A DNA stretch of 32,000 bases, from NCBI RefSeq assembly GCF_012571795.1, contig NZ_CP046222.1, forward strand, positions 210,819 to 242,818, given 5' to 3'. Positions 1 to 32,000 of this stretch are shown piece after piece (the stretch's first letter is position 1; every line of letters starts with the position of its first letter). Made by a program: the position numbers and the translations under genes. The notes beneath the pieces are model-generated. The model was not told the DNA's origin, did no database searches, and saw nothing but the letters and a program-made list of their open reading frames with translations. Origin of the DNA: Candidatus Saccharimonadota bacterium (GTDB lineage: Bacteria > Pseudomonadota > Gammaproteobacteria > Enterobacterales > Enterobacteriaceae).

Positions 1-542
1 TTTATATTAGTACAAATAATAGAATTTTAATTTTAAAAATTATGGATAATAATTTAATTTGTGTTAACATGGGTAAACCATTATTTTTACCAAAAGATAT
101 TCCTTTTATTACAGATACAATACAGGAAAATTATAGAATTTTATTTAAAAATAAATATATTTATTTTAATATTGTTTCTATAGGAAATCCTCATTGCGTT
201 ATTACTGTTAAAAATATATCTACTTTTCCAGTAAACTTAATAGGATCATTTATAGAAAATCATATTGTTTTTCCTAAAAAAATTAATGTTAATTTTATGG
301 AAATTATAAATAATAAACATATTAAATTACGTGTTTTTGAAAGAGATATAGGAGAAACTAATGCTTGTGGATCAGGTGCTTGTGCGACAGTTGCTGTAGG
401 TATAAAAAAAAATATTTTATCTAATAAAGTTAGAGTTACATTATTAGGTGGCGATTTAAATATTAATTGGAATGGTAAAAATAACAATTTATTTATGTTT
501 GGTACAGCACATCATGTTTATGATGGTGTTATTAACATATAA
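1..542 (+). CDS. dapF: Diaminopimelate epimerase DapF, C-terminal part. The CDS continues upstream of the window; the frame is open from nt 3.
   Basis: The frame of the listed ORF (42..542) has no stop back to the window edge. The translation ...STNNRILILKIMDNNLICVNMGKP.. is colinear with recalled E. coli DapF (..[24 protein letters not shown]..). The GNPHCV motif and the second active-site Cys block ETNACGSGACA are present, and the C-terminus HVYDGVINI matches HVYDGFIHL. Confidence 0.9.
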   Translation, partial: YISTNNRILILKIMDNNLICVNMGKPLFLPKDIPFITDTIQENYRILFKNKYIYFNIVSIGNPHCVITVKNISTFPVNLIGSFIENHIVFPKKINVNFMEIINNKHIKLRVFERDIGETNACGSGACATVAVGIKKNILSNKVRVTLLGGDLNINWNGKNNNLFMFGTAHHVYDGVINI

Positions 543-599
543 TATTAATTTATAGAATAATTAATATTAATTAATTTGTGAATATAAATAATTTATATT

Positions 600-2798
600 A
601 TGAATTTATTAAAAGATCTAAACAATAAACAATGTGAAGTTGTATCTGCATATAGACAAAATTTATTAATTTTAGCTGGAGCTGGTAGTGGTAAAACATT
701 AGTTTTAATTAGACGTATAGCATGGTTAATTAATAAAATGAAATGCTCTTCAAGCTCTATTTTAGCTGTTACTTTTACAAATAAAGCAGCAAAAGAATTA
801 AAAGAACGAATTAAAAATATAATCCATTGTAAAAAAGATTATAATAACATTTGGATAGGAACATTTCACAGTTTTGCATATTATATATTAAGAATTCATT
901 ATGTAGAAGCAAAATTACCAAAACATTTTCAAATTATTAATAATGATGATCAAAAAAAAATAATAAAACATATTTTACAAAATAATAATTTTAATGAAAA
1001 AATTTATAATATTGATAACATTATTAAATATATTAATTTTGTAAAAAATTCTTATCAATTTAATAATTATAAACAAAATAATAATATCATATATAAAAAT
1101 TTACATATTATTTTTAATAAATATCAAAAATTATGTAAACAAACAGGAATATTAGATTTTAACGAATTAATTATTCAGTTATATGAATTATTTTTAAATA
1201 ATCCATCTATTTTAGATATTTATCAACAAAAATATAAAAATATTTTTATTGATGAATTTCAAGATACTAATGATATTCAATATAATTTTATTAATTTATT
1301 ATATAACAAAGAAATTAATACTTGTATAACAGTAGTAGGAGATGATGATCAATCTATCTATAGTTGGCGTGGTGCTAAAGTTGAAAATATTAACAGATTT
1401 TTGAAAGATTTTTATCAAGCAAAAATTATTTTATTAGAACAAAATTACAGATCTACTAATAATATTTTAAATGCTGCTAATAAATTAATTTCATATAATA
1501 TTAATAGAGTAAAAAAAACATTATGGACTAATTCTAACAATGGTCACTTAATTACTATTTACTTAGCTTATAATGAATTTGATGAAGCAGAATATATTGC
1601 AAGATATATTCAAAAATATATTATTAATAATAATCTTTCATTAAGTGATTGCGCAATTCTTTATAGGAATAATACTCAATCACGTATTATAGAAGAAAAA
1701 ATGCTGCAGTTTAATATACCATATTATATTTATGGTGGTATACGTTTTTTTGAGAGACAAGAAATTAAACATGTATTATCATATTTAAAATTAATTTCTA
1801 ATTATAATAATGATATTGCTTTTGAACGTATTTATAATATTCCTAAAAGAGGTATAGGTAAAAATACTTTTCAAATTATTAAAACCATAGCAAATAAACT
1901 TAATATTTCTTTATGGGAATCTAGTATTTTAATAATAAAAAAAAAAAATATTAATACTTCATCATTAAATGCATTAATTAAATTTATAAAATTAATACAA
2001 ACATTAAAACAAAATACATTAAATGATACTTTACCTAATATTATTAAAAAAACTATAGTATTAACAGGTTTACAAGAAATGTATAGTAAAAATTCTTGTA
2101 AGATTATGAATGACAAAGATAATTCTATATTAAATAATTTACAAGAATTAATAAATTCTTCAAAACATTTTATGTATAATTTGTCAAAGAAAAATAATAA
2201 TATTTCTATAAATAAACAAAATATTTTAGTAGAATTTCTTTCTCAAAGTATTCTACAAGTAGAAAATATAGATATAAATAATAAACATATTACAAATAAT
2301 AAAAATTATATACAATTAATGACTATACATGCCTCTAAAGGATTAGAATTTAATCAGGTTTTTATAATTGGAATGGAAGAAGGTATTTTCCCTAATAAAA
2401 TATCTATATATAAAGAAAAAAATATATACGAAGAACGACGTTTAGCATATGTAGGTATGACTAGAGCAAAAAAAAAACTTATTTTAACGTATACAAAAAA
2501 TAGATATATATATGGCAAAGAAATTAATACAATTCCATCTAGATTTATTAATGAGTTACCAATATGTTGTGTAAAAAATATTAGTTATTTAAACTTTCAG
2601 CCAAATTATACACCAAAAAAAATAAAATTAAAAAATAGTATAGATTACTATGTAGGACAAAAAGTTAATCATAATATTTTCGGTAAAGGTATAATTTTAA
2701 AAATTGAAATTTTAAAAAAAGATTTCAAATTAAAAATTAAATTTGATAAAATAGGTATTAAGTGGATTATGTCAAATTATATAAATAATAATATATAA
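600..2798 (+). CDS. uvrD: DNA helicase II (UvrD, SF1 helicase)
   Basis: 732 aa, against about 720 in E. coli. All SF1 motifs are intact: Walker A GAGSGKT, Ia AVTFTNKAAKE, II DEFQDTN, III VVGDDDQSIYSWRGA, IV LEQNYRST, V TIHASKGLEF, VI EERRLAYVGMTRAKKKL. It lies in the dapF..uvrD-corA neighbourhood, as in E. coli. Confidence 0.9.
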   Translation: MNLLKDLNNKQCEVVSAYRQNLLILAGAGSGKTLVLIRRIAWLINKMKCSSSSILAVTFTNKAAKELKERIKNIIHCKKDYNNIWIGTFHSFAYYILRIHYVEAKLPKHFQIINNDDQKKIIKHILQNNNFNEKIYNIDNIIKYINFVKNSYQFNNYKQNNNIIYKNLHIIFNKYQKLCKQTGILDFNELIIQLYELFLNNPSILDIYQQKYKNIFIDEFQDTNDIQYNFINLLYNKEINTCITVVGDDDQSIYSWRGAKVENINRFLKDFYQAKIILLEQNYRSTNNILNAANKLISYNINRVKKTLWTNSNNGHLITIYLAYNEFDEAEYIARYIQKYIINNNLSLSDCAILYRNNTQSRIIEEKMLQFNIPYYIYGGIRFFERQEIKHVLSYLKLISNYNNDIAFERIYNIPKRGIGKNTFQIIKTIANKLNISLWESSILIIKKKNINTSSLNALIKFIKLIQTLKQNTLNDTLPNIIKKTIVLTGLQEMYSKNSCKIMNDKDNSILNNLQELINSSKHFMYNLSKKNNNISINKQNILVEFLSQSILQVENIDINNKHITNNKNYIQLMTIHASKGLEFNQVFIIGMEEGIFPNKISIYKEKNIYEERRLAYVGMTRAKKKLILTYTKNRYIYGKEINTIPSRFINELPICCVKNISYLNFQPNYTPKKIKLKNSIDYYVGQKVNHNIFGKGIILKIEILKKDFKLKIKFDKIGIKWIMSNYINNNI

Positions 2799-2865
2799 TT
2801 AAAATATAGCAAACATATTTTATATATATTTTATATAAAAAATAATATACAATGAGAATTATAGT

Positions 2866-3819
2866 ATGTTTTATGCTTTTAAATTAAAAAATAATCATTT
2901 AATACGTCTAGAATTAGATAAGAATTCAAATGATATTATAGAAGCTATTTGGATTGATCTAATTAAACCTGTTAAAGAAGAAAGAAAAAAATTATATTAT
3001 TTATTGGGACAAAATTTAGCTACTAGGCCAGAATTAGAAGATATAGAAGCTTCTGCACGATTTTTTGAAAATGAAGATGGATTACACATACACTCATTTT
3101 TTTTTTATGAAGATATTGAAGATCGCGCAGGCAATGCTACTGTTGCTTTTACGATTAAAAATAATAGATTATATACTTTAAGAGAAAGAGAATTATCTGC
3201 TTTTAGATTATATAGAATGCGTTTTAAACATCAAATATTAAAAGATAATAATCCTTATGAAATATTATTAGATTTATTTGAAACTAAAATTGAACAATTA
3301 GCTGATGAAATTGAAAATGTATATAGTGATTTAGAATCTTTAAGTATTATTATTATGAAAGGACATCAAGATGATAAATTTGATAATGCATTATCAAATT
3401 TATCAGAATTAGAAGATATAGGTTGGAAAGTCAGATTGTGTTTAATGGATACACAAAGAGCACTAAATTTTTTAATAAGAAAAACCAAATTACCTAATAA
3501 TCAAATGGAACAAGCAAGAGAAATTTTACGTGATATCGATTCATTATTACCTCATAATGAATCTTTATTTCAAAAAGTAAATTTTTTAATGCAAGCTGCT
3601 ATGGGATTTATTAATATAGAACAAAATAGAATTATTAAGATATTTTCATTAGTATCTGTAATTTTCTTACCTCCTACATTAGTTGCTTCTAATTATGGCA
3701 TGAACTTTAAGATTTTACCTGAATTAAAATGGCATTATGGATATTTATACGCATTAATATTAATGTTTATATCAGCATTAGCTCCTTATTTTTATTTTAA
3801 GAAAAAAAAATGGTTATAA
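2866..3819 (+). CDS. corA: Magnesium/cobalt transporter CorA
   Basis: 317 aa, very close to recalled E. coli CorA. Shared blocks include [63 protein letters not shown] and [19 protein letters not shown]. The signature YGMNF pore motif is present. Confidence 0.95.
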
Positions 3820-3862
3820 ATAAATATTTATAAAAATTAATATAATAATTATGTATACATTA

Positions 3863-3905
3863 AAAACAACAAGGCAAAAAATTTTACACTTAACCTTGTT
3901 GTTTT
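3863..3905. terminator. Putative bidirectional intrinsic terminator between the convergent corA and permease genes
   Basis: A perfect 12-bp inverted repeat, AAAACAACAAGG (3863-3874) / CCTTGTTGTTTT (3894-3905), with a 19-nt loop. It is the only G/C-containing stem in the 101-bp convergent spacer. The 3' arm ends in a U-run on either strand. Confidence 0.4.
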
Positions 3906-3920
3906 AATTAATTAAAAATT

Positions 3921-5366
3921 TTATATATTATTATTTTTTTTTTTAACTTTTAACCATCCTAAATATAATAATAACATTATTAATGGTATTAAACTTATTG
4001 AATAAGTACCACTAGGATAATTACAAGCAATTGTTATTAATATACATATAAGAAATATTACTGTTAACCATGAAGTAAATGGTGTTCCAGGCATTTTATA
4101 ACGAACTTCTGGAATAATACCTTGATTAATAGCTTTTCTTAGTTTTATTTGGCAAAATAAAATAAATAACCATGAAAAAATAACACCTAATGAAGCAGTA
4201 TTTAAAATAATAGAAAATATATTATTTGTTAATAGATAACTAATATAAATACCAATTAAATAAATACTAACAGTTGTTATAATACTAACATATGGGATAT
4301 TATATTTGTTCATTTTAGTAAAAATTTTTGGTGCAACATTGCCTATAGCCATTGTTCGTAAAATACGTCCTATAGAATACAGGCCAGAATTAAGACTAGA
4401 TAATGCAGCACTGATAATTACAATATTCATTATTGAACTAATATGTGGTATTCTAATTTTTTGTAAAACAGTAATAAAAGGACTAATAAATCCCTTATAT
4501 TGTTCTAATGGTAATAATAAAATTAATAATGTAATAGAACCTATATAAAATAACATAATTCTCCAAATTACACCATTAATAACTTTTGGCAAAATTTTAT
4601 GAGGATTTTTGCATTCACCAGCAGCAACTCCAACCAATTCAATAGAAGCAAAAGAAAAAATAACACCTTGAGTTAATAATATAGTTTGCCATAAACCATA
4701 TGGTAAAATTATATATTCTCCATGATTATTTAAAAAATTTTGTTGAATATTTATTGGAATATTAGTTATATTATAATCAAAAATATAGTAACTAAATAAA
4801 ACAGTAACACCTATGATAATAAATATTATTATAGTAAAAACTTTTATAAAAGATAACCAAAATTCAATTTCTGCAAAATATTTTACACCTATAACATTAA
4901 TAATACATACTATGCATAATGTCAATAATGCAAAAACTAATTTTGATATATGTTGAAAACATTGCCATTTATGCATATATAATGATATAGCCATTAAGTC
5001 TACAATACCAGTCATTATCCAATTAATAAAATACATCCAACCAGATAAATATTCAGCATACTTGCCTAAAAATTCTCTTGAATATGAGATAAAACTACCA
5101 CTAGATGGACGATAAGATATTAATTCCCCTAAAGCACGCATAATTAAGTAACAAAAAAAACCACATATGGCATATATTATAATTAATGAAGGTCCCATAA
5201 TTTTTAATCTAATACTAGAGCCTAAAAATAAACCAGAACCTATAGCACCACCCATGGCTATCATTTGTATATGACGATTGCTGATAACTTTATTATATTC
5301 TTGTTGTGATTTTGATAATATTGGTTTGATAGTTTTATTATTAATATCCTTTTTATGTATATTCAT
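3921..5366 (-). CDS. ansP: APC-superfamily amino-acid permease, most like the L-asparagine permease AnsP
   Basis: 481 aa and polytopic. Blocks match recalled E. coli AnsP: NRHIQMIAMGGAIGSGLFLG, RPSSGSFISYSREFLG, GWMYFINWIMTGIVD, VGVAAGECKNP, SIMNIVIISAALSSLNSGLY, CQIKLRKAI, KMPGTPFTSWLT, YPSGTY. A GGGAG Shine-Dalgarno lies 4 nt before the ATG. The family call is solid; the specific AnsP assignment is less certain (about 0.55). Confidence 0.85.
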   Translation of the reverse strand: MNIHKKDINNKTIKPILSKSQQEYNKVISNRHIQMIAMGGAIGSGLFLGSSIRLKIMGPSLIIIYAICGFFCYLIMRALGELISYRPSSGSFISYSREFLGKYAEYLSGWMYFINWIMTGIVDLMAISLYMHKWQCFQHISKLVFALLTLCIVCIINVIGVKYFAEIEFWLSFIKVFTIIIFIIIGVTVLFSYYIFDYNITNIPINIQQNFLNNHGEYIILPYGLWQTILLTQGVIFSFASIELVGVAAGECKNPHKILPKVINGVIWRIMLFYIGSITLLILLLPLEQYKGFISPFITVLQKIRIPHISSIMNIVIISAALSSLNSGLYSIGRILRTMAIGNVAPKIFTKMNKYNIPYVSIITTVSIYLIGIYISYLLTNNIFSIILNTASLGVIFSWLFILFCQIKLRKAINQGIIPEVRYKMPGTPFTSWLTVIFLICILITIACNYPSGTYSISLIPLIMLLLYLGWLKVKKKNNNI

Positions 5367-5773
5367 ATAACTCCCTAATTAATTTAATTTTAAGTAAAAA
5401 ATATAGATAATATTATTTTTTTACATTAAAAAAAGTTATTAAAAAATATACATTAATCTGAATCAATTACTTATATATTTTTATTTATATAAATAATTAT
5501 TTTATAAAACATAATATTTTTTATTATATATTTAAATAATTTCTATAATATACTAACTTTTTTTAGTAATGTAATCTATATAATTATGCATAAATTAAAT
5601 TATTATAATAAATATATATTAATTTTATTTTTTATAATAAATAAATTACATCATAACATATGAATAATTTAAAAATAATTATGTATAATAAAAATTAAAT
5701 ATAGTTTTATAAATAAATATTAAACATTTATAATATTTATTTAAATATATATTTCAAATAAAAAGAACATAAA

Positions 5774-8446
5774 ATGGATAAAGACAATTTATATAATAAC
5801 CTTATTTTTACAAATCTTTTTTATTTAGAAAAATTGTATAAAAAATTTGTATTAGATAAAACATCTGTTAATAAATCATGGAGATCTTTTTTTCAAAAAA
5901 ATTTTATGAAAAATAATTCATCCATTATTAATAAACAACATCATCATGATATAATGTATGTAATATTACAATGTATTAAAAATTTTAGAACCATAGGACA
6001 TTATTATGCAAATAATAATCCATTAAATTTTAATAAAAATAAAATACATGATGTATTAAAAATAGAAAATTTGACATTAAATAATAATATTTTAAATAAA
6101 AAAATTTTTGTAAACACAAAATTAGGATTAAAAAGTATTGTTGAAATTTATGATATTTATAAAAATATATATTGTGAAAATTATGGTATAGAATATATAG
6201 GTTTACCTAATAATGAAAAAAAATGGCTACAAAAAAAAATAGAATTTACAAAAAAAGAATTTTCTTATCAGGAAAAAAAAACTTTTTTAGAAGAATTAAT
6301 AGTTGCAGAATATTTTGAAAAATTTATAGGTAATAAATTCCCAGGAACCAAGAGATTTTCTTTAGAAGGATGTGATGTTTTAATACCCATTTTAAAAGAA
6401 ATTATTCGTTATATAAGTCAAGAACAAGCAAAAAAAATAAACATCATATTAGGCATGGCACATAGAGGGCGATTAAATGTATTAGTAAATATTATGGGTA
6501 AAAAAATACAAACCATAATTGATGAATTTAATAATATAAATATTAATACACAACAAATGGATGATGTAAAATATCATCTGGGTTATTCTACAATTGCTCA
6601 AATTAATAATAAGCATATATATTTAAATTTAGTATGTAATCCTTCACATTTAGAATGTATTAATCCTGTTATTATGGGAATAGCTAGAGCACAATATGAT
6701 AAAATATGTAATCATGAGATTATTTTACCTATTAATATTCATGGAGATGCTGCTATTACAGGGCAAGGTATTGTACAAGAAACATTAAATATGTCTCAAA
6801 CTAATGGATATAATATTAATGGTACTATACATATTATTATTAATAATCAAATTGGTTTTACTAATTCTAATATTAAAGATCTTAGATCTAGTCATTATTG
6901 TACTGATATTGCAAAAATGATTAACGCTCCTATTTTCCATGTTAATGCAGATAATGTAGAAGATGTAATTTTTATACTTAGAATAGCTATAGATTATAGA
7001 AATAAATATCATAAAGATGTCTTTATTGATTTAATTTCTTATCGTAGATATGGACATAGTGAAATTGATGATCCAGACATAACACAACCAATAATGTATA
7101 ATTTTATTAAAAAACATTCTACAATACAAAAAATATATCAAAATAAACTATTATTAGAAAAAATTGTTAATAAAAAATTTATAGAAAACATATATGATAA
7201 ATGTAAAAAAATATTTGAAAAAAAATGTATAAGCACTAATCATACTCTCAATGTTATTAAAGATCATAACACACATGATAAAAAATCTTTTATTCAAAAA
7301 CCTATTCAAATACTAAAAAAATTACTTTATACTATTAGCACTATTCCTAATAATTTTCATATACATAAAAGAGTAAAAAAAATTTATTTAGATAGAATAG
7401 CAATGAGTCAAGAAAAAATACCTTTAGATTGGGGCACAGCAGAAAATTTAGCATATGCTAATATATTATTTCAAGGAATATCTTGCCGTCTATCTGGAGA
7501 AGATATAACAAGAGGAACTTTCGCTCATAGACATACAGTATTATATGATCAAACTACTGGTATTCCTTATATACCTTTAAAATATATAAATAAAAAACAA
7601 GGAATATTTAATATTTATAATTCTGTTTTATCTGAAGAATCAGTTTTAGGATTTGAATATGGATATTCTATCCAAAATAATAATAGTTTAAATATTTGGG
7701 AAGCACAATTTGGAGATTTTGCAAATGGTGCACAAATTATTATAGATCAGTTTATTAGTTCAGGTGAAAAAAAATGGGGATATCAATCTAATTTAATAAT
7801 ATTATTACCACATGGATATGAAGGTCAAGGGCCTGAACATTCATCCGCAAGAATTGAAAGATATTTACAACTATGTGCAGAAAATAATATGAAAATTTGT
7901 GTACCAACTCTTGCTGGACAAATGTATTATTTATTATGTCAACAAGTATTACAAGTAAAAAAAAAACCACTAATAATTATGACACCAAAATCACTTTTAC
8001 GCAATAATTTAACATTTACACCTTTAAAAAATTTAACTAATTTACATTTTTTTAAAATAATAGATGAAATACAAAATATAGATATTAATAATATTAAACG
8101 AATTATTTTTTGTATGGGCAAAATATATTATGATTTATTAGAATATAGAAATATTGTAAAAAATAATTGTACTGTATTAATTAGAATTGAACAATTATAT
8201 CCATTTCCATTAGAAATGATAAAACAAATTATTAATAAATATACAAATAATAAAATAATATTTTGGTGTCAAGAAGAACCAAAAAATCAAGGAGCTTGGA
8301 TGTATATTCAATATATTTTTTTAAATAAATTAAAAAAAATAATTTATTATATTGGTCGCGAAGAATCATCATCAACTGCAACAGGATATATAAATATCCA
8401 TAAAAAACAACAACAAAATATATTATTTAAAGCTTTTAATATATAA
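5774..8446 (+). CDS. sucA: 2-oxoglutarate dehydrogenase E1 component
   Basis: 890 aa. ThDP-enzyme blocks RFSLEGCD, GMAHRGRLNVL, HGDAAITGQGIV and PHGYEGQGPEHSSARIERYLQL are present. sucB follows immediately. Confidence 0.93.
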   Translation: MDKDNLYNNLIFTNLFYLEKLYKKFVLDKTSVNKSWRSFFQKNFMKNNSSIINKQHHHDIMYVILQCIKNFRTIGHYYANNNPLNFNKNKIHDVLKIENLTLNNNILNKKIFVNTKLGLKSIVEIYDIYKNIYCENYGIEYIGLPNNEKKWLQKKIEFTKKEFSYQEKKTFLEELIVAEYFEKFIGNKFPGTKRFSLEGCDVLIPILKEIIRYISQEQAKKINIILGMAHRGRLNVLVNIMGKKIQTIIDEFNNININTQQMDDVKYHLGYSTIAQINNKHIYLNLVCNPSHLECINPVIMGIARAQYDKICNHEIILPINIHGDAAITGQGIVQETLNMSQTNGYNINGTIHIIINNQIGFTNSNIKDLRSSHYCTDIAKMINAPIFHVNADNVEDVIFILRIAIDYRNKYHKDVFIDLISYRRYGHSEIDDPDITQPIMYNFIKKHSTIQKIYQNKLLLEKIVNKKFIENIYDKCKKIFEKKCISTNHTLNVIKDHNTHDKKSFIQKPIQILKKLLYTISTIPNNFHIHKRVKKIYLDRIAMSQEKIPLDWGTAENLAYANILFQGISCRLSGEDITRGTFAHRHTVLYDQTTGIPYIPLKYINKKQGIFNIYNSVLSEESVLGFEYGYSIQNNNSLNIWEAQFGDFANGAQIIIDQFISSGEKKWGYQSNLIILLPHGYEGQGPEHSSARIERYLQLCAENNMKICVPTLAGQMYYLLCQQVLQVKKKPLIIMTPKSLLRNNLTFTPLKNLTNLHFFKIIDEIQNIDINNIKRIIFCMGKIYYDLLEYRNIVKNNCTVLIRIEQLYPFPLEMIKQIINKYTNNKIIFWCQEEPKNQGAWMYIQYIFLNKLKKIIYYIGREESSSTATGYINIHKKQQQNILFKAFNI

Positions 8447-8488
8447 ATAAATATTATTTAATATTAAAAAAAAAAGGATAACATATTC

Positions 8489-9601
8489 ATGAATGATACC
8501 AATATTATTGTACCTGAATTACCAGAATCTATTAGTAATGCAGTTATTATTCAATGGTGTAAAAAACAAGGAGATTCAATAAAAACCGATGATATTTTAG
8601 TTGAATTAGAAACAGATAAAGTTGTTTTAGAAATACCAGCTACCATAAATGGTATTTTAAAAACAATATTAGTAAAACAAGGAGAAACAGTAAAATCACA
8701 ACAAATTATTGGAATATTAGAAGAAATAGCATTAAATGATATTAAATATGATATCAATAAAATTACTGACAAACAAACAAAAAATAATATTACTAATAAT
8801 CATTATTTAAGTCCTTCTTTAAGACGTAAAAATAATTACGATATATTAAATAATAATCAAGAAAAACATAATGAAAAAATAAACATAAAAAATTCTACAA
8901 CATATAATATAACAAGAGTACCAATGTCTCCAATTAGACAAAAAATTACTCAACAATTAATGTTATCTAAAAATAATACTGTTATGTTAACTACCTTTAA
9001 TGAAGTTAATATGCAAAAAATAAATAAAATTAGAAACAAATATAACGTTTTAATACAAGAAAAATACAATTTTAAATTAGGTTTTATGTCGTTTTATATT
9101 AAAGCTGTAACTCAATCATTACAAATATATCCACAAATTAATGCATATATAGATAATAATGATATTATTTATAATAATTTTTATCATATTAATATAGCTA
9201 TTGCTACTAAAAGAGGTTTATTAACACCTATTATTAAAGATACTGATAAAATACCATTATTAGATATTGAAAAAAAAATTAAGGAACTTGTTTTAAAAAG
9301 TAATACTAATCAATTATCTATAGATGACTTAAATAGTGGTACATTCACTATAACTAATGGTGGAGTCTTTGGATCATTAATGTCTACACCTATTATTAAT
9401 CCACCTCAAAGTGCTATATTAGGAATTCATGCAATTAAAGATAGACCTATAGTCATTAAAGAAAAAATTTGCATTATGCCTATGACATATTTAGCATTAT
9501 CTTATGATCATAGACTAATTGATGGGAAAGAAGCAATTGGTTTCTTAAATAATATAAAATCTTTACTAGAAGAACCATTATATTTGTTAATGCAAATTTA
9601 A
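8489..9601 (+). CDS. sucB: Dihydrolipoyllysine-residue succinyltransferase (OGDH E2)
   Basis: 370 aa. It has a single lipoyl domain with an intact [12 protein letters not shown] lipoyl-lysine motif. The catalytic block is [13 protein letters not shown]. An AAGGA Shine-Dalgarno lies upstream. Confidence 0.93.
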
Positions 9602-9677
9602 ATAAAATATTAATTGCACATATTATATAATAATAAATATTATTTTAATAATAAAATAATAAATTTAGTTATATTAT

Positions 9678-9703
9678 TCATAATATAATATATTATGATT
9701 TTT
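9678..9703 (+). terminator. Possible sucAB terminator hairpin plus T-run
   Basis: A 21-nt perfect palindrome, TCATAATATAATATATTATGA (9678-9698), is followed by TTTTT (9699-9703). The stem is almost all A/T, so chance occurrence in this genome is plausible. Confidence 0.25.
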
Positions 9704-9734
9704 AAAATTAAAATTACAAAACTAGGTATTAATA

Positions 9735-11291
9735 ATGTTAAATGTTGTTTGTTTATCAAGACTACAATTTGCATTAACAGCAATGTATCATTTTATTTTT
9801 GTGCCTTTAACATTAGGAATGTCTTTTATATTAGCTATTATGGAAACATTATATGTTTTATCTGGTAAAGTAATATATAAAGATATGACTAAATTTTGGA
9901 GTAAATTATTTGGTATAAATTTTGCATTAGGAGTCGCTACTGGTTTAACTATGGAATTCCAATTTGGAACAAATTGGTCTTATTATTCACACTATGTAGG
10001 TGATATATTTGGGGCACCATTAGCTATAGAAGGGTTAATGGCGTTTTTTTTAGAATCTACGTTTGTAGGTTTATTTTTTTTAGGTTGGGAACGATTAAGT
10101 AAAATTAAACATTTAATCGTAACGTGGTTGGTAGCTATAGGTTCTAATTTATCTGCGTTATGGATTTTAATAGCAAATGGCTGGATGCAAAATCCAATTG
10201 CTGCACATTTTAATTATCATACCATGAGAATGGAAATGGATAATTTATGGCATTTAATATTTAATCCAGTTGCACAAGTAAAATTTGTACATACAATATC
10301 TGCTGGATATACTACTGCTGCTATTTTTGTTATTGGTATTAGTACATATTATTTATCACAAAAAAGAGATATAATTTTTGCTAAAAAATCTATAATTATT
10401 GCATCTAGTTTTGGATTAGCTTCTATTATTTCTGTTATTGTTTTAGGAGATGAATCTGGTTATCAAATAGGTGATATTCAAAAAATAAAATTGGCTGCAA
10501 TTGAAGCAGAATGGACAACACAAAAACCACCTGCATCATTTACAATATTTAGTATTCCTAATCAAAAAACTCAAACTAATAAATATTCTATATCTATTCC
10601 ATATGTATTGGGAATATTAGCAACTAGATCAATAAATACACCTATATTAGGGATCAAAGATTTAATTACAAATTATGAATTAAGAATTCAAAATGGCTTA
10701 AAAGCTTTAATAGCTTTAGAAAAAATAAAAAGTGGTAACACTAATCCTAATTATATAAAAACGTTAAATATGTATAAAAATGATTTAGGATATGGTTTTT
10801 TAATTAAACAATATAATTATCATGATTTAAATAAAATAAATTATAAAGATATTAGACAAATTGCAAAAGATTCCATTCCATTAATTACACCATTATTTTT
10901 TGCTTTTCGTATTATGGTTTTAATTAGTATAATTTTATTAGTTACAATTATATTAGTATTTTTTTATAGTATAAGAAATACTATTGATAAAAAAAACTAT
11001 TTATTAAAATTTTGTACTTATATTATACCATTACCATGGATAGCTTCTGAATCAGGATGGTTTGTTGCAGAATATGGTAGACAACCCTGGGCTATTGGTG
11101 AAATCTTACCTACATTTATAGCTGCATCTTCAATTAATATAATAGAAATATTATTTTCAATAATTATTCTTATGATAATTTATACAATATTATTTATAAT
11201 AGAATTATATTTTATATATAAAATTGCTTATATAGGACCAAGTATTTTAAAAACTGGAAGATATTTTTTTGAAAAAAAAAATATACAATAA
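9735..11291 (+). CDS. cydA: Cytochrome bd-I ubiquinol oxidase subunit I
   Basis: 518 aa. The N-terminus LSRLQFALTAMYHFIFVPLTLGM.. is near-identical to recalled E. coli CydA. The blocks GINFALGVATGLTMEFQFGTNWSYYSHYVGDIFGAPLAIEGLMAFFLESTFVGLFF and WFVAEYGRQPWAIGE are present. Confidence 0.95.
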   Translation: MLNVVCLSRLQFALTAMYHFIFVPLTLGMSFILAIMETLYVLSGKVIYKDMTKFWSKLFGINFALGVATGLTMEFQFGTNWSYYSHYVGDIFGAPLAIEGLMAFFLESTFVGLFFLGWERLSKIKHLIVTWLVAIGSNLSALWILIANGWMQNPIAAHFNYHTMRMEMDNLWHLIFNPVAQVKFVHTISAGYTTAAIFVIGISTYYLSQKRDIIFAKKSIIIASSFGLASIISVIVLGDESGYQIGDIQKIKLAAIEAEWTTQKPPASFTIFSIPNQKTQTNKYSISIPYVLGILATRSINTPILGIKDLITNYELRIQNGLKALIALEKIKSGNTNPNYIKTLNMYKNDLGYGFLIKQYNYHDLNKINYKDIRQIAKDSIPLITPLFFAFRIMVLISIILLVTIILVFFYSIRNTIDKKNYLLKFCTYIIPLPWIASESGWFVAEYGRQPWAIGEILPTFIAASSINIIEILFSIIILMIIYTILFIIELYFIYKIAYIGPSILKTGRYFFEKKNIQ

Positions 11292-11327
11292 TATTTAAAA
11301 ATAGAAATAAAATAGGTTAATTGAAAT

Positions 11328-12476
11328 ATGTTTAATTATGATTTTTTACGTCTAACTTGGTATATTTTAATAATCATTTTGATTACAGGTTTTATTATTA
11401 CTGATGGATTAGATATGGGAGTAGGAATTTTATTATTTATTATAGGAAGACACAAATCTGAAAGAAAAATAATTATTAATACTATTGCACCGCATTGGGA
11501 TGGTAATCAAGTTTGGTTAATTACTACAGCAGGTGCTATATTTGCAGCATGGCCAAATGTTTATGCTACTTTATTTTCTAGTTTTTATATAATTATATTT
11601 ATATTATTATTTGCTTTATTTTTAAGACCAATAGGTTTTGAATATCGATCTAAATTATCTAATATATTATGGGAAAAAATATGTGATATATTTATTTCAA
11701 TAGGTAGTTTAATACCACCTATTTCTTTAGGAATTATTTTAGGATGTATTTTACAAGGTATACCTTATTATTTTGATAGATATTATCATATTTACTCAAA
11801 TTATGATGTGTTAACATTATTTAGTTCTTTTAATATAATTATTATTATAACTTTGACTTTACTTATGCTTAATCAAGCATCAAATTATTTACAAATTAGA
11901 ATTAATAATAAAAATATTAATAATAAATTAAGTATTATTATACCTATAATATCTATATTATTATTATTTTTTTCAATAATATCTTTTATTAATATTATAT
12001 TTTATATAAAAGGATATAAACTTAATAATATTATAAGTATTTATACAATGCATAAACTACCTATGTTAATTTCTGATATTATATATGGTTATGGTATGTG
12101 GATAAATAATTTTTTATATTACCCACAATTATTCATTATACCTATATTAGGTATATTAAGTATTATATGTACTATATTATTTTCTATATATAATAAAGAT
12201 ATTTGTGCATTTATTTGTTCTATCTTTTATACAATTAGTGCTATATCTACTATAGCTATGACAACATTTCCTTTTATTATACCTAATAGTAATTATATAA
12301 ATCATACTCTTACAGCATGGAATGCAACATCTAGTCAATTAACATTAAATATAATGTTATATACAGCACTAATTTTTGTGCCAATTATTGTATTATATAC
12401 ATTTTGGTGTTATAAACAAATGTTTTATAAAATAACAATAGAACAAATAAATAAAAATCCTAATAATTTTTATTAA
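11328..12476 (+). CDS. cydB: Cytochrome bd-I ubiquinol oxidase subunit II
   Basis: 382 aa. The blocks IAPHWDGNQVWLIT, FRPIGFEYRSK and WNATSSQLTLN are colinear with E. coli CydB. It lies directly downstream of cydA. Confidence 0.93.
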   Translation: MFNYDFLRLTWYILIIILITGFIITDGLDMGVGILLFIIGRHKSERKIIINTIAPHWDGNQVWLITTAGAIFAAWPNVYATLFSSFYIIIFILLFALFLRPIGFEYRSKLSNILWEKICDIFISIGSLIPPISLGIILGCILQGIPYYFDRYYHIYSNYDVLTLFSSFNIIIIITLTLLMLNQASNYLQIRINNKNINNKLSIIIPIISILLLFFSIISFINIIFYIKGYKLNNIISIYTMHKLPMLISDIIYGYGMWINNFLYYPQLFIIPILGILSIICTILFSIYNKDICAFICSIFYTISAISTIAMTTFPFIIPNSNYINHTLTAWNATSSQLTLNIMLYTALIFVPIIVLYTFWCYKQMFYKITIEQINKNPNNFY

Positions 12477-12501
12477 AAAAATCATAGGAGTATAAATTAA
12501 T

Positions 12502-12594
12502 ATGTGGTATTTTACATGGGTTATTGGAATGTTATTTGCATGTAGTTTTACTATAATTATATCTTTAGTAAAAGAATATAATAGTATTACATAA
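12502..12594 (+). CDS. cydX: Cytochrome bd-I accessory small subunit CydX (30 aa). It is absent from the supplied ORF track because it is too short.
   Basis: I translated it by hand as MWYFTWVIGMLFACSFTIIISLVKEYNSIT*. Recalled E. coli CydX begins MWYFAWILGTLLACSFGVITALA. An AGGAG Shine-Dalgarno sits at 12486-12490. The position immediately after cydB matches the cydABX operon. Confidence 0.8.
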   Translation: MWYFTWVIGMLFACSFTIIISLVKEYNSIT

Positions 12595-12769
12595 TTTATA
12601 TTAAATAAAAATAATATTTAATTTTTATTAAAAAATAAAAAAATATTATATAATAAATAATATATTATCATAATTAGTATTATTATATAAAATTTTATGT
12701 TGGTTATACATAAAATTCAATAATTAATAACTAAATACTAACTTTTAATAAACAAATTAACGATTATTT

Positions 12770-13462
12770 ATGAATATCATAGATATGTTATGGAAATCTG
12801 TACTAATTATAAAATTAATATTATTAATATTAATAATAATGTTTATTATTTCATTATTTATTATTATACAAAAATATTTATTAATAAATAAAACATTATA
12901 TCTATTAACAAATTTTAAAAAAAAAATTTGGTCTGGTAATGATATATCTAATATATATAAAGAAATACAATTAAAAAAGGATGATATATTTGGTATTGAA
13001 AAAATTTTTTATAAAGGTTTTAAAAAATTTATATACACTTATAATTATATAACAAATATTCCTGAAATTATTATAAAAGATACAAAAACAGCAATTAATT
13101 TGTGTATAAAAAAAGAATTTTTGTTACTAAATTCCTATATGATATATTTAAATATTATTTATCTTATAAGTCAATATATTATATCACTTGGCAATGTTTA
13201 TATTTTATTTTATATAATAAAATTTCTTATAAATTTAAAATTTAAAATATTATTATATAATTTATTACCTAATTTAATTACCATAATAGTAATGATTATT
13301 ATGAGTTTAATTGTTAAAATTATTACTTTAATAAATTATAAAATTATTAATCAATATATTGAACATATAATATTAAAATATAATAATTTTACACAAGAAA
13401 TATTATCTATTTTTTATAAAAAAATTTTTTTAAAAAAAACATTTATAAATTATAATAAGTAA
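12770..13462 (+). CDS. tolQ: TolQ-like protein (MotA/TolQ/ExbB family). The ORF is intact, but it is an orphan and the C-terminal half is strongly diverged.
   Basis: 230 aa, the same length as E. coli TolQ. The N-terminal half is recognisable: [60 protein letters not shown]. It lies downstream of cydABX, as in E. coli. The TM2/TM3 signature residues are not conserved (see findings). Confidence 0.7.
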   Translation: [230 protein letters not shown]

Positions 13463-13619
13463 AATTATAATTTATTTTATTTTATTATTAAAATAAATAA
13501 AAATATTTTAATAAATTAATTTAATCATATAAAATTTGTAATTTTAACATTATAATGTGTTTTATTACATAAATAATATGTTTTGTTTTCTAAAAAATAT
13601 AAATTATTATAAATAATAA

Positions 13620-13647
13620 TTGACTAACAATATATTTCTTTTATATT
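13620..13647 (+). promoter_or_regulatory. Candidate sigma70 promoter for parE
   Basis: TTGACT (13620-13625), a 16-nt spacer, then TATATT (13642-13647), about 35 nt upstream of the parE ATG. -10-like hexamers are everywhere in this composition, so only the TTGAC element carries information. Confidence 0.2.
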
Positions 13648-13681
13648 TAACGTATTAAAATTGCTATTTATTTAATAAATA

Positions 13682-15586
13682 ATGAATCATTTAAATCAAT
13701 ATAATGCTGATGCAATAGAAGTTTTAGAAGGATTAGATCCAGTTAAACGTAGACCAGGAATGTATACTGATCTAACAAGACCAAACCATTTGGGTCAAGA
13801 AGTAATAGATAATAGTGTAGATGAAGCATTAGCTGGATATGCAAAAAATATTGAAGTTATTTTATATAAAGATCAATCATTAGAAATTATTGATGATGGT
13901 AGGGGTATGCCTATTGATATACATCCTCAAGAAGGCATACCTGCAATTGAATTAATTTTATGTCGTTTACATGCAGGAGGAAAATTTTCTAATAAAACTT
14001 ATCAATTTTCAGGAGGATTACATGGTGTAGGTATTTCTGTAGTAAATGCTTTATCTAAAAGAATGGAAGTTAGTATTTTTAGAAATAAAAAAACATATCA
14101 TATTATTTTTGAAAATGGATGTAAAGTTAAGGATTTAAGTATTATTAATAATAATATTAATTATACGGGAACTAAAATTAGATTTTGGCCTAATGAACAT
14201 TTTTTTGAACATTCTACTTTTTTAGTATCACATCTAATTAATTTATTAAAGGCAAAAGCAATATTATGTTCAGGGTTAACGGTTAGTTTTAAAAATAAAA
14301 ATACAAAAGATTATTATTCTTGGCATTATAAATATGGATTATGTGATTATTTAATAAACTCTTCAAAAAATTTTAATTCTATACCTAAAGAACCATTTAC
14401 AGGTGACTATATTAGTAAAACCAAACATATTAGTTGGGCTTTATTTTGGATAACTAATAGTAATAATACTATTATTACAGAAAGTTATGTAAATTTAATT
14501 CCAACAACTAATGGCGGAACTCATGTTAATGGGTTAAGACTTGGACTATTAGATGCCATAAAAAATTTTTGTAACTGTCATAATATTTTACCTAAAAATC
14601 TTAAATTATCTGGTGATGATGTTTGGAATGATTGTTCATATGTATTATCTATAAAAATACAAGATCCACAATTTACAGGACAAACTAAAGAACGTCTATC
14701 TTCTAGACAATGTACAGTATTTGTATCTCATATAGTAAGAGATGCTTTTATTTTATGGTTAAATAAGAATATTAAGATTGGTATATGTATTGCTGATATG
14801 GTAATAGCAAACGCACAAAAACGTATTCGAGAATCTAAAAAAATTATAAAGAAAAAAAATTATATAAGTTCACTTTTACCAGGTAAATTAGCAGATTGTA
14901 TTATTAAAAATCCTAAAAAAACAGAATTATTTCTAGTAGAAGGAGATTCTGCTGGTGGTTCTGCTAAACAAGCAAGAGATAAAAATTATCAAGCTGTTAT
15001 GCCTTTAAAAGGTAAAATTTTGAATACATGGGAAATTAATTCTGAAGAAATTTTATGTTCACAAGAAATATATGACATTATATTAGCAATAGGTGTATAT
15101 CCTAATAATGATAATCTAAAAAAATTAAGATATCATAAAATTTGTATTTTAGCAGATGCAGATTCTGATGGTTTACATATTGCTACTTTATTATGTGCTT
15201 TATTTATTAAACATTTTTTCCCATTAGTTACAAATGGTAATATTTATGTTGCTATGCCACCTTTATATCGTATAGATTTGGGTAAACATATTTTTTATGC
15301 TTTAGACGAAAATGAGAAATTATTAATTTTAAATAAGTATGCTTCTAAATATAAGCAAGATAGCATTAATGTACAACGTTTTAAAGGTTTAGGAGAAATG
15401 AATCCAAAACAATTAAGAGAAACAACATTTAATCCTAATACTAGAAAACTAGTACAATTAGTAATTCATAATAATAATTTAGATATTAAGAAAGCATTAT
15501 CTATTATGGATATGTTGCTATCTAAAAAAAGATCAGAGGATCGCCGTAAATGGTTACAACAAAAAGGAGATATTACTAATATTTAG
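13682..15586 (+). CDS. parE: DNA topoisomerase IV subunit B
   Basis: 634 aa. The N-terminus YNADAIEVLEGLDPVKRRPGMYTD.TRPNHLGQEVIDNSVDEALAG matches recalled E. coli ParE rather than GyrB in length and sequence. The blocks ELFLVEGDSAGGSAKQARD, ILADADSDGLHIATLLCALF and QRFKGLGEMNP are present. Confidence 0.93.
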   Translation: MNHLNQYNADAIEVLEGLDPVKRRPGMYTDLTRPNHLGQEVIDNSVDEALAGYAKNIEVILYKDQSLEIIDDGRGMPIDIHPQEGIPAIELILCRLHAGGKFSNKTYQFSGGLHGVGISVVNALSKRMEVSIFRNKKTYHIIFENGCKVKDLSIINNNINYTGTKIRFWPNEHFFEHSTFLVSHLINLLKAKAILCSGLTVSFKNKNTKDYYSWHYKYGLCDYLINSSKNFNSIPKEPFTGDYISKTKHISWALFWITNSNNTIITESYVNLIPTTNGGTHVNGLRLGLLDAIKNFCNCHNILPKNLKLSGDDVWNDCSYVLSIKIQDPQFTGQTKERLSSRQCTVFVSHIVRDAFILWLNKNIKIGICIADMVIANAQKRIRESKKIIKKKNYISSLLPGKLADCIIKNPKKTELFLVEGDSAGGSAKQARDKNYQAVMPLKGKILNTWEINSEEILCSQEIYDIILAIGVYPNNDNLKKLRYHKICILADADSDGLHIATLLCALFIKHFFPLVTNGNIYVAMPPLYRIDLGKHIFYALDENEKLLILNKYASKYKQDSINVQRFKGLGEMNPKQLRETTFNPNTRKLVQLVIHNNNLDIKKALSIMDMLLSKKRSEDRRKWLQQKGDITNI

Positions 15587-15802
15587 TAAAATTTTAATAA
15601 TAACACTACTAAAATTATAATTTTTAAAATGTAATTAAAATTATTACAATTTTTAATAAACTTATCTATTATAATTATAATAAATTAATCAATCAATAAA
15701 TCAAAATAAAGTATTTTTTTATAAATTATATACTAAATATATAATGAAAATTTTTTAAACATAATATTATATGAATAATATTACAAATAAGGAATATATG
15801 CC

Positions 15803-18451
15803 ATGTCAGATGAAAAATATAATGACGTGGATCCAATTGAAACTAATGATTGGATACAATCTATTAAATATGTTATTAAAGAAGAAGGTATAAATAGAGC
15901 AAAATTTTTATTAGATAAAATAAAAAATTATATAAATTATGATGTTAATAGTCGAAATGACTATATTAATACTATATCATTAGTGCAAGAACCAATATAT
16001 CCAGGTAATATAATTATTGAAAAAAAAATCAGAAATACTATACGTTGGAATGCAATAATGATAGTATTAAGAGCTTATAAAAAAAAATTAGATTTAGGTG
16101 GTCATATTTCATCATATCAATCTTCAGCTCATATTTATGAAGTATGTTTTAATCATTTTTTTCAAGCTATAAATAAATATAATCATGGAGATATTATTTA
16201 TTTTCAAGGACATATATCTCCAGGTATTTATGCAAGATCTTTTTTAGAAAATAGATTAACTGTAAAAAATTTGGATAATTTTCGTCAAGAGATATGCGGC
16301 AAAGGATTATCATCTTATCCACATCCTAAACTTATGCCAAATTTCTGGCAATTTCCTACTGTATCTATGGGGTTGGGTCCAATATCAGCTATATATCAAG
16401 CTAAATTTTTAAAATATTTGCATAATAGAGAATTACAAGATACGTCTACACGTAAAATTTTTGCATTTTTAGGTGATGGTGAAATGGATGAACCAGAATC
16501 TAAAGGGGTAATTAATATTGCAGCAAGAGAAAAATTAGATAATTTAATTTTTATTATTAATTGTAATTTACAAAGACTCGATGGACCAGTATATGGTAAT
16601 GGTAAAATAATTAATGAATTGGCTTCATTTTTTAATGGTGCAGGATGGTCTGTTATTAAAGTTATTTGGGGCAATCGATGGGAACAATTGATATCTCAAG
16701 ATAATAGTAAAAAATTAATTCATTTATTTAATGAAACATTAGATGGAGATTTTCAAAATTTTAAATCAAAAAATGGTAATTATATTAGAAAACATTTTTT
16801 TGGTAAATATCCAGAAACTTTAAAATTGGTTGAACATTTAACTGATAAAGAAATTGAACAATTAAACTATGGAGGTCATGATTCTAAAAAAATATATGCT
16901 GCATTAAATTTGGCTTATAAAACAAAAAATAAACCTACAGTTATTTTAATGCATACTATCAAGGGTTATGGATTAGGAGAAATAGCTGAAGGTAAAAATA
17001 TTGCGCATCAAATTAAAAATATTGATATTAAAACTTTAAAAAATATACGTGATCGTTTATCACTAAATATTAGTGATAATGATTTATGTAAATTACCTTA
17101 TATTTCTTTTGCAAAAAAATCTATAGAATATCAATATTTACATGATCAACGTAAAAAATTAGGTGGTTATATACCATATCGTAGAAATCATGTTACGGAT
17201 AAAATTATTTTACCTAAATTATCAGATTTTAGTGTATTATTTAATACACAACACAATTATATATCCACGACAAAAGCATTTGTGAAAATTTTAGGTTTAC
17301 TTTTAAGAAACATAAATTTAAAAAATAAAATAGTACCTATTATTGCTGATGAAGCACGCACATTTGGTATGGAAGGATTGTTTAGACAAATTGGCATATA
17401 TAATTCTAATGGATTAAATTATACACCACAAGATAAAGCATTATTGGCTTACTATAAAGAAGATAAAAAAGGACAAATATTACAAGAAGGTATTAATGAA
17501 TCTGGTGCTTTTGCCTCTTGGTTAGCTGCAGCAACATCATATTCTACAAATAATTTAATTATGATACCTTTTTATATTTATTATTCTATTTTTGGTTTTC
17601 AAAGAATTGGTGATTTTTGTTGGGCAGCAGGTGATCAACAAGCAAGAGGCTTTTTAATAGGTGCTACATCTGGCAGAACTACTCTTAATGGTGAAGGATT
17701 ACAACATGCAGATGGACATAGTCATATTCAATCTTTAACAGTTCCAAATTGTATTTCTTATGATCCTGCTTATGCATACGAATTAGCAATCATTATATAT
17801 AATGGTTTACATAGAATGTATGGAGAAAAGCAAGAAAATATATATTTTTATATTACCACTACTAATGAAAATTATAAAATGCCTAATATTATACCTACAG
17901 GAGTAGAGTATGGTATATGTAAAGGTATTTACAAATTACGTAATATACCAGGGAAAAAATGTTGTGTACAATTACTTGGTTCTGGTTCTATACTAAAACA
18001 TGTAATACAAGCAGGAAAAATATTATATCAAGAGTATGATATTAGTTCAGATATTTTTAGCGTAACTTCGTTTACTGAAATTGCACGTAATGGACAAGAT
18101 TGTGATCGTTGGAATATGTTACATCCTATGAACAAACGTCGTATACCTTATATAACACAAATTATGAAGAATTGTCCTACTATTGCTACTACAGATTATA
18201 TGAAAATTTTTGCTGAACAAATTAGGAAATATATTCCTACAAATAATTATTTTGTTTTAGGCACAGATGGTTTTGGACGTTCAGATAGTAGACAAAATTT
18301 ACGTGATTTTTTTGAAATTAGTTTTCCTTATATAACATTAGCAGTACTTAATATTCTATTAGATTTAAATATTATTAATAATAATATTATTATGCATTTT
18401 ATAAAAAAATATAATATTGATATAAATAAAAATAATCCTCGAAGCTCCTAA
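15803..18451 (+). CDS. aceE: Pyruvate dehydrogenase E1 component
   Basis: 882 aa. It is colinear with recalled E. coli AceE through NDVDPIETNDWIQSI, FQGHISPGIYARSFLE, AFLGDGEMDEPES, NCNLQRLDGPV, ADEARTFGMEGLFRQIGIY and LGTDGFGRSDSR. Confidence 0.95.
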   Translation: MSDEKYNDVDPIETNDWIQSIKYVIKEEGINRAKFLLDKIKNYINYDVNSRNDYINTISLVQEPIYPGNIIIEKKIRNTIRWNAIMIVLRAYKKKLDLGGHISSYQSSAHIYEVCFNHFFQAINKYNHGDIIYFQGHISPGIYARSFLENRLTVKNLDNFRQEICGKGLSSYPHPKLMPNFWQFPTVSMGLGPISAIYQAKFLKYLHNRELQDTSTRKIFAFLGDGEMDEPESKGVINIAAREKLDNLIFIINCNLQRLDGPVYGNGKIINELASFFNGAGWSVIKVIWGNRWEQLISQDNSKKLIHLFNETLDGDFQNFKSKNGNYIRKHFFGKYPETLKLVEHLTDKEIEQLNYGGHDSKKIYAALNLAYKTKNKPTVILMHTIKGYGLGEIAEGKNIAHQIKNIDIKTLKNIRDRLSLNISDNDLCKLPYISFAKKSIEYQYLHDQRKKLGGYIPYRRNHVTDKIILPKLSDFSVLFNTQHNYISTTKAFVKILGLLLRNINLKNKIVPIIADEARTFGMEGLFRQIGIYNSNGLNYTPQDKALLAYYKEDKKGQILQEGINESGAFASWLAAATSYSTNNLIMIPFYIYYSIFGFQRIGDFCWAAGDQQARGFLIGATSGRTTLNGEGLQHADGHSHIQSLTVPNCISYDPAYAYELAIIIYNGLHRMYGEKQENIYFYITTTNENYKMPNIIPTGVEYGICKGIYKLRNIPGKKCCVQLLGSGSILKHVIQAGKILYQEYDISSDIFSVTSFTEIARNGQDCDRWNMLHPMNKRRIPYITQIMKNCPTIATTDYMKIFAEQIRKYIPTNNYFVLGTDGFGRSDSRQNLRDFFEISFPYITLAVLNILLDLNIINNNIIMHFIKKYNIDINKNNPRSS

Positions 18452-18462
18452 AAAGGAATAAT

Positions 18463-19956
18463 ATGAATAAAAATATAATACTTCCTGATATAGGCAATGA
18501 AGACATGAAGGTTACTGATATTTTAGTTAAAGAAGGAGAATTTATAACTAAAGATCAGAGTATTATTATTGTAGAAAGTGATAAAACTTCTATGGAAATT
18601 CCTACTAATTATTCTGGAATAATACAAAAAATTTTAGTATCTGTAGGAGATATAGTACATACAGATAGTTTAATATTAACTATTAAAGATAATAATACTA
18701 AAAATACAACACATAAAATACAAGAAGAAAATATTAATAAAATATTTTCTCAAAATATTTTAGTTCCCGATATAGGCACTAAAAGTATGGTAGTAAAACA
18801 AATTTTAGTGCAAAAAAATAGTACAATTAATAAAAATCAATCATTAATTATTATATATAACGACAATCATACAATTGAAATTGCATCTTTATATGCTGGA
18901 TATGTTAAAAAAATAAATATTAAAATTAATGATATCATTCATACAAATGATATTATAATTGTTTTATCTATAAATACTATAAATAATAATATAACTAATA
19001 ATCAAACATCATTTATTAAAACAAATAATATTATTAAAACAAATACTTTATATAATCAAGAACAATATTTTAATGCAACTCCTATTATAAGAAAAATGGC
19101 ACGGGAATTTAAAATTGATCTATCAGAAGTTAAGGGTAGTGGTAATAAAAATAGAATTACTAAAGAGGATATTTTAAAGTTTAGTACACAAAAAACAGAT
19201 ATTAATAATGTTAGTGAATTACATGCAAATATCAATAATTATAAACAATATGGTAATATAGAAAAAATATATTTAAATCATATACAAAAAATTACTAGTG
19301 TAAATCTTACAAATAACTGGAAAAATATTCCGCATGTTACACAGCATATAGAAGTTGATATTACACAATTAGAAAAATTTCGTGTTGAAAAAAATAAAGA
19401 ATTTCAAAATACTAATAGTAATGTTAAACTTACATTATTGAGTTTTATTATAAAAATATGTGCATATGCTTTAAAAAAATATCCATATTTTAATTCATCT
19501 TTGTTAGATAAAGAAACGTTAATTATTAAAAAGTACTATAATATAGGTATTGCTATTAATACTAAACAAGGTTTAATGGTTCCAGTAATATTTGATGTTC
19601 TTAATAAAAGTATTATCGATATTGCGCAAGAAATAATTCTTTTATCACAAAAAGCACAAAAAAAACAACTCATACCAAAAAATATGCAAGGTGGATGTTT
19701 TACTATATCTAATCTAGGTGGTATACGTAGTAATTTTTTTACTCCTATAATTAATGCTCCAGAAGTTGCTATTTTAGGTATATCACAGTCTATTATTAAA
19801 CCTGTATGGGATAGTCAAAAATTTATTCCTAAATTAATGTTGCCATTATCTTTATCTTATGATCATCGAGTAATAAATGGTGTAGATGGAATTATTTTTT
19901 TAAATTATATTTGTAATTTAATACATGATATTAGAAATATATTAATGTACAATTAA
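18463..19956 (+). CDS. aceF: Dihydrolipoyllysine-residue acetyltransferase (PDH E2). It has two lipoyl-type domains, the second lacking the lipoyl-lysine.
   Basis: 497 aa. Domain 1 carries VESDKTSMEIP (K41). Domain 2 carries IIYNDNHTIEIAS, with N135 at the lysine position. The E3/E1-binding domain is ATPIIRKMAREFKIDLSEVKGSG. The catalytic block is LSYDHRVINGVDG. An AAGGA Shine-Dalgarno is present, and the gene starts 11 nt after the aceE stop. Confidence 0.93.
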   Translation: MNKNIILPDIGNEDMKVTDILVKEGEFITKDQSIIIVESDKTSMEIPTNYSGIIQKILVSVGDIVHTDSLILTIKDNNTKNTTHKIQEENINKIFSQNILVPDIGTKSMVVKQILVQKNSTINKNQSLIIIYNDNHTIEIASLYAGYVKKINIKINDIIHTNDIIIVLSINTINNNITNNQTSFIKTNNIIKTNTLYNQEQYFNATPIIRKMAREFKIDLSEVKGSGNKNRITKEDILKFSTQKTDINNVSELHANINNYKQYGNIEKIYLNHIQKITSVNLTNNWKNIPHVTQHIEVDITQLEKFRVEKNKEFQNTNSNVKLTLLSFIIKICAYALKKYPYFNSSLLDKETLIIKKYYNIGIAINTKQGLMVPVIFDVLNKSIIDIAQEIILLSQKAQKKQLIPKNMQGGCFTISNLGGIRSNFFTPIINAPEVAILGISQSIIKPVWDSQKFIPKLMLPLSLSYDHRVINGVDGIIFLNYICNLIHDIRNILMYN

Positions 19957-19984
19957 TTATTAAACTTAATTATAGAAACTTTTT

Positions 19985-21400
19985 ATGAATAAACAAATAA
20001 ATACAGAAGTAGTTGTTATTGGTGGTGGACCAGCAGGATATTCTGCTGCTTTTCGTTGTAGTGATTTAGGTATGAAAACAACAATTATAGAAAAGTATAA
20101 TAATTTAGGTGGAGTATGTTTAAATGTAGGATGTATTCCGTCTAAATCTTTATTACATATTTCTAATATTATTGAAGAAAATAATATATGTAATAAACAA
20201 GGTATTTTTAATAATAAAATTGAATTAAACATACAAAACATATTATTATGGAAAAAGAATATAATAAATAAATTAATTAATGGTCTAAATTTTTTAGCAA
20301 AAAAAAGAAATATAAATATTATAAATGGTACGGCAAAATTCATTACAGAAAATATTATAGAAATCAATAATAATAATAATATTAAACAGATTTTTTTTAA
20401 AAATGCAATTATTGCTACTGGTTCTAGATCAAATACATTACCAATAATTCCTAATGATAAACGTATATGGAATTCAACAGATGCATTAATGTTAAAAACT
20501 ATACCTAAAAAAATGTTAATTTTAGGAGCAGGAATTATTGGATTAGAAATGGCTACTATTTATAATACTTTAGGATCTAAAATAGATGTTGTAGAAATAT
20601 CAAAGGATTTATTACCAGAAATTGATCAAGATATTATTAATGTTTATAAAAAATGTATTCAACAAAAATTTACTGTATTATTAAACACACAAATTATATC
20701 TATAGATAACACAAAAGATATATTACAAGTACATATGACTAGTGATAATCAACAATCTATATATTCTAAATCGTATGACATTATTTTAGTAGCTATAGGT
20801 AGAATACCAAATTCTAATTATATTAATCAAGATTTTAATAAAATAAAAATGAATCATAAAAACTTTATTTGTGTGGATAATCAAATGAGAACTAATATTC
20901 CTAATATATATGCTATTGGTGATGTTATAGGACCTCCTCTTTTAGCACATAAAGGTATGCATGAAGGTCATTTAGCAGCAGAAGTAATTGCTGGTAAAAA
21001 ACATTATTTTATTCCAAAAATTATACCATCAATAGCATATACTAATCCAGAAATTGGTTGGGTAGGAATAACAGAAAAACAAGCTAAAATAGATAATATA
21101 GTATATAAAACATCATGTTTCCCATGGAATGCTTTAGGTAGAGCAATGACAAGTAATGCTGAATATGGTTTAACTAAATTAATTATAGAAAAATGTTCTA
21201 ATAGAATTATTGGAGGATGTGTTATAGGACCTAATGCAGGAGAATTATTAGGAGAAATTAGTTTAGCTATTGAAATGGGATGTGATATAGAAGATATAGC
21301 ATTAACAATTCATGCACATCCTACATTATATGAATCAATCGGATTGGCTGCAGAAATATTAACAGGTTCTATTACAGATATTTTAAATATTACTAAATAA
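19985..21400 (+). CDS. lpdA: Dihydrolipoyl dehydrogenase (E3)
   Basis: 471 aa. It has GGGPAGYSAAFRC..LGGVCLNVGCIPSK (FAD site plus redox disulfide), IGDV..PLLAHKG and the C-terminal HAHPTLYES. aceE-aceF-lpdA synteny is preserved. Confidence 0.95.
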   Translation: MNKQINTEVVVIGGGPAGYSAAFRCSDLGMKTTIIEKYNNLGGVCLNVGCIPSKSLLHISNIIEENNICNKQGIFNNKIELNIQNILLWKKNIINKLINGLNFLAKKRNINIINGTAKFITENIIEINNNNNIKQIFFKNAIIATGSRSNTLPIIPNDKRIWNSTDALMLKTIPKKMLILGAGIIGLEMATIYNTLGSKIDVVEISKDLLPEIDQDIINVYKKCIQQKFTVLLNTQIISIDNTKDILQVHMTSDNQQSIYSKSYDIILVAIGRIPNSNYINQDFNKIKMNHKNFICVDNQMRTNIPNIYAIGDVIGPPLLAHKGMHEGHLAAEVIAGKKHYFIPKIIPSIAYTNPEIGWVGITEKQAKIDNIVYKTSCFPWNALGRAMTSNAEYGLTKLIIEKCSNRIIGGCVIGPNAGELLGEISLAIEMGCDIEDIALTIHAHPTLYESIGLAAEILTGSITDILNITK

Positions 21401-21494
21401 ATATTATTTATTAATATTTAATGATATATATCAAATGATAATTATTTATTAATTATTATAATAAATTTTATTAATTAAATAGATATTAAAATAT

Positions 21495-22787
21495 ATGTTT
21501 AATTATAAAAAATTTAATTTAATATTAAATAATATTAATATTCCTGTTTTTAAAAAACAAAAATTTTATCTTAAAACATATTTTGATAAAATATCAAATA
21601 ATTATATTGATATTTCACAAGTCATTAATTCTGCCATAATCGATTGCCATAATAATGGTGGTGGTACAGTTATTATTCCTGATGGAGAGTTTTATTGTGG
21701 GCCTATACATCTTAAAAGTAATGTAAATTTATTTTTATGTGCAAATACTATTATAAAATTTTTTACTGATCCTAAAAAATATTTTAATGTTTTAACTAGA
21801 TGGGAAGGTATAGATTGTATTAATTATACTCCTTTAATTTATGCATATAATCAAACAAATATAGCTATTACAGGATATGGAACATTAGATGGACAAGCTA
21901 GTTTATATAATTGGTGGTCTTGGAAAAAAAATATTGATAATACAACTTTACAAGATAAAGATGTAAAATTATTAATTCACATGATGGAAAATAATATTCC
22001 AATTAATAAAAGAATTTTTGGATATAATCATTTTCTTAGACCTAATTTTATACAATTATATTTATGTTCTAATATTTTAATTACAGGAATAACTATTATT
22101 AATTCTCCTATGTGGGAAATACATCCATTATTAAGTAATAATATTTACATCAATAATGTGACTATTAATAGTATAGGTCCTAATAATGACGGTTGCAATC
22201 CAGAATCTTGTAGTAATGTTTTAATTGATAATTGTTATTTTAATACAGGAGATGATTGTATTGCTATTAAATCAGGTAAAAATAGTGATGGTAGAAAAAT
22301 TAATATAGCTTCAAAAAATATTATTATACAAAATTGTTTAATGAATAAAGGACATGGGGCAATTGTTTTAGGTAGTGAATGTACTGGTGGAATAAATAAT
22401 ATTTTTATAAGAAATTGCAAAACCATTGGTGAACAATTACAATCTTTTTTAAGAATTAAAAATAATGCTGTACGTGGTGGTATTATAAATAATATATATA
22501 TAACAGATATTAATATTCAATGTATTAAATCTAGTTTTTTAAATATTAATTTATTATATGATGAAGGACAAAATGGAACATATTTACCAAAAATATATAA
22601 TATATATATAAATAATATTTATATAAACTTATGTTACAGAGTTATAGATATAAATTCTTTTATACATTCATTTATTAATAATATTTTTTTGCAAAATAGT
22701 ATTTTTAAAAATATTAAATATCCTTCTAAAATTCAGATTTTTAATAAAGATAATTTAATTAATTTTAATAATGTAAAATTTTTATAA
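21495..22787 (+). CDS. Glycoside hydrolase family 28 protein (polygalacturonase / pectinase)
   Basis: 430 aa. All four GH28 signature blocks occur in the canonical order: GPNNDGCNP (D232, nt 22188-22190), TGDDCIAIKSG (D253/D254, nt 22251-22256), KGHGAIVLGSE (H287) and FLRIKNNAVRGG (R320/K322). The N-terminal GGGTVIIPDGEFYCGPIHLKSNVNL and TRWEGIDCINYTPLIYA blocks are typical of bacterial GH28 beta-helix enzymes. I see no hydrophobic signal peptide and no obvious Shine-Dalgarno. Confidence 0.85.
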   Translation: MFNYKKFNLILNNINIPVFKKQKFYLKTYFDKISNNYIDISQVINSAIIDCHNNGGGTVIIPDGEFYCGPIHLKSNVNLFLCANTIIKFFTDPKKYFNVLTRWEGIDCINYTPLIYAYNQTNIAITGYGTLDGQASLYNWWSWKKNIDNTTLQDKDVKLLIHMMENNIPINKRIFGYNHFLRPNFIQLYLCSNILITGITIINSPMWEIHPLLSNNIYINNVTINSIGPNNDGCNPESCSNVLIDNCYFNTGDDCIAIKSGKNSDGRKINIASKNIIIQNCLMNKGHGAIVLGSECTGGINNIFIRNCKTIGEQLQSFLRIKNNAVRGGIINNIYITDINIQCIKSSFLNINLLYDEGQNGTYLPKIYNIYINNIYINLCYRVIDINSFIHSFINNIFLQNSIFKNIKYPSKIQIFNKDNLINFNNVKFL

Positions 22788-23960
22788 TTATAATAATATA
22801 TCTTGTATAATATTATAATATATTTTGTATAAAACATAGATATCATTAATATTAACACATTCGTTAATTTTATGTATAGTAGAATTTTTTAATCCTAATT
22901 CTACTATTTGTGCTTTTGTTTTTATAATAAATCGTCCATCAGAAGTTCCGCCATCATTAATTAATGATGGAGTAATTTTATTAATTAATTTAATATTATG
23001 TTTAACTATATTTACTAAATTTCTTTTATTATAATGATTAATGTCATTATATGTACTTATAAAAGGTTTACCAGATAAAAACCAATCTAAATCATAAGTA
23101 GTAATATATTTTTTAATAATATTATTAATTTTATCTATTATATAAGAATAATGTATATTATGTGTATAACGAAAATTTATTTGTATGTTAATATTATTAG
23201 GAATAATATTAGTATTATTTTGTATAGCAGAAATAATATTAGTAATTTGCATACTAGTATTAGGTAAAAATAAATTATTTTTTTCCCATATAATATTTAG
23301 TAATTCTTGTAAAAATGGTATAGTAATATGTATAGGATTAATAGCAAGTTTATGATATGCTACATGTCCTTGTACACCATTAATTTTTAAAAAAATATTT
23401 AAAGAACCTCTCCTGCCATTTTTAATATTATCACCTATAATTTTATAGCTAGTTGGTTCTCCTAATATACAGTAATCAATAATTTCTTTTTGAGATATTA
23501 ATTTTTTTATAACTTTTATTGTACCATCTTCTGCTGTTCCTTCTTCATCAGAAGTAATTAAAAATGCTATTTTACCATGATAAACTTTATTTGTTAGGAT
23601 AAATAATTTAGCTGCAAATATCATTGCAGCTAAAGCACCTTTCATATCACATGCACCACGACCATATAAAATATTATTATTAATAGTTGCTTTAAATGGA
23701 TGATATTTCCATGATGTTATATTACCTGGAGTAACAACATCTGTATGTCCTGCAAAAACTAATGTTGGTGTAATATTTTTAATATAATTACAACTATGAT
23801 ATGCCCAAAAATTTTTGGTATTATTGATATTAATAATATCAATAAAAAAACCTAATTGTTTTAAAAATTTTATTAATAATGTTTGACACCCAGCATCATT
23901 AGGACTAATAGAAGGACATTGAATAATTTTTTGTGTAAATGATATAATTTCTTTTAACAT
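22788..23960 (-). CDS. dapE: Succinyl-diaminopimelate desuccinylase
   Basis: 390 aa. It is colinear with recalled E. coli DapE through SISPNDAGCQ, FAGHTDVV.PG, GRGACDMKGALAAM, FLITSDEEG, LGEPTS, KNGRRGSL, GVQGHVAY and TIHKINECV. Confidence 0.88.
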   Translation of the reverse strand: MLKEIISFTQKIIQCPSISPNDAGCQTLLIKFLKQLGFFIDIININNTKNFWAYHSCNYIKNITPTLVFAGHTDVVTPGNITSWKYHPFKATINNNILYGRGACDMKGALAAMIFAAKLFILTNKVYHGKIAFLITSDEEGTAEDGTIKVIKKLISQKEIIDYCILGEPTSYKIIGDNIKNGRRGSLNIFLKINGVQGHVAYHKLAINPIHITIPFLQELLNIIWEKNNLFLPNTSMQITNIISAIQNNTNIIPNNINIQINFRYTHNIHYSYIIDKINNIIKKYITTYDLDWFLSGKPFISTYNDINHYNKRNLVNIVKHNIKLINKITPSLINDGGTSDGRFIIKTKAQIVELGLKNSTIHKINECVNINDIYVLYKIYYNIIQDILL

Positions 23961-23990
23961 ATATTTTAAGTTTTATTAAATGTTAACGTT

Positions 23991-24022
23991 ATTTTTTATG
24001 AAATTCATATTTCATAAAAAAT
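23991..24022 (-). terminator. Hairpin immediately downstream of the lon stop (possible lon terminator / dapE 5' element)
   Basis: A perfect 14-bp inverted repeat, ATTTTTTATGAAAT (23991-24004) / ATTTCATAAAAAAT (24009-24022), with the 4-nt loop TCAT. It begins 2 nt after the lon stop codon. The stem is A/T-rich with a single G:C pair. Confidence 0.3.
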
Positions 24023-24024
24023 AA

Positions 24025-26361
24025 TTAACATAGTTTATTTAATAAAGATAATTGCCAAACTTCTTCAATTTTATTAACTGGATAAATTTTTAAATCAGTA
24101 ACAATATTTTTAGGTATATCTTCTAAATCTCTTTTATTTTGATATGGTATTAACACAATATTTATTCCACCTCTATGAGCTGCTAATAATTTCTCTTTTA
24201 ACCCACCTATAGGTAATATTTGACCTCGTAAAGTAATTTCACCAGTCATAGCAATATTAGCTTTTACAGGATTATTACTTAAACTTGATGCTAAAGCCGT
24301 ACAAACAGCTATTCCTGCGCTAGGACCATCTTTAGGAGTAGCACCTTCAGGTACATGTACATGAATATCAATTTCTTTATAAAAATTATTATTAATACCT
24401 AATAATAAAGTATGTGCTCTAACTACTGTTAAAGCAGCTTGTATAGACTCTTGCATTACTTTTCCCAAAGAACCTGTATATGTTAGTTTCCCTTTGCCAG
24501 GTATACATGAAGTTTCAATAGTTAATAAATCACCACCAACTTCTGTCCAAGCCAAACCAATAACTTGCCCTATACAATTTATATTTTCGGCTTTTCCATA
24601 ATCAAATTTTTTTACGCCCAAAAATTTTTTTAAATTTGTTTTGTTAATTTCTATACTAGTAATATTATTATTACTAACTAAAATTTTTTTTACAGCTTTT
24701 CTACATAAAGAAGCTAATTCTCTTTCTAAGTTTCTAACACCTGATTCTCTTGTATAATATCTAATTATATCAATAATTGCATCTTTTTTAATATTTAATT
24801 CTGTAAATTTTAGTGCATTACGATAAAATTGTTTAGGTAATAAATATTTTTGTGCAATATTTAATTTTTCATCTTCAGTATATCCAGATAATTTAATTAC
24901 TTCCATTCGATCTAATAATGGTAATGGAATATTTGTAATAGAATTAGATGTAGCAACAAACATAACATCAGAAAGATCATAATCTACTTCTAGATAATGA
25001 TCATTAAAAGAAATATTTTGTTCAGGATCTAATACTTCTAATAACGCAGCAGCAGGATCTCCTCTCATATCATATGAAATTTTGTCAATTTCATCTAATA
25101 AAAGTAATGGATTTTTTACTCCTGTTTTTATGATTTTTTGAATAATTTTGCCCGGCATAGATCCTATATATGTACGTCTATGTCCTCTAATTTCTCCTTC
25201 ATCACGGATACCACCTAATGCCATTCTTATAAATTTTCTTCCAGTTGTTCTTGCAATAGATTTACCTAATGAAGTTTTTCCAACTCCTGGAGGACCTACT
25301 AAACATAAAATTGGCCCTTTTATTTTATTAGACCTATTTTGTACAGCTAAATATTCTAAAATACGTTCTTTAACATATTCTAATCCAAAATGATCTTGAT
25401 CTAATGTTATTTTAGCAGTAAATAAATTTTTTTTTAATCTACTTTTTTTATACCATGGTATTTGTATCATCCATTCTATATAACTTCTTACAACAGTAGC
25501 TTCTGCCGATATTGCAGACATCATTTTTAATTTTTGTAATTCTGATATTGTTTTTTCTAAAGCTTCTTTTGACATTTTAGCTGAATCTATTTTTTTTCTT
25601 AAAATTTCATTTTCATCAGGATAAATATCCATATCACCTAATTCTTTTTGTATGGCTTTTATTTGTTCATTTAAATAGTATTCTCTTTGACTTTTTTCCA
25701 TCTGTTTTTTTACTCTATTACGAATTTTTTTTTCAACTTGTAATAGATCTATTTCAGATTCTATAATAGCCATTAAATACTCTAATCTTTCACTGATATT
25801 AAACATTTCTAATATTAATTGTTTATCTGATAATTTTAAAGGCATATGAGAAGCTATAGTATCAGCTAATTTATCTATACTATTAATATTTTTTAAAGAT
25901 GATAATACTTCAGGCGGAATTTTATTATTTAGTTTAATATAACTCTCAAATTGATTAATTGCAGTACGCATTAATACTATCTTTTCTTTTTCTACTAACT
26001 TAGGAGAATCAATATAATAAATTTTAGCTGTAAAATATTTACCATTATCTAATAATGTATCAATTTTAGCTCTTTGCAATCCTTTGACTAAAATTTTTAA
26101 TGTACCATCTGGTAATTTTAACATTTGTAAAATTAATGTAATTGTGCCAATAGAAAATAAATCATTTAAATCAGGATTATCTTTTAAAGCATCTTTTTGT
26201 GCAACTAACATAACTTTTTTATTATTATTCATTACTGCTTCTAAACATTGAATAGATTTTTTTCTACCAATAAATAAAGGAATTACCATATGAGGATATA
26301 CTACCACATCACGTAATGGTAACACAGGTATTACAATACGTTCTGGCTGATTAACATCCAT
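24025..26361 (-). CDS. lon: ATP-dependent Lon protease
   Basis: 778 aa. It has Walker A GPPGVGKTS, the catalytic Ser block PKDGPSAG and the Lys block GGLKEKLLAAHRGG. GAGGG lies 5 nt before the ATG. clpP-clpX-lon synteny is preserved. Confidence 0.96.
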   Translation of the reverse strand: MDVNQPERIVIPVLPLRDVVVYPHMVIPLFIGRKKSIQCLEAVMNNNKKVMLVAQKDALKDNPDLNDLFSIGTITLILQMLKLPDGTLKILVKGLQRAKIDTLLDNGKYFTAKIYYIDSPKLVEKEKIVLMRTAINQFESYIKLNNKIPPEVLSSLKNINSIDKLADTIASHMPLKLSDKQLILEMFNISERLEYLMAIIESEIDLLQVEKKIRNRVKKQMEKSQREYYLNEQIKAIQKELGDMDIYPDENEILRKKIDSAKMSKEALEKTISELQKLKMMSAISAEATVVRSYIEWMIQIPWYKKSRLKKNLFTAKITLDQDHFGLEYVKERILEYLAVQNRSNKIKGPILCLVGPPGVGKTSLGKSIARTTGRKFIRMALGGIRDEGEIRGHRRTYIGSMPGKIIQKIIKTGVKNPLLLLDEIDKISYDMRGDPAAALLEVLDPEQNISFNDHYLEVDYDLSDVMFVATSNSITNIPLPLLDRMEVIKLSGYTEDEKLNIAQKYLLPKQFYRNALKFTELNIKKDAIIDIIRYYTRESGVRNLERELASLCRKAVKKILVSNNNITSIEINKTNLKKFLGVKKFDYGKAENINCIGQVIGLAWTEVGGDLLTIETSCIPGKGKLTYTGSLGKVMQESIQAALTVVRAHTLLLGINNNFYKEIDIHVHVPEGATPKDGPSAGIAVCTALASSLSNNPVKANIAMTGEITLRGQILPIGGLKEKLLAAHRGGINIVLIPYQNKRDLEDIPKNIVTDLKIYPVNKIEEVWQLSLLNKLC

Positions 26362-26441
26362 AAAACCCTCTCTTTATTGTATAATAATTTTATATTATAA
26401 AATATAATTAATAATATAAAAAATATATTATATAATGATAT

Positions 26442-27692
26442 TTATGTTTTATATTTTATAATAGGTTCTGATAAGTTTTTTATAACATTAGCAGTAATTA
26501 TAACTTTATTTACATTTAATAATGATGGAATATCATACATTATATTTAATAAAGTTTTTTCCATAATAGTTTTTAATCCTCTAGCACCTATATTTAATTT
26601 TATAGCACTATTTACTATTTCTTGAATAGCTAATTCTTCAAATTCTAAGCTAATATTTTCATATTGAAATAATGTTTGATATTGTTTAATAAGAGCATTA
26701 TAAGGTTCTAATAAAACTTTTTTCAATCCATTTTTATTTAATGACGTTAATGTAACAATTACAGGCAAACGACCAATAAATTCAGGAATTAAACCAAATT
26801 TAATTAAATCATTAGATGTAACACTATCTATATAATTAATAAATTTTTCTGATTTTTTATTATATTGTCCTTTATTTATATTAAATCCTATAGACGTATA
26901 TGAATCATTAGAACGTGAACTAATTATTTTATCTAAACCATAAAAAGAACCAGCACATATAAATAATATATTTTTTGTATCTACTTGTATACATTCTTGT
27001 TGTGGATGTTTTCTACCTCCTTGAGGTGGTACAGATGCAATAGTACCTTCTATTAACTTTAATAAAGCCTGTTGAACACCTTCTCCAGATACATCACGTG
27101 TTAAAGATACATTATCAGATTTTTTAGCAATCTTATCTATTTCATCAATATAAATAATACCTTTTTGCGTTTTTTCAATATTAAAATTTGCATTTTGCAA
27201 TAATTTTTGTATAATATTTTCTACATCTTCTCCAACATATCCTGCTTCTGTCAATGTTGTAGCATCAACAATAGCAAATGGAACATCTAAAAAACGTGCT
27301 AATGTTTTAGCTAACAATGTTTTTCCACTGCCTGTAGGACCTATTAATAAAACATTATTTTTTTCAATTTCTATCTTATTGTGTTTTTTAATATCAGAAA
27401 GTTGCAATCTCTTATAATGATTATATACAGCTACTGATAATATTTTTTTTGCTAATTCTTGTTCAATAACATATTTATTTAGATATTGAAAAATTTTATG
27501 TGGTGTTAATGCTTTATTAAAAATAATATTATTATTAATATTATTTTTATAAATAATATTATTACATAATATAATACATTTATCACAAATATAAGCTTTA
27601 TTTCCTGATACTAATTTATTAACTTCATTTTGAAATTTACCACAAAAGGAGCAACATAATAGATTATTTAAATCATCCTTTTTATTTATCAT
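26442..27692 (-). CDS. clpX: ATP-dependent Clp protease ATP-binding subunit ClpX (start moved to the second ATG)
   Basis: It has the Zn-finger CSFCGK..CDKC, Walker A GPTGSGKT, the IGF loop (SIGFN) and [11 protein letters not shown]. The track start at 27707 (MRFFY-) overlaps a GAGG Shine-Dalgarno that sits 9 nt upstream of the ATG at 27692. MINKKDD.. aligns with the E. coli N-terminus MTDKRKD... Confidence 0.93.
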
Positions 27693-27753
27693 GTAAAAAA
27701 ACCTCATTTATATAAATAATTTTATTTTACAAATTAGTACGATCATAAACAAT

Positions 27754-28380
27754 TTATTCACGATGATAAATAATATTATCTACTAAACCATATTGCATTG
27801 CTTCCGTAGCAGATAAAAATCTATCTCTATCTGTATCTTTTTCAATAGTTTTTAAATTTTGTCCAGTATGTAAAGATAATAATTTATTTATATGTTTTTT
27901 AATTCTTAAAATTTCTTGAGTATGAATTTCTATATCAGTAGCTTGTCCTCTATAACCACCTATAGGTTGATGAATCATAACACGTGAATTAGGAAGACAA
28001 AAACGTTTATTTTTTTTACCAGATGCTAATATAAAAGCAGCCATAGAACATGCTTGTCCAATACAAATTGTGCTAATATCTGGTTTAACAAATTGCATAG
28101 TATCATATATAGACATTCCTGATGTAATAATTCCACCAGGGCTATTTATATAAAGATATATGTCTTTAATATTACTTTCTGATTCTAAAAATAATATTTG
28201 TGCTATAATAATATTAGCCATATTATCTTCAATAGTTCCTGTTAAAAAAATAATACGTTCTTTTAATAATCTAGAAAAAATATCATAAGATCTTTCACCC
28301 TTAGAATGTTGTTCAATAACCATAGGAACTAAATTAAGATAATTTGATATTACTTTATTATTTTGATTATCATATAACAT
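27754..28380 (-). CDS. clpP: ATP-dependent Clp protease proteolytic subunit ClpP (start moved to the first ATG)
   Basis: The Ser-His-Asp triad contexts [14 protein letters not shown] and DTDRDRF are present, and [30 protein letters not shown] is near-identical to E. coli. The track start at 28386 is a TTG. The ATG at 28380 has an AGGA Shine-Dalgarno 6 nt upstream. Confidence 0.95.
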
Positions 28381-28437
28381 GCTCAATCCTATTTTTATAT
28401 TATAAAAAATTTATATATAAAAAATATTTTTTATTAC

Positions 28438-29703
28438 TTATATATTAGAAAAATTAAATTTTATTTTTTTTATTTTCATATTTTTTATTATATTATTTAT
28501 AATTTGATATTCTAATGTATGAATAGATATTAGTTGTAATAAATATTTATTTTTAAAAATATTATTTATATATTTTTTATTAATATTATGATTAATATAA
28601 TTTACATAAGTAATTTCTTCAGTAATCATATCTAATATTAGATTCATATTAGATTTAATATTCATTTTTATAATTATTTGATTAATAAAAATTTTAAATA
28701 TAATATATTCTTTTATATTTTTTAACAATAGTTTTTGATATAAAATATTTGTTAATATACAATATTCATTGTATTCTTTATGTAATTTTAATTGTATTAA
28801 TGTATTATTAGATATTGTAATATTATTAAAATTTTTTAAAAAAATTTTAATAAAATTATGTAAAATAGCATTACGTATAATTTTTTTTTTAATTAATTCT
28901 AATTGTTTAATAGTATTATTATATAATATTTTATATGTAAAATGATTATTTACATTATATATATCTTTAGATATATATACTTCTTTTTTAATTTCAATTT
29001 TTTTAATATGAATAATAAAATTTTGTTTTGTATTTAATATATTTTTATTAGGATAATTATTCAATACAATCTTATTTAAATAAAATTCTTCATTATGTTT
29101 TTTATTTATTAATGCTATTTCTAAATCTTGAATAATATAATTTTCTTTATCTAAAACAATTTTTTTATTTTTAAGGACAAGATTGTTTTTATTATTTAAA
29201 TATATATCTATTGTTACTCTATCATTTATACTAATTACATAATTATTACTAGATATTAACCATGTAATATTTTTTATATAATTTTGTTTTATAATATTTT
29301 TTATATCTTGTTCTTGAATATTAATATCAGGTATTTCAATTACCATATTATTTAATTGTTGTATATCAAACTCATGACATTGATAATAACAAACATTAAA
29401 TGTTAAATTATATCCATATTTATATAGTTTATAATAAAATTTTGGTTGACCTATAATATTAATTTTTTTTTCATATATAAATTTATAAAACATATCATTC
29501 ATTAATTTATATAATACTTTTTTATAAGTATCTTTTACAAATAATTTAGTTATTAAACTTAAAGGTGCTTTACCTTTGCGAAAACCTTTAATATTCTTAT
29601 TTTGGGATATAATTAGCAATTCTTTTTGAATATGATCCATAATTATTTTTGATATAATAGTCATATTCATTTCTTTACTATATATTGGTATGAAATTCAT
29701 CAT
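28438..29703 (-). CDS. tig: Trigger factor (highly diverged)
   Basis: 421 aa. The ribosome-binding TF signature GFRKGKAP sits at the expected distance from the N-terminus. The DRVTID block matches E. coli. The position between bolA and clpP is as in E. coli. An AAGGA Shine-Dalgarno lies 6 nt upstream. Confidence 0.8.
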   Translation of the reverse strand: MMNFIPIYSKEMNMTIISKIIMDHIQKELLIISQNKNIKGFRKGKAPLSLITKLFVKDTYKKVLYKLMNDMFYKFIYEKKINIIGQPKFYYKLYKYGYNLTFNVCYYQCHEFDIQQLNNMVIEIPDINIQEQDIKNIIKQNYIKNITWLISSNNYVISINDRVTIDIYLNNKNNLVLKNKKIVLDKENYIIQDLEIALINKKHNEEFYLNKIVLNNYPNKNILNTKQNFIIHIKKIEIKKEVYISKDIYNVNNHFTYKILYNNTIKQLELIKKKIIRNAILHNFIKIFLKNFNNITISNNTLIQLKLHKEYNEYCILTNILYQKLLLKNIKEYIIFKIFINQIIIKMNIKSNMNLILDMITEEITYVNYINHNINKKYINNIFKNKYLLQLISIHTLEYQIINNIIKNMKIKKIKFNFSNI

Positions 29704-29759
29704 CTTGTATCCTTCTATAAAAAATATAATACTAATAAAATATATAATATATTATTATT

Positions 29760-30029
29760 TTAATTAAAATTGTTTTTTTTATTCCATTCAGATATAGAAT
29801 ATGTATTTAAAGATATTGAATGTATTTGTTTTAAAATATTATTTTCTAATATTTGATATATTAATTGATGTCGTTTTAATAAATTTTGATTATCAAATTG
29901 TTTGCAAACAATAATAATTTGTATATGTGTAATAATATTATTTTTTGGATTATGACTTGTATTATTAATTTTTAAATATATAGGTTTTAATTTAGTTTGC
30001 AATATTTCTTTGATTTTTTGAATAGTCAT
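29760..30029 (-). CDS. bolA: BolA-family protein
   Basis: 89 aa. The C-terminal part RHQLIYQIL....IHSISLNTYSISEW matches recalled E. coli BolA RHRMIYSTL....VHALALHTYTIKEW. It lies upstream of tig, as in E. coli. Confidence 0.8.
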   Translation of the reverse strand: MTIQKIKEILQTKLKPIYLKINNTSHNPKNNIITHIQIIIVCKQFDNQNLLKRHQLIYQILENNILKQIHSISLNTYSISEWNKKNNFN

Positions 30030-30139
30030 TTGTATATAATTCCTATATAATAAATATATAATTTATATATTTATTTTATGCAGAGTATATTTAATTATAA
30101 AATATTTTGAATGAAGTATTATTAAAATAAATTATTAAA

Positions 30140-30922
30140 TTAATTTGACTTCTGAGATAATAATAATTGTAATATATGTGAATGAGCTACTAAAATATTT
30201 TTAGAATATTTATAATTATAATGTCCTATAAAATCCGTTAGTAGACCACCTGATTCTTTAATTAGTAATTCGCCAGCAATAAAATAATAAAAATCTGTAA
30301 TATTATTATTTATATAACAGTTAATTTTATTAGATGATACATATGCTAAATCTAAAGCAATAGAACCACTAACACGTAATGACACTAAATATTGATGTAA
30401 TATATTTATAAAATTTATATTATTTTTACTGTAAAAAATATAATCTGGATTTAAACCTAATAAAAAATTATTATCTTTTTTATGTGAAAATTTTGTACAA
30501 CGTATTTTATACCCATTTAATTGAGTATTTTGGCCTCTTATAGCAGTAAATAAATCATTTCTTAATGGATCATAAACTAATGATACTTCTGTTTTTCCAT
30601 GAATACAGATAGCTATAGATATAGCAAAATGAGGTAATTTTTTAATAAAATTAACTATGCCATCTAATGGATTAATAATCCATGTGGTTTTTTTATATTT
30701 TAAAATTAATAATTCTTTTTTATTAGATACAATAATATTTTTAGAATATATATCATTTAATGATTTAATTGTAATTTTATTAATTAAACGTAACATTTTA
30801 ATAATAATAAAATTATAATTTTCTGTATGATTAAGATATTTTTTTTGTATTTCATAATATTGTAAAACTATATCTCCTATTTGTCGTACTATACGTATGG
30901 CAACATTAAGCATGGGACGCAT
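30140..30922 (-). CDS. suhB: SuhB / inositol-monophosphatase-family protein with substituted metal-binding residues
   Basis: 260 aa. It aligns without gaps with recalled E. coli SuhB over the first ~100 residues: [66 protein letters not shown], and [16 protein letters not shown]..QLNGY. Later blocks are [11 protein letters not shown] and AGELL..ESGG. Confidence 0.85.
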   Translation of the reverse strand: [260 protein letters not shown]

Positions 30923-31081
30923 ATTAGTTTTCTCACAAATTAATTTACATATAATTTATTATTCAATAATAAATTATATATTTTTTATATATATAGTGTA
31001 AACATATACAATATATATTTTATATATTATTATTTTTTTATATAATAACTTTAATGTTCTATTAATATATAATAAAAAATT

Positions 31082-31381
31082 ATGAATAATGTAACAAATA
31101 TTACAGATGATATACACCAAGACTTGCAAAATAAAGTTATATTATATATAACACAAAATATTAATCCTAAATTATTATATCATGGAGGATCTTTAAAATT
31201 AATAAAAATTACAAAAGAAAAAATAGCATTATTAAAATTTAATGGTGGATGTAAAGGATGCGCTATGAGTCAACAAACATTACATAATTGGATTGAAAAA
31301 CAATTATTAAATGAATTTCCAATATTACAAGGAATACGTGATATTACTATACATAAAAAAAATAATTTATCATATTTTTAG
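31082..31381 (+). CDS. nfuA: Fe-S cluster carrier, Nfu domain only (NfuA lacking its N-terminal A-type-like domain)
   Basis: 99 aa. It matches the C-terminal half of recalled E. coli NfuA (191 aa): INPKLLYHGGS/INPQLAGHGGR, FNGGCKGCAMS/FGGGCNGCSMV (CxxC retained), IEKQLLNEFP identical, and the ending LSYF/HSYY. Confidence 0.8.
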   Translation: MNNVTNITDDIHQDLQNKVILYITQNINPKLLYHGGSLKLIKITKEKIALLKFNGGCKGCAMSQQTLHNWIEKQLLNEFPILQGIRDITIHKKNNLSYF

Positions 31382-31446
31382 TTAGTATAACAAAATTTTT
31401 ATTAATATATTTTATATTATATAATTTCTATAAGGAATAATATTCT

Positions 31447-32000
31447 ATGCCAGTAATAGTGCCGGATAAATTACCAGCAATTGATATTTTAAAACAAGAA
31501 CATATTGTTGTATTATCTAATAAAAATATTCCTAAATATAATAATTCATATAAAATAATTAATATTTTATTATTAAATTTGATGTATAAAAAAATTGATA
31601 CAGAAAATCAAATTATTCGGTTATTATCATATTCACCATTATATATTAAATTAACTTTATTATATATCCATGATATACAATCACATAATATAAATTCTTT
31701 AAAACATACTAAAAAATTTTATTATACTTTAGAACAAATTATGCATAAAAAATATGATGGGTTAATTATTACTGGTGCACCATTAGGGTTAATTCCATTT
31801 TCTAAAATCAGATATTGGAATGATTTTGTACGTATTATTTATTGGTCTAAAGAACATGTGCATTCTATATTATCATTTTGTTGGTCTGTACAAGCTATTT
31901 TATATATATTATATAATATACCTAAATGTATTAGAAATACTAAATTATTAGGTATTTTTAAACATAAAATTGTATTAAAAAATAATTTGTTGGTTCAAGG
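31447..32000 (+). CDS. metA: Homoserine O-succinyltransferase, N-terminal part (runs off the window end). It is not in the ORF track.
   Basis: I translated it by hand as MPVIVPDKLPAIDILKQEHIVV...NILLLNLM.KKI.TENQIIRLLS.SPL...YDGLIITGAPLG...SFCWSVQAIL. Recalled E. coli MetA reads [70 protein letters not shown]. The catalytic Cys context is retained. An AAGGA Shine-Dalgarno lies about 9 nt upstream. The frame is open to nt 32000. Confidence 0.9.
   Translation, partial: MPVIVPDKLPAIDILKQEHIVVLSNKNIPKYNNSYKIINILLLNLMYKKIDTENQIIRLLSYSPLYIKLTLLYIHDIQSHNINSLKHTKKFYYTLEQIMHKKYDGLIITGAPLGLIPFSKIRYWNDFVRIIYWSKEHVHSILSFCWSVQAILYILYNIPKCIRNTKLLGIFKHKIVLKNNLLVQ

Follow-up and report, generated by a model that had tools for sequence, protein, structure and literature searches.

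The window, that is, the whole 32,000-nucleotide stretch of DNA analyzed here, carries an intact open reading frame for a GH28 polygalacturonase, hereafter cPG (chromosome-encoded polygalacturonase), between lpdA and a convergent dapE (Table 1). Genes before it are dapF', uvrD, corA, an amino-acid permease gene, sucAB, cydAB, tolQ, parE, and aceEF-lpdA; those after it are dapE, lon, clpX, clpP, tig, bolA, and suhB. Annotation of these genes agrees with the housekeeping surroundings described in an earlier note on this DNA, which had also listed metA; no metA was found among the annotated ORFs of 100 aa or more in the window. Related loci, reached by searching with the DapE protein and then examining the contigs of its matches, show lpdA as the upstream neighbor in all related symbionts examined, and the order aceE-aceF-lpdA-GH28-dapE(-)-lon(-)-clpX(-)-clpP(-) recurs at four of them. 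When genome contigs were scanned with DapE, the matches were confined to free-living Enterobacterales (45-52% identity), and no reed-beetle symbiont was among them.

Table 1. Features of the lpdA-cPG-dapE locus, in window positions
Feature	Position	Strand	Remarks
lpdA	19985..21400	+	Upstream neighbor and locus anchor; TIGR01350, 461 bits
Palindromic CRP/FNR-family operator-like box, ATGATATATATCAA (ATGAT-N4-ATCAA)	21421..21434		9/10 against the FNR consensus TTGAT-N4-ATCAA
Candidate -10 hexamer, TATAAT	21457..21462	+	Exactly 22 nt after the box
cPG, chromosome-encoded GH28 polygalacturonase	21495..22787	+	Intact, 430 aa
Partly helical insertion, codons ~133-185	21891..22049	+	Outside the Pfam core match; common to exo-acting 3JUR
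NxD motif, N230-N231-D232 codons	22182..22190	+	D232 is one of three catalytic Asp
GDD motif, G252-D253-D254 codons	22248..22256	+	Catalytic Asp pair
GHG motif, G286-H287-G288 codons	22350..22358	+	
RIK substrate-binding motif, R320-I321-K322 codons	22452..22460	+	
dapE	22788..23960	-	Convergent downstream neighbor; NF009557, 450 bits; stop codon abuts the cPG stop

The cPG protein is 100% identical over 430 aa to an NCBI GH28 protein of the Enterobacteriaceae endosymbiont of Neohaemonia nigricornis, and the adjacent DapE is likewise 100% identical to its counterpart in that endosymbiont; the two entries lie on a contig of 471,617 bp. Judged from these two identical proteins rather than from DNA alignment, the ORF is the cPG of the obligate gammaproteobacterial symbiont of the reed beetle N. 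nigricornis, a member of the Macropleicola clade. This gene was described as cPG, OrthoMCL cluster418, by Reis et al. (2020, Nat Commun; PMC7289800), who report the lpdA–cPG–dapE locus in eight symbionts including that of Neohaemonia, list the Nnig polygalacturonase of cluster418 as CDS 195 (Supplementary Data 1), link loss of the gene with the host plant, and assign reed-beetle symbionts a dual role of amino-acid provisioning and pectinase supply. The gene and its dual-symbiosis interpretation have thus been known since 2020, and a pectinase kept in an amino-acid-provisioning symbiont of ~0.47 Mb has been an established example of such symbiosis since then. The earlier note had argued from the raw sequence for host-level selection, a digestive symbiosis with a herbivore, and a partner both nutritional and digestive, all of which match the published account of this genome; this rediscovery shows that the first reading was sound. 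Its further idea of an independent case does not hold, because the source belongs to the reed-beetle (Donaciinae) symbiont clade, one of the two precedents it had itself named. A text search of PMC7289800 and of a 2025 follow-up found no discussion of three features treated below: the missing export signal, the exo-type fold, and the upstream operator.

Position 21495 is the first start codon past the upstream stop, and the spacer from lpdA is 94 bp, so that a longer reading of the ORF is impossible. The Pfam profile PF00295 (Glyco_hydro_28), which the earlier note had proposed as a check, matches at 83.4 bits (gathering cut-off 22.9; E = 2e-23), and the match begins only at residue 182. All of the GH28 active-site segments (NxD, G/QDD, G/SHG, and RIK) are present with their three catalytic Asp. 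The residues named in that note (D232, D253/D254, H287, and R320/K322) are numbered exactly, with NND at 230-232, GDD at 252-254, GHG at 286-288, and RIK at 320-322, and the ORF is indeed the intact GH28 gene that it had proposed. Among 120 homologs, N230, D232, G233, G252, D253, D254, G286, H287, and K322 are invariant; R320 is Arg in 118 and Lys in two Donacia symbiont clusters. Every catalytic residue and 60 further family-invariant residues are intact in cPG. The predicted activity is hydrolysis of alpha-1,4-galacturonosyl linkages.

Upstream of the gene, the core of the operator-like box, TGAT-N4-ATCA, occurs once in the 32-kb window, and a shuffled spacer contains the core by chance with a probability of 2e-4 to 3e-3. 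The arrangement of box, 22 nt, and TATAAT is conserved with identical spacing in all five cPG-bearing genomes while the flanks diverge: 16 of 16 columns are invariant in the box and TATAAT, as compared with 12 of 76 in the flanks. The box was not found in any of six lpdA-dapE spacers of genomes without cPG. A weaker box (8/10) with the same geometry precedes the plasmid-encoded polygalacturonase gene (pPG) of the Macroplea mutica symbiont, and one perfect FNR-type box lies inside a plasmid ORF. Across the whole window, FNR boxes with at most one mismatch are not enriched (8 found, 6.4 expected), and no regulon-level claim is made from the window. A sigma-70 scan also picks the TATAAT at 21457, a result that is uninformative alone (17 sites found as compared with 24 expected in the AT-rich window). 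TATAAT-like hexamers are common in DNA of 20% GC. Transcription of cPG most likely starts near 21469, ~26 nt upstream of the ATG, which would center the box at about -41.5; this placement depends on that TATAAT, 22 nt past the box, being the -10 element.

Which regulator would bind this box is suggested both by its letters and by gene distribution. Across 26 symbiont genomes, fnr, a gene located outside the window, has been reported only in pectinase-bearing strains, including Nnig, and FNR control of the pectinases was proposed in 2025 from gene co-occurrence alone. The symbiont FNR, the one regulator confined to pectinase-bearing strains, would be the protein that binds the cPG box. For that published hypothesis the conserved box offers sequence support and a concrete candidate cis-element, and it bears on whether genome-eroded symbionts still regulate host-beneficial genes. 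The box might instead be a CRP site, giving the pectinase catabolite-type control as in free-living soft-rot Enterobacterales; in Dickeya, CRP activates pel, peh, and ogl genes. CRP could be the binder because the core TGAT-N4-ATCA fits both consensus sequences, that of CRP as well as that of FNR, and crp is present in all 26 symbionts, and the upstream half-site, ATGAT, is an imperfect FNR half-site. However, CRP sites carry G/C at the discriminating base (GTGA...TCAC), whereas all five genomes have A...A there; the downstream half, ATCAA, matches the FNR half-site perfectly; and it is fnr, not crp, that tracks the pectinases across the 26 genomes. We regard control by CRP as somewhat unlikely and FNR as the better candidate. 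Expression of cPG in M. mutica differs by just 1.9-fold between adults and larvae, which counts against the overall account; RNA-seq reads of the M. mutica symbiont exist (PMC12508126).

The AF2 model of cPG is confident (pLDDT 95.3, pTM 0.94) and almost entirely beta-strand, forming the right-handed parallel beta-helix that the earlier note had anticipated; the top Foldseek matches are all beta-helix GH28 enzymes. The best solved relative is the exo-polygalacturonase of Thermotoga maritima, 3JUR (E = 2.6e-101, 343 bits), which superposes with a TM of 0.93, an rmsd of 2.1 Å, and 38% identity. Each of the three closest solved structures belongs to an exo-acting enzyme (3JUR, TM 0.93; 5OLP, 0.84; 2UVE, 0.68), with sequence E values on the order of 1e-101, 4e-69, and 5e-12, respectively, as compared with a TM of 0.52-0.69 and E values of 1e-13 or weaker for endo-polygalacturonases. 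In both sequence and structure, cPG is nearer to the exo-acting than to the endo-acting characterized GH28 enzymes. The insertion at ~133-185 is modeled confidently, with helices at 140-143 and 153-165 and invariant W140, W141, and W143, and the 3JUR alignment passes through it with one 5-residue gap. It is a candidate for the kind of loop insertion by which exo-polygalacturonases (EC 3.2.1.67-like) turn one end of the substrate cleft into a pocket. From these structural neighbors, rather than from the pocket or the products, cPG appears to be an exo-acting hydrolase of oligogalacturonides and not the chief pectin-depolymerizing enzyme. The original claim of action on plant homogalacturonan is corrected to that extent. 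The exo-type fold agrees with what has been inferred in print, namely digestion of galacturonic-acid oligomers by cPG.

Under a second alternative, cPG would be an alpha-D-galacturonidase acting on rhamnogalacturonan-I oligosaccharides, like BT4155 of Bacteroides, and not a homogalacturonan exo-polygalacturonase. The best NCBIfam model for cPG is indeed that of the BT4155 alpha-D-galacturonidase (NF049892, 286 bits), and the corresponding structure, 5OLP, is the second-best match in both sequence and fold. However, this NCBIfam score is far under the equivalog cut-off of 800, and the T. maritima exo-polygalacturonase is clearly the better match (343 vs. 237 bits; TM 0.93 vs. 0.84). Published gut assays also tie the presence of cPG to better breakdown of GalA oligomers, including pure di- and trimers (PMC7289800). 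We consider the rhamnogalacturonan reading improbable and retain that of an exo-acting oligogalacturonide hydrolase. The same assays used frozen, bead-beaten whole guts, and for that reason cannot show cPG acting outside the bacterium.

No signal peptide was found in cPG: it has neither an N-terminal extension nor a hydrophobic core, and the highest 12-residue Kyte-Doolittle mean is 1.04. No residues precede the start of the mature domain in the symbiont cPGs, as compared with at least 20 in 114 of 116 free-living homologs, and the closest homologs carry extensions of 52-67 residues with RR or KR Tat-like motifs. In the AF2 model, residues 4-13 of cPG form a confident helix that belongs to the fold. 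The published cPG expression constructs begin at residue 2, and those of pPG begin after the signal peptide, which in the M. mutica pPG is of the classical Sec type (MKILFQQTNKILFYICIFFLFSQKIFA, followed by EDQR). No Tat component turned up when the annotations in the published ortholog table of 26 genomes were searched by term. These data suggest that cPG no longer has the N-terminal signal, probably of the Tat type, that free-living relatives carry, with the consequence that cPG would be made in the symbiont cytoplasm. The bacterium is intracellular, as the earlier note stated, but not purely so, since symbionts of adult hosts occupy the lumen of modified Malpighian tubules as well as cells. 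The most likely way for cPG to reach its substrate would be through symbionts outside the cells, in that lumen, that lyse or leak. Being without an export signal, unlike the plasmid-encoded enzyme of the M. mutica symbiont, the chromosomal cPG bears on how a genome-eroded symbiont delivers a digestive enzyme to the host gut.

A cytoplasmic enzyme could also feed the bacterium itself, by cleaving imported oligogalacturonides for catabolism. The T. maritima exo-polygalacturonase is intracellular, and the lack of a signal peptide would place cPG in the cytoplasm as well. However, when the annotations in the same ortholog table were searched by term (including uxaC, kdgK, and exuT), none of the 26 genomes had an entry for uronate isomerase, altronate enzymes, KDG kinase, or hexuronate or oligogalacturonide transporters, and the presence of cPG tracks the pectin content of the host plant and whether adult males retain symbionts. 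Nutrition of the symbiont itself is accordingly very improbable, and service to the host remains the preferred reading.

The composition of cPG (GC 0.199, GC3 0.067) is close to that of seven neighboring genes (GC 0.21-0.26, GC3 0.056-0.090), in agreement with the flank-like A+T richness and codon style remarked on in the earlier note. The locus is shared by Macroplea and Donacia symbionts, and in a neighbor-joining tree of 120 sequences the symbiont cPGs, present as four clusters, are monophyletic in 100 of 100 bootstraps, with branching that mirrors the host tribes (Neohaemonia with Macroplea, 97; the Donacia pair, 100). Their sister group, four homologs, is weakly supported (40/100), and no pectin-utilization neighborhood was found on the contig of one of its members, P0005. 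Pairwise dN among cPGs is 0.08-0.27 and NG86 dN/dS is 0.19-0.43, inside the range of lpdA, dapE, and clpX; Nei-Gojobori dS (0.23-0.93) is probably underestimated at a GC3 of ~7%, and these ratios are used only relative to the neighbor genes. The shared locus, congruent tree, and flank-like composition bear out the original suggestion of long residence rather than recent transfer, and show that cPG has been selectively maintained and vertically inherited at a fixed lpdA-cPG-dapE locus.

The gene has been lost several times among relatives (PMC7289800), and where it is lost the deletion has left just 91-313 bp between lpdA and dapE, with no long pseudogene. In Plateumaris braccata, this spacer aligns with residues 96-118 of cPG (30.8 bits; best of 200 shuffles, 30.4), and the same element occurs in P. 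rustica (26.2 bits); because the element also forms a hairpin, it is taken as only suggestive of a cPG relic. Apparent GH28 relic matches in D. tomentosa were within noise, and a sliding 48-mer DNA-identity scan for relics was dropped as non-specific in AT-rich DNA. That cPG is itself a decaying leftover still open, or a recent horizontal acquisition, accords with a genome that is shedding genes, with its repeated loss in relatives, and with unsuccessful attempts to express the D. crassipes and M. mutica cPGs heterologously, such that no cPG orthologue has been shown active in vitro (PMC7289800), but is scarcely credible for a gene with its family-invariant residues intact, rates like those of essential neighbors, the composition of its flanks, a locus and phylogeny congruent across host genera, and losses that end in short spacers rather than lingering pseudogenes; both readings are rejected.

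Taken jointly, and with a probability of about 0.8, these data suggest that the cPG of the N. nigricornis symbiont is an intact, exo-acting, cytoplasmic enzyme that would be released by lysis, would be expressed from an FNR-bound promoter, and would complete pectin digestion together with pPG. The Sec-secreted, plasmid-encoded endo-type enzyme, shown to be active with the release of dimers, trimers, and larger oligomers (PMC7289800), would make oligogalacturonides; cPG would remove galacturonic acid from their ends; and the two together would complete digestion of pectin for the leaf-eating adult host, with a released product that the symbiont itself would be unable to use. A stronger version of this account is offered only tentatively, and we would sooner expect it to fail than to hold: both pectinase genes may form a small FNR regulon through class II promoters, with output tied to the FNR signal, and cPG, having lost its Tat signal in a cell apparently without Tat, would then have lysis or leakage as its only route to the gut. 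If so, pectinase output would follow the FNR signal, classically low oxygen, as might distinguish the tubule lumen from the host-cell interior, and part of the symbiont population would serve as a sacrificial enzyme carrier.

Comparison with known systems places these features individually. The candidate promoter resembles the class II FNR-activated promoters of E. coli, in which a TTGAT-N4-ATCAA box lies near -41.5; the predicted cPG box agrees at 9/10 positions with an inferred center at -41.5, and differs in that one half-site is ATGAT and the transcription start is inferred rather than mapped. In model bacteria, FNR is not known to target any pectinase gene. The T. maritima enzyme and cPG have in common the eight residues conserved in GH28 (N, D, D, D, H, G, R, and K), and likewise no N-terminal signal region aligns before the mature domain; however, it is a tetramer from a hyperthermophile and only 38% identical to the predicted exo-type cPG. 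BT4155 (5OLP), the second-best relative (E = 4e-69, TM 0.84), is also exo-acting and takes off terminal GalA, but is only ~30% identical, scores 286 bits against the NF049892 equivalog cut-off of 800, and acts on rhamnogalacturonan-I fragments. With the published cluster418 cPG of Donaciinae symbionts, the gene described here is the same gene at the same locus, with nothing different in it; the Neohaemonia protein is 63-68% identical to its Macroplea and Donacia orthologues. The pPG of reed-beetle symbionts belongs to another GH28 lineage, ~52-54% identical to the polygalacturonase of Stammera capleta from tortoise beetles and matched by plasmid genes of Ralstonia and Rhizobium; like cPG, both are symbiont GH28 enzymes that serve pectin digestion in the host.

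The open reading frame that the earlier note had identified as a GH28 polygalacturonase (cPG, for chromosome-encoded polygalacturonase) is present exactly as claimed, with all four motifs in place (table below), and scores 83.4 bits against the PF00295 profile (threshold 22.9). In an alignment of 120 homologues, N230, D232, G233, G252, D253, D254, G286, H287, and K322 are invariant. The Arg of the RIK motif (R320 column) is Lys (KIK) in Donacia symbiont cPGs (loci L002, L003, and L091) and Arg in the remaining 118 of 120 aligned GH28 sequences; this residue binds substrate, yet guts of D. crassipes, whose symbiont cPG has KIK, still digest GalA oligomers well (PMC7289800). As proposed, base composition is that of the neighboring genes (GC 0.199, GC3 0.067).

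Features of the window and lengths of the lpdA-dapE spacers in cPG-less symbionts
Feature	Position	Strand	Details
cPG (GH28)	21495..22787	+	430 aa; start is the first start codon past the upstream stop
NND motif	cPG residues 230-232		
GDD motif	cPG residues 252-254		
GHG motif	cPG residues 286-288		
RIK motif	cPG residues 320-322		
tolQ	12770-13462	+	orphan, strongly diverged; 112 bits against equivalog cut-off 403; region GC 11-16%
tig (trigger factor)	28438-29703	-	very diverged; TIGR00115 99.9 bits against cut-off 180; local GC about 12-15%
lpdA-dapE spacer without cPG, D. tomentosa			313 bp
lpdA-dapE spacer without cPG, D. versicolorea			109 bp
lpdA-dapE spacer without cPG, D. clavipes			101 bp
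lpdA-dapE spacer without cPG, P. braccata			91 bp
lpdA-dapE spacer without cPG, P. sericea			174 bp
lpdA-dapE spacer without cPG, P. rustica			199 bp

The housekeeping surroundings described earlier are borne out by the annotated neighbors: dapF', uvrD, corA, an amino-acid permease gene, sucAB, cydAB, a diverged tolQ, parE, and aceEF-lpdA lie upstream, and dapE, lon, clpX, clpP, tig, bolA, and suhB downstream. The metA gene also reported was not found among the annotated window ORFs of at least 100 aa, and ARAGORN returned no tRNA or tmRNA genes across positions 1-32000. The stop codons of cPG (22785-22787) and the convergent dapE (22788-22790) are immediately adjacent, with neither spacer nor terminator separating the genes; the corresponding ORFs of the M. 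appendiculata symbiont overlap by 6 nt. No tolR, tolA, tolB, or pal follows tolQ, the next gene being parE, and tolQ may be what is left of the Tol-Pal operon, either decaying or put to another use. In Donacia symbiont loci L002 and L003, no tig gene lies between clpP and bolA, and in the published ortholog table only Neohaemonia and Plateumaris have an entry for it (PMC7289800). AceF is 497 aa in the Neohaemonia symbiont (18463-19956), 419 aa in that of M. appendiculata (L001 3169-4428), and 485-510 aa in the remaining symbionts compared, a spread that fits the gain or loss of a lipoyl domain repeat.

Among about 5.8 billion proteins searched, cPG is 100% identical to a protein of the Neohaemonia nigricornis endosymbiont, encoded on a 471,617-bp contig. 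The window's DapE is also 100% identical to the protein of that endosymbiont, on a contig of equal length. Neohaemonia is a reed beetle (Donaciinae), and its symbiont falls within the clade known as Macropleicola. This is not, then, the independent case of pectinolytic symbiosis that had been entertained; it is a published one, in one of the two precedents that the earlier note cited. Reis et al. (2020) sequenced 26 reed-beetle symbionts (chromosomes of 454-517 kb, 19.6-23.3% GC, one small plasmid each); cPG is carried by symbionts of five Donacia, two Macroplea, and Neohaemonia, with the cluster present for N. nigricornis in the ortholog table, and a plasmid-encoded polygalacturonase (pPG) is likewise described (PMC7289800). 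Each is monophyletic and at a fixed location, and both were lost upon host switch to pectin-poor Poales (PMC7289800). The symbionts provide essential amino acids for sap-feeding larvae and pectinases for leaf-feeding adults, so that the idea of a dual nutritional and digestive partner was already stated there (PMC7289800); the interpretation of cPG first offered was essentially right, though the case itself was already known. A 2025 follow-up reports a modestly raised level of M. mutica cPG in adults (log2 fold change 0.89; PMC12508126).

The gene order aceE-aceF-lpdA-cPG-dapE(-)-lon(-)-clpX(-)-clpP(-) is shared by the window and all four further cPG-bearing loci compared (symbionts of M. appendiculata, D. 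provostii, D. proxima, and D. crassipes). All 100 NJ bootstraps recover the four cPG clusters as a single clade, with Neohaemonia and Macroplea cPGs grouping together (97) and the two Donacia clusters likewise (100), matching host tribes; the NJ tree resolved no free-living sister group. Pairwise amino acid identity between cPGs is 62.5-84.6%, with dN of 0.08-0.27 and NG86 dN/dS of 0.19-0.43, the last meaningful only relative to neighboring genes, dS probably being underestimated at such base composition. The same genome pairs give ranges for lpdA, dapE, and clpX that take in these divergence values, and this comparability of dN/dS indicates ordinary purifying selection on cPG. In cPG-less genomes the gene is almost wholly gone from the lpdA-dapE spacer.

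A segment of the P. braccata spacer (L088 4683-4773) translates to LFKWEVIKCINYSPLISYLY, resembling cPG residues 96-118 (LTRWEGIDCINYTPLIYAY) with orientation kept; the match scores 30.8 bits, as against 30.4 for the best of 200 shuffles. The element recurs in P. rustica (L092 3683-3881) and forms a hairpin between convergent genes in the Plateumaris spacers; it may be a cPG relic that persists as a terminator, or the likeness may be due to chance. The P. sericea symbiont lon (L090 1005-3443) is predicted as two separate ORFs, 574 and 205 aa long, in place of one of about 777 aa, which suggests a frameshift, sequencing error, or incipient pseudogenisation.

All four symbiont cPG clusters start at residue one of the mature domain, whereas 114 of 116 free-living homologues carry an N-terminal extension of at least 20 residues; the closest of these have 52-67 extra residues, and in many of them the extension has a Tat-like motif (SRRxLL or KRLLLKG). 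The modeled fold includes residues 4-13 as a confidently predicted helix, and a longer reading is excluded by the 94-bp upstream spacer. The M. mutica symbiont pPG opens with a textbook Sec signal, MKILFQQTNKILFYICIFFLFSQKIFA, followed by EDQR; published expression constructs begin at EDQR for pPG and at residue 2 for cPG (PMC7289800). Searched by term, the published ortholog table for all 26 genomes yielded SecY, SecE, signal peptidases I and II, and OmpC, and returned no Tat component, no uronate isomerase, altronate enzymes, or KDG kinase, and no hexuronate/oligogalacturonide transporter. The texts of PMC7289800 and PMC12508126 make no mention of signal peptides or secretion. The published gut assays were run on whole guts that had been frozen and bead-beaten (PMC7289800); such treatment would free cytoplasmic enzyme, and the assays do not locate cPG action. 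We infer, as the least secure step of this analysis, that cPG is cytoplasmic and freed through lysis or leakage of lumen-dwelling symbionts.

The sequence TGAT-N4-ATCA occurs once in the 32-kb window (1.35 sites expected), at 21422-21433 inside the lpdA-cPG spacer. In all five cPG-bearing genomes, ATGAT-N4-ATCAA is separated from a downstream TATAAT by exactly 22 nt, and a further 32-37 nt lead to the ATG. When spacers are aligned on this box, 16 of 16 element columns are invariant versus 12 of 76 flanking columns (Fisher P about 1e-10, the elements having been defined after inspection), and shuffling the spacers produces the core box at a frequency of 2e-4 to 3e-3; the box is missing from all six cPG-less lpdA-dapE spacers. 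Provided that TATAAT is the -10 element, the inferred start places the box center at -41.5, the classic class II position of FNR and CRP activators. Against the FNR consensus TTGAT-N4-ATCAA, the box agrees at 9 of 10 positions; judged by sequence, CRP may instead be the binder, one half-site being ATGAT, though the G/C typical of CRP sites is missing. The M. mutica pPG spacer has a similar arrangement (TTGATTTTAGACAA, 8 of 10 positions; 22 nt; TATTAT) at the same distance from the ATG. Neither promoter-like hexamers nor FNR-like boxes with at most one mismatch are enriched in the window.

The sole other intergenic near-match in the window, TTAATCTGAATCAA (5453-5466; one mismatch, losing the G), sits in the 407-bp spacer that separates sucA from the divergent amino-acid permease gene. 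On the M. mutica symbiont plasmid NZ_CP046219.1 (L085 1847-1860), a perfect FNR consensus, TTGATGAAAATCAA, lies within an 887-aa ORF (1-2664) that is missing from the plasmid collection's gene table, and could reflect chance or an internal regulatory site. FNR has been suggested as a possible pectinase regulator from co-occurrence alone, and the regulator table gives "NA" for GH28 (PMC12508126); in term searches, the main text of that study returned no binding site or motif, and its supplements none in a regulatory sense and no TTGAT. As far as searched, the box-TATAAT element upstream of cPG is unreported.

Exo action is common to all of the best solved relatives of cPG: T. maritima exo-polygalacturonase 3JUR (E = 2.6e-101), galacturonidase 5OLP (E = 4e-69), and, more distantly, Yersinia exo-PG 2UVE; the Erwinia endo-PG 1BHE reaches only E = 2.8e-13. 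The top NCBIfam model is alpha-D-galacturonidase, at 286 bits far under the equivalog cut-off of 800. An AlphaFold2 model built from 85 sequences (mean pLDDT 95.3, pTM 0.94) is nearly all beta-strand, and in a Foldseek search of the PDB 3JUR comes out on top (TM 0.93, rmsd 2.1 Å), with 5OLP at 0.84, 2UVE at 0.68, and endo-PGs at 0.52-0.69. Closest to exo-acting relatives in both sequence and fold, cPG is on this basis read as a putative exo-acting oligogalacturonide or polygalacturonate hydrolase. Recombinant cPGs of D. crassipes and M. mutica were not recoverable in active form, and gut homogenates broke down GalA oligomers better with cPG present (PMC7289800). The exo reading agrees with the inference drawn from those gut assays, and to this known system the exo-type fold, the loss of the export signal, and the conserved CRP/FNR-type promoter architecture are modest, testable additions.
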